Of a stretch of 50,744 bases of DNA, positions 1 to 50,744 are shown piece by piece. The notes under the pieces were generated by a model, which was not told where the DNA came from, searched no databases, and worked only from the letters and a program-made list of their open reading frames with translations. Numbering within the stretch: the stretch's first letter is position 1; each line of letters starts with the position of its first letter. The stretch is taken from the sequence record SRR22947725_1095; one strand, 5' to 3'. Position numbers and translations under genes: made by a program.

Positions 1-929
<929 letters not shown>

Positions 930-1220
930 TTATTCTTCAATTACTGCAACAATTTCATCTTCACTCATCACTAGAAGCTTTTCGTCTCCAACAGTGATTT
1001 CAGAACCTGAATATTGACCAAACATTACCGTGTCACCAACTTTAACATCCAATGGGATTAAGTCTCCTTGTGAACTAATTCTTCCATTTCCTGCTGCTAC
1101 AACCTCGCCTCTTGATGGCTTTTCAGTTGATGAATCAGGGATGATTAAACCACTAGCTGTTGTTTTCTTTTCTTCTACTCTTCGAACGATTACACGATCG
1201 TGTAGGGGGCGGATTTCCAT
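930..1220 (-). CDS. groES: Co-chaperonin GroES
   Basis: [12 protein letters not shown]...SGLIIPD motif, 96 aa, directly upstream of groEL. Confidence 0.98.
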
Positions 1221-1263
1221 GTTTTCTCCTGGTATTACATAAAAAATTGTCGTAAAAAAGTTG

Positions 1264-2091
1264 TTACTCTTCTAGACGTTCTTTAAGCTTTTTGATAGCT
1301 TTATTTTCAAGTTGACGAACCCTTTCAGCGGAAACACCATACTTGTCTGCTAATGTATGTAAGGTCGATTTTTCTTCTTTCAAGTACCTGGCTTGTAAAA
1401 TATCGATACTTCTCTCATCCAAAGAAAAAAGAGCTTGATAAAGCTTATTGTGTTGGTCTTCTTGACTTTTGTTGCTGACCACTAATTGCTCTGGATTTTT
1501 ACCAGGATCAGATATGTAGTGCTCAGGAGTGTAAGTGTCTTCATCATCATTCACTTCAAACGCAACATCGTTGAGTTGAAGTCTTGATTCCATTTCAATA
1601 ACATCTTTTTCTCTAACACCCAAATCTTCAGCGATTACTTTTGCCTGCTCGCTGGTTAAAGATTGGAATATGTTAGATTTAGCTTGTTTTAGTTTGAAAA
1701 AGAGTTTTCTTTGTGCTTTTGTTGTAGCGACCTTAACAATTTTCCAATTCTTGAAAATATATTCGTGGATTTCAGCGCGTATCCAGTAAACAGCAAATGA
1801 AGAAAGCCTGACTTTTTTATGAGGGTTGAAGCGTTTCACCGCCTTCATTAAGCCGATTGTGCCTTCTTGGATTAAATCTGCTTGCTCGAGTCCATAACCC
1901 TTGTAACCGTGAGCAACAAACGCTACAAAGCGCATGTGCGCTAGAACTAGCTTTTGGGCTGCAGATAAGCTTCCATCCTCATAAAGTTCGATAGCTAAGT
2001 TATATTCCTCCTCTGGGGAAAGAATAGGAGGGTACTTTTGTACCTCTAAATCTCTAGATACGTTTTTTATCGATAATGCTAATTCACTCAT
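1264..2091 (-). CDS. rpoH: Heat-shock sigma factor sigma-32
   Basis: Region 2 [17 protein letters not shown], RpoH-box-like QRKLFFKLK, region 4 SAERVRQLE. Confidence 0.93.
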
Positions 2092-2122
2092 TAAGTTTCC
2101 AAGTACGATAAATCAGAGGCAA

Positions 2123-2131
2123 ATTATACCA
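2123..2131 (-). promoter_or_regulatory. Candidate sigma-70 extended -10 element (TGGTATAAT) upstream of rpoH
   Basis: The minus strand reads TGgTATAAT about 30 nt upstream of the rpoH ATG, in the gmk-rpoH gap. Confidence 0.5.
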
Positions 2132-2141
2132 AAAAAATGAT

Positions 2142-2768
2142 TTATATCAATTCATTAAGTAAATATTTATGTCTTAAAACTTGTTTTTCAAGTGTTAGTT
2201 CAGATTTATTGAAAATATCATTGGTATGATGAATGATGGTTTTTAAATTTGATAATGCGTCTTCAAAGATATCATTAATCACGAGATAATCAAATTCGTC
2301 ATAGTGTTTCATTTGATTTTCAGCGTCAGACATTCTATTTTTAATTATTTCATCATCATCCTGACCACGACCCTTAAGTCTTTCGAGTAAAGATTTTTTT
2401 GAAGGAGGCAATATAAAAATACTAATGGCATTAGGCATATTTGCTTTAACTTGACGAGCTCCTTGCCAATCAATCTCGAGAATTACATCAATATTTTTAT
2501 TCAGATTTTCCTGAATTTTCTCTCGAGAGCTTCCATATAGGTTTCCAAATACTTCGGCATGTTCAACAAATTCTCTATTAAGAATCATTTTTTTAAAGTC
2601 AGTTTTAGAGATAAAGTGATAATTGACGCCATCAACTTCACCAACTCTTGGTTTGCGCGTAGTGTGGGTGACTGACAAGTATAAATGTTCTGAGTTTTTG
2701 AGTAATGCATCAACTAAGGTTGTTTTTCCACACCCTGAAGGAGCAGCAATGATGAATAAATTAGACAT
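2142..2768 (-). CDS. gmk: Guanylate kinase
   Basis: P-loop APSGCGKT, TTRKPRVGEVDGVNYHF, LEIDWQGARQ. Confidence 0.97.
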   Translation of the reverse strand: MSNLFIIAAPSGCGKTTLVDALLKNSEHLYLSVTHTTRKPRVGEVDGVNYHFISKTDFKKMILNREFVEHAEVFGNLYGSSREKIQENLNKNIDVILEIDWQGARQVKANMPNAISIFILPPSKKSLLERLKGRGQDDDEIIKNRMSDAENQMKHYDEFDYLVINDIFEDALSNLKTIIHHTNDIFNKSELTLEKQVLRHKYLLNELI

Positions 2769-2790
2769 TAGTTAGTAGAGTTTTTTATCA

Positions 2791-3057
2791 TTATTTTGGA
2801 ATATATCCCTTGATTTGATCAAGATCATTGTCCGAAAAAAAATACTTTTCCATTTGTTCTTTTAAGTAGGCTTGAGACGACTCTTCAAATAAATTTAAGT
2901 TATTTTCATTAATAAGCATTGTTTGATGATCAAGCCACATTTGCCAAGCTTCCTTAGAGACTGAATCTAATATTTTTTTTCCAAGCTCACCAGGGTAGGG
3001 GGCTCTATCTAAACCTTCTGATTCTTTTTTTAATTTAACGCAATAAACTGTACTCAT
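2791..3057 (-). CDS. yggX: Fe(II)-trafficking / oxidative damage protection protein
   Basis: [18 protein letters not shown]...[17 protein letters not shown] family pattern. Confidence 0.93.
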
Positions 3058-4583
3058 AAATTTTTTAATCTAACTCCAAGTATAAATAGTGATAAAAAAT
3101 AGATAGCTATTGATATAGCTATCGTCTTAACAATGAGCGCAGATCTTTCGATCATTGAGGACCCATAATAAATATCAATATCCGAATCAAAATAGATAAT
3201 GTATAGAGACATTATAAAGACTGATAATATAACTTTAAATAACATTTTATATAGATTAATGTGCAACTTATAGATAGACTGCTTGATTAAGAAAAAGTAA
3301 AGTATCAAGGCATTTAGCAGCGCTGAAATAGAGGTTGCCACAGCTAGGCCAACATGCCCATAAAATTGAACTAATATAAGGTTTAAAATAATATTTGAAA
3401 CCATTGCAACAACTCCAGCCTTGACAGGTGTTTTAGTATCTCCTCTAGATAAAAAAATAGGTGCAAAGATTTTAATAGCGATAAATGCCATTAATCCTGA
3501 GCCATATGCCTGAAGACTGTATGAGGTTTTGATAGCTGAATTAATATCAAATGCTTCATATTGAAAAAGAGTAACAATCAATTCTTCTGAAAGTAGAACT
3601 AATCCAATGCAAGCTGGAATACCAAATAAAACTGCCAATATAACTGCTCTATCAATTGTGTCGATAAAGCCCTTAGAATCTTTATGAGCATGATAATTAC
3701 TTAGTTTTGCTAAAGCAACAGTTGCAAGCGCTATCCCAATTAATGCTAATGGAAGCTCCAGTAATCTATCTGAATAGTAAAGCCAGGAAACACTTCCTGC
3801 AATAAGTGTTGATGCAATCATGGTATCAACCAAAAGATTTATTTGAGAGACCGAAACACCAAACAATGCAGGCAACATTCTTTTTTTAAGTGTTGTAAGA
3901 GCTTGATGATGTCCAAATTTTAATTTGGGTAGTCTTTTAATTTTCCTTAAAAAAGGAATTTGAAATGCAAGCTGCGCAATACCTCCAATTAGTACACCCC
4001 ATGCAAGAGCCATAATTGGAGTTGATAGGTATTTTGATAAAAAGATCGCACTTAAAATTAATGAAATATTTAGCAAAACTGGTGTAAATGCGGGAACAGT
4101 AAAATTATCATAAGTATTAAGAATTGATCCTGATAAAGCTGTCAGTGAAATAAGCAATAAATATGGAAAAGTTATTCTTAGCATGTCAGAAGCTAGCTGA
4201 AACTGCTCAGGATCTGTCTTAAAGTAGAATCCCCATGCAAATAAAAAGATAATAAGAGGCGCAATAATTACAGCTACAAGAGTAATAATCATGAGAACAC
4301 TTAAGAGCTTAGTCGCAATATGGTTGATTACTAGCTGAACCTCTTCTTCACTATGGTTTGCTTTAGTGTTAGCTAAGATTGGTAAAAAGGCTTGAGAAAA
4401 AGCGCCTTCAGCAAATAAGCGTCTAAAAAAGTTTGGAATTCTAAATGCGACTAAAAATGCGTCTGTCAACTCATTAGCACCAAAAAGTCTTGCAATAACA
4501 AAGTCTCTTATTAGACCTAATATCCTAGAAACAAAGGTCATTGCAGAAACAATGCTGCTTGACCTTATAAATGATTTGGACAT
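3054..4583 (-). CDS. murJ: Lipid II flippase MurJ (MviN)
   Basis: [40 protein letters not shown], polytopic membrane protein. Confidence 0.97.
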
Positions 4584-4599
4584 GATTTATGGTTATTAA

Positions 4600-5397
4600 T
4601 TATTCATCTGCTGGGCCGCGCATAATGCCGACTCTTGAATTCCTAATGCATTTGACAAATTGCATAACTTCAGTACTATCAGACTCTGATGCTTCAAGCT
4701 TACTAAGAGCTTGATCCAAAAGCCTTCCCTGAGAGTCTCTATAAACTACCTTAAAGGCCCTTTTAACTGAAGAAACAGAGCTTGAACTAAAGCCTCTTCG
4801 TTTCATTCCTACAGAGTTAATACTTCTAATTTTTGGATGAATCCCTGATGCAACCATATAATCAGGGATATCTTTATTTATTTGACATCCCATTCCTGCA
4901 TAAGTATGTCTACCAATGTTGCAAAATTGCTTAACTAATGCAAAACCTCCAAGAATAGCCCAATCGGAAATTCTAACATGTCCCGCTAAAGAAGCATTGT
5001 TTGACATTATGATATGATTTCCAAGTTGGCAGTCGTGAGCAATGTGAACATATGACATTAGCATATTATTTGAACCAATCCTTGTTAAGGAGTTTTCTTT
5101 TTCTGTGCCTCTGTTAATTGTGCAGAATTCCCTTATCAGATTATCATCACCAATTACCAGATTACTTTCTTGACCTTCTTGATAGGTTATATCTTGAGGG
5201 TCTCCTCCAATTGATGCAAAAGAGTATATATGATTATTTTTTCCGATTTTAGTGGGACCTTCAATAACTGCATGAGAGTCAATAACTGTTCCAGCACCAA
5301 TTTCAACGTTAGCACCAACTAGGGCGTATGCTGATATTACTGCATCCTTATGGATTTTTGCGCTCTCATGAACAATAGCTGAGGAATCAATAGGCAT
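4600..5397 (-). CDS. lpxA: UDP-N-acetylglucosamine acyltransferase
   Basis: Hexapeptide repeats, IGGDPQD, HIAHDC, LAGHV; follows fabZ. Confidence 0.96.
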   Translation of the reverse strand: MPIDSSAIVHESAKIHKDAVISAYALVGANVEIGAGTVIDSHAVIEGPTKIGKNNHIYSFASIGGDPQDITYQEGQESNLVIGDDNLIREFCTINRGTEKENSLTRIGSNNMLMSYVHIAHDCQLGNHIIMSNNASLAGHVRISDWAILGGFALVKQFCNIGRHTYAGMGCQINKDIPDYMVASGIHPKIRSINSVGMKRRGFSSSSVSSVKRAFKVVYRDSQGRLLDQALSKLEASESDSTEVMQFVKCIRNSRVGIMRGPADE

Positions 5398-5399
5398 AA

Positions 5400-5846
5400 T
5401 CAGTTATTTGCTTTTTTTTGTGTACATAAAATTTCGGCTGATGTGACAAGCTCCCCTTCAACTTTTGCTGTGCAATTAAATTTCCACATGCCACGTTTGA
5501 CGGTAACAACTTCAGCATAGATTTCAAGTTGATCACCAGGCTCAACAATTCTTTTAAAACGAACTTTATCGACACCAACTAACATATATATTTGACCAAC
5601 TTCAGGTCTGCCTACTTCTGATTTAAAAGCCAATATTCCAGTCGCTTGAGCCATAGCCTCAATAATTAAAACACCTGGCATGATTGGCTGATCAGGAAAG
5701 TGACCGGTAAATTGTGGCTCATTAAAAGAAACATTTTTTAAAGCTGTCAAATTTTTCCCTGATTCGAAGCTAATTACCCGATCAATAAGCAAAAAAGGAT
5801 ATCGATGGGGTAGAAAATTTTTAACCTCGTTTATATTCATTTCCAT
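5400..5846 (-). CDS. fabZ: 3-hydroxyacyl-ACP dehydratase
   Basis: [12 protein letters not shown] and [20 protein letters not shown]. Confidence 0.97.
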
Positions 5847-5850
5847 AGTT

Positions 5851-6849
5851 TTACCTAATGTTTTTCAATTTAATCTTCAAGAAAGTGGCAATTTTATCAA
5901 GTTTTGTTAGCCATATACCTACCTTTTTCCAATCTGAATGAAGCATGAGAGGCACAAAACCTGTATATACGCCAGGTTTAGTAATGTCTCTATTAACCGT
6001 ACTCGTAGCATTTATAACAACATCATCTGTAATCTTTAAGTGTCCAACAATACCTACTGCACCTCCTATCATGCACCTTTTTCCAATTATTGTTGTTCCA
6101 GCTATACCTGTTTTTGCTGCTATAGCAGTATCTTCTCCAATAATTACGTTATGAGCAATGTGAATAAGATTGTCAATTTTTACACCATTGTGAATTTCTG
6201 TATCTGATATTGTTCCTCTATCAATAGTAGTATTTGCACCTATAGAAACGTTATCACCAATTAGTACATTTCCAAGATGAGCAATAGCACTCCATTTTTG
6301 ATTAGCATCCCTTGCATTACCAAAACCTTCTGATCCAATAACTGCACCTGGAGAAATAACACAATTATCTCCAATTTGACATCCTTTTTGAATAATAACA
6401 TTTGACTCAATCAGAGTGTTGGAGCCAACTTTGACGTTATCTTCAATTACGCAATTAGCCCCTATAGTTGATTTAGTGCCAATCATGACATTTAAGCCAA
6501 TTAAGCTATTAGGACCAATATACGAATTGGGGTAAATTAATTGTTGATCATAACTCAAATTTTGAATATTTTGATTTACTTTGAATTTATGGGTAAGAAT
6601 TGAGTAGGCAAGATAAACGTTATCAACTATGATGCTATCATTAGGACAGAGGTGCTTAAGGTCTTTTTTAATAATAAAAGCACCAGCATTAGAGCTCTTT
6701 AGAGAGTCTTTGTATTTGGTACTTACTGCGTAAGATATTTGGTTTGAATTTGCAGAATCCAAGGTGCCAATTCCATTAATGGATTTTGATGAGTTTCCTT
6801 CTATTGACCCTCCAACTATGTCTGCAATTTCTTTAAGTGTGAATGTCAT
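5851..6849 (-). CDS. lpxD: UDP-3-O-acylglucosamine N-acyltransferase
   Basis: Hexapeptide repeats, [25 protein letters not shown]; lies between skp and fabZ. Confidence 0.95.
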
Positions 6850-7343
6850 GGTGACTGTTTTATAATTTTTTCAATGATTTGTTGAGTTATGTTAACCTTG
6901 TCGCTCACAAAGGCAACGTCTTTATAAAGGATTAGATCATAGTTTTCTTCTAAAGCAAATTCATTTATAGAATTATTTACAAGACTTTCAATTTTATTAA
7001 GAAGGTTGATCTTTTTACTATTCATTGATTTTTGCCAAAACTCAGTTTCTTTCTCAAAACTTTCTTCTAAGTCTTTAAGCTTGGATAATTCTATTTCATT
7101 AGAATTTGAACTATTAGTTTTTTTATTTAATTCAATATTTTCTCTAAGAAGCTCAATATGCTTAAATAAGTCTAACAACTCTTGTTTTTTTGGTTCAAAT
7201 TCTCGAGTTATTGCTTCAATACTTTTTTTATATTGAGGTAGGTTAAAAACAATTTTTTCAGTATCAATAAAACCAATTTTTATATTTTGAGCACTAGCTG
7301 ATAAACACAGAACACTCAAAAAAAATATAATTAAAACCCTCAT
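6846..7343 (-). CDS. skp: Periplasmic chaperone Skp/OmpH
   Basis: Signal peptide, KIGFIDTE, coiled coil, YDLIL; conserved bamA-skp-lpxD order. Confidence 0.85.
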   Translation of the reverse strand: MRVLIIFFLSVLCLSASAQNIKIGFIDTEKIVFNLPQYKKSIEAITREFEPKKQELLDLFKHIELLRENIELNKKTNSSNSNEIELSKLKDLEESFEKETEFWQKSMNSKKINLLNKIESLVNNSINEFALEENYDLILYKDVAFVSDKVNITQQIIEKIIKQSP

Positions 7344-7350
7344 TGGGATT

Positions 7351-9666
7351 TTAGAAACCAGTTCCTAAAGAAAAACCAAAATCTTCTATGATGTCACCAT
7401 CTTTTTTAAGAATAGGTGTTGAAATGAAAGCGCCAATTGATCCTATAGGGCTTAGATAAGCAAAACCAAATCCAGCAGACATTCTTAAATCACCAAGTTT
7501 GATATTTGAGCTTTTTTCATATATGTTTCCAGCATCAATAAAAGCACTCATTCTCATTTTTTCATTATTTTCAAAAAAGAATGCTGGAGTAATTAGGTTT
7601 GCACTCCCAAGCATAGCAACCTCGCCTCCTTTTCCCTTGCCATTAGGATAAAGTGGCCCAAGGGTTTTATTACCAAATCCCCTAACTGATCCACTTCCAC
7701 CACCAAAGTTTCGTTTATAAAATGGCAGTGCTTTACCACTGTAACCTTTGGATAAATTGAAATTACCTGTTAGTTTTAATGTTGTTGTATCACTTACAGG
7801 TCTGTAACTTCTGTGATCAGCATTTAAATCAAAATATCTATAGTCACCTAATGGAAGCGCGACTCCTAAAGATAAAGCATTTTTAACTCCGTCTGTTGGA
7901 TATAAATAATCATTTAGAGTGTTTTTATTCCAATTAATTTTAAGTTTAAATTCATCATTGTCTTTAGTTCCACATTGACTAGTTTCATAGCCAACTCCAG
8001 AAAATAGCGAACTACATTTAATCTCGTTTTGTGAATACTCTAATTCAGTATTTATTCTTGTATTGTCGCTTAATGGGATGCCATAACCAAGGCTTGCACC
8101 AGTTGAATTGATTTCATAAGAGTTTTCAGCAACGTCATCATCATTGATTTCACTTCGAAATGCGCCAATACTAACACTGTGGCCTTCATCGTTATAGTTA
8201 GGGTTCATAAAATAAAAACTTAACCTATTATATGATTTTGATACGCTTAAGTCAGCATTCAGTGTATTTCCAGAGCCAAAGATATTTTTTTCCTTTATTC
8301 CAGCACCAAATGAAATGCCATAGTTATTGCTATGAGAAACGGAGAAATTTACAGAACCAGTTTGCGTTTCACTAACTGAAAAATTTACGTTAATTTTATC
8401 AGGCATATCTTTAACTTCTGAAGTTGAAATTTGAACATCTGAAAAATAGCCAAGCCTTCGCAGATTAAGTATTGATTCCCTTAGAACACTTCGAGAGTAC
8501 AATCCTCCTTCTGATATGCCGATTTCTCTTCTAATGACACTATCTTGAGTTCGCGTGTTTCCAGAAATAGTAATTCTATTAATATAAGCTTTATTATTTA
8601 ATGAAATAATAAAGTCTACATTTACAGTATCTAAATAATCAGAAGTGACAGGATTAATATCAACAAATGCATAGCCTTTATCAGCAAATTTATCAGTTAA
8701 CTTTTGGATATCTTTAATAATTGTGCTGCGATTAAATATGTCTCCTTCGATCATTGTTATAGTATTGAGTAGCTCTTCTTTGCTAAAAATCTCAGATTCT
8801 GCATCAAAAGATATTTTTCCTAATTTGTATTGAATACCTTCAGAGATATTAATTTTTAAAGAAATTTTTTCTTTATCATCACTAAGATTTGATTCAATAT
8901 TTAAGATTTTAAAATCCAAATATCCTAAGTCAAAATAAGTATAAGTCATCAAATCTATGCCCTGGGCAAACTCAGCATCTGTAAATAAATCTTTATTAGT
9001 AAAATAATTGATGAAAGCCATATCTGATTCACCAATTTTGAATAATTTAAGCAATGTATCTTCAGATACTTTTTCAGCTCCAGAGATTGTAAATGTATCT
9101 ATTTTTGCTCTCTTACCTTTTTGGATATTTAATTCAATGCCTACTCTATTTTGAGAATCAATAGAGATATTTTGATCGATAACTGCATTGAAATAACCTG
9201 ACTCAGAGTACTTTGACTTTAATTCCGACACAAGTTTGTCAAGTTGGTTTTGAGTAAAGGGATTTCCTGCAGTTAAATTATTGCTTTCAAGCTCTGTTTC
9301 AAGTATTTCAGTGGTTATAAGCATTTTTTCATTTTTAAGCCAACTAGAAAAACTTAAGTCTTTATCAAGGTTAAATTCGAAATACTTTACAGTTGGATTT
9401 TCCACTAAAGTAATATCTAAAATATCTTCGTTTTTAATGATACTAATATCTGAAAAAAGTCCTGTTTTAAAGAGTGATTTTATTATTGAGTCACTTGAAG
9501 AGCCTGAGTATTCGTCACCAATCTTTAAAGGAATTTTATCTAATAATGAATTTTCTGTAGCGTTATTAAGGCCAATAAAATTGATTGTGTTTATTACATT
9601 TGAATAAGAATGTGTTGTAAAAATTAAGAAAAAAAGAGCCAAGATATGATTTAATTTAATTTTCAT
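7351..9666 (-). CDS. bamA: Outer membrane protein assembly factor BamA
   Basis: Signal peptide, POTRA motif GNTRTQDSVIRRE, VRGF motif, C-terminal FSLGTGF. Confidence 0.96.
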   Translation of the reverse strand: MKIKLNHILALFFLIFTTHSYSNVINTINFIGLNNATENSLLDKIPLKIGDEYSGSSSDSIIKSLFKTGLFSDISIIKNEDILDITLVENPTVKYFEFNLDKDLSFSSWLKNEKMLITTEILETELESNNLTAGNPFTQNQLDKLVSELKSKYSESGYFNAVIDQNISIDSQNRVGIELNIQKGKRAKIDTFTISGAEKVSEDTLLKLFKIGESDMAFINYFTNKDLFTDAEFAQGIDLMTYTYFDLGYLDFKILNIESNLSDDKEKISLKINISEGIQYKLGKISFDAESEIFSKEELLNTITMIEGDIFNRSTIIKDIQKLTDKFADKGYAFVDINPVTSDYLDTVNVDFIISLNNKAYINRITISGNTRTQDSVIRREIGISEGGLYSRSVLRESILNLRRLGYFSDVQISTSEVKDMPDKINVNFSVSETQTGSVNFSVSHSNNYGISFGAGIKEKNIFGSGNTLNADLSVSKSYNRLSFYFMNPNYNDEGHSVSIGAFRSEINDDDVAENSYEINSTGASLGYGIPLSDNTRINTELEYSQNEIKCSSLFSGVGYETSQCGTKDNDEFKLKINWNKNTLNDYLYPTDGVKNALSLGVALPLGDYRYFDLNADHRSYRPVSDTTTLKLTGNFNLSKGYSGKALPFYKRNFGGGSGSVRGFGNKTLGPLYPNGKGKGGEVAMLGSANLITPAFFFENNEKMRMSAFIDAGNIYEKSSNIKLGDLRMSAGFGFAYLSPIGSIGAFISTPILKKDGDIIEDFGFSLGTGF

Positions 9667-9806
9667 TTTTTTACCTATAATAATTAAGTTTGATTTTTAC
9701 AAAATACTAGATTCTTAAAAAAATAAATTTCAATAATCCAATTTTAACAAATTAACTTAGCTTAAAGTTAATCTAACAATAAATAATAAAAACTAAAGTG
9801 ATTGAA

Positions 9807-10175
9807 TTAAATAGTAACTTGACGATAATTTTTGTTGTTGTAACTATTTTCTTCTACACGATTAATGTAATCTTGCCATAATTCTTCTTTATCAGTCCCT
9901 AAATGAAGTAAATAACTCCAGGAGTATATTCCAGTTGTGTGACCATCACTAAAATGAATAGCAATTGCATAGTTACCCATTGGAACAATAGTTGATATTA
10001 AAACATCTTTTTTGTTTAACTGCAGTGTTTCTTGCCCAGGGCCATGACCACGAACTTCTGCTGAGGGTGAATATACTCTTAAGAACTCACTTGTTAAAGG
10101 ATAATCATCATCTTTAAAGCTAACAGTGAGTAATTTTTTATCTTTGCTAAGTGTTATATTATTTGGAGGAGTCAT
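9807..10175 (-). CDS. DUF971 / GBBH-like N-terminal domain protein
   Basis: EFLRVYSPSAEVRGHG...GNYAI...FSDGHTTGIYSWSYL matches the DUF971 family pattern. Confidence 0.85.
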   Translation of the reverse strand: MTPPNNITLSKDKKLLTVSFKDDDYPLTSEFLRVYSPSAEVRGHGPGQETLQLNKKDVLISTIVPMGNYAIAIHFSDGHTTGIYSWSYLLHLGTDKEELWQDYINRVEENSYNNKNYRQVTI

Positions 10176-10260
10176 TCTTAGTTATTAGAAAATTAAAGTA
10201 AATAAATTTTAGCATAGCAGTAATTGAAAAATTCGCTTTACAAACGGTTAAAATATATTC

Positions 10261-11079
10261 ATGATAAATTTTACAAAAATGCAAGGCCTAGGGAATGATT
10301 TTGTGGTCATTAACAATCTGGATGGTGATGTTTGTCTTTCTGTTGAAGAAATACGTCAACTAGCTGATCGTCGCTTTGGGATTGGCTTTGACCAGCTTCT
10401 AATGATTGAAGCAGCAACTTCTCAAAGTGCCGATTTTAGATATGTCATATTTAATGCTGATGGCTCTGAAGTTAACCAGTGTGGAAATGGTGCGAGATGT
10501 TTTGCATTGTATATTCATAAAAAAAACCTTTCACATAAAAATCCTTTAACTGTTGAAACGAAAGCAGGACTTTTGGTTCTCAATATAAATAGCGATGACA
10601 CAGTAAAAGTTGATATGGGTATGCCTAATTTTGAGCCTTCTAAAATACCTTTGAACTTAAATCAATTATCATCAGAGTACAATGTTGGAGGCCATATGGT
10701 TGGATCCTTGTCTATTGGTAACCCTCATGCCATTTTGATTCAAGATGAAATTGATAATATTGTTGGCATTGCCTCTAAAATTCAGTCTAGCGAGTTATTT
10801 CCTGAAGGAGTTAATGTTGGTTTCATGAAGATTATAAACAAAAGTGAAATTAAGCTAAGAGTCGTAGAGAGGGGTGTTGGAGAGACACATGCATGTGGCT
10901 CTGGTGCCTGCGCTGCCGTAATTCATGGAGTAAGACAAGGACTACTGGATTCTAAAGTCATAGTTCACTTAAATGGTGGAGATGCAACTGTAGAGTTTGG
11001 TGGAGAGAAGGTTTATTTAACTGGGCCAGGTAAGTTTGTTTATGAAGGTTCTGTTAATCTTAGAAGTGGGTCCTCCTAG
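10261..11079 (+). CDS. dapF: Diaminopimelate epimerase
   Basis: KMQGLGNDF, NADGSEVNQCGNGARC, ERGVGETHACGSGA (both catalytic Cys present). Confidence 0.97.
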   Translation: MINFTKMQGLGNDFVVINNLDGDVCLSVEEIRQLADRRFGIGFDQLLMIEAATSQSADFRYVIFNADGSEVNQCGNGARCFALYIHKKNLSHKNPLTVETKAGLLVLNINSDDTVKVDMGMPNFEPSKIPLNLNQLSSEYNVGGHMVGSLSIGNPHAILIQDEIDNIVGIASKIQSSELFPEGVNVGFMKIINKSEIKLRVVERGVGETHACGSGACAAVIHGVRQGLLDSKVIVHLNGGDATVEFGGEKVYLTGPGKFVYEGSVNLRSGSS

Positions 11080-11879
11080 GTTTCTATTGAATCCTGCGAA
11101 ATATAAATATTGTTTGTTAAATTGTAAGCGGTAAGCTGTCCGCCCCAGATGCATCCATGGTCTAGAGGGTAAATGTTATTTGTGTTTACATTATTTAGTG
11201 AAGACCAATGCCCAAAAAAGATTTTTTGCTCTTTCATTAAGCGATTTTTATGAAGAAACCAGGCTTTATAGCCTGCTGGATTTTTATCAACATTGAGCTT
11301 ATGTTCAAACTCAAGCTCTCCATCTTCCTTACAAAATCGCATCCTCATCAAGGCGTTTATTGTGTAACGACATTTTTCCTCTATAGTAAGAGTTTCTGAC
11401 CATGTGTGTGGTGAATTACCATACATCTGAGATAAAAATTCACTTAGATTATTATTTCGAAGTTGGCTGTGAACCATCGCAGCATTATTGATGACGTCTG
11501 ATTGAGACCAGTTTGGTGGAACGCCAGCATGAACCATTAAGGAGTCCTCATACTCTATTACTAAAGGCCTCTCAATAAGATATTCTAACAAAGTATTTTT
11601 ATCATTAGCTTCAAGAATGTCATGAAAGGTATCTTTTTTATTTGGGTGTCTCTCTGTAAGGGCACAAACCAGAAGATGGAAATCATGGTTTCCTAGGACC
11701 ATGTCTGCATTATCTTTATTCGAGTATAGAAACCTTAGTGTTTCTAATGAATGAGAACCACGGTTGACAACATCACCTAAGAAATATAAACGATCTCTAT
11801 CAATATTAAAGTTAATTTTTTTTAGAAGCGCATTAAGGCTATTAAAGCAGCCCTGAACATCACCAATGGCATAATCCAT
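11076..11879 (-). CDS. apaH: Symmetrical bis(5'-nucleosyl)-tetraphosphatase
   Basis: GDVQGC, GDVVNRG, LGNHD, VHAG, FGHW; follows apaG. Confidence 0.95.
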   Translation of the reverse strand: MDYAIGDVQGCFNSLNALLKKINFNIDRDRLYFLGDVVNRGSHSLETLRFLYSNKDNADMVLGNHDFHLLVCALTERHPNKKDTFHDILEANDKNTLLEYLIERPLVIEYEDSLMVHAGVPPNWSQSDVINNAAMVHSQLRNNNLSEFLSQMYGNSPHTWSETLTIEEKCRYTINALMRMRFCKEDGELEFEHKLNVDKNPAGYKAWFLHKNRLMKEQKIFFGHWSSLNNVNTNNIYPLDHGCIWGGQLTAYNLTNNIYISQDSIET

Positions 11880-11887
11880 ATAGCTTT

Positions 11888-12265
11888 CTAATGCAGCGTA
11901 TGAGGTTCGCTCAATGTAAATTCAGGGATATCTGCATTAAACCTTTGGCCTATGTCGCTAATCATTCCATAAGAGCCTTTCATGGTCCCTGTCTCAGTAC
12001 TAATAATTGCTCCAGAGCTATATTTAAAGCTTTCACCAGGTGATAAATGTGGCTGTTGACCAATAACACCCTCACCAATTACCTCTTCAGTTTCGCCTGA
12101 CTCGTCTTGAATGAGCCAACGCCTTGTCCTAAGTTGAGCGCCAGTATCACCTTGATTAGTAATCGTAATGGTATAAGCATAGGCATATTGTTTATTAAGG
12201 ATATCTGATTGATCCGAAAGGTAGGTTACTTCTACATTAATTTCAATTTTGTTTTTCATAATCAT
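11888..12265 (-). CDS. apaG: ApaG protein (start may be the ATG at 12259)
   Basis: YAYTITITN...GEGVIGQQP...YSSG; rsmA-apaG-apaH order. Confidence 0.95.
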   Translation of the reverse strand: MIMKNKIEINVEVTYLSDQSDILNKQYAYAYTITITNQGDTGAQLRTRRWLIQDESGETEEVIGEGVIGQQPHLSPGESFKYSSGAIISTETGTMKGSYGMISDIGQRFNADIPEFTLSEPHTLH

Positions 12266-12998
12266 TCATAAGAGTTACAAAGTTTTCTACGCTTAACATC
12301 TCAGCTCTTTGAGATAGATCAATGTCAGTTTGAGATTGATTTAGAACTGATTTTAAACAATTTTTTAGTGTTTTTCGTCTTTGAGAAAATGCTATTTTAA
12401 CGATCTCCTCAAGAGGCTTAGAGTTTTGAACGAGCGGCTGTTTTTTAGTTTTTAAATAAAGTATAGCAGATTCAATTTTGGGTTTTGGATCGAAAGATTC
12501 TTTAGGCACAACAAACATAAGCTCGGTATCAAAAAAAGTCTGCATAATGACGCTTATCCTTCCATAGACTTTACTTCCAGGAGGGGCTACTATACGTTCT
12601 ACAACCTCTTTTTGAAGCATAAATGTCATATCAATAATATTATCCCTATAGCTAAGTAAATGAAACAATAAAGGAGATGATATATTGTATGGAAGATTAC
12701 CTATAATTCTAATATTTTGTTTAAATTGATCAAAATTAAAAACTAAAGCATCAGACTCATGAATAGTTATTTTTATATTATTCTTTTTTTGAAGAAGGGC
12801 TATTAAGTCTCGATCAATTTCAATGACGTGAATGTTTTCCAAATAATCTATTAATGGGAATGTTATGGCGCCTTTTCCAGGCCCTATTTCAATGATATGA
12901 TCATTTTTTTTAGGAGAGATTGTTGAAACAATTTGGTTAATTATCTGTTGATCAACTAAAAAATTTTGGCCAAATCTTTTTCGAGGTTTATGAGGCAT
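12243..12998 (-). CDS. rsmA: 16S rRNA adenine dimethyltransferase KsgA
   Basis: KRFGQNFL, EIGPGKG, GNLPYNISSP, MLQKEV. Confidence 0.97.
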   Translation of the reverse strand: MPHKPRKRFGQNFLVDQQIINQIVSTISPKKNDHIIEIGPGKGAITFPLIDYLENIHVIEIDRDLIALLQKKNNIKITIHESDALVFNFDQFKQNIRIIGNLPYNISSPLLFHLLSYRDNIIDMTFMLQKEVVERIVAPPGSKVYGRISVIMQTFFDTELMFVVPKESFDPKPKIESAILYLKTKKQPLVQNSKPLEEIVKIAFSQRRKTLKNCLKSVLNQSQTDIDLSQRAEMLSVENFVTLMNDYEKQN

Positions 12999-13944
12999 TA
13001 CTACTTATTTTTTGAAAGAATGACAAGGCACAGTTAAAACTTCCAAGACTAATATTGCCACTCCCCGCTAGATCCAGTGCAGTCCCATGATCAACTGAGG
13101 TTCTAATAAAAGGAAGACCAAGCGTAATATTGGCTGCATTCTTAAATCCACTTGCTTTTAAAACGGGTAAGCCTTGGTCATGGTACATTGCCAGGACGAC
13201 ATCAATATCTTTTAATGAGTCAACAGTAAAAGCAGTATCTGCTGGAACAGGGCCAGAAAGCCTGAAACCCTTTTGGCTCAGTGTTTGAATCACTGGTGTT
13301 ATTGTCTTTATTTCTTCATCTCCAAGATATCCATTTTCACCAGCATGTGGATTAAGTCCACACACTAGAATGCTTGGATTATTAACCCCTAAATATTTAA
13401 AATCATTATTAATAATTGAAATCACCTCCATCAGTGATTCTTTAGTAATATTTTTTGGAACATCTTTGAGCGCTAAATGCGTTGTAGCAAGAGCTACTTT
13501 AAGTTTTGCAGTTGCGAGTAGCATGACAGTTTTTGAGCAATTAGATAATTCTGCTAAATATTCTGTATGCCCACTAAATTTTATACCTGCTTGGTTAATC
13601 ACTGCTTTATTTATTGGGCCTGTTAGAATGCCATTACAAGTCTTATTTAAGCAGTCATTAGTAGCCTGTTTAATGAGAGATAGAACATACTCAGCGTTAT
13701 TTGGGTTAAGCTGTCCAGGCACGGTTTTTTCTTTAGATTTAATTGGAAAAATACTTAATTCACCAGCCTTATTAGTACTACTCTCTTTGAGTATAAGTGG
13801 TAAATTAAGTAATTTAGCCCTTTCAATGAGAGCATCCGGATCCGCATAGATCCTTAGATTTTCAGACCTTTCTTTTTGAGCATAAATGATTGCAATATCG
13901 GGCCCAATTCCAGATGGTTCGCCTGAAGTAAGTGCAATTGTCAT
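12988..13944 (-). CDS. pdxA: 4-hydroxythreonine-4-phosphate dehydrogenase
   Basis: GEPSGIGPD, GHTEYLA, GLNPHAGE, MYHDQG, RTSVDHGTA. Confidence 0.96.
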   Translation of the reverse strand: MTIALTSGEPSGIGPDIAIIYAQKERSENLRIYADPDALIERAKLLNLPLILKESSTNKAGELSIFPIKSKEKTVPGQLNPNNAEYVLSLIKQATNDCLNKTCNGILTGPINKAVINQAGIKFSGHTEYLAELSNCSKTVMLLATAKLKVALATTHLALKDVPKNITKESLMEVISIINNDFKYLGVNNPSILVCGLNPHAGENGYLGDEEIKTITPVIQTLSQKGFRLSGPVPADTAFTVDSLKDIDVVLAMYHDQGLPVLKASGFKNAANITLGLPFIRTSVDHGTALDLAGSGNISLGSFNCALSFFQKISSNAS

Positions 13945-13951
13945 AGGAAAA

Positions 13952-14335
13952 TCAGTTTAATTTATTTATTGTAAATACGGTAAGTGTTGCAACTGCGCCT
14001 GAAAGGAACATTCCCCAAAGAATATCTGCTACAACTAACTTTAAACTAAATATATTCATTGAGGCGTAAACCGTTAAATCATAGGTTCCATAGGTTACTA
14101 AGCCAAAAAAAGCACCAATTAAAAACACATTTAAAAGTGTATTGTCTTGATTAGGATTAACGACAAAAAATATGAGCCCCAGTAAGAAAATCACATAAAA
14201 AAGGAGTGCTGGAGGAATTTTGAGTTCCATAAGGGACGATACCTCTTGTTTGTACATAGGCGTCGCCACAAAATAAATCCAAAAAACATCGATGATGAAG
14301 AAAAAGACTAGTGCTATAAAGAATGTTTTAATCAT
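13952..14335 (-). CDS. DUF2177 family membrane protein
   Basis: Four hydrophobic segments; GLVTYGTYDLT and DILWG motifs. Confidence 0.75.
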   Translation of the reverse strand: MIKTFFIALVFFFIIDVFWIYFVATPMYKQEVSSLMELKIPPALLFYVIFLLGLIFFVVNPNQDNTLLNVFLIGAFFGLVTYGTYDLTVYASMNIFSLKLVVADILWGMFLSGAVATLTVFTINKLN

Positions 14336-14399
14336 AATATTAGTATACTTTTAAAGGTTTAGAGAAAGGTCAATTTTATTTTGTTAAGTTTTATCTAGT

Positions 14400-15347
14400 T
14401 TAGTTAACAAGCTCCCCTTTAGCTTGGAGGTCTGCATGATAGGAGGATCGAACCATTGGACCACTTGCTACCTGCAAAAAGCCGAGTTCATTAGCTATAG
14501 TTTTGTAGTGTTCAAATTGCTCTGGTGAAATATACTCTTCAACGGCCAAATGATGACGACTAGGCTGCAGATACTGTCCAAGAGTTAGCATATCAACTTT
14601 ATGTTTTCTTAAGTCTTTGAGTACATCTATGACCTGCTTGTGTGTCTCTCCAACACCGAGCATTAATCCTGACTTAGTTTTGACAGATGGATGTTTTTCT
14701 TTAAAGTTTTTAAGTAGTTCCAAAGACTGCTGATAGTCTGAGCCAGGCCTCACTTTAGGATATAAGCTTGGAACTGTTTCTAAATTATGATTAAAAACAT
14801 CAGGAGGGCAATCTTGAAAAATATCTAAGGCTTTTTCAACTCTTCCACGAAAGTCGGGGGTCAGTATTTCAATTTTAACTTTAGGTGTTTTTTGTCTGAT
14901 AGCGTCGATACATTCTTTAAAGTGCATAGCTCCTCCATCTCTAAGATCATCGCGATCTACTGATGTAATGACAACATACTTTAATGCCATTTTAGAAATG
15001 GTATCAGCTAAATGATTAGGTTCACTAGTATCTAATGGCTTTGGTCTGCCGTGAGCAACATCGCAAAAAGGGCAACGTCTTGTACAGATCTGACCCATAA
15101 TCATGAAGGTTGCAGTTCCATGGTTAAAGCACTCACTAAGGTTCGGGCACTGAGCCTCTTCACAGACCGTGAACAATTCCTGACTTCGAAGAGTACTCTT
15201 TAACTCATTGACTTTTTTTGAGTTTGTATGTCGAATTCTTATCCAGCTTGGTTTTTTTAGTGGTTCTCTCTTAGAGTCTGGCTTGATCTTTAGCCTACTG
15301 ATTTTGGATTCACCTTTTAAGGCTTTAATTTCAAGTTCTTGAGACAT
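14400..15347 (-). CDS. lipA: Lipoyl synthase
   Basis: [12 protein letters not shown] auxiliary cluster, CTRRCPFC radical-SAM motif, VRSSY. Confidence 0.98.
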
Positions 15348-15942
15348 AATTTGAAAGATGACGAGTTAGTTGTTTTTTGATCTCAGATAATTCAAGAGTA
15401 TTATCCGTTAGATTTGACATCTGGGTAACATTTAAATCCCTGAAACCACAGGGGTTAATCAGCTTATATGGAGAGAGATCCATATCGATATTTAAGCTCA
15501 ATCCATGATATGTTCTTCCATGCCTGACTTTTAGTCCTAACGCTGCAATTTTGGACCCATCAACGTAAACACCTGGAGCGCCGCTGACCTTATGAGTGGA
15601 GATCGAGTACTCTTCAAGTAGGTCAATGATTGATTGTTCAATCAAACTGACCATTTTTTTTATTCCAATCCCAAGTCTTTTTATGTCAATTAAACAGTAG
15701 ACAATCAATTGACCTGGAGCATGATAAGTGATTTGGCCGCCTCTATCTGATTGAATCACTGATATATCAGTTTCCTCTAATAGATTTTCGGATCTGCCTG
15801 TCAGGCCTTGAGTAAATACACTGTAATGCTCTAAAAGCCAAATTTCATCAGGAGTGTCAGCATTTCTAGAATTAGTAAAAGAAACCATTTCTTCCCAGAT
15901 TGTGGTGTAGTCTTGCAAGCCTTTTTCACGAATTTGAATCAT
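15331..15942 (-). CDS. lipB: Octanoyltransferase
   Basis: [38 protein letters not shown]. Confidence 0.96.
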
Positions 15943-15948
15943 GATAAT

Positions 15949-16218
15949 TTATAAAAGATAAAACACTAGAGGGCAGTTTTGAAGGTCTTCATTTATTGAA
16001 TCAAGCTGTTTTCTACTTGTTGCAATGATTCTAATGGTCACAGAAACATATTTTCCCTTTGAGCTGTTCTTAAGAGTGATTTGATTGGTGTGAAGTTTTC
16101 CAACATATCTTTCAACGATAGTACTAACTGTATCTATTAAATCAGGCTGATTTAGCCCAAAAACTTTGATTGGATAATCACAAGGAAATTTAAAAATGTC
16201 TTCATTCATTTCAGTCAC
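15949..16218 (-). CDS. ybeD: DUF493 / YbeD family protein
   Basis: FPCDYPIKVFG and SSKGKYVSVT; conserved ybeD-lipB-lipA order. Confidence 0.88.
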   Translation of the reverse strand: MTEMNEDIFKFPCDYPIKVFGLNQPDLIDTVSTIVERYVGKLHTNQITLKNSSKGKYVSVTIRIIATSRKQLDSINEDLQNCPLVFYLL

Positions 16219-16306
16219 AACCTAAATTTTACCCATTAAAGTTACCTATACATAATTGTTAATAATAAAATATAATTAATATTTTTAATATCAAATAAAT
16301 GCAATA

Positions 16307-16624
16307 ATGATAGAAGACTTAACTCCCCAAGAATTTCAACAATCGATAGAAAATGAAGGTAATATTCTCATTGACGTTAGAGAGAAATCCGAATTAGATA
16401 TTTGCAAGATTAATGGCGCAATCAACATGCCTATGAGTTCCATTACTGAAACTTTTTCTGATTTAGATCCAAGTTTAAGTTATTCTCTTTATTGTCATCA
16501 TGGGATGCGCTCCATGCAAGTTGCTAATTTTTTATTATCAAAGGGCTTTCAATCTCTTTCTAATCTAAGAGGTGGAATTGATGCCTGGTCCAGAGAGGTT
16601 GATAATGCTGTTGATAGATACTAA
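16307..16624 (+). CDS. Single-domain rhodanese (sulfurtransferase)
   Basis: LIDVRE, active-site CHHGMRS, NLRGGIDAW. Confidence 0.9.
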   Translation: MIEDLTPQEFQQSIENEGNILIDVREKSELDICKINGAINMPMSSITETFSDLDPSLSYSLYCHHGMRSMQVANFLLSKGFQSLSNLRGGIDAWSREVDNAVDRY

Positions 16625-16687
16625 GTTTTCCTGATACTATCTAATAATAAACTCTTATAATTTATACATCCCCCAATTAAAAAAAAT

Positions 16688-17338
16688 ATGAATCAAATTG
16701 AACAAATGTTTTTGCTTCAAATGCAATTAAATGATCAAACAAATGGCCAAGTATGGATTAAAGGATATACTCAAGAAAACCGGGAAATATCCTGGTATAG
16801 AGGGATTTATATGGAGGTTGCTGAAGCAATTGACTCGTTTAATTGGAAGCACTGGAAAAATATTAATGATGAGCCAGATTGGGATAATATAAGGGTAGAG
16901 CTGGTTGATATTTGGCACTTTATTATGTCTGAGTCGATTCGTATCAATGATCAATCGTATGCCAATAAACATCTGCATATGAAAGCTAGGGGGGATTATG
17001 ATACTGATGCATTGATAGCCTCATTGGAAAAGATGCTGAAATTATCTGTTGTATCTAGTATGGATAAAGAAATTAATAATATTAGGGAGATCACGGATAT
17101 ATTCTTCATCATAATCTCACACTTAGGCATCGATGTTGAAGATTTGTACAAGCGCTATGTTGTCAAGAATCAATTGAATACCTTTAGACAGCAAAATGGC
17201 TATAAAGAAGGCTCATATATAAAGATTTGGGGGGGTGTTGAAGACAATGTAGTTGCTTTTGATATTATGAATAAGAATCCTAAAATTACCCCAACTGAAC
17301 TTTATGATGAGCTGGATTCTGCTTACTCTAAACTATAG
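16688..17338 (+). CDS. dut: Dimeric all-alpha dUTPase (dUTPase_2 family)
   Basis: EVAEAIDSFNWKHWK, ELVDIWHF, KNQLNTFRQQNGYKEGSYIKIWGGVEDN motifs typical of Campylobacter/trypanosomatid-type dimeric dUTPases. Confidence 0.85.
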   Translation: MNQIEQMFLLQMQLNDQTNGQVWIKGYTQENREISWYRGIYMEVAEAIDSFNWKHWKNINDEPDWDNIRVELVDIWHFIMSESIRINDQSYANKHLHMKARGDYDTDALIASLEKMLKLSVVSSMDKEINNIREITDIFFIIISHLGIDVEDLYKRYVVKNQLNTFRQQNGYKEGSYIKIWGGVEDNVVAFDIMNKNPKITPTELYDELDSAYSKL

Positions 17339-18382
17339 ATGACTACTGAACATATAAAACTAACTGAATTCAGCCATGGCGCTGGATGTGGCTGCAAGAT
17401 TTCACCAAAACTTTTAAAAGAAATTTTAGGAACCAAACTGGATAGCTTTGTCGATTCAAATTTATTGGTAGGGCATGAATCAAGCGATGATGCTGCAGTT
17501 TATGATCTAGGGGATGGAAGGGCGCTGATAAGCACTACTGATTTTTTTATGCCAATTGTGGATGATCCTTTCGATTTTGGAATGATTGCTGGCAGTAATG
17601 CCCTAAGTGACGTTTATGCAATGGGCGGTAAACCCTTAATGGCCATTTCAATCTTTGGATGGCCCATTAATATGCTTTCCACAGATGTTGGTGCAAAAGT
17701 CATTGATGGCGGTCGAGAGATATGCAAGCAGGCAGGTATTACTCTTGCAGGGGGTCATAGTATTGACTCACCAGAGCCAATTTTTGGTCTATCGGTATCT
17801 GGCATTGTAGAAATTAAAAATTTGAAAAGAAATATTGGTGCAAAGGTTAATGACACCTTGTTTTTGACTAAGCCATTAGGAATTGGAATTTTATCGACTG
17901 CGCAAAAAAAGAAGATTGTGAGCACCAATGATCATGCTACTGCAGTCAGACAAATGTGCACTTTAAATGATATTGGCTATAAATTAGCAGCCATCCATGG
18001 GGTTAATGCAGTTACAGATGTTACAGGTTTTGGTTTAGCCGGCCACCTCCTAGAGGTTTGCAAAGGAAGCAATACATCTGCAGAGATAAGTTTCGATAAG
18101 CTTCCATTGCTTCCAAATATTTTGAAATATATTGAAAATAATTGCGTTCCTGGTGGGACGCAAAGAAACTTTGATAGTTATGGAGACCAGATCAGCAGAT
18201 TGTCAAATCTCGAAAGATCAATTATTTGTGATCCTCAAACTAGTGGTGGCCTCCTTGTTTCTGTTTCAAATGAGGCTTTAGGTGAATTTGAGAAGCTTAT
18301 GGAGTTAAATGGACTTAATTTAAATCCTATTGGAAAAATTACTAAAAAGAATGATGAGTCTAAAACAATTGTTTTGAAATGA
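17339..18382 (+). CDS. selD: Selenide, water dikinase (Cys form)
   Basis: HGAGCGCKISP, DDAAVY, TTDFFMPIVDDP, TDVTGFGL, DPQTSGGLL. Confidence 0.97.
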   Translation: MTTEHIKLTEFSHGAGCGCKISPKLLKEILGTKLDSFVDSNLLVGHESSDDAAVYDLGDGRALISTTDFFMPIVDDPFDFGMIAGSNALSDVYAMGGKPLMAISIFGWPINMLSTDVGAKVIDGGREICKQAGITLAGGHSIDSPEPIFGLSVSGIVEIKNLKRNIGAKVNDTLFLTKPLGIGILSTAQKKKIVSTNDHATAVRQMCTLNDIGYKLAAIHGVNAVTDVTGFGLAGHLLEVCKGSNTSAEISFDKLPLLPNILKYIENNCVPGGTQRNFDSYGDQISRLSNLERSIICDPQTSGGLLVSVSNEALGEFEKLMELNGLNLNPIGKITKKNDESKTIVLK

Positions 18383-19467
18383 GTAATCTTGAAGAAATTG
18401 ATAATTTTTCTAAAATCTTTAAAGCCAATCTCCCTTTATTAGATGTAAGAGCCCCAATCGAGTTCTATGGAGGTTCTTTCCCTCAAGCGCAGAACTTTCC
18501 CTTAATGAATGATAGTGAAAGACATCAAATTGGCATTTGTTACAAAGAAAAAGGTCAAAATTCAGCTATTCAACTTGGACATGAGTTAATCAATGGAACA
18601 TTAAAACAAGAAAGAGTTGAGAAGTGGCTTAATTTTGTTAGTAAGAACCCAAAAGGGGCACTTTATTGTTATAGGGGTGGCTTACGCTCAAAGATAACTC
18701 AAGAGTGGATTTATGAGGAATCTGGGGTCTCTTACCCAAGAATTAAGGGAGGATACAAGGCCCTAAGATCATTTCTTCTGCATGAAATGGTTAGAATTAC
18801 AAACAATAAAGAGTTTATTGTGATCGGTGGCCAAACTGGTTGTGGAAAGACAATACTATTGAATGAGATTGATTATAGTATTGATTTAGAGGGTCTTGCC
18901 AATCATAGAGGATCTGCATTTGGGAATAACGTATCACCTCAACCCAAGCAAATTGATTTTGAAAATAATTTAAGTATTGAATTAATTAAAAAAGAGTCTT
19001 TTAGTCAATTGTTAATTGAAGATGAGGGTAACAATATTGGAATGATTCATATTCCTGATTCCATCAAATTAAAATCACGTGACTCTAAAATTATTTTATT
19101 AACTGCTTCACTTGAGGATAGATTACGAATTAGTCTAAAAAGTTATGTTGTTGATATGGAAAGACAATTTAAAGCAATAAATTCAGAAAAGGGTTTTGAA
19201 AATTTTTCAAACTATTGGCTTACGAGCCTATATAAAATCCAGAAGAGGCTAGGGGGTGATAGATATCAATCACTCTTAACTCAGTTAAAGTTAGCCCTTA
19301 AAAATCATCAAAATAATGGTGATATCAATGATTATTTACCTCTCATTGAATCACTTTTAGTTGACTATTACGACCCCATGTATAATTTTCAAATAAACAA
19401 TAAAAAACAAAGAGTTATATTTGAAGGAAATTGCCAAGAAGTGAAAAAATTTCTAGAAAAGAATTAA
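18379..19467 (+). CDS. selU: tRNA 2-selenouridine synthase
   Basis: N-terminal rhodanese (LDVRAP, YCYRGGLRS) plus P-loop GQTGCGKT, DLEGLANHRGSAFG, YYDPMY; 4-bp overlap with selD. Confidence 0.95.
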   Translation: MSNLEEIDNFSKIFKANLPLLDVRAPIEFYGGSFPQAQNFPLMNDSERHQIGICYKEKGQNSAIQLGHELINGTLKQERVEKWLNFVSKNPKGALYCYRGGLRSKITQEWIYEESGVSYPRIKGGYKALRSFLLHEMVRITNNKEFIVIGGQTGCGKTILLNEIDYSIDLEGLANHRGSAFGNNVSPQPKQIDFENNLSIELIKKESFSQLLIEDEGNNIGMIHIPDSIKLKSRDSKIILLTASLEDRLRISLKSYVVDMERQFKAINSEKGFENFSNYWLTSLYKIQKRLGGDRYQSLLTQLKLALKNHQNNGDINDYLPLIESLLVDYYDPMYNFQINNKKQRVIFEGNCQEVKKFLEKN

Positions 19468-19727
19468 ATCTTTGTTGTTATTTTTATGTCAGAAACTGGC
19501 CTTGATTGGCATGCTAAGATTTCACCCTGAGATAATGGTACAAGACACTCTTGATGAACTACATCACCTTTAACAAGTTTTAAAATACAGCTACCACAAT
19601 GACCCTGTCTACAGCTATGATTAACTAAGACGTTGTTTGCCTCAAGTTCAGTGAGTATAGAATCTTCTCCATAGACATAGAGCGACTCTGTTTTTCCATT
19701 AATATTATCGACATCAATTTTGAACAT
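19464..19727 (-). CDS. yfaE: [2Fe-2S] ferredoxin, YfaE-like RNR maintenance protein
   Basis: CRQGHCGSC...LACQ; directly downstream of nrdB. Confidence 0.85.
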   Translation of the reverse strand: MFKIDVDNINGKTESLYVYGEDSILTELEANNVLVNHSCRQGHCGSCILKLVKGDVVHQECLVPLSQGEILACQSRPVSDIKITTKI

Positions 19728-19741
19728 TTGATGCTAAGCAC

Positions 19742-20878
19742 TTAAAGCTTAAAGTCACTAAAATCTTCGTCTTCAGAGTCAATAGTATTGTCAATCGCAC
19801 TTACAAGATAAGAGGTAATCTCAGTCTCTTGTGGGGCAACTTGGACATTATCAGAATCAAGCCAGTGGTTTAGCCATGGCAGTGGGTTCGTAGTTTGTTC
19901 AAAAATCGGCTGCATATTGAGAGCCGACATACGAATATTGGTAATATATTCAAGGTATTGCTTAAGAATTTGTGCATTAAGTCCAATCATAGAGCCGTCC
20001 CTGAAAAGATACTCAGCCCACTCTTTTTCCTGATTCGCAGCATCTTTAAACATCTGAATAACTTCTGCTTCACACTCAATGGCAATGGCTTGCATATCAG
20101 GGTCATCCTTGCCATCACGCATTAAATTAAGCATGTGCTGAGTGCCTGTGAGATGAAGCGCTTCATCTCTAGCAATTAGCTTAATAATTTTTGCATTACC
20201 TTCCATTACCTTTCTTTCAGCAAAAGCAAATGAACATGCAAAACTGACATAGAAGCGGATAGCTTCTAAAATATTTACAGACATTATTGTTAAATAGAGA
20301 AGTCTCTTAAGAGAATACATATTAATGTTAAGAGTTTTTCCATCAATTTGATGCTCACCTTCACCGTTGAGGAGGTAGGCCTGCGTATGCTTAATTAACT
20401 TATCATAATGTTTAGAAACGCTTGTCGCTCTTTGAATAATCTCTTCAGTTTTCATGATTTCATCAAAAACTGCGCCTGGTTCATTAACAATTGCTCTAAT
20501 AATGTGAGTATATGAGCGAGAATGGATGGTCTCTGAAAAAGCCCAAGTTTCAATCCAATTTTCTAACTCAGGGAGAGAAACAATCGGCAGAAAGGCAATG
20601 TTAGGTGAGCGTCCTTGAACAGAGTCTAATAAAATCTGATATTGAAGGTTAGATATAAAAATATGCTTTTCATTTGGCAATAACTTACCAAAATCAATTT
20701 TGTCTTTTGACACATCAATTTCTTCGGGTCGCCAAAAAAAAGAAAGTTGTTTTTCAGTAAGCTTTTCAAACATCTCAAATTTTTGTTGATCAAAGCGTGC
20801 AACATTTACAGCATCACCAAAGAACATTGGCTCTTTGAGCGTGTCATTAATTTTTTGATTAAATATACTATAGGACAT
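19742..20878 (-). CDS. nrdB: Class Ia ribonucleotide reductase beta subunit
   Basis: [20 protein letters not shown] (radical Tyr), [23 protein letters not shown]. Confidence 0.97.
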
Positions 20879-20890
20879 AATTAATAAATT

Positions 20891-23206
20891 TTATAGTTTA
20901 CAAACACCATCTTCACAGTCATCATCGCCTTTTATAGCAGCATTTTGATCATCACTAGCTCCATCTCTAGTTGTATGGTAATAAAGTGTCTTAATACCAT
21001 ACTTATAAGCCTTTAAGAGGTCCATTAAGAAAAGCTTCATTGGCACTCTATTACCATCATATTGCGAAGGATCATAGTGAGTATTTGTTGAGATAGATTG
21101 ATCAACAAATTTTTGCATAATTGCACACAATTGAAGGCAGCCTTCATTGTCTTTGATATCCCAAAGCAGCTCATAACTTTTATGAAGTTTTTCATACTCA
21201 GGAACAACCTGTTTAAGAATTCCATCTTTAGATTGCTTAACAGATATAAAGCCTCTTGGAGGCTCAATACCATTGGTGGAATTAGAAATTTGAGACGAGC
21301 TTTCGCAAGGCATAAGAGCAGTTAAGGTTGAGTTTCTTAGGCCTTTAGCTTTTATATTTTTTCTTAAAGTGTCCCAGTCAAGCTCAAGCTCAGTATTACA
21401 GAATTCATCAATATCTTTTTTATAACTATCGGTTGGCATTATGCCTTTTGCATACTGCGTCTCTGAGAAAAGAGGACAGGGGCCAAACTCTTCTGCAATT
21501 TCATTTGACGCTTTCAATGAGTAATATTGAAGCGCTTCAAATGTTTTATGGATTAAATCATTGCCTGAGCCGTCAGAGTATTTAGCACCATTCTTGGCTA
21601 GATAATAAGCTAAATTTGTTACTCCAATGCCAAGTGTTCTTCGATTATTACTAGCAATCTCCGCAGCTTTTAGTGGGTAGTCTTGATAGTCAAGCAAAGA
21701 GTCAAGAGAGCGCACAATAATATCAGTAATGTCTTCAAGCTCGTCAAGACTCTCAAGAGCCCCTAAATTAACTGCAGAAAGCGTACAGAGCGCTACTTCA
21801 CCCTCATGATCTTGAACAGAGTATAAAGGTTTTGTTGGCAATGTAATTTCCATGCAAAGATTAGATTGCTTAATTGGGGCTTGGGAGGGATCAAAGGCAC
21901 CATGAGTGTTACAATGATCAACATTTTGAAGATATATACGACCTGTATTGGCTCTCTCCTTCATAAACATTGCAAACAGTTCACGAGCACTAATTTGCTG
22001 TTTACGAATAGAGTCATCTTTCTCGTACTTTTCATAAAGTTTTTTAAACTTTTTTTGATCAGCAAAAAAGGAATCATAGAGGCCAGGAACATCATTAGGC
22101 GAGAATAAGGTTATATTTTCATCCTTCAGAAAACGTTCATACATTAAGCCATTAAATTGGACACCATAGTCAAGATGTCTAATTCTATTTTCATCGGTGC
22201 CGGTATTATTTTTTAAAACAATTAAGCCTTCAACTTCCAAATGCCACAAAGGATAAAAAAGTGTTGCAGCGCCACCTCTAACGCCACCTTGAGAACAAGA
22301 TTTAACCGCTGTATGAAAGTGCTTAAAGAAAGGTATGCATCCAGTATGAGTTGCTTCTCCACCTCTAATTGGGCTGCCTAGAGCACGAATTTTTCCAGCA
22401 TTAATTCCTATACCAGCGCGTTGAGACACATATTTGACAATTGCACCAGAAGCAGCACTAATGGAGTCTAAATCATCATCTGTTTCAATCAAAACACAAG
22501 AGGAAAATTGACGCGTAGGCGTTCTCACGCCAGCCATTATTGGAGTTGGTAATGAGATTTTGAAGTTAGATGAGGCATCATAAAAACGCTTAACAATTTT
22601 AATTCTAGCTTTACCTTTGTATTCTTGAAATAAGCACATTCCAACGAGCATGTACAACATCTGAGGAGACTCATGAATCTCACCAGTTACACGATTTTGT
22701 ACTAAATATTTACCCTCAAGTTGCTTAACTGCAGCATAAGAAAAGTTCATATCACGCCAATGATCAATATAATTATTGAACTCTTCAAACTCAGAAGCAT
22801 TATATTTATTTAATATGTCTTTATCATAAATCCCTAAATTTGTAAGTTTAGTAACGTGATCAATTAGGGATGGTGGAGTGAAAGATTTAAATGCTTTTTT
22901 TCTAAGATGAAAAATTGCTAAACGAGCGGCTAAATATTGATAATCAGGAACATCTGTAGAAATTAAATCTGCTGCAGACTTAATAATAGTCTCATGTATG
23001 TCTTCAGTTTTAATGCCATCAAAAAAAGCTAATTGAGCATTTATTTCAACCTGAGAGACAGAGATATTTTCTAAGTCTTGGGAGGCCCAATGAACAACAC
23101 GATGGATTTTTTCGAAATCTATTGACTCTTTCGAGCCATCTCTTTTGGTAACTAATATTTCTTGGTCGACAGCTTGGTCTTTAACTGCCTGGATTTCCTG
23201 GTTCAA
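20891..23206 (-). CDS. nrdA: Class Ia ribonucleotide reductase alpha subunit (TTG start at 23206 preferred over 23212)
   Basis: ATP-cone VTKRDG, QFSSC, QSNLCME, TLYY, C-terminal CxxxxC. The AGGAG RBS at 23217-23213 is correctly spaced for the TTG at 23206. Confidence 0.96.
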   Translation of the reverse strand: MNQEIQAVKDQAVDQEILVTKRDGSKESIDFEKIHRVVHWASQDLENISVSQVEINAQLAFFDGIKTEDIHETIIKSAADLISTDVPDYQYLAARLAIFHLRKKAFKSFTPPSLIDHVTKLTNLGIYDKDILNKYNASEFEEFNNYIDHWRDMNFSYAAVKQLEGKYLVQNRVTGEIHESPQMLYMLVGMCLFQEYKGKARIKIVKRFYDASSNFKISLPTPIMAGVRTPTRQFSSCVLIETDDDLDSISAASGAIVKYVSQRAGIGINAGKIRALGSPIRGGEATHTGCIPFFKHFHTAVKSCSQGGVRGGAATLFYPLWHLEVEGLIVLKNNTGTDENRIRHLDYGVQFNGLMYERFLKDENITLFSPNDVPGLYDSFFADQKKFKKLYEKYEKDDSIRKQQISARELFAMFMKERANTGRIYLQNVDHCNTHGAFDPSQAPIKQSNLCMEITLPTKPLYSVQDHEGEVALCTLSAVNLGALESLDELEDITDIIVRSLDSLLDYQDYPLKAAEIASNNRRTLGIGVTNLAYYLAKNGAKYSDGSGNDLIHKTFEALQYYSLKASNEIAEEFGPCPLFSETQYAKGIMPTDSYKKDIDEFCNTELELDWDTLRKNIKAKGLRNSTLTALMPCESSSQISNSTNGIEPPRGFISVKQSKDGILKQVVPEYEKLHKSYELLWDIKDNEGCLQLCAIMQKFVDQSISTNTHYDPSQYDGNRVPMKLFLMDLLKAYKYGIKTLYYHTTRDGASDDQNAAIKGDDDCEDGVCKL

Positions 23207-23224
23207 ACTCAACTCCTAAAAAGG

Positions 23225-23272
23225 GTACTACATTTAGTGCTTACGGTGATAAATATACACTAAATATAGAAT
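23225..23272. promoter_or_regulatory. Tandem NrdR boxes
   Basis: GTACTACATTTAGTGC (23225-23240) and ACACTAAATATAGAAT (23257-23272) resemble the NrdR consensus acaCwAtATaTwGtgt. They start 32 bp apart and lie directly upstream of nrdA. Confidence 0.8.
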
Positions 23273-23372
23273 ATAAATAATATAGATGAAATTTAATTAA
23301 GCTAATTATGTTGAATTTTTATCTAACTAATTGAAAAAAAACAAGAAATTTAAAGGATAAAAAAATCTAGAA

Positions 23373-24242
23373 TTAAGACTTTTTTCTTGAAATGAAGATA
23401 CCAGAAATAATAAGGAGAAGTGCCAAAATATTTTGCCAAAGAATGTCTTCACCAAGCAATAAAGCACCAAGAAAAAAAGCAACAACGGGTATTAAATAAT
23501 TAATATTAGATAGAAATGTAGCGCCAGCAGTATTAATAATGATAAAGTAAAGAAAAGCAGCAATCCCAGTTGGTAGGGCACCTAATAATAAAATACTCAC
23601 ACCACTAATAAATGGAATATTAGAAAAATTAATAAAGAAGATGTTGGGCCAAATAAAGAAAGAAAGTAAACTCGCAACTAATAGAACGCTAGCACTTGAC
23701 ACCAAGGGGTCATAAGAAGGGAGTCGAGAGGCGATAATGGTGTTTATAGCATAAGCACAGGCAGCACCAAGAACTAATAAAATTCCAAAAAGAGTATTGT
23801 TGCCATTATTAATAGAAGGTCCAAGTATAAAAAGGACTCCAGATATACCAATGATAAAGCCCAAAATTTTAAATCTAGTGAGTTTGTCATTGGGAAGAAA
23901 AATGTGAGCCAAAACAAGTGTAACTAAGGGCATAAAAGCCATAAGTAAGCCAGCCATACCAGACGTAATAGTTAATTGACCAGTTGCGATAAGTAGATAA
24001 GGCAAAATGTTTCCAATCACTGCATAGACAATAAAGTGCAACCAGGGAGTTATCGATCTTGGAAAAGATTTGCCATAATAAAGCGCAATAGCGAACATAG
24101 TAATAGCTCCAATGACTAATCTGTAACCAACAACTTGCTCAGGTGTGAAAAATAAAAGCGCACGATCAATAAGAAGAAAGGAAGATCCCCACACGATAAC
24201 AAGCAAACCTAAAAGCTGATAACTTCTTTTATTTATAGACAT
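23373..24242 (-). CDS. DMT/EamA family transporter
   Basis: About 10 TM segments; VWGSSF, GMAGLLMAFMPL, NYLIPVVA..LG..LLGE. Confidence 0.9.
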   Translation of the reverse strand: MSINKRSYQLLGLLVIVWGSSFLLIDRALLFFTPEQVVGYRLVIGAITMFAIALYYGKSFPRSITPWLHFIVYAVIGNILPYLLIATGQLTITSGMAGLLMAFMPLVTLVLAHIFLPNDKLTRFKILGFIIGISGVLFILGPSINNGNNTLFGILLVLGAACAYAINTIIASRLPSYDPLVSSASVLLVASLLSFFIWPNIFFINFSNIPFISGVSILLLGALPTGIAAFLYFIIINTAGATFLSNINYLIPVVAFFLGALLLGEDILWQNILALLLIISGIFISRKKS

Positions 24243-24370
24243 ATTAGAAACATTGGGACCAAGTTAAAAAAAAGACAATATTAGAACTAGTAGGGTGGGA
24301 CTAAGAAATATATTATCCATATTTCTTAATATAGGGTTTAAGTATGTTTCAATTGAAAAGAATTAGTATT

Positions 24371-24398
24371 ATTTAACATAATATAAATTATACGAACA
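24371..24398 (-). other. dif: dif site (XerC/XerD recombination site)
   Basis: The minus strand reads TGTTCGTATAA-TTTATA-TTATGTTAAAT: an exact canonical XerD arm, a 6-bp core and a XerC-like arm, inside an AT-rich intergenic region. Confidence 0.9.
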
Positions 24399-24613
24399 TA
24401 ATACGTATAAAAAAACATGAAATTAATAGAATATCCATAAAAAACAATGAGTTACATAATGAACCCCAAATTTACAAATATAGAGCATTTTACTAACCAA
24501 TACAGGAAATATATTAACAAAATTATAAAAGTAGCTTAAATCGAATATTAAGAGTGAAAGGGTGTTTTGATATAAAAAAATACTCTTTTCAGCAATATTA
24601 GAGCTTTTTTTAC

Positions 24614-25012
24614 TTAATCTTTAACTCTTCTCTTAACAAACTTACCAGTTATTCTATATTTTTGACTTGGACTTTTTGGGCTTTTAGGAATTGTTAACTC
24701 TAAGAATTTATGATCGATAAGTGGATTTATTATTGCAGTTTTAAACTTAGACTTATTGGTTCTTTTTAAAATCTTCATTAATTCTAAAGCCGTACTTTCA
24801 TTCTTACATTTTTTTAAAATTATTAGATGGTCCCTGCTTAGTCCCTGCTTAGTCCCTTTAGTTTCAATATGACTATCAGAGTCATACATAAATGATAATT
24901 GCTCTACTTCTTGGCCGATCTTTTTACTGCGCTTTATGTCCTTGGTCCAGTCTTCGGATTGTGTGACTTCTGGCGCTTCTTTAGACTCTTCCTTCTTTAA
25001 GAACTTAAACAT
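24614..25012 (-). CDS. Small protein with a Fic-like C-terminal winged-helix domain
   Basis: ELMKILKRTNKSKFKTAIINPLI...LELTIPKSPKSPSQKYRIT resembles the C-terminal module of Fic/AAA-type proteins. No Fic catalytic motif is present. Confidence 0.65.
   Translation of the reverse strand: MFKFLKKEESKEAPEVTQSEDWTKDIKRSKKIGQEVEQLSFMYDSDSHIETKGTKQGLSRDHLIILKKCKNESTALELMKILKRTNKSKFKTAIINPLIDHKFLELTIPKSPKSPSQKYRITGKFVKRRVKD
24830..24860. repeat. 11-bp tandem repeat (GTCCCTGCTTA x2 plus partial GTCCCTTTA)
   Basis: Read directly at 24830-24840, 24841-24851 and 24852-24860. Confidence 0.85.
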
Positions 25013-25063
25013 TTGATATTATTTTTATTTAGTAATTAAATTATATAACTGATTCACTTCTTA

Positions 25064-25648
25064 CTAATACCTTTTAACGAGTATATTTTCTTTAAATTCC
25101 CCTTTTAATATTCTTCCATCATCAAAATAGATGATTATTCCCCGACCATTCCTTTTATTTAGCTTCCAATAACCATTATATTGACTTCCTTCTCCAAATT
25201 GCTCTCCAGCAGGATAGTTCATTGTGCCTTGCCCTTCTCTATTGTTTTCCTTAAATGAGCCTACATAGCGTCTTCCATCTGGATATAGCATTTCCCCCGC
25301 ACCTTCCAGTCTTCCTGCCTTAAATTCGCCTTTATAAACTTGCCCATTTGGTGATATTAATTCACCGAAGCCCTCTGGCTTGTTATTTATAAATGATCCT
25401 GTGTATCGATATCCACTTGATGTTGTGTATATCCCTTTTCCCTGCATGCAGTTCTTAATTGCTGACTCAATAATGCATTTAGTAGTATCTCCGTTATATT
25501 TGCTGCCATCCTGGAATTTGAGCTCAGTTGGATTATTTTCTATTTTGAGAGCTGTATTTGACTCAGAGCTAACTTGGCTTGCCAGGATCAGTATTGATGA
25601 AAATATTACAGCTTGGCTCGCTCTAATCGATTCTAGAGCTGGTTTAAT
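25064..25648 (-). CDS. MORN-repeat protein, probably exported (start uncertain; the frame is open to 25693)
   Basis: Repeats such as YTGSFINNKPEGFG, YKGEFKAGRLEGAG and YVGSFKENNREGQG. The frame continues upstream of the called ATG (25447) with LKFQDGSKYNG and a hydrophobic leader. Confidence 0.75.
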   Translation of the reverse strand: MKPALESIRASQAVIFSSILILASQVSSESNTALKIENNPTELKFQDGSKYNGDTTKCIIESAIKNCMQGKGIYTTSSGYRYTGSFINNKPEGFGELISPNGQVYKGEFKAGRLEGAGEMLYPDGRRYVGSFKENNREGQGTMNYPAGEQFGEGSQYNGYWKLNKRNGRGIIIYFDDGRILKGEFKENILVKRY

Positions 25649-25653
25649 TAAAG

Positions 25654-26409
25654 CTAGTGCGTTAATATTTGGTCTAAAAATAGTTGTAGCCTGTCAGATT
25701 CAGCGTTATTAAAGAATTTTTCAGGATCATTTTCTTCTACAATTTGACCATCGTCCATAAATATAATTCTGTTTGCCACCTTTCTTGCAAAGCCCATTTC
25801 ATGGGTAACACAAATCATTGTTATTCCTTCTTTAGCAAGCTCTACCATAACATCTAATACCTCAGATATCATTTCAGGGTCTAAAGCAGAGGTTGGCTCA
25901 TCAAATAACATAATTTTTGGGTTGGTGCAGAGGGATCTAGCTATTGCTACCCTTTGCTGTTGCCCACCACTCAGCTGGTTTGGGTATTTTTCTGCTTGGT
26001 CTTTGATACCTACTCTATCTAGAAGCTTTAAGGCTTTTTCTCTAGCCTCTTGCTTTGTTTCGTTGTGAACCCAGATCGGCGCTAAAGTTAGATTATCAAC
26101 AATGGTTAAATGAGGAAAAAGGTTAAAGTGCTGGAATACCATTGAAACTTCACTTCTAATTTGTCTAATTTTTTGTGCATCATCAGTCAACTCTGTACCA
26201 GAAACCAATATAGAGCCTTCTTGGAATTTTTCTAAGAAGTTGACACACCTTATCAGAGTTGATTTACCACTTCCCGAAGGCCCACAGACAACAATTATTT
26301 CACCTTCCTTTATCTCTAGATTAATGTTCTTGAGGGCATGAAAGTCTCCATACCACTTATTTAAATTAGATATTTCTATGATATTGGTTTTATTTTTATC
26401 ATTGCTCAT
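25654..26409 (-). CDS. aapP: General L-amino acid ABC transporter ATPase
   Basis: GPSGSGKS, LSGGQQQR, FDEPTSALDPE; last gene of aapJQMP. Confidence 0.9.
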   Translation of the reverse strand: MSNDKNKTNIIEISNLNKWYGDFHALKNINLEIKEGEIIVVCGPSGSGKSTLIRCVNFLEKFQEGSILVSGTELTDDAQKIRQIRSEVSMVFQHFNLFPHLTIVDNLTLAPIWVHNETKQEAREKALKLLDRVGIKDQAEKYPNQLSGGQQQRVAIARSLCTNPKIMLFDEPTSALDPEMISEVLDVMVELAKEGITMICVTHEMGFARKVANRIIFMDDGQIVEENDPEKFFNNAESDRLQLFLDQILTH

Positions 26410-26422
26410 TTTCTTATAGCCT

Positions 26423-27571
26423 TTAGTTTTTATTTTCAGTATTGAATCGTATTTCTAATTTCTTTGAGTATCGAGACATTGTATATAGTATAGCCCACAT
26501 AACAATAGTAACGAATACAAAGCCTTCTGTTTCCCTGGCAAGCCAATATGGGTCGTTACTAGTTAGGTTGACCATAGCAAGCATATCGAATAGTCCAATA
26601 ATCAAAACAAGCGTTGTATCTTTAAATAAAGAAATTGAAGAGCCAACAATATTTGGTATTGATATTTTTAATGCTTGTGGAAGAATAATTAGTGCGTTTT
26701 TTTGGAAATAACTTAAGCCTATTGCGTCAGCTGCCTCATATTGACCTCTTGGAATAGCTTGAAGCCCTCCTCTGACAACTTCAGCAAAGTATGCAGCTTG
26801 AAAAAGAGCAATACCAATAAGCGCTCTTAAGAGCTTATCAAAATAATTTCCTGACTCTAAGAATAGCGGGAGAACAAAAGACGCCATAAACAAAATAGTG
26901 ATTAATGGCACAGCTCTAATAAACTCAATAAATAAAGTGGAAAATAGTTTGATTACCTTTAAATCTGATTGTCTTCCTAGAGCTAGAAGGACTCCTATTG
27001 GAAAAGAAACAATAATCCCTACTGATGCAATAATTAATGTAAGCAATAAGCCGCCCCATTGATCAGTTGAAACAGGCATCAATATTCCAAAGCCACCAGC
27101 AATTAAAACATACGAAACCAATGGGTAAAAGATGATTAATGATAAAGTGACTCTATTTTTGTACTTATAGTTTTTTACTAGCGGGACTATGACAAATAGC
27201 AGGCCAGTTAGTGCAAATACTGTATTAGGCCTCCAGGTCTCTGTTCGAGGATAGAATCCATAGGTATACATGTAAAGCTTTTCATAAATATAGGGCCAAC
27301 AAGCCCCAACTCTGCCACAGTTTTGATTAGTTGCCATTTCCTCACTAAACTTTATTTCAAAGCCAAAAAGGTTTACAGTTCCAAAACTAAAGCTTGCATT
27401 AAAGAACATCCAGTCAAGCAATGGAGGAATCATAATGTAAAGCAAATATAGCGATGCAAGGGTAAGGGCTGAATTTACCCATGAAGAGAAGAGATTGGTT
27501 CTAAGCCATACAAGTGCACCAATTTGTGATATTGGTGGCTTTCTAGTAGCCTGTTGGTCAAATACTGGCAT
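26423..27571 (-). CDS. aapM: General L-amino acid ABC transporter permease
   Basis: WLRTNLFSSW, GACW, QWGGLLLTL, AEVVRGGLQAIPRGQYEAA. Confidence 0.9.
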   Translation of the reverse strand: MPVFDQQATRKPPISQIGALVWLRTNLFSSWVNSALTLASLYLLYIMIPPLLDWMFFNASFSFGTVNLFGFEIKFSEEMATNQNCGRVGACWPYIYEKLYMYTYGFYPRTETWRPNTVFALTGLLFVIVPLVKNYKYKNRVTLSLIIFYPLVSYVLIAGGFGILMPVSTDQWGGLLLTLIIASVGIIVSFPIGVLLALGRQSDLKVIKLFSTLFIEFIRAVPLITILFMASFVLPLFLESGNYFDKLLRALIGIALFQAAYFAEVVRGGLQAIPRGQYEAADAIGLSYFQKNALIILPQALKISIPNIVGSSISLFKDTTLVLIIGLFDMLAMVNLTSNDPYWLARETEGFVFVTIVMWAILYTMSRYSKKLEIRFNTENKN

Positions 27572-27573
27572 AA

Positions 27574-28794
27574 TTATCTTCCCTGAATTTCCATCTTTTT
27601 ATTGACATAGTTCAGCAATAAAGAGATAAATAGTGAAATGACTAGATAAACAAGCATCGCCATGGCTAGAATTTCTACTGCCTGGCCAACTTGATTTAAA
27701 ACAGTTCCTCCAAAAGTACTCATTAACTCTGGATAGCCAATTACGGTAGCTAAAGATGAGTTTTTTGTAAGATTCAAATACTGGTTAATTGTTGGCGGTA
27801 TTGCAACCCTAAGGGCTTGTGGCAAAATAATAAGTTTAAGTGATTGAACGGGTGTCAAGCCAATCGCAGCTGCAGCCTCTTTTTGTCCCTTGTCAACTGC
27901 CTCAATACCTGATCGAATGGCCTCAGCAATATAGGTTGCAGTATAAACACTAAGAGCAAACGTTAATGCTAAAAACTCTGGCACAACTGCCATTCCACCC
28001 TTTAAGTTAAATTTACCTAGAACGGCAAAGTCAAATGCCAGTGGAGATCCAAATACCAGATAAACAAGAATTGGCAGACCAAGAATTAAACCAATTGAAT
28101 ATGGCCATGTACTGGTGTGAATACCAGTTAGTTCATGCTTCTTCTTATAGGATTTCTTAATAAAATAAGCTGCAATGATTCCAATGATGAATGCAAATAC
28201 TACGTATATGAAACCCTCTTCAGGGATTGGTTTGGGTAAATACAAACCTCGTTGATTTAGAAATGCAAGATCAAAAAATGATAGACTTTGCTTTGGGTGC
28301 GGAAAAACATTAATAAATAAGTTATACCAAAATAAAATTTGAAGAAGTATAGGAATGTTTCTAAAGAGCTCTATGTAGCCCCCTGCTAGCTTAGCAACAA
28401 GATAATTATTTGAAAGTCTTGCGATACCAATAAGAAGTCCTATTAGCGTCGATAAAATGATTCCAATAAAGGCGACAACAAGTGTGTTAATTAATCCCAC
28501 ATAAAAAACAGTTAAGTTTGAAGATTCAGGGGTGTAGTCAACCGCAATATTGCCTAAAAAAGGGAGTATGTCAAAGCCTGCTCTATTTTTTAGGAATGTA
28601 AATCCAGTTTGGATGCCTCTATCTTCAATATTTTGAAAGAGGTTTCCTATTGCTGTATAAAAAAGCCCTATTACCAGAACAAAGGTAATGACTTGGAATA
28701 AAAAAGACCTGACTTCGTTGTTATAAAGTAGATCTCTAAAGTTTGATCCTCTGTGTTGAGATTTTCCTAAGGATTCGAGGATAAGTTTTTTCAT
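27574..28794 (-). CDS. aapQ: General L-amino acid ABC transporter permease
   Basis: GLINTL, RNIPILLQILFWY, AEAIRSGIEAVDKGQKEAA, QYLNLTKNSSLA. Confidence 0.9.
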   Translation of the reverse strand: MKKLILESLGKSQHRGSNFRDLLYNNEVRSFLFQVITFVLVIGLFYTAIGNLFQNIEDRGIQTGFTFLKNRAGFDILPFLGNIAVDYTPESSNLTVFYVGLINTLVVAFIGIILSTLIGLLIGIARLSNNYLVAKLAGGYIELFRNIPILLQILFWYNLFINVFPHPKQSLSFFDLAFLNQRGLYLPKPIPEEGFIYVVFAFIIGIIAAYFIKKSYKKKHELTGIHTSTWPYSIGLILGLPILVYLVFGSPLAFDFAVLGKFNLKGGMAVVPEFLALTFALSVYTATYIAEAIRSGIEAVDKGQKEAAAAIGLTPVQSLKLIILPQALRVAIPPTINQYLNLTKNSSLATVIGYPELMSTFGGTVLNQVGQAVEILAMAMLVYLVISLFISLLLNYVNKKMEIQGR

Positions 28795-28858
28795 AAATTG
28801 CTAAAAATTTGAATATGAATATTTTACTAAATATAGTGTTTCTAAGTTTGAAAAAATC

Positions 28859-28897
28859 AAAAAAAAACCAGACTGCTAAAGTATAGCAGTCTGGTTT
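28859..28897 (-). terminator. Intrinsic terminator / mRNA-stabilising hairpin after aapJ
   Basis: 14-bp stem AAACCAGACTGCTA (28865-28878) / TAGCAGTCTGGTTT (28884-28897) with a 5-nt loop and a U-tract on the minus strand. Confidence 0.85.
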
Positions 28898-28918
28898 AGG
28901 TTCTAACTAGATAATTGC

Positions 28919-29926
28919 TTATCTAAATGGAGGTGAGTAAAGAATACCACCTTGTGACCATAGTGCGTTAACACCACGAGCAATACCAATTGGAGTAGAA
29001 AGTCCAATGTTACGCTCGAAGCTTTCAGCATAGTTACCTACTTGCTTAACGATTTGGTAAGTCCAGTCTGGAGTCAGACCAACATACTCATGAGTGCTTC
29101 CTGAACGACCCATTAAGCGCTCACGCTCTGGGTTGTTAGAAACATCATCAACGTTACCACTGTTAACACCAATTTCTTCTGCAGTAATCATAGCGTTTAA
29201 AGACCATCTTACAATGTTGAACCATTGATCGTCACCTTGACGAACAACAGGACCTAGAGGCTCTTTAGAAATGATTTCTGGAAGTACTACATGCTCTGAA
29301 GGATCATTTGCACCTGCACGCATTGAGTAAAGACCAGAAGCATCAGTTGTTAATACATCACAACGTCCAGCGTCATAGTTAGTTAGAGTTTGAGCATTAG
29401 TATCTGATACAACTGAGTTGTACTCGATTCCATTTGCTTTACCCCAATCAGCTAAGTTCAATTCAGTAGTAGTACCTGCTTGAATACAAATTGCAGCACC
29501 ACTTAATTCCATAGCACTAGAAACACCTAGAGAAGACTTAACCATAAAGCCTTGTCCGTCATAGTAGTTAACACCAGCAAAGTTCAATCCTAATGAAGCG
29601 TCACGAGTAATTGTCCAAGTCGTATTTCTAGACAACATATCGATCTCACCAGATTGTAGCGCAGTGAATCTTTCCTTAGCGGTTAATGGTACAAATTTAA
29701 CTTTAGTTGCATCGCCAAGCGTTGCAGCAGCAACAGCACGACAAACATCAACGTCAATACCAGTCCATGTACCAGACGAGTCAGCTGAAGAAAAACCAGC
29801 AAGACCTTTAGAGACACCGCAAGATACGTGTCCTTTAGCCTGAACGTCGCTCAAAGTAGAAGCCTGTACACTAAGTGCACCAACAACTAACAATGAAGCA
29901 GCAGACAATTTTAATAATTGTTTCAT
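28919..29926 (-). CDS. aapJ: General L-amino acid ABC transporter substrate-binding protein (start at 29926, not 29968)
   Basis: GIDVDVCRAVAAA, RFTALQSGEIDMLSRNTTWT, ISKEPLGPVVRQGDDQW. An AAGGAG RBS precedes MKQLLK and a signal peptide. Confidence 0.93.
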   Translation of the reverse strand: MKQLLKLSAASLLVVGALSVQASTLSDVQAKGHVSCGVSKGLAGFSSADSSGTWTGIDVDVCRAVAAATLGDATKVKFVPLTAKERFTALQSGEIDMLSRNTTWTITRDASLGLNFAGVNYYDGQGFMVKSSLGVSSAMELSGAAICIQAGTTTELNLADWGKANGIEYNSVVSDTNAQTLTNYDAGRCDVLTTDASGLYSMRAGANDPSEHVVLPEIISKEPLGPVVRQGDDQWFNIVRWSLNAMITAEEIGVNSGNVDDVSNNPERERLMGRSGSTHEYVGLTPDWTYQIVKQVGNYAESFERNIGLSTPIGIARGVNALWSQGGILYSPPFR

Positions 29927-29990
29927 ATATATCTCCTTAATGAGTTTCAAAGTATAAAAAACCTTCACAATTGAATGAGGTTCACAGAAA

Positions 29991-30020
29991 ATTTTAACAC
30001 TAGTTAATCAAGTAATACAA
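29991..30020 (-). promoter_or_regulatory. Candidate sigma-70 promoter for aapJ
   Basis: The minus strand reads TTGTAT-18 nt-TAAAAT with a TG extension (TGtTAAAAT). The AT-rich background lowers specificity. Confidence 0.4.
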
Positions 30021-30298
30021 ATTAATTATTAAAAAAAAATTTAAATCAATTCAACTAGCAAGGCTTGATTTTTGCTATTAAAGCGATAATATCCTCTAAT
30101 TAACATCTAGAAAAGTTGAATTAAATTCAAGTATTTAGATTCTTTTTATTTAGCTGAGAAATTGTTTTTATAAAGAATTTGATTAGATAATGCTAACAAT
30201 CTTAATGTATTCATTATAAATTAAATTGTTCTAATTCAATGAGTTATACAGAAATTAGTTAAATATTACATGTATTTTTTTTGTTATTATAAGTAATT

Positions 30299-30336
30299 TT
30301 AGTTATTTTTTACCTATAGTGGTATAAAATAACTAA
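30299..30336. promoter_or_regulatory. 38-bp near-perfect inverted repeat (candidate operator) overlapping an extended -10 element upstream of HTH-nadE
   Basis: TTAGTTATTTTTTACC-TATAGT-GGTATAAAATAACTAA, with 15/16 arm complementarity. It contains TGgTATAAA at 30320-30328 and ends 25 bp before the ATG at 30362. Confidence 0.65.
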
Positions 30337-30361
30337 TATATAGTTTAATTAATGAAACACA

Positions 30362-32236
30362 ATGATCATCAAAACTACCGAATACCTAGCAATGGTGCGT
30401 GATAAAACAGGTTATTCTGATTATAAAATAGCTAAAGAATATGACATTAATCAGTCAAATCTTAGTAAATATAGCTCTGGAAAGGCTGCTTTAAGCGAAA
30501 CACACGCTTGGTTGATCGCTAATATCCTTGATATAGACCCTGCTGAGGTTGTTGCAAATACTAAATTTGAACACGCAATAAATACAGGTAATAACTCGAA
30601 GGCCAAATTTTGGCAAGAACAGTTAAATAAAATATTTTCTGAATCCTCACCAATCAGAATACAAATCGCACAATTTAACCCTATTGTTGGGGATATTAAG
30701 TTGAATGCACAAAAAATGCTTGATTTGTCTATTGAGGCTAATAATGCTGGAGCTCATTTAATTATATTTCCAGAGTTGGCCTTGACTGGCTATCCTCCTG
30801 AAGATTTATTGTTTCGAGATGGATTTACTAATCAGGTCAAAGAGGAAATAACAAATTTCTGTAATTTGGCGCCCTCAGACATTTCAATTTTATTTGGTGC
30901 ACCGAACAAAACTGATGACTTTCTTTTTAATAGCGCCTATCTTATTCAAAATAATCGAATCATTAATATTTACAACAAGCAAGAATTACCAAATTATGGT
31001 GTTTTTGATGAAAAACGTTATTTTTCATCTGGTGATGATTCTTTTGTATTTGAATGTCAAAATACCAAAATAGGTGTATTAATTTGTGAAGATCAATGGG
31101 TCGAAGGCCCTATTTCAAATTTATGTCAATCGAATATTGATATTGTCATTTCGCTTAATGCCTCACCATTTCAACTTAATAAGCAAAGTGAGCGCATAAA
31201 TATCTGTAAAAATTATGCTTTAAAGTTTTATATTACCTTTATTTATGTGAATATGGTGGGTGGTCAGGATGAAGTTGTATTTGACGGTAACTCCTTTATT
31301 GTTAATAATCAGGGAGATGTATCACTTCAACTCCCAGCCTTTAAAGAGTTGAGTGTTTCTCATATTGACACAACATTTACCCCTTCTTTAGTTAGTAATG
31401 AATCTTTAATTTATTCTGCCATTGTTTTAGCTACAAAGGACTATATTCAAAAAAATAATTTTGGCGGTGCTTTAATTGGTTTATCTGGAGGTATTGATTC
31501 TGCTTTAACTTTAGCAATTGCTGTTGATGCAATTGGTGCAGAAAATGTTCATGCGATAATGATGCCATATCAATTTACCTCTGATATTAGCCTAACAGAC
31601 TCCGAGCTTCAAGCTGAGACTCAGGGCGTAGAGTTTTCTAGTATCGATATCCATTCAATGGTTGACTCCTTTAACTTATCACTGAGTGATCAATTTAGAA
31701 ATACTTCTAGAGATACTACTGAAGAAAATATTCAGTCACGAGTCCGTGGAACTCTTCTAATGGCTTTATCTAATAAATCTCATAAGCTTGTCCTTGCAAC
31801 AGGCAATAAGTCTGAAATGGCTGTTGGTTATGCAACATTGTATGGTGACATGTGTGGCGGATTTGCTCCACTGAAAGATATATCAAAAACTATGGTTTAT
31901 CAACTAGCAAAATATCGTAATACATTATCTAATGTCATTCCTGAAAGGGTAATAACTAGGCCCCCTTCTGCAGAGCTTGCGCCTGACCAGGTTGATCAAG
32001 ATTCACTTCCGTCTTATGATATCTTGGATGATATTTTGATGAAATTTGTAGAGCAAAAACAGTCTGTTAATGAAATTATAGAAAATGGACATAGCTCTGA
32101 AGATGTTATTAAGATTACTTCTTTAATCTTAAGAAATGAATACAAAAGAAGACAGTCTGCCCCTGGGCCCAAAATAAGCAGCAATGCCTTTGGAAAAGAA
32201 AGGCGTTACCCTATGACGTCAAAGTTTAAACCTTAG
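30362..32236 (+). CDS. nadE: Glutamine-dependent NAD+ synthetase with a fused N-terminal Xre/phage-repressor-like HTH domain
   Basis: Nitrilase triad (IFPEL, YNKQELPNY, LICED) and synthetase motifs (GLSGGIDS, ENIQSRVRG, TGNKSE..VGYATLYGD). Residues 1-92 carry the HTH pattern SDYKIAKEYDINQSNLSKYSSGK. Confidence 0.93.
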   Translation: MIIKTTEYLAMVRDKTGYSDYKIAKEYDINQSNLSKYSSGKAALSETHAWLIANILDIDPAEVVANTKFEHAINTGNNSKAKFWQEQLNKIFSESSPIRIQIAQFNPIVGDIKLNAQKMLDLSIEANNAGAHLIIFPELALTGYPPEDLLFRDGFTNQVKEEITNFCNLAPSDISILFGAPNKTDDFLFNSAYLIQNNRIINIYNKQELPNYGVFDEKRYFSSGDDSFVFECQNTKIGVLICEDQWVEGPISNLCQSNIDIVISLNASPFQLNKQSERINICKNYALKFYITFIYVNMVGGQDEVVFDGNSFIVNNQGDVSLQLPAFKELSVSHIDTTFTPSLVSNESLIYSAIVLATKDYIQKNNFGGALIGLSGGIDSALTLAIAVDAIGAENVHAIMMPYQFTSDISLTDSELQAETQGVEFSSIDIHSMVDSFNLSLSDQFRNTSRDTTEENIQSRVRGTLLMALSNKSHKLVLATGNKSEMAVGYATLYGDMCGGFAPLKDISKTMVYQLAKYRNTLSNVIPERVITRPPSAELAPDQVDQDSLPSYDILDDILMKFVEQKQSVNEIIENGHSSEDVIKITSLILRNEYKRRQSAPGPKISSNAFGKERRYPMTSKFKP

Positions 32237-32240
32237 TTAA

Positions 32241-33533
32241 TTAACTCTCAAAAACCTTAATCAATCCTTGGGCTTTATGACGAGTCTCTGCGAGCTCTTT
32301 TAAAGGATCAGAGTCGAATACAATTCCGGCACCAGCCCTAAAAGTTAGAGTATCACCCTGATGGATAAAGCTTCTAATAAGTATATTGAAGTCCATCTTG
32401 CCATTTTGACTCACATACCCGACTGAACCGGTGTATGCCTCCCTAGGCATTTGCTCAAGTTCATTAATAATTTCCATACATCTAACTTTTGGGCAGCCTG
32501 TAATAGTTCCACCTGGAAATAATGCTTTAACAATTTGCTTAACGCCAATATGCTTTCTAAGATTACCTTTTATGTTTGAAACGATATGATGAACATAAGG
32601 GTAGGTTTCTAAAGTCATTATCTCATTAACATAAACGCTTCCATATTCGCAAACCCTTCCCATATCGTTTCTTTCGAGATCCAAAAGCATAACATGCTCA
32701 GCTATTTCTTTAGGGTGGCTAATAAGGTTCTCTTTTTGAGCTTCATCTAAGCGCCCTTCTCCTCTTGGGTGTGTTCCTGCAATTGGCCTTGTCTCTAATA
32801 CACCATCATTCACACTAAATAATCTCTCAGGTGAGGATGAGATAATGCTAAAATTTTCGTATTGAACTAATGCTGAAAAAGGAGCTGGATTTGCCTTTTT
32901 AAGTTGCTTATATATTATTGCCGAATCTTCTTTTGAGCTTAGAGAATATGACCATTTTCTTGACAAGTTAACCTGAAAGACATCTCCCGCAAAAATATAA
33001 TCCAGACTTCTCTTGACACCATCAGTAAATTTTTCATTGTTTTCCTCTGAAATTTCTCCATCTAGAGGCGCATCTGGGATGTTTTCAATAGCTTTAATAT
33101 CTGATAATATTTGATTAATGCGAGTATGACCATTATCCTCATCAACGACATATGTTTTTTTGAGTTTGTGGTCAGTTATGATTGCACACGGTATTTTTAC
33201 TGCATAAGCAATTGGCATGCTAGATTTGTGAAGTTTGGATGCTAAAGTAGGTTCAATTTGCCCTATGAGCTCATACGATAAGTAAACAAACCACCCGCCG
33301 TTAAAAGGGAGGCTTGTGTTATCACTTGTCTGGTTGCACTGATTTTCAAGTTTATTTAAAAAATCAAAATCTGCAAAATCTCTCAGTACAATATTTTCTT
33401 CAGGAAAAGCAAATAATATTGAATACCTATTATTTTCATTATGATTTACACTTTCGAGTAAAAACGGATATCTTTCTTTATTTAGATAACAAAAAGATGC
33501 CAAGTCAACTTTTTGAATTTCTAGAGTTCTCAC
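32241..33533 (-). CDS. pabB: Aminodeoxychorismate synthase component I / anthranilate synthase-like chorismate-binding enzyme
   Basis: FLLES, GDVFQVNLS, SSSPERLF, AEHVMLLDLERND, FPGGTITGCPK. TrpE-like paralogy is not excluded. Confidence 0.75.
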   Translation of the reverse strand: MRTLEIQKVDLASFCYLNKERYPFLLESVNHNENNRYSILFAFPEENIVLRDFADFDFLNKLENQCNQTSDNTSLPFNGGWFVYLSYELIGQIEPTLASKLHKSSMPIAYAVKIPCAIITDHKLKKTYVVDEDNGHTRINQILSDIKAIENIPDAPLDGEISEENNEKFTDGVKRSLDYIFAGDVFQVNLSRKWSYSLSSKEDSAIIYKQLKKANPAPFSALVQYENFSIISSSPERLFSVNDGVLETRPIAGTHPRGEGRLDEAQKENLISHPKEIAEHVMLLDLERNDMGRVCEYGSVYVNEIMTLETYPYVHHIVSNIKGNLRKHIGVKQIVKALFPGGTITGCPKVRCMEIINELEQMPREAYTGSVGYVSQNGKMDFNILIRSFIHQGDTLTFRAGAGIVFDSDPLKELAETRHKAQGLIKVFES

Positions 33534-33537
33534 TTAT

Positions 33538-34185
33538 TTAAAGGCTTTGAATGAGTTTAGCAGCTTTGTTAAAAAGAAGATGATTTGGATAATCTTTAAG
33601 CATTTGAGTTAAAAGCTTCTTAGCTTCACTGGTTTCATTAAGCTCTATATGTACTCTAGACAATTCATATAAAGAGTCAGCATACTTTGGATGTTCAGCT
33701 CCTAGAATTTGAAAATCTAAATATGCATTTTTTGACTCAAGATAAGACTCGCTGTAATAGTAAGAGCGCCCAAGCCATAGTTGTGTGTCTGTCAAACTTT
33801 TATCGCTTGGAGAGTTATTGAGATGACTTAAAAAGAGCTGAATAGCTTTATCATAATTCCCAAGTACAAAACTACTCTTCCCATCTCTAAAAAGCTCAGA
33901 TGGCTGTGGACTAGTTGCAATTGATTTTTCAGATGTTTTGTTGTTTGTTTGGTTTAATTCAATCATCTGAAGAAGTTCGTCAATTTTTTCAGAATTAAGT
34001 CTTTGATTTTCTCGTAAGATTTCAATCTCATCCTTTAAAGCAAGAATTTCTTTGTTTAGGGACTTTACCTCTTTATTGATTTTAAGTATTACAAGATCTA
34101 CATTTAAGCCTTCAGCAGAGAAAGCTCCAAACGATATCGATAATAATGAAACACAAAGTATAGAACTATAGGAAAAGTTTTTCAT
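33538..34185 (-). CDS. cpoB: Tol-Pal periplasmic TPR protein CpoB (YbgF)
   Basis: Signal peptide, coiled coil and TPR repeats; directly after pal. Confidence 0.8.
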   Translation of the reverse strand: MKNFSYSSILCVSLLSISFGAFSAEGLNVDLVILKINKEVKSLNKEILALKDEIEILRENQRLNSEKIDELLQMIELNQTNNKTSEKSIATSPQPSELFRDGKSSFVLGNYDKAIQLFLSHLNNSPSDKSLTDTQLWLGRSYYYSESYLESKNAYLDFQILGAEHPKYADSLYELSRVHIELNETSEAKKLLTQMLKDYPNHLLFNKAAKLIQSL

Positions 34186-34231
34186 CAGACGATAGAATAT
34201 CTAATTAAGCTGATTTTTAAACAAATTGCTT

Positions 34232-35080
34232 TTAGTAGTAAGAGAATTCTACTCTTCGGTTTTTCTCCCAGGCTTCCTCATTGCTGCCAGTTAGGATAGG
34301 CGACTCCTCTCCATAACTTACAACTATGATTCTATCATCTAGGTTATACAGGCCAAGAACTTCTTTTACACTTAGTGCACGATTCTCACCTAGAGCAAGA
34401 TTATATTCACGAGTTCCTCTCTCATCTGCATGCCCTTCTAAGCGAAGGTTAACAGATGGATTTTCTTGCATAAAGTTTGCGTGTTGAATAATTGTTCTTG
34501 TAGCTACTTCATCAATTTCAGTATCGTCATAGGCAAAATAAAGCGTGAATGAGTCTGCATTATTACCAAATTCACTGATTGCAGCCTCTGTCGCAGCAGC
34601 ACTTTCTAATAATGCTTCAACTAGCTCTTCTCTGTTTGCTAGGTTACCATCTGCATCTAATACAATCTGTTCAGTCAAGCCTTTAGCAACAGCAACCTCA
34701 ATAAGTTCATCATCTGACATTGACTCTAATTCTTCAGATTTACTTTCAATTAGTACAGCACTTTCAACAATTGCATTAATAATTTGGTCTCTATTTAGAA
34801 GATTTCCATCTTCATCAAGAAGTATTAGGTCTTCTAGGCCTTTTTCTCTTGCAATAGCAATTAATTCATCATTAGATAATTCTTCGAGCTCATCGATTGT
34901 GAATCCTCCAGACTCATCCATTGCAATAAGAGTTTCCTCTCCACTTAGCATTGCAACTTCAGTTGCATCATCTGATGGGTTGATTAAATCAAGAAATTTA
35001 TCGCCAAGTTCAGATATGTTAGTTGTAGCACATGAACTAAGAAAAATTACACTCGATAATAATAGAATTTTTTTTGACAT
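34232..35080 (-). CDS. pal: Peptidoglycan-associated lipoprotein Pal with an inserted tandem repeat
   Basis: Lipobox LSSC; OmpA-like C-terminal domain YFAYD...EGHADERGTREYNLALGENRA...NRRVE; lies between tolB and cpoB. Confidence 0.9.
   Translation of the reverse strand: MSKKILLLSSVIFLSSCATTNISELGDKFLDLINPSDDATEVAMLSGEETLIAMDESGGFTIDELEELSNDELIAIAREKGLEDLILLDEDGNLLNRDQIINAIVESAVLIESKSEELESMSDDELIEVAVAKGLTEQIVLDADGNLANREELVEALLESAAATEAAISEFGNNADSFTLYFAYDDTEIDEVATRTIIQHANFMQENPSVNLRLEGHADERGTREYNLALGENRALSVKEVLGLYNLDDRIIVVSYGEESPILTGSNEEAWEKNRRVEFSYY
34598..34891 (-). repeat. Protein-level tandem duplication (2 x ~45 aa, 53-aa period) inside Pal
   Basis: ELEELSNDELIAIAREKGLEDLILLDEDGNLLNRDQIINAIVESA versus ELESMSDDELIEVAVAKGLTEQIVLDADGNLANREELVEALLESA. 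Confidence 0.9.
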
Positions 35081-35090
35081 TTTAGGTTCC

Positions 35091-36365
35091 TTAATTTGAA
35101 TAGTTTGACCAGCTAGGCTCTCTTACTTCACCTTCTTTTTGCATTAACTCAACAACTTGATTGTTATGGAGTGAAATTATAGACAATATTCCTTTGTTGT
35201 CCCTATTAGTTGAGTAAATAATCATACCACCATTTGGTGAAAAATAGGGTGACTCATCCGAATTATTTTGCGTCATAACTGTCAAGTCTCTTGATGCTAT
35301 GTCAAGAAGCGCTAATCTATAGTCTTTTCCAACTCTATGAATAAGAGCTAGATCTTTTCCGTCAGGAGAAAAAACTGGTTTTGCGTTATAGCGACCCTCA
35401 AAGGTTGCTCTAGAAATTTTTCCTGATTTAAGGTCTTTAATATAGACCTGCACCTGTCCAGTCCTATTCGAAGTAAATGCAATTTTACTTCCATCAGGAG
35501 AAAAACTTGCTTCAGTATCAATAGCAATATTTGTAGTTAATGGAATTGGCTTAGACTTAAAATCATAAAAATATATATCCTTATTACCATTTTTAGAAAG
35601 CGTTAGTGCAATACTCTCACCATCAGGATGCCAGGTTGGTGATGATGCTATTCCATCAAATTTTGGTAATTTAATTGGAATGGTCTTTAAAAATGGAGTC
35701 ATTACAAAAACTTCTGATCTATTATTTTTAAAAGAGACATATGCAAGTTTCTTTTGGTCTTTTGACCATGCAGGAGAGAGAATAGGGTTTGAGGATCTAA
35801 CTACAGTTTGAGGATTGAATCCGTCAGAGTCTGAGATTTGTAGCTTATATGTTCTACCGCCATTGCTATTTTCAGACACTGTTACATAAGAAAGCCGAGT
35901 GTCGAAAGAGCCTTTTTGCCCCAATAAGACATAATAAATTTTGTCACTTAAAAAATGCGCAATTCTTCTAAAACCACTATTGTGGACTCTTATTTTCTTT
36001 TGATAGAGACTTTTCTCTGAAAATACATCATAAATATAAATATAAACGTTATAAACTTTACTGCTTACTTGTTCAATCTTTCCAAATACCACTGCATCTT
36101 TTTTATGTTCTTGCCAAAAACTAAAGTCTATTTGATTAGTTATTAGGGCTTCTGTACTTAAGGCGTTAAATTGTCCAGATCGATTTAGATTGTCTCTAAT
36201 AATTTTTGATATATCAACATTGTTAGAATTTCCAACAATCTCAAATGGGGCTATTACAATAGGAAAAGCGGCTTCTCTTGATTTGATAATGTTGACTTCT
36301 AGAAGTGCATTTGCCGATAAAGAAATAAAAACACTCAGAGTGATTATAAACTTGATAATTTTCAC
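35091..36365 (-). CDS. tolB: Tol-Pal beta-propeller protein TolB (GTG start)
   Basis: Signal peptide, TolB N-terminal domain, PD40 repeats (SPAWS, SPTWHPDG, FSPDG). Confidence 0.95.
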   Translation of the reverse strand: MKIIKFIITLSVFISLSANALLEVNIIKSREAAFPIVIAPFEIVGNSNNVDISKIIRDNLNRSGQFNALSTEALITNQIDFSFWQEHKKDAVVFGKIEQVSSKVYNVYIYIYDVFSEKSLYQKKIRVHNSGFRRIAHFLSDKIYYVLLGQKGSFDTRLSYVTVSENSNGGRTYKLQISDSDGFNPQTVVRSSNPILSPAWSKDQKKLAYVSFKNNRSEVFVMTPFLKTIPIKLPKFDGIASSPTWHPDGESIALTLSKNGNKDIYFYDFKSKPIPLTTNIAIDTEASFSPDGSKIAFTSNRTGQVQVYIKDLKSGKISRATFEGRYNAKPVFSPDGKDLALIHRVGKDYRLALLDIASRDLTVMTQNNSDESPYFSPNGGMIIYSTNRDNKGILSIISLHNNQVVELMQKEGEVREPSWSNYSN

Positions 36366-36559
36366 TCGATCTCCTCAATCCAGTTCATTTGTATTGCCTC
36401 TAAAACCCTTTCACCACATTTACTATCAGCTTCTTCAAAATCCTCAAGATTTAATACAAGTGCACGAAGTTCTACAAAGTTAATTGTTTTTGGGTCAATT
36501 TCAGGAAAGTTATCCGCCAGAGAGATTGCTATTTCTAATGAATCGGTCCAACAGATCAT
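36362..36559 (-). CDS. iscX: Fe-S cluster assembly protein IscX
   Basis: WTDSLEIAISL...DPKTINFVELR...GERVLEAIQMNWIEE. Confidence 0.92.
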   Translation of the reverse strand: MICWTDSLEIAISLADNFPEIDPKTINFVELRALVLNLEDFEEADSKCGERVLEAIQMNWIEEIE

Positions 36560-36635
36560 TATAGTTTTAAGGACAGTTAAATTTAATTAAGTAATTTTAA
36601 TCAATTCAAGTGTTAGATTTAAACATTTTTTTAAA

Positions 36636-38741
36636 TTAAAGTCTGCCTGCTGAAATAAGGTGAGGCAGCTTATTTAGTTTATCAAGAACGCTTTTAAGTT
36701 CAACAATATTAGTAACAACAAGCGTAATATAAAATAGTCTGTCTGACCCTGGTCTTTGTTGCTGTTCAATATTTTCAATATTGACTCCAAGATTTGCGAG
36801 CGTATTTGCAATAGCTGCTAACCTTCCACTTCGATTTTCTACTAAACAGCTTATTGCAACTTCAAATTGTTCGCTCCCATCTGACTTCCAGTCAACCTCC
36901 ATCCATTGTGCATTTTTTTCTTTGATATGTCCAAGTTGTGAGCAGTTGGTTCGATGTAACACTAGGCCTCTTATGGAAGTTAAGACTCCAGTGACTTCAT
37001 CCCCAGGTATCGGATAGCAGCACTGTGCAAAATTAATAGCCATACCCTTTGTTCTCTCAATAGATAATGTGTTTATTGTTTCATTATTTATGTCTTGAAG
37101 TAATTTATTTACAACAACAGCAACAAAAATCTCAGATAGTCCAACTCGAACATATAAGTCTTCAAAATCAACACAATTGAGCTCTTTAAAGCACTTATTC
37201 CATTTATCTAATGGAACGTCATTTATCTTAATATTTTGAAATTTTAAAGCATCAGCTATTAACAGTTTTCCTAGTCTAGCAAGTTCCACTTTAGAATTAT
37301 CTTTTAAGTGTGCTTTAATGGCAGTTTTTGCTTTTGAAGTCACAACAATATCTAACCAGCTTGGCTTTGGCTTTACAAATCTGCCAGTAATAATTTCCAC
37401 TGTTTGTCCTGATTTGAGACGCGTTGAAAGTTCTACTTCGTTACCATTAATTGTTGCTTTTTGAGCTTTTTTGCCAACATTTGTATGAACGGCATAAGCA
37501 AAGTCAAGGACTGTAGCTCTAAGAGGCAGCTGAATAATTTTTCCACCTGGAGTAAAAACAAACACTTCATCAGAGAATAAATCTGATTTTGTGCTTTCTA
37601 AAAAATCGATTGATGTGTCAGTATTTTGCTGAATATCTAACAAAGAGCCCATCCAATTGCGCGCTAATTTTTTTGAAGGCTCATCCTTATTTTTATAGTG
37701 CCAGTGGGCTGCGATGCCATATTCAGATATAAAATCCATTTCTTGTGATCGAATTTGGACCTCAATAAACATTTTTCTTGGACCTATTAAGACAGTATGA
37801 AGAGACTGATACCCATTCGGTTTAGGCGCTGAAATATAATCTTTAAACTTTAGAGGAATCGGTTTATATAAACTATGAATATGACCTAATGCTTGATAAC
37901 ATGCATTCGTATTTTCTACTACAACACGAAATGCATGCATATCTAAAACTTCTGAAAATTTTCGTGACTTAATTTTCATTTTGTTGTAGATACTTGATGG
38001 CTCCTTTTGACGCCCCTCTACTGTTGCATTAATTTGTTCAAACTTTAATCTACTCTCTATTTCAGATTTAATAAGACTAATTGTTTTTCTTTGATTTCCA
38101 TATTGTTTTTTTATTTTTCTTTCAATAACTAAGTGTTTTCTTGGGTGTAGTGCTTTAAAGCAAAGATCATCTAGTTCAACTCCAATACTATGAAGTCCTA
38201 AGCGTCTGGCAATTGGTGCATGCAGCTCAGAAGTCTCTTTAGCTTTAAGAATCTTTTTTTCTTCAGTCATTGAATCAATGGTCCTCATATTGTGTAGTCT
38301 GTCTGCGAGCTTAATAATCATTACCCTCATATCTTTAGACATTGCTAATATAAGTTTTTGAAAATTTTGAGCTTGCTTTTGAGAGCTAGAGGTAAATTCA
38401 AGGTTTGTAAGCTTTGATACACCTTCAACTATATGCGCAACCTGGTCACCAAATTGGTTTCTAACTTCATCCTTAGTAATAGAAGTATCTTCAATGCAAT
38501 CATGAAGAATCGCTGCAACAATACATAAATAGTCTAACTTGAGGTCTGCTAGGATTAGAGCTACTGATAATGGATGGCTAATATAGGCTTCTCCTGATTT
38601 TCTGAATTGACCAGAATGCGCTTTATCTGCAATCTTATAAGCCTTTTTAACTAATTTGACTTCTTCTTGAGATAGATAGTCGCCTAAAACACCATACAAA
38701 AAGGTTGCTTGAGATTGAATTTGAAAAAAATTAGTAGCCAT
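36636..38741 (-). CDS. spoT: Bifunctional (p)ppGpp synthetase/hydrolase
   Basis: Intact HD motif (AAILHDCIEDT), KPNGYQSLHT, EVQIR, TGS and ACT domains. Confidence 0.93.
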   Translation of the reverse strand: MATNFFQIQSQATFLYGVLGDYLSQEEVKLVKKAYKIADKAHSGQFRKSGEAYISHPLSVALILADLKLDYLCIVAAILHDCIEDTSITKDEVRNQFGDQVAHIVEGVSKLTNLEFTSSSQKQAQNFQKLILAMSKDMRVMIIKLADRLHNMRTIDSMTEEKKILKAKETSELHAPIARRLGLHSIGVELDDLCFKALHPRKHLVIERKIKKQYGNQRKTISLIKSEIESRLKFEQINATVEGRQKEPSSIYNKMKIKSRKFSEVLDMHAFRVVVENTNACYQALGHIHSLYKPIPLKFKDYISAPKPNGYQSLHTVLIGPRKMFIEVQIRSQEMDFISEYGIAAHWHYKNKDEPSKKLARNWMGSLLDIQQNTDTSIDFLESTKSDLFSDEVFVFTPGGKIIQLPLRATVLDFAYAVHTNVGKKAQKATINGNEVELSTRLKSGQTVEIITGRFVKPKPSWLDIVVTSKAKTAIKAHLKDNSKVELARLGKLLIADALKFQNIKINDVPLDKWNKCFKELNCVDFEDLYVRVGLSEIFVAVVVNKLLQDINNETINTLSIERTKGMAINFAQCCYPIPGDEVTGVLTSIRGLVLHRTNCSQLGHIKEKNAQWMEVDWKSDGSEQFEVAISCLVENRSGRLAAIANTLANLGVNIENIEQQQRPGSDRLFYITLVVTNIVELKSVLDKLNKLPHLISAGRL

Positions 38742-38881
38742 TAAAATTAATTTTTAAAGAAGATGTAACATGATAATTATATAATCATGTTGATGAGAGC
38801 TATAAGTTCTTTGCATAAAGGTTTTCAGATAAAAAACAATAGTATAATTTCCTCTTCTACAGCTACTAACCAAAACTTAAA

Positions 38882-39655
38882 ATGAATAGACGTTCTATAT
38901 TTTCCCTGACATTAATCATGCTATTATCAGGCTGTTCTTTTATAGGCGGAGATAAGGATACAAAAAAGCTTGTTGCTGATGGCTTAACTCCCAAAGAATT
39001 ATATGAACAAGCTGAGGATAAGGTAGATAATGGAATGTTAGAACAAGCCATTGATCAGTATGAAATAATATTAATATCATACCCTGGATCTAAGTATGCC
39101 ATTCAAGCGAGATTAGATATTGCCTATAACTTGCTTAAGCAAAAAAAATATAATAGAGCGATATTAGAGTTAAATGAATTTATTGAGAGATATCCTGATC
39201 TTCCTCCTACTCCTTATGCTTATTATTTAAGAGGTGTGGTTGCTGAGGCCGAGTCGAGTTCTATACTCGATAAATTAGTTACTGATAGCGCTCAAAGGGA
39301 TGTTGAAAGCGTAAGTAATGCTTATCAATATTTTGTTGAATTAATTGAAACTTTTCCAAGCTCCAAATATTCAGAAGACGCCAAAGGTAAATTAGTGGGC
39401 CTTCGAAATACTCTTGCAAGGCATGAATTTTATGTTGCTATTTACTATACTGAAATTGACTCCCATATTGCTGCTATTAATCGTTCAAAGTTTATCATTG
39501 AAAATTATCCAAATAGTGCATCGATTCCTGATGGACTTCATCTAATGGCATACAATTATGATAAGATCAATGCAAATGAGTTAGCCATTGATGTCAGAAA
39601 AGTTTTATCCTCGAGTTATCCAAACTACTCACCAGGCTATTCAGTTAAGAAGTAA
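38882..39655 (+). CDS. bamD: Outer membrane assembly lipoprotein BamD
   Basis: Lipobox LSGC, TPRs, YAYYLRG, LARHEFYVAIYY. Confidence 0.93.
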   Translation: MNRRSIFSLTLIMLLSGCSFIGGDKDTKKLVADGLTPKELYEQAEDKVDNGMLEQAIDQYEIILISYPGSKYAIQARLDIAYNLLKQKKYNRAILELNEFIERYPDLPPTPYAYYLRGVVAEAESSSILDKLVTDSAQRDVESVSNAYQYFVELIETFPSSKYSEDAKGKLVGLRNTLARHEFYVAIYYTEIDSHIAAINRSKFIIENYPNSASIPDGLHLMAYNYDKINANELAIDVRKVLSSSYPNYSPGYSVKK

Positions 39656-39669
39656 GCATATATTTATTT

Positions 39670-40827
39670 ATGAGTTCAGCTGAAAGGTTCTTTGCATTAA
39701 AGATTTCCCTAGTCATGGCTGTAAGAATGCTGGGCTTATTTATGTTATTTCCAGTGATGAGTGTTTATGCTGGAGATTATGAAAGTGCAACCCCTTTTCT
39801 TATTGGAATGGCAATAGGAATTTATGGCCTAACACAGGCTATATTTCAAATACCTTTTGGTTATCTCTCAGATCGGTTTGGTAGAAAACCAATTCTGTTA
39901 ATTGGTCTCCTAGTCTTTCTTCTTGGCAGCATTTTAGCAGCTAGTACATCAAATATTATTATTGTTGTTATTGGCCGAGCACTTCAAGGGGGAGGTGCTA
40001 TATCAGCTGTTCTTATGGCGTTTTTAGCTGATTCAGTTAGTGAAGAAAATAGAGCAAAGGCGAATGCATTCGTTGGATTTCAAATAGGGGTCGCTTTTAT
40101 GCTCTCACTTCTCATTGGACCAGTAATTTCATCAAGAGTTGGACTTTCAGGCCTTTTTTGGGTGATTGCCATTCTATCTTTGATTGCTATGCTTATTGTT
40201 CTCTCCTTAAAGCAAACTAAATCTATTACCTACTACAAGCTATCTATTGAAGCATTTAAAGAAACATTTACTAAAGAACTACTTGCCCTTGATTTTAGTA
40301 TTTTTTCACTTCATTTAATTCTTGCTGCTGGATTCATTGTGATGCCTCTTCTCATAATGGAAAATCAGATTGTAAGTATGTTAGATAATTGGCAGCTTTA
40401 TCTTCCAGCAGTTCTATTATCATTTTTAGGGATGATTCCTTTAATTGTAATTTCTGAAAAATTTAAAAAGACAAAATACATTTTATTGTTTAGTATTCTG
40501 CTGCTAATAGTGAGTCAAATTATCTTCTTTAGTTTAAATTTAAACTTCAATATTTTCTTAATTACCTTAACTATATTTTTTGTAGCATTTAATACCGTTG
40601 AGGCTTTGCTACCCTCTCTATTATCAAGAACCGCAAGCTCTTCAAAGAGAGGTTTAGCCATGGGAATTTTCTCTACATCACAATTTCTTGGCACCTTTAT
40701 TGGCGGAGCAATTGGCGGTTTTATTTATGACATTTACAATTTAAATAGTGTATTCTTATTTACCATATTTGTAGCAATAATTTGGTGGCTTTTGATTCTT
40801 TTTATGCCACTGAAATCTAAAACTTAA
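39670..40827 (+). CDS. MFS transporter, YajR-like
   Basis: [24 protein letters not shown]; commonly found upstream of ssb. Confidence 0.88.
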
Positions 40828-40844
40828 CAGGAGAAATTAATAGA

Positions 40845-41312
40845 ATGGCCGGGATAAATAAAGTAATTTTGGTAGGTAATTTGGGAGCAAAGCCAGAGAT
40901 AAAATATGCTTCAAATGGAAACGCAATTAGTAATTTATCTATCGCAACAAGTGAATCCTGGACAGATAAAAGTACTGGTCAAAAGCAAGAAAGAACAGAA
41001 TGGCATAGGGTTAGTTTGTTTGGAAAGGTAGCTGAAATAGCTGGTCAATATCTTGATAAAGGCTCAAAGGTCTATGTAGAAGGCAAACTCCAAACAAGAA
41101 AATGGCAAGATCAAAGCGGACAAGATCGCTACACTACAGAGGTTGTTATTAGTGGTTATAGCGGGACTCTTCAAATGCTAGATAGAAGGGATGATATGAA
41201 TTCAAGTGCTCCAATGCAGCAATCTCAGCCTCAAGCGCAGCAAGCTTCTCAGCCTGCGCCTGCAATCACTCCAGTCGCGCCTGATGAATTTGAGGATGAT
41301 ATTCCTTTTTAG
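40845..41312 (+). CDS. ssb: Single-stranded DNA-binding protein
   Basis: [17 protein letters not shown]-terminal DDIPF; GGAG RBS. Confidence 0.98.
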
Positions 41313-41315
41313 CTG

Positions 41316-41705
41316 TTAAGAGTTATACTCTGACTCGAGTACAACAAATGCTACTGCATGATTACTTTCATCAGAAATACTCAAATGACCCTGCTTAATT
41401 CCTTTTTCTAGAAGGTATAGTCTGAGTTTTTCACTTGGCATAAAGTAAGGCTTACCATTTTCGTTGTTTCTTATTGTAAGATCTTGGAAGCTAACCACTC
41501 TTCCTATTCCAGTTCCCAAGGATTTAGCAAATGCCTCCTTAGCTGCAAACCTCTTTGCGCAAAAGGCCGCACTGTCAGCTTTATTAGTAAATAGAGCTCT
41601 CTCGTGCTCTGTTAACACTCGATTGATAAAACCATCACGGTTTTTGATCAAAATCTTTTGGACTCTCTCTATGTTTACTATATCTGTCCCAATACCGTAA
41701 ATCAC
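41316..41705 (-). CDS. acpS: Holo-ACP synthase
   Basis: GIGTDIV, RFAAKEAFAKSLGTG, HLSISD. Confidence 0.96.
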   Translation of the reverse strand: MIYGIGTDIVNIERVQKILIKNRDGFINRVLTEHERALFTNKADSAAFCAKRFAAKEAFAKSLGTGIGRVVSFQDLTIRNNENGKPYFMPSEKLRLYLLEKGIKQGHLSISDESNHAVAFVVLESEYNS

Positions 41706-42436
41706 AACCCTCTTGCCTCTTGTATTAGCTGTTTCATTTCAGATGTAGCAGCTCCTAAGCCGACAAAAAGAGCTCTCGAGACAATTGAGTGACCAATATT
41801 TAGCTCTACGACACTGTTAATTTCAGCAATAGCTTTTGTATTCTCAAGAGTTAAACCGTGTCCTGCATTGACCTGTAAGCCAAGACTGTGTGCATAAGCA
41901 CAAGCTTCTGAGATTGTTTGAAGCTCTCTTTGCATTTCAGCAGCAGATGAGGCATCTGCATAATGACCTGTATGAATTTCAATAATTGGTGCGCCACATT
42001 CAACAGCCGCCTCAATCTGATAATTGTCAGGATCGATGAATAAAGAGGCTTTAATGTTGTTTGTGCTTAATTCAGAGCAAACCTCTTTGATTCTGCCTAA
42101 TTGAGATAGAACATCTAAGCCTCCTTCAGTCGTCAGCTCTTGCCTCTTTTCTGGAACAAGGCAGCAGTCTTCAGGCAAAATTTTAGTTGCTATTTCTAAC
42201 ATTTCATCTGTCGCAGCCATCTCCAAGTTCATTTTGGTTGAGAGCCTAGATTTTAATCCCTCTACATCCTGATCCTGAATATGGCGTCTATCTTCTCTCA
42301 AATGAAGAGTAATGCTATCCGCACCTGAGCTCTCGCATATTTTTGCAGCATCAATCAAGCTTGGGTAACGAGTACCTCTTGCTTGTCTTAATGTAGCAAT
42401 GTGATCAATATTTACACCTAAAAATATATCCATCAT
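41702..42436 (-). CDS. pdxJ: Pyridoxine 5'-phosphate synthase
   Basis: LGVNIDHIATLRQARG, HLREDRRHI, NAGHGL, ELNIGH. Confidence 0.97.
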   Translation of the reverse strand: MMDIFLGVNIDHIATLRQARGTRYPSLIDAAKICESSGADSITLHLREDRRHIQDQDVEGLKSRLSTKMNLEMAATDEMLEIATKILPEDCCLVPEKRQELTTEGGLDVLSQLGRIKEVCSELSTNNIKASLFIDPDNYQIEAAVECGAPIIEIHTGHYADASSAAEMQRELQTISEACAYAHSLGLQVNAGHGLTLENTKAIAEINSVVELNIGHSIVSRALFVGLGAATSEMKQLIQEARGL

Positions 42437-42441
42437 TAGAC

Positions 42442-43128
42442 CTAATTCACAAAAAACAATTCTTTACTTTTAAGGGGCTTATCCCCAAGTAAGGATTTTA
42501 ATCTTTTTCGATTCATTTTTTTCAAAATACTTAACTCTTTTGTTGAAGAAATAGGCTCATTAGATTTTGAAAGGTGAACAAGTGTACTGCCTTGAATTTC
42601 TCCTTCATCGTTAAGAACAAAGCCTTGATCCTCAATATAGTCATAATGGAGATTGTCATTAATGATATTGCCATCAATATCATCCTCAAAATCAAGACCA
42701 TAGCCTAAATCTTGTAACAATTGGTTTTCAAATACACGAAGGGTATACTCTTTTGCACTTGCATCTAATGAGCCAATACTCCTAATATAAGACCAATAGG
42801 ATTCAAATATTTCACTATGCTCATCACCTTCGGGGAGAAGCCTTTGTATAAGTTCGTTGACATACATTGCCATAACAAGATCGTTACCTAATAGGCGCCT
42901 TGGCTCGTCTGAAATTTCCCATTGAGACAGGCTTTTTAAATCGCCTTTTCCTTTGTATGATATGCTTAAACATTGAAACATTTGAAGAGAGGTTTTGCTG
43001 CTTCTTGCACCTCGAGCAATGAGCCTTAACTTTCCATGATCTTTTGTAAAAAAGTCCAGCAGGAGAGAGTTTCCTTGATACATTCTTCTGTGAATTAAAA
43101 AAGCGGGTGAATTTTCGACTCTAGTCAT
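42442..43128 (-). CDS. recO: DNA repair protein RecO
   Basis: AFLIHRR.Y..NSLL..FT..HG...ARGAR, YVNEL; era-recO-pdxJ order. Confidence 0.92.
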   Translation of the reverse strand: MTRVENSPAFLIHRRMYQGNSLLLDFFTKDHGKLRLIARGARSSKTSLQMFQCLSISYKGKGDLKSLSQWEISDEPRRLLGNDLVMAMYVNELIQRLLPEGDEHSEIFESYWSYIRSIGSLDASAKEYTLRVFENQLLQDLGYGLDFEDDIDGNIINDNLHYDYIEDQGFVLNDEGEIQGSTLVHLSKSNEPISSTKELSILKKMNRKRLKSLLGDKPLKSKELFFVN

Positions 43129-44005
43129 AACCCAACGATGCTAACGCTCTTTTATCATCTGACCAGCCTTGTCTAACCTTAACCCACAACTCTAAGAACA
43201 CTTTTGCTTCCAGAAAGCCTTCAATTGAAAGTCTAGACTCCATTCCTATTTTTTTAAGCATTGCACCGTTTTGACCAATGACAATGCTTTTTTGTGAGGC
43301 TTTGTCAACAAAAATTCGCGCTGCTATTCGATACATTTTGCCGTCAAGCTCTAGCTTTTCAATCTCAACGGTAATATCGTAAGGTAGTTCATTTGAAAGA
43401 TTTCTCATCAGCTTTTCGCGAATAAATTCAGAGATCACAAACTTTTGAGATCGATCTGTGATGTAATCCTCATCATAGATCGCATCCTGTTCTGGAAGGT
43501 ATTTTAAGATTAACTTTCTTAGTTTTTGAGTGTCTTTTCTTTCAAATGCTGACAATGGAAAGACCTCTGTGGCTTTAAATTTTTCATTTAAGGTCTCTAG
43601 AAAGGGGAACATTTTATCGGCTGACTCTAACTTATCTATCTTATTAATGCAGAGTATGACTGGGATATCTACCTTATTAAGGTGCTCCATTACTCTAGCA
43701 TCCTCTTTAGTCCATTTAAAAATTTCAACAATCCAAATGATCATGTCTACATCGTTAAAACTAGAGCTAGCAGCCCGATTCATATATGAATTAATAGCTT
43801 TATTGTTACCAATATGTATGCCGGGAGTATCCACAAATACCATCTGGTAATTGGCTTGAGTATCAATTGCATTTACCCGGTGTCTTGTTGTTTGTGGACG
43901 ATGTGAGGTAATCGATAATTTTTGTCCAATCAACTCATTGACAAGAGTAGATTTGCCGACATTGGGCTTACCAACAACTGCAATGGAGCCTGATTGAAAA
44001 ACCAT
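43121..44005 (-). CDS. era: GTPase Era (ATG at 44005 overlaps the rnc stop codon)
   Basis: GKPNVGKS, QTTR, DTPG, NKID, KH domain VIGQNG. The TAATG stop/start overlap supports 44005 over 44041. Confidence 0.96.
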   Translation of the reverse strand: MVFQSGSIAVVGKPNVGKSTLVNELIGQKLSITSHRPQTTRHRVNAIDTQANYQMVFVDTPGIHIGNNKAINSYMNRAASSSFNDVDMIIWIVEIFKWTKEDARVMEHLNKVDIPVILCINKIDKLESADKMFPFLETLNEKFKATEVFPLSAFERKDTQKLRKLILKYLPEQDAIYDEDYITDRSQKFVISEFIREKLMRNLSNELPYDITVEIEKLELDGKMYRIAARIFVDKASQKSIVIGQNGAMLKKIGMESRLSIEGFLEAKVFLELWVKVRQGWSDDKRALASLGYD

Positions 44006-44667
44006 TATTTTAAAATTTCCTCTAAAATTGACTGAGCACAAGCCTGCTCTGCCCTTTTGATGCTTTTAGCATTTTTTTCAGAAGTAAGATTGAGTTCTGA
44101 GACAGTACAGCTCACATAAAAAATTGCATTATGGTCTTTTCCTTTGGTCTGAATCAGCTCATAGCTTGGCAGAGAATGCCCTTTCTTTTGAAGTAGCTCT
44201 TGAAGTTGAGTTTTAAAATCTTTTAATGAATCCTCTGGTTTCGCCTGATTAAGTAAGTCATTAAAGAGATTTAGGATTATATTTTTTACAGTTAAATAGT
44301 CAGAATCAAGAAAGATAGCGCCCAGTATTGCTTCAAATGCGTCAGCAAGAATCGATTCACGTCTAAAACCCCCACTTTTAAGTTCTCCATGACCCAATGT
44401 TAGACTTTCAGAAATATTTAGAGTTTTGGCTAAATTTGCAAGAGTTTGTCCTCTTACAAGATGAGAGCGAAGTCTTGATAGTTGGCCTTCATCAATTAAA
44501 GGATAGCGTAAGTATAGCTCTTCCGAAATAACACACCCTAAAACACTATCACCTAAAAATTCAAGTCGCTCATTATTACTCTTGCTGACACTTCGATGCG
44601 TAAGCGCTTGCTTCAGCAGAGCAATATCGTTAAATTTATAAGTGAATTTTTTTTGAAGTTTTTCCAT
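44005..44667 (-). CDS. rnc: Ribonuclease III
   Basis: ALTHRS, NERLEFLGDS, dsRBD KTQLQELLQ. Confidence 0.97.
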   Translation of the reverse strand: MEKLQKKFTYKFNDIALLKQALTHRSVSKSNNERLEFLGDSVLGCVISEELYLRYPLIDEGQLSRLRSHLVRGQTLANLAKTLNISESLTLGHGELKSGGFRRESILADAFEAILGAIFLDSDYLTVKNIILNLFNDLLNQAKPEDSLKDFKTQLQELLQKKGHSLPSYELIQTKGKDHNAIFYVSCTVSELNLTSEKNAKSIKRAEQACAQSILEEILK

Positions 44668-44670
44668 TAA

Positions 44671-45465
44671 TTAAACCGCTACTGGGGCTTTAATGGGATC
44701 ATCATGCTCGTAATCAATGAGCTCAAAGTCTTCGTAAGCATAATCAAATATGCTCTCAGGTTTTCTATTAATTTGAATAGTTGGAAGCTTTTTTGGCGTT
44801 CTTTGAAGCTGAGTATCAACTTGGTTAAAGTGGTTTGTATAGATATGGCAGTCACCTCCACTCCAAACAAAGTCACCTAACTCTAAATCACATTGCTGAG
44901 CAACCATATGGGTCAGTAATGCATATGAGGCGATATTAAATGGCACCCCTAAAAATATGTCTGCACTTCTTTGATAGAGCTGACAAGATAGCTTTCCTTC
45001 TGCAACATAAAACTGAAAAAGAGCATGGCAAGGCTGAAGAGCCATGCTTTCAAGTTCTCCAACATTCCAGCTTGAAACAATAATCCGTCTTGAGTCTGGC
45101 GCGTTTTTAATCAGATTAATTGCTTGCTGAATTTGATCAATTTCATGGCCGTTAGCATTTTTCCATTTTCGCCATTGAGCGCCGTATACAGGGCCAAGAT
45201 CTCCATTTTTATCAGCCCATTCATTCCAAATATTGACTTTATTATCTTTCAAGTATTTAATGTTGGTGTCACCCTTTAAAAACCAGAGTAACTCATGAAC
45301 AACCGAGGGAACATGAACTCGTTTGGTGGTTACAATTGGAAAGCCATCAGCAAGGTTAAAGCGCATCTGGTGGCCAAATATGCTTTTAGTGCCTGTTCCA
45401 GTTCTATCTGTTTTTTCAGCGCCTTTATCTCTAACAAGGTTCAAAAAATCTAAGTATTGTTTCAT
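44671..45465 (-). CDS. thyA: Thymidylate synthase
   Basis: [37 protein letters not shown]. Confidence 0.98.
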
Positions 45466-46250
45466 GTTTGACCCTTTAAATTGTATGACTTATTTAAAAA
45501 ATAGAGTCCAATTAGTATCATTGGAAAGCTGAGCAATTGTCCCATAGTCAGCCAGTCAAATGCTAGATAACCAATATGTGAATCTGGGGCCCTAATAAAT
45601 TCAATTATAAATCTAAAAAAGCCATAAAAAATAAGGAATAAGGCCGAGGTTGCAAATAATGGCGGATTCTTTTTACTAAAGATCCAAAGTATTATAAACA
45701 ACAAGAGTCCTTCTAAAAAAGCCTCATATAGCTGCGTTGGAAATCTTTGTTCCCAGAGTCCGCTCTGATCAGGCGCCAAAACCCCCCAAGAGCTATCAGT
45801 TACCCTACCCCAAAGCTCACCATTAATGTAGTTTCCTAGCCTCCCAAATCCTAAGCCCAGGGGAACAAGTGGCGCAATGAAGTCTGTTGTTTGAAAAAAC
45901 GAGAACTCATATTTTCTATTAAAAACCAGCATAGCTATAAGCACACCAATAAATCCTCCATGAAATGACATCCCCCCATTCTGGAAATTAAAGAATGTGA
46001 TTGGGTTTGAAATAAATATTGAGAAGTTATAAAAGATTAGGTACCCCAGCCTACCGCCTAGGACGGCTCCTAGAGCACCATAAAAAATAAGGTCATCAAC
46101 ATGCTTTATATTCCATAAAGTACTCAATTTTGCGCGATACTTAGCTAAGAAATAGGCTGATAAAAAAGCCAAAAGATACATAACACCGTACCAGTAAATT
46201 TTGACAAAACCAAGGTCTGCTAAAACAGGATCAATGACAATATACTTCAT
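45462..46250 (-). CDS. lgt: Prolipoprotein diacylglyceryl transferase
   Basis: [40 protein letters not shown]. Confidence 0.97.
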
Positions 46251-46381
46251 AGATTAGAACATGCCTCTTGTGAAGATTTATTGGTAATTTTAGTTAAGAA
46301 TTTATACATATTATTTAAAGACAAATTATATGCATTATTGAAAGATGAATGTATTTAAGTCCTTATGGATGAGTCAAATAA

Positions 46382-46858
46382 TTAACTTGGATATTGGATG
46401 GGAGAAAGACCTTTCTTTTGATAGAGGGGATGGGCTGGCTGCCCTGTTTTGTTAACTTTAAGACACATAGGGTTATTAATCAAGTCTAATACTTCTTTAT
46501 CTCTATTATGTAGCGCCCCATCATTACCCCAAGCAACGAGAACGATCCCAGATTCTTTCTGATGCTCTATTATGAATTTATTATTGTCCTCACCAATTGG
46601 ATTATTTGCTTTTCTTAAGTCACTAGGTAAGGTTGCTTTAAGGGCAAAGAGATTAACCATTATGAGTCCTCCAAAACCCCATCGATAAGCATAATGCATA
46701 GATCTTCTAATCGTTGGATCATCTTTTTTTTCATCTGCAGTAGAGGGGTTTAGTCCAATAATTAATGCAGGCTTTTGGCTTAGGTTCCATACTCTTGAAA
46801 GAGAGTATCTGTATTGATTACAGGGTGAGAAAATAGCACTTTTTTTTATAATTTTCAT
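46382..46858 (-). CDS. DUF1643 domain protein
   Basis: SAIFSPCNQYRYSLSRVW, GLNPSTAD..DDPTIRR, NLFA, VAWG, GQPAHPLY. Confidence 0.85.
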   Translation of the reverse strand: MKIIKKSAIFSPCNQYRYSLSRVWNLSQKPALIIGLNPSTADEKKDDPTIRRSMHYAYRWGFGGLIMVNLFALKATLPSDLRKANNPIGEDNNKFIIEHQKESGIVLVAWGNDGALHNRDKEVLDLINNPMCLKVNKTGQPAHPLYQKKGLSPIQYPS

Positions 46859-46936
46859 TTGAATTAAAACTTTAACTATAAAATCATTTTAAATAAGTAT
46901 TTAAATCATTTACTAAAACAACTACCTCTCTTTTTT

Positions 46937-47920
46937 ATGTTTGACAAATTTGAACGAATTGATCTTGGTCATTTCCCAACACGCATTGAATATCTTAAAA
47001 ATATCTCTGATATGCTAAAGGGTCCTCAAATATTTATTAAAAGAGATGACTGTACTGGTCTTGCAACGGGAGGAAATAAGACAAGGAAGCTTGAGTTTAT
47101 CCTTCCAGATGCTATAAAAAATAATTCTGATCTTATCGTTACTGTTGGTGCTATTCAGTCAAATCATGCCAGGCAAACTGCTGCTGCATGCGCTAAAATC
47201 GGAATGAAGTGTCTCATAGTTTTAGAGCAAAGACTTGATAATGCGCCTGAAAGTTATATGAATTCAGGAAATGTTTTTTTGAATAAAGTTTTCGGTGCTG
47301 AGATGATTTTGTGTCCAAAAGATAGAGATGTAAAAGAGTTTGCTGAAGAAATTATGGAAGATCAAAAAAGGGATGGCTATAATCCTTATTTTATTCCAGT
47401 TGGAGGCAGCAATCGCCTTGGAGAGTTAGGTTATATAGAATGTATGCGTGAGATTCTCGAAAACTCTAATAAGGACTCATTCAGCCACATTGTTGTAGCT
47501 ACTGGGAGTGGAGGAACACACGCTGGTCTTGTTGCGGGAAAAACTCTTTATAAAAGCAACACTAAAATTATTGGGATAAGTATTAAAGATAATAAATCTA
47601 ATCAAGAGAAACGAGTTCTTAAATTAACTCAAAACTCCTGTGAATACATTAGTTGCAATCCGCCCAGGGAGGAGGATGTTATCGTTTTTGATGATTATGT
47701 TGGCCCAGGGTATGCGATGCCAACAGATGGAATGAGAGATGCGCTATCTTTAATGGCAACGAAAGAGGCTATTTTGCTCGATCCTGTCTACACGGGAAAA
47801 GCATTTGATGGACTCATTAATTTAGTTAGAAAGAACTACTTCAACTCTTCAGACAGGGTGCTGTTTATTCATACTGGCGGGTCGGCTGCACTTCCGGCTT
47901 TTGAGTGGGTTTTTAGTTAA
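46937..47920 (+). CDS. PLP-dependent D-cysteine desulfhydrase / cysteate sulfo-lyase family enzyme
   Basis: KRDDCTGLATGGNKTRKLE, QSNHARQTA, GSGGT. DPVYTGK and HTGG differ from the ACC-deaminase DPVYEGK and HLGG. Confidence 0.85.
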   Translation: MFDKFERIDLGHFPTRIEYLKNISDMLKGPQIFIKRDDCTGLATGGNKTRKLEFILPDAIKNNSDLIVTVGAIQSNHARQTAAACAKIGMKCLIVLEQRLDNAPESYMNSGNVFLNKVFGAEMILCPKDRDVKEFAEEIMEDQKRDGYNPYFIPVGGSNRLGELGYIECMREILENSNKDSFSHIVVATGSGGTHAGLVAGKTLYKSNTKIIGISIKDNKSNQEKRVLKLTQNSCEYISCNPPREEDVIVFDDYVGPGYAMPTDGMRDALSLMATKEAILLDPVYTGKAFDGLINLVRKNYFNSSDRVLFIHTGGSAALPAFEWVFS

Positions 47921-47928
47921 CTTAAAGC

Positions 47929-49425
47929 TTAGTCCCTTTTCTTACCTTGTATAACTCTATCAAGGATTAGAGCGCAGAACAAGATAGCAATTCCAGCCAA
48001 GATTCCTTGGCCAACATTTGCATATTGGAGAGCCTCTAAGACATCTTGGCCTAAGCCTTTTGCGCCAATAAGTGAGGCAACTACAACCATCGCAAGGCTC
48101 AGCATTACAGTTTGGTTAACGCCTGCCAGTATTGTTGGCATCGCTAAAGGGAGATCAACCTTAGTCAATAGGTACCACTTGGAAGCGCCATAGGCTATAG
48201 CGGCCTCCCTGATTGACTCAGGGACTCCTTTTAAGCCAAGGACGGTTAGTCTAACAACTGGGGTCCCACCAAAAATCATAGTGATAATAACCGCCGATAC
48301 CTTTCCAGTTCCAAAAAAGGCGATCACAGGAATCATAAATACAAACGCTGGCATGGTCTGCATGAAGTCCATAATGGGCCTAATAAAGGCATAGAATCTT
48401 GGCCTTGTCGAGCAATAAATGCCCAAAGGTATACCAATGGAAATGCTAAGTATTGCAGCAGTTCCAAGAAGAGCTAGAGTTGTCATCGCTTTAATCCAAA
48501 ACCCTAGTAACCCCATGTAAGCTAAAAATGATAGTGAATATAGAGCTGCCCTTGGTCCTGCTGAAAGGCCTGTCATTAGAACGATCGCACTAATAACAAC
48601 AATCCAAGGTGTGGTTACAAAGAGCATTTCAAGAGAGTCAAGAACCGAGCGAATTCCGATAGTAATAGCACTAAAGAGGACATCTCCTTTAATTACAGCA
48701 TAGTCAAAGGTTCTTTCAACACCATCGATTGATGCAAGTCTTATGTCTGGGTGTGTTGGGAAGTCTGCAAACAGCTCAACAAGATATGGGAAGCTGTAGT
48801 GAACAGAGGAGAGGACAATGATTATTAATGCAAAAGATATGCTTAGCAGATAGTTCTTAAACTCCATTCCAGGGCTAATAAGCTTGTTTGATAGCCACTC
48901 TGAGAACCGTCTTTCTAGAATTGAGTTTGCTAATACTCCTTGTATAAGTCTGATCAAGAGAAAAAGAATGATGCCACTGATAGCTATCCAAATTCCCGAC
49001 GCTTCAATATTTTGCGCCTCTTGAAGGTATCCCGCTATCGAGTCCTCTAAAGACTTAATAGTTCTTTTGAACATTTCAACTTTATCAGAGTTACTCTCTA
49101 TGGCTGATTGAAGCTGTTTTTGTCTAAAGTCGATAGTCGACTGAATTTTATCGATCTTGGTATAGGCCTCTGCACTAATGTTTCCAAAAAAACCTCGAAT
49201 GATTTGGACAATAGCAAAGGTTTCAATAATTAAGAATGCCAGTGACCAATTCCATATGTTCCTTATACCAAACCATATTGAGCCAAACAAGAAGGCAAAT
49301 AAATTGAACGATAATACAAACTTAGATGTATTGTTTATCTTTTCAAATTCGTGAATATAGTAATCAGGGTTTGTCTTTACAAAATCCTTGATTTGATCTG
49401 TATTGATATAGTTATCTTTACTCAT
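47929..49425 (-). CDS. Glycine betaine/TMAO-type ABC transporter permease with a long N-terminal extension (ProW/TmoW-like)
   Basis: C-terminal DFMQTMPAFVF and EAAIAYGA...GVNQTVMLSLAMVVVASLIGA. The N-terminus carries an FNLFAFLFGSIWF motif and a coiled coil. Confidence 0.85.
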   Translation of the reverse strand: MSKDNYINTDQIKDFVKTNPDYYIHEFEKINNTSKFVLSFNLFAFLFGSIWFGIRNIWNWSLAFLIIETFAIVQIIRGFFGNISAEAYTKIDKIQSTIDFRQKQLQSAIESNSDKVEMFKRTIKSLEDSIAGYLQEAQNIEASGIWIAISGIILFLLIRLIQGVLANSILERRFSEWLSNKLISPGMEFKNYLLSISFALIIIVLSSVHYSFPYLVELFADFPTHPDIRLASIDGVERTFDYAVIKGDVLFSAITIGIRSVLDSLEMLFVTTPWIVVISAIVLMTGLSAGPRAALYSLSFLAYMGLLGFWIKAMTTLALLGTAAILSISIGIPLGIYCSTRPRFYAFIRPIMDFMQTMPAFVFMIPVIAFFGTGKVSAVIITMIFGGTPVVRLTVLGLKGVPESIREAAIAYGASKWYLLTKVDLPLAMPTILAGVNQTVMLSLAMVVVASLIGAKGLGQDVLEALQYANVGQGILAGIAILFCALILDRVIQGKKRD

Positions 49426-50482
49426 CTTGGCCCTCTACAATGGCAACCAGTAAGTCTTTTTGAGAGACAATACCTATCTCTTCATTGTTCGAATTATTGA
49501 TTATTATTGGCATGTCACTTGAAACTGAAGTCTCAATAAGGCTACTCAAGTCATCATTCTCATTCATATTTAAGGCGCCCTTAGGAACTGCCCCGTATTC
49601 TTTTTTAAAGGCATCTAATGGCTTCATAATTGATTTAGCTTTTACGACTTCTAGTCTAGATATACCCTTTACAAAATCAGCTACGTAATCGTCCTCTGGA
49701 TTCATCACTATTTCTTCAGGGGTGCCAATCTGGATAACCATACCATCTCTCATAATTGCAATGCGATGACCGACTTTAACGGCTTCATCTAGGTCATGAG
49801 TAATAAATACTGTCGTCTTCTTTAGCTGTTTTGATAATTTTATAAATTCTTTTTGGAGTTGTCTCCTAATAAGTGGATCCAGTGCGCTAAAAGGCTCATC
49901 CATTAGAAGTATCTCTGGATCAGCTGCTAGTGCTCTTGCCAGCCCAACCCTTTGCTGCATTCCACCAGAGAGTTCATGGGCGTACTTATTTCCCCATCCT
50001 TGCAATTCAACGATGTTTAATATTTCATTTGCTTTGCCATATCTCTTATTCTTATTGATACCTCTAATCTCAAGAGGCATTGCAATATTGTCAATGACTG
50101 ATCGATGAGGCATCAAGGCAAAGTTTTGAAAAACCATACCTATTTTTTTATTTCTAAAATCTTGAAGTTCTTGTTTTTCGAGAGCCATGACATCTTGGCC
50201 ATCAATCAGAATTTGACCCATAGTAGGCTCTAATAATCTATTGATATGCCTTACAAGAGTGGACTTTCCACTTCCAGAAAGACCCATTACGCAAAATATC
50301 TCTCCTGGATTAATATTAAAGGATACATCTGACACGCCAATTACTGAGTTATATTCTTCTAAAGCAACTTGCTTTGAAATATGTTGTTTAGTAATGGCAT
50401 CTAATGCTTCTTTTGAAGTATTACCGAATATCTTAGAGATATTCTTAATTTCAATAAAGCTTCCTGAGTTTTGTTGAGGCAT
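49418..50482 (-). CDS. Glycine betaine/TMAO-type ABC transporter ATPase (ProV/TmoV-like)
   Basis: GLSGSGKSTLVR, LSGGMQQRVGLARAL, MDEPFSALDPLIR. Confidence 0.9.
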   Translation of the reverse strand: MPQQNSGSFIEIKNISKIFGNTSKEALDAITKQHISKQVALEEYNSVIGVSDVSFNINPGEIFCVMGLSGSGKSTLVRHINRLLEPTMGQILIDGQDVMALEKQELQDFRNKKIGMVFQNFALMPHRSVIDNIAMPLEIRGINKNKRYGKANEILNIVELQGWGNKYAHELSGGMQQRVGLARALAADPEILLMDEPFSALDPLIRRQLQKEFIKLSKQLKKTTVFITHDLDEAVKVGHRIAIMRDGMVIQIGTPEEIVMNPEDDYVADFVKGISRLEVVKAKSIMKPLDAFKKEYGAVPKGALNMNENDDLSSLIETSVSSDMPIIINNSNNEEIGIVSQKDLLVAIVEGQDE

Positions 50483-50499
50483 GACTTGTAGAATTAATT

Positions 50500-50530
50500 A
50501 AAAAAAACCGGCGTATAAAACGCCGGTTTT
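50500..50530 (-). terminator. Intrinsic terminator hairpin between the binding-protein gene and the ATPase gene
   Basis: Stem AAAACCGGCGT (50504-50514) / ACGCCGGTTTT (50520-50530) with a U-tract on the minus strand. Confidence 0.85.
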
Positions 50531-50547
50531 AAGACGAACTAGCTAGA

Positions 50548-50744
50548 TTATAGACCTAACCAGCCATCAACTGTATCTTCATTTTTTGACATCCAGTCTC
50601 TTGCAACATCAGCTGGATCTCTTTTCATTACTGACACTTCGTAAGCTAACCAAGAAACATCATCAGACGTTAGTTGGAAATTATTAAAGAATTCAACAAT
50701 TGCTGGTGATTTGCCTTCTAATGAAGTTCCCCAACCAATTTGAA
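50548..50744 (-). CDS. ABC transporter substrate-binding protein, 3' end (ProX/TmoX-like; runs off the right edge)
   Basis: Manual translation gives QIGWGTSLEGKSPAIVEFFNNFQLTSDDVSWLAYEVSVMKRDPADVARDWMSKNEDTVDGWLGL*, upstream of the ATPase and permease. Confidence 0.8.
   Translation of the reverse strand, partial: QIGWGTSLEGKSPAIVEFFNNFQLTSDDVSWLAYEVSVMKRDPADVARDWMSKNEDTVDGWLGL

Follow-up and report, generated by a model that had tools for sequence, protein, structure and literature searches.

Fusions of an enzyme with a repressor are rare and have served as textbook models for the crosstalk between metabolism and transcription. The classic examples of such trigger enzymes are the biotin ligase/repressor BirA and the proline dehydrogenase/repressor PutA, whose ligand switches are proven and whose operators lie in promoters of the cognate pathway; PutA represses its own gene. 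In NAD metabolism, NadR of Enterobacteria combines a helix-turn-helix (HTH) domain with an NMN adenylyltransferase and a ribosylnicotinamide kinase, and represses nadA, nadB and pncB. Autoregulation is also found among Xre-type proteins: C proteins control their own gene through palindromic boxes placed in tandem upstream of it, and many small Xre repressors autoregulate without any ligand.

Here, we describe a further candidate, encoded in a window of 50,744 nucleotides (the whole stretch analysed from sequence record SRR22947725_1095). An earlier note, made from the letters of this DNA alone, had pointed to a 624-residue frame in which a phage-repressor-like HTH precedes an intact glutamine-dependent NAD+ synthetase. 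The frame is present on the plus strand, with residues 1-96 (an Xre/cI-type HTH and its tail helices) joined in frame to the enzyme:

30362..32236, plus strand: complete HTH-NadE coding sequence, for 624 aa and including the stop codon (ORF, Pfam and NCBIfam evidence)
30362..30649, plus strand: Xre/cI-type five-helix HTH and tail, residues 1-96 (Pfam HTH_3, phrog_4441, AF2 and Foldseek)
30650..31396, plus strand: nitrilase-type glutaminase domain, residues 97-345 (E138, K206, C242)
31397..32233, plus strand: NAD synthetase (ATP pyrophosphatase) domain, residues 346-624 (SGGIDS loop 375-380)

We consider it probable (roughly 70%) that HTH-NadE is both an enzyme and a negative autoregulator with a single target, with DNA binding and repression predicted from comparative sequence analysis.

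The earlier note had argued that the enzyme is synthesised in fused form, and the frame bears this out: codons 52 to 113 are free of in-frame ATG, GTG and TTG, and the next candidates, TTG114 and ATG119, are placed past the first nitrilase strand (E100-104). No conserved internal start was found among the 27 orthologues examined, and the fused form is kept throughout the family under purifying selection. The gene is monocistronic, with a divergent upstream and a convergent downstream neighbour.

The C-terminal 528 residues belong to the short class of glutamine-dependent NAD+ synthetases (~540 aa, called type 2 in PMC7196632) and are predicted to be functional. They contain the Pfam domains CN_hydrolase (residues 102-336) and NAD_synthase (residues 351-598, 241 bits), and residues 97-623 belong to the NCBIfam equivalog PRK13981 'NAD+ synthase' (721.4 bits; cut-off 479). 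As the earlier note had read them, the glutaminase and synthetase motifs are intact: E138, K206 and C242, which we take from their motif to be the Glu-Lys-Cys triad, and S375-G-G-I-D-S380 are invariant in 23 aligned sequences. Within the family genomes, this NadE is the sole match at 1e-30 or better, mostly as one entire gene. The closest structures are 5kha (566 bits) and 4f4h (493 bits), both of ~550 aa, while the Mycobacterium tuberculosis octamer 3dla scores far lower (105 bits). NadE(Gln) synthetases of type 2 are reported to be dimeric, with NAD+ as an allosteric inhibitor (PMC7196632), and by similarity to them HTH-NadE is presumably dimeric as well. A predicted complex of two copies of residues 1-96 received a score of 0.17 (mark 0.32), which counts neither for nor against pairing.

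The N-terminal domain has the five-helix, lambda-repressor-like fold of Xre/cI repressors that the earlier note had expected. Pfam HTH_3 (PF01381; cut-off 23) matches residues 10-62 with 29.4 bits when the piece is scored alone and 25.4 bits within the full protein, and the AF2 model of the domain has a pLDDT of 92.4. In Foldseek, every match examined is an Xre/Cro/cI DNA-binding domain; the top matches include ImmR, C.AhdI (the second best), TP901-1 CI, lambda cI, DdrO, SinR and 434 Cro, with probabilities of 0.91-1.00, target-normalised TM-scores (TMt) of 0.46-0.72 and E-values of only 0.04-0.4. The recognition helix reads N30-Q31-S32-N33-L-S-K36-Y37, and HMMER aligns Q31 and S32 with the QS in that of lambda cI. 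The five-helix HTH is followed by the tail of the domain, which comprises the C-terminal part of H60-75 and the helix H78-94.

A phage derivation of these 96 residues, for which the earlier note had named filamentous prophages as the source, is partly supported. What speaks for it is kinship with phage protein families: the domain matches phrog_4441 (E 4e-14), phrog_638 and phrog_4441 are matched by all 11 proteins scanned (the window's domain and ten free-standing relatives), the closest free-standing relative lies divergent to a Phage_GPA/G2P replication gene, and hhalign relates the domain to ORF150 of inovirus phiSHP2 with 77% probability over 83 columns. Membership in the RstR family of CTX-type inovirus repressors (NCBIfam NF041951; cut-off 80) did not stand, with 23.1 bits for the domain and at best 26.9 bits among its relatives. 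Likewise, a tblastn search of 50,697 phage records with the domain gave no match at 1e-3, nor did the free-standing relative P0133 match the phage records; searches of viral contigs with P0130 and with profile A1, and a scan of genome contigs with P0130, gave no confirmed relative. The homology to phrog_4441, phrog_638, Pfam DUF3693 and phiSHP2 ORF150 extends over HTH and tail helix, but those proteins, 100-160 aa long and often with a hydrophobic C-terminal tail, are all free-standing and carry no enzyme part. A protein atlas, whose matches we take as a lead only, points to HTH_3 and DUF3693 clusters and to one cluster with 55% of its members viral, most commonly assigned to Hofneiviricota.

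The earlier note had also taken the nearness of dif as a sign of phage origin, a suggestion that comparison does not support. A dif-like site lies on the minus strand at 24371-24395, ~6 kb upstream of nadE, with three mismatches to what we take to be the dif consensus (0 matches in 100 shuffles). The distance between dif and nadE is 4-7 kb in all five complete genomes; since the two transporter genes checked in between (27574-29968) are housekeeping genes, this looks like ordinary synteny.

Judged from its distribution, the fusion is real and old, and not an artefact of the assembly in which it was noticed. The HTH profile is found in 106 of 122 Thioglobaceae genomes, in 71 of the 73 of high quality and in 18 of 19 genera, nearly always as a single copy within a frame of nadE length unless a contig end or break cuts the gene. 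Residues 1-100 are matched by 522 proteins of 343-1092 aa; among the 120 matches listed, every one has 624 aa, and HTH_3, CN_hydrolase and NAD_synthase are present together in 119. Full-length matches to the fusion reach down to 45% identity. Sixteen other families of the class have a NadE without the HTH, in which matches start at residue 83-110. In a quick tree of the enzyme part (37 rows), the HTH-less NadE of genome G043 (genus g19) groups with deep fused lineages at only 75% SH-aLRT; this lineage may have lost the HTH or may have split off before the fusion.

Purifying selection on the HTH segment, for which the earlier note had proposed a dN/dS check, is evident. Its mean pairwise identity (72%, 378 pairs) is at least that of the nitrilase (53%) and synthetase (68%) domains, and its dN/dS of 0.03-0.16 is a rough value because dS is saturated (> 0.8) in most pairs. 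Across 28 sequences, 18 HTH residues are invariant, including I29, N30, Q31, S32, N33, K36 and Y37. The fusion is retained even in genomes of 1.0-1.2 Mb. In the most reduced genomes, the HTH scores 115-142 bits as against about 165-175 otherwise, and in the pair L018/L019 its dN exceeds that of the enzyme; its function may therefore be dispensable there.

The long palindrome that the earlier note had placed on the gene's own promoter is real, and comparison turns it into a conserved, operator-like element that co-occurs with the HTH. Its arms (30296-30314 and 30321-30339) are 19 nt long, 89% complementary and separated by 6 nt, and they contain the 15-bp box GGTAWAAAATAACTA as an inverted pair (30300-30335) over the core promoter of nadE:

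30234..30246, plus strand: conserved upstream box ATTCAATGAGTTA
30256..30270, minus strand: third box, degenerate and reading TAGTTAAATATTACA on the plus strand, in a block conserved in the genus alignment
30300..30314, minus strand: box O2, reading GGTAAAAAATAACTA on the minus strand, in inverted orientation to O1, with 15-mer starts 21 bp apart
30321..30335, plus strand: proximal box O1, GGTATAAAATAACTA, with a 13-bp near-palindromic unit GGTA-N5-TAAC, overlapping the -10-like TAATAT
30334..30339, plus strand: putative -10-like hexamer TAATAT, aligned with TATAAT of other genera
30357..30360, plus strand: where RNA-library contigs of three studies start, weakly hinting at the 5' end of the mRNA

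O1 and O2 are the only two exact boxes in the window. In four complete genomes of the genus, all exact matches lie at nadE, and among the exact matches to GKTAWAAAWTAACTA in 122 genomes, 86 of 100, spread over 67 genomes, lie at most 250 bp upstream of nadE; the remaining 14 are found elsewhere, similarly scattered as those of a reversed-pattern control. Units of the form GKTA-N5-6-TAMC occur 46 times in 28 upstream regions, compared with 1.0 +/- 1.0 in shuffles. A site of at least 13 bits stands upstream of 26 of 28 fused nadE genes versus none of nine HTH-less ones, and the rest of the locus DNA (122 kb) holds one. The other two fused loci (L020 and L021) have matches of 11-12 bits to the 15-mer only and keep related GTATTTTTTAAC-type units. 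In silico, the boxes are linked exclusively to fused nadE genes, and we infer from this co-occurrence that the HTH binds them as an operator.

The arrangement is conserved as well. In the genus alignment, positions -65 to -24 are nearly invariant and the surrounding AT-rich spacer has diverged; most relatives have a further box with 2-3 mismatches at about -107. In other genera, the box adjoins a perfect TATAAT, downstream of which a further unit follows. At the conserved upstream box, relatives carry AATCAAnnnnTTA, which fits WATCAANNNNTTR, presumably the IHF consensus. The conservation of the boxes, which are AT-rich and comprise -10-like sequence, may in part be that of a promoter. A consensus scan of 29900-30450 returned no terminator and four promoter-like sites (5.0 expected); none of these sites, and no sigma-70 pair, falls on the boxes. 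Three studies contribute RNA-library contigs that span the HTH-nitrilase junction, and one contig (X1, 30135-30567) crosses the boxes, as can also happen with DNA contained in such libraries. These contigs usually lose their first bases and come without start, strand or level information, and stretches that they leave uncovered carry no evidential weight.

In the mechanism that we propose, paired enzyme subunits would bring the HTH domains together in twos, each pair would bind one 13-bp near-palindromic unit GKTA-N5-TAMC, and two to four such units, ~19-21 bp (two helical turns) apart, would blanket the nadE core promoter. Bound HTH-NadE would block RNA polymerase at its own promoter, so that NadE would hold down its own synthesis. 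In a further step, occupancy of the enzyme by NAD+, NaAD, ATP or glutamine might alter its affinity for DNA and thereby couple nadE transcription to NAD or nitrogen status. In silico, the locus displays two traits of a trigger enzyme, namely both domains in one conserved chain and a predicted operator at a promoter within the pathway that the enzyme serves. We advance a metabolite-sensing trigger enzyme, in which the allosteric NAD+ site or substrate occupancy would set the grip of the HTH on the phased operators, only tentatively, as a plausible idea at somewhat less than even odds. Binding to the promoter might instead be independent of metabolites, in a loop that only keeps the number of enzyme copies steady, in genomes poor in regulators. 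The concentration of the boxes at nadE fits such a loop, and the sequence offers no pointer to a ligand switch; yet a free-standing repressor gene would do equally well for plain autoregulation, and fusion with a ligand-binding enzyme is an obvious route to allostery, as in BirA, PutA and NadR. Type-2 NadE does have an allosteric NAD+ site (PMC7196632), and we regard a loop without sensing as possible but somewhat doubtful.

The main reading, negative autoregulation, also has to be weighed against other roles of the HTH. Were transcription to start near 30357-30360, the centre of O2 would lie near -51, a position used by some activators; but within the genus O1 shares bases with the -10-like hexamer, and the layout in other genera, a box abutting a perfect TATAAT with a further unit downstream, is typical of occlusion, which makes positive autoregulation of nadE unlikely. 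The -10-like sequence within the boxes and the conserved IHF-like box, which shows that other factors may act at this promoter, would suit an HTH with a structural or protein-contact role next to mere promoter elements or sites of another factor. Such a role is quite unlikely given the invariance of the recognition-helix residues across the family, the few exact matches elsewhere, and the nature of the boxes, which are near-palindromic, come in two to four copies at helical phasing and are absent at all nine HTH-less nadE genes. That HTH-NadE governs the entire NAD pathway as a master regulator in the manner of NadR is favoured by the pathway's lack of two known regulators: the NiaR 3H domain is found in none of five complete genomes, and NadR (TIGR01526) scores above its cut-off in none of them. 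HTH-NadE is itself no NadR, as its HTH precedes CN_hydrolase and NAD_synthase. The predominance of nadE among the exact box matches speaks against a master regulator, and so does the DNA in front of the other genes of the pathway: of 16 regions upstream of nadA, nadB, nadC and nadD from four genomes, 15 are devoid of sites of at least 9 bits, and the single 12-bit site is not conserved. We consider this role very unlikely. Finally, the phage-related domain family had led the earlier note to suggest immunity to superinfection, which we regard as extremely unlikely: the boxes lie at nadE, no prophage genes were found among the neighbours and no close phage homologue in our searches, and 18 of 19 genera, with genomes of 1.0-1.2 Mb among them, have the domain as one copy in fused form.

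The fusion is fixed across a family of very abundant marine sulfur-oxidising and heterotrophic bacteria and invertebrate symbionts with small genomes, and the case documents how a core housekeeping enzyme apparently acquired a domain that resembles phage repressors. If it senses metabolites, HTH-NadE would be an undescribed class of NAD-responsive transcription factor alongside NadR, NiaR, NrtR and NadQ, and might be all that controls NAD synthesis at the transcriptional level in SUP05/Arctic96BD-19 bacteria and in the related symbionts of clams and mussels. As the candidate operator is precisely defined and confined to the gene's own promoter, the prediction is directly testable. Our literature search found no description of an enzyme-repressor fusion built on NAD synthetase. 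'HTH' occurs 0 times in the main text of the NAD synthetase family survey PMC3376133, whose supplementary tree and tables might list unusual architectures, and neither 'HTH' nor 'helix-turn-helix' was found in PMC7196632.

HTH-NadE joins described systems with which it shares one trait or another. Like NadR, it is an enzyme of the NAD pathway with an N-terminal HTH in the same polypeptide, but its enzyme domains differ, and its boxes are essentially confined to its own gene, whereas NadR controls several operons. With BirA and PutA, it shares the union of a catalytic and a DNA-binding domain in one chain and a (predicted) operator in a promoter of the cognate pathway; unlike their winged HTH and ribbon-helix-helix folds, its DNA-binding domain is of the Xre type, and its ligand switch is a proposal. 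An N-terminal Xre-type HTH on an enzyme is also described for fusions of C proteins with restriction endonucleases (PMC3850674), which belong to mobile restriction-modification systems without a metabolic link and not to a housekeeping cofactor enzyme. The enzyme part falls into the short class of glutamine-dependent NAD synthetases, with 5kha and 4f4h closest, as do the type-2 NadE(Gln) enzymes, for which the control described is post-translational, via the NAD+ allosteric site and PII (PMC7196632). The archaeal riboflavin kinase/regulator RbkR, finally, is likewise a fusion of a cofactor-pathway enzyme with a DNA-binding domain that emerged from comparative genomics, but it is built on a different enzyme and controls several riboflavin genes (PMC5397151).

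The open reading frame that we call HTH-NadE encodes a helix-turn-helix (HTH) domain of the Xre/cI type and a short tail (residues 1–96), followed by a complete NAD+ synthetase:

30362–32236, + strand: HTH-NadE open reading frame, 624 aa
Residues 10–62: HTH_3 (Pfam; 29.4 bits on the isolated N-terminal piece, cut-off 23)
Residues 102–336: CN_hydrolase (Pfam)
Residues 351–598: NAD_synthase (Pfam)

Residues 97–623 match the NCBIfam equivalog PRK13981 ‘NAD+ synthase’ with 721 bits (cut-off 479), and the closest structures to the enzyme part are 5kha and 4f4h (~550 aa), the M. tuberculosis octamer being distant. E138, K206, C242 and the SGGIDS loop are unchanged across 23 aligned NadE sequences; the glutaminase triad and synthetase motif, described as intact in an earlier note on this DNA, are thus invariant. 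In-frame ATG, GTG or TTG codons are absent from codons 52–113, the next in-frame starts (TTG114, ATG119) lie past the first strand of the nitrilase domain, and none of the 27 orthologues examined shares a conserved internal start. Given that the junction offers no usable start, the enzyme can be made solely with the HTH attached, as the earlier note had held; its observation was borne out in every point checked.

The concern that the fusion might be confined to one assembly is dispelled by its distribution. With residues 1–100 as the query, proteins of 343–1092 aa yielded 522 matches; all 120 of those listed are 624 aa long, 119 of them carry all three Pfam domains, many separate assemblies are represented, and those with a named source are NAD+ synthases/synthetases of Candidatus Pseudothioglobus singularis. 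Whole genomes of the same genus contain an uninterrupted full-length match in 20 of 25 species, the other five being 57–78% complete or losing part of the gene at a contig end. Across the family Thioglobaceae, which makes up the entire order in the genome collection used, the HTH profile matches 106 of 122 genomes, 71 of the 73 high-quality genomes and 18 of 19 genera. The HTH-bearing frame spans 611–687 aa, save for about eight genomes in which a contig end or break shortens it, and full-length identity falls to 45%. Twelve of the 16 genomes without an HTH match are incomplete (54–89%) and have no strong nadE match at all; three (G010, G053, G124) retain the C-terminal part of nadE alone, at a contig end. 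The sole complete nadE of the family without the HTH (L031, G043:C10) belongs to genome G043 (genus g19, 99% complete), which encodes an intact 533-aa NadE with no boxes upstream and has no free-standing HTH copy; this state could reflect loss or be ancestral. The NadE match in 16 further families of the class starts at residue 83–110, and when 1.84 billion representative proteins were searched with a profile, only two of the best 150 matches were full-length fusions (624 and 622 aa). We conclude that the fusion is genuine and ancient and, within the limits of the searches, restricted to this family; that it is real and conserved is practically certain.

The HTH is single-copy in all matched family genomes except G086, G089 and G098. 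It is split over two frames in G098 (C1:83893–84178) and holds one in-frame TAA in G110 (C69:13718–13999), while G086 carries an additional, partial copy interrupted by a TAA (C117:31504–31776) and G089 a second copy at a contig end. The irregular copies in G098, G110 and G086 may be assembly errors or decay.

On the sequence level, the HTH is at least as conserved as the enzyme: mean identity over 378 pairs is 72% for the HTH (1–66), 54% for the tail (67–96), 53% for the nitrilase and 68% for the synthetase domain. Its dN/dS of 0.03–0.16, a rough estimate since dS is mostly saturated, agrees with purifying selection, which the earlier note had made a condition. Eighteen HTH residues are the same in all 28 sequences, among them I29-N30-Q31-S32-N33, K36 and Y37; HMMER aligns Q31 and S32 with the QS pair in the recognition helix of lambda cI, two residues that contact bases in that repressor. 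In a pair of symbiont-sized genomes (L018/L019), HTH dN is 0.124 versus 0.084 and 0.058 for the enzyme, and four 1.0-Mb genomes of genus g28 (G075, G076, G079, G084) score 115–142 bits against the HTH profile, compared with 166–172 bits in the eight other g28 genomes. This faster change and these lower scores suggest relaxed constraint on the HTH in the most reduced genomes, where the regulation may be decaying.

The N-terminal domain indeed has an HTH fold. An AlphaFold2 model (23-sequence alignment) comprises six helices at a pLDDT of 92.4, and its Foldseek matches are Xre/Cro/cI DNA-binding domains (ImmR, C.AhdI, TP901-1 CI, lambda cI, DdrO, SinR, 434 Cro) with probabilities of ~1.0 and the modest E-values (0.04–0.4) that such a small domain usually gives. 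The domain matches the phage families phrog_4441 (E 4e-14, positions 2–88 of 98) and phrog_638, as do all ten free-standing relatives scanned with it (11/11). In these relatives (99–161 aa) the module is present from end to end, its ‘TKLExA...FW’ tail included. The repressor-like gene of the closest, P0130 (41% identical), lies on a phage-like contig of 3.3 kb (L057 1–3311), where four small ORFs and a Phage_GPA/G2P rolling-circle replication gene are transcribed divergently from it. One of the small ORFs matches a crAss001_48-related family.

Homologues of P0142, a more distant relative, occur in 71 phage records, including that of the inovirus phiSHP2. The phiSHP2 ORF150, which adjoins ORF112 and points away from the Zot gene, aligns with the NadE HTH profile (77% probability, 83 columns). 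Membership in the RstR family was rejected (23 bits, cut-off 80), and the HTH domain itself as query found no match in the phage and viral-contig collections. Of the inovirus-repressor ancestry proposed earlier, a phage-repressor origin thus appears likely, and the inovirus link possible. Among the free-standing relatives, P0130, P0132, P0133, P0139 and P0149 share a conserved ...(F/C)ILC C-terminus, in several after a hydrophobic stretch, which could be a membrane anchor or lipidation signal. Other matches of the large profile search, P0134, P0138, P0137 and P0141, contain 2 to 8 tandem HTH modules (e.g. 1002 aa with 8 matched stretches).

The DNA around the nadE promoter carries the following features:

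24371–24395, − strand: dif-like site, ~6 kb upstream of nadE
30234–30246, + strand: IHF-like box, one mismatch to the consensus
30296–30314 / 30321–30339: arms of the promoter palindrome, 89% complementary
30300–30314, − strand: box O2, inverted pair with O1
30321–30335, + strand: box O1, inverted pair with O2

Both the palindrome on nadE's own promoter and the nearby dif-like site had been pointed out before. The motif GGTAAAAAATAACTA or a variant lies upstream of every fused gene examined. Every box holds a 13-bp near-palindromic unit, GKTA-N5-TAMC, a size that would be expected for one HTH dimer; units repeat two to four times at ~19–21 bp spacing, with 46 in 28 upstream regions versus 1.0 +/- 1.0 in shuffles. 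The window's two exact 15-mers both lie within the nadE promoter, and in four complete genomes of the genus all exact matches are at nadE. The degenerate pattern has 100 exact matches in the 122 genomes, of which 86, in 67 genomes, fall at most 250 bp before nadE; the remaining 14 are scattered, like those of a reversed-pattern control. A site of at least 13 bits precedes 26 of 28 fused genes versus none of nine HTH-less nadE genes (that of G043 and those of eight genomes of other families), and the remaining 122 kb of locus DNA contains one. L020 and L021, the fused loci that stay under this score, still have related GTATTTTTTAAC-type units. In the genus alignment, positions −65 to −24 are nearly invariant amid a diverged spacer. 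A box fitting the IHF consensus WATCAANNNNTTR occurs at −107 to −138, mostly ~−130, in 16 of 28 fused upstream regions versus 1.3 in shuffles; DNA bending at this box might help a higher-order repressor complex to form, or the box could be part of the divergent promoter.

In the genus, a TAATAT hexamer overlaps the proximal box and aligns with a perfect TATAAT in other genera, where a further unit lies downstream; a simple consensus scan called no promoter at the boxes. Contigs from RNA libraries of three studies start at 30357–30360 without loose ends and bridge the HTH–nitrilase junction, which weakly suggests that transcription begins a short way past the boxes and that the fusion is expressed as one message. 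This start is provisional, because one contig from a fourth run (30135–30567) crosses the boxes and such libraries may contain DNA. nadE has no partner gene, being flanked by a divergent gene upstream and a convergent, pabB-like gene downstream, and its synteny with dif is conserved: all five complete genomes, from four genera (G008, G021, G085, G094, G048), have a single dif-like site 4–7 kb from the nadE start, upstream in each case.

Taken together, HTH-NadE probably binds these boxes (probability about 0.8). Its enzyme subunits would pair the HTH domains, which would occupy phased units over the core promoter and thereby repress their own gene; if binding occurs, repression is the likely effect. 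Activation of the nadE promoter by the HTH is a less likely alternative. A role of the HTH other than DNA binding is unlikely, as the recognition helix is invariant and the boxes are linked with the domain. NiaR and NadR were not found in a search for both in five complete genomes, which would suit a NadR-like regulon; we nevertheless consider one unlikely, and 15 of 16 regions before nadA, nadB, nadC and nadD (four genomes, four genera) have no site of at least 9 bits, the sole match (12 bits) not being conserved. Superinfection immunity, the alternative offered by the earlier note, found no support.

As a possible further step, NAD+, NaAD, ATP or glutamine could tune DNA binding by the proposed autorepressor. 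Type-2 NadE(Gln) are described in PMC7196632 as dimers allosterically inhibited by NAD+, and it is our own step to equate the short, ~540-aa NadE class with this type. Such ligand control is a tentative proposal, and plain autoregulation, with no ligand involved, is quite possible.

Trigger enzymes with fused DNA-binding domains are already known as a kind, NadR, BirA and PutA among them, and HTH-NadE would resemble these in its proposed way of working. It was rejected as a member of NadR itself. A full-text literature search, covering main texts, found no description of the HTH-NadE fusion, and ‘HTH’ occurs nowhere in the main texts of PMC3376133 and PMC7196632; as far as searched, the fusion is thus undescribed. 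Its domain layout is like that of proteins in which an Xre-type C protein is joined to a restriction enzyme (PMC3850674).
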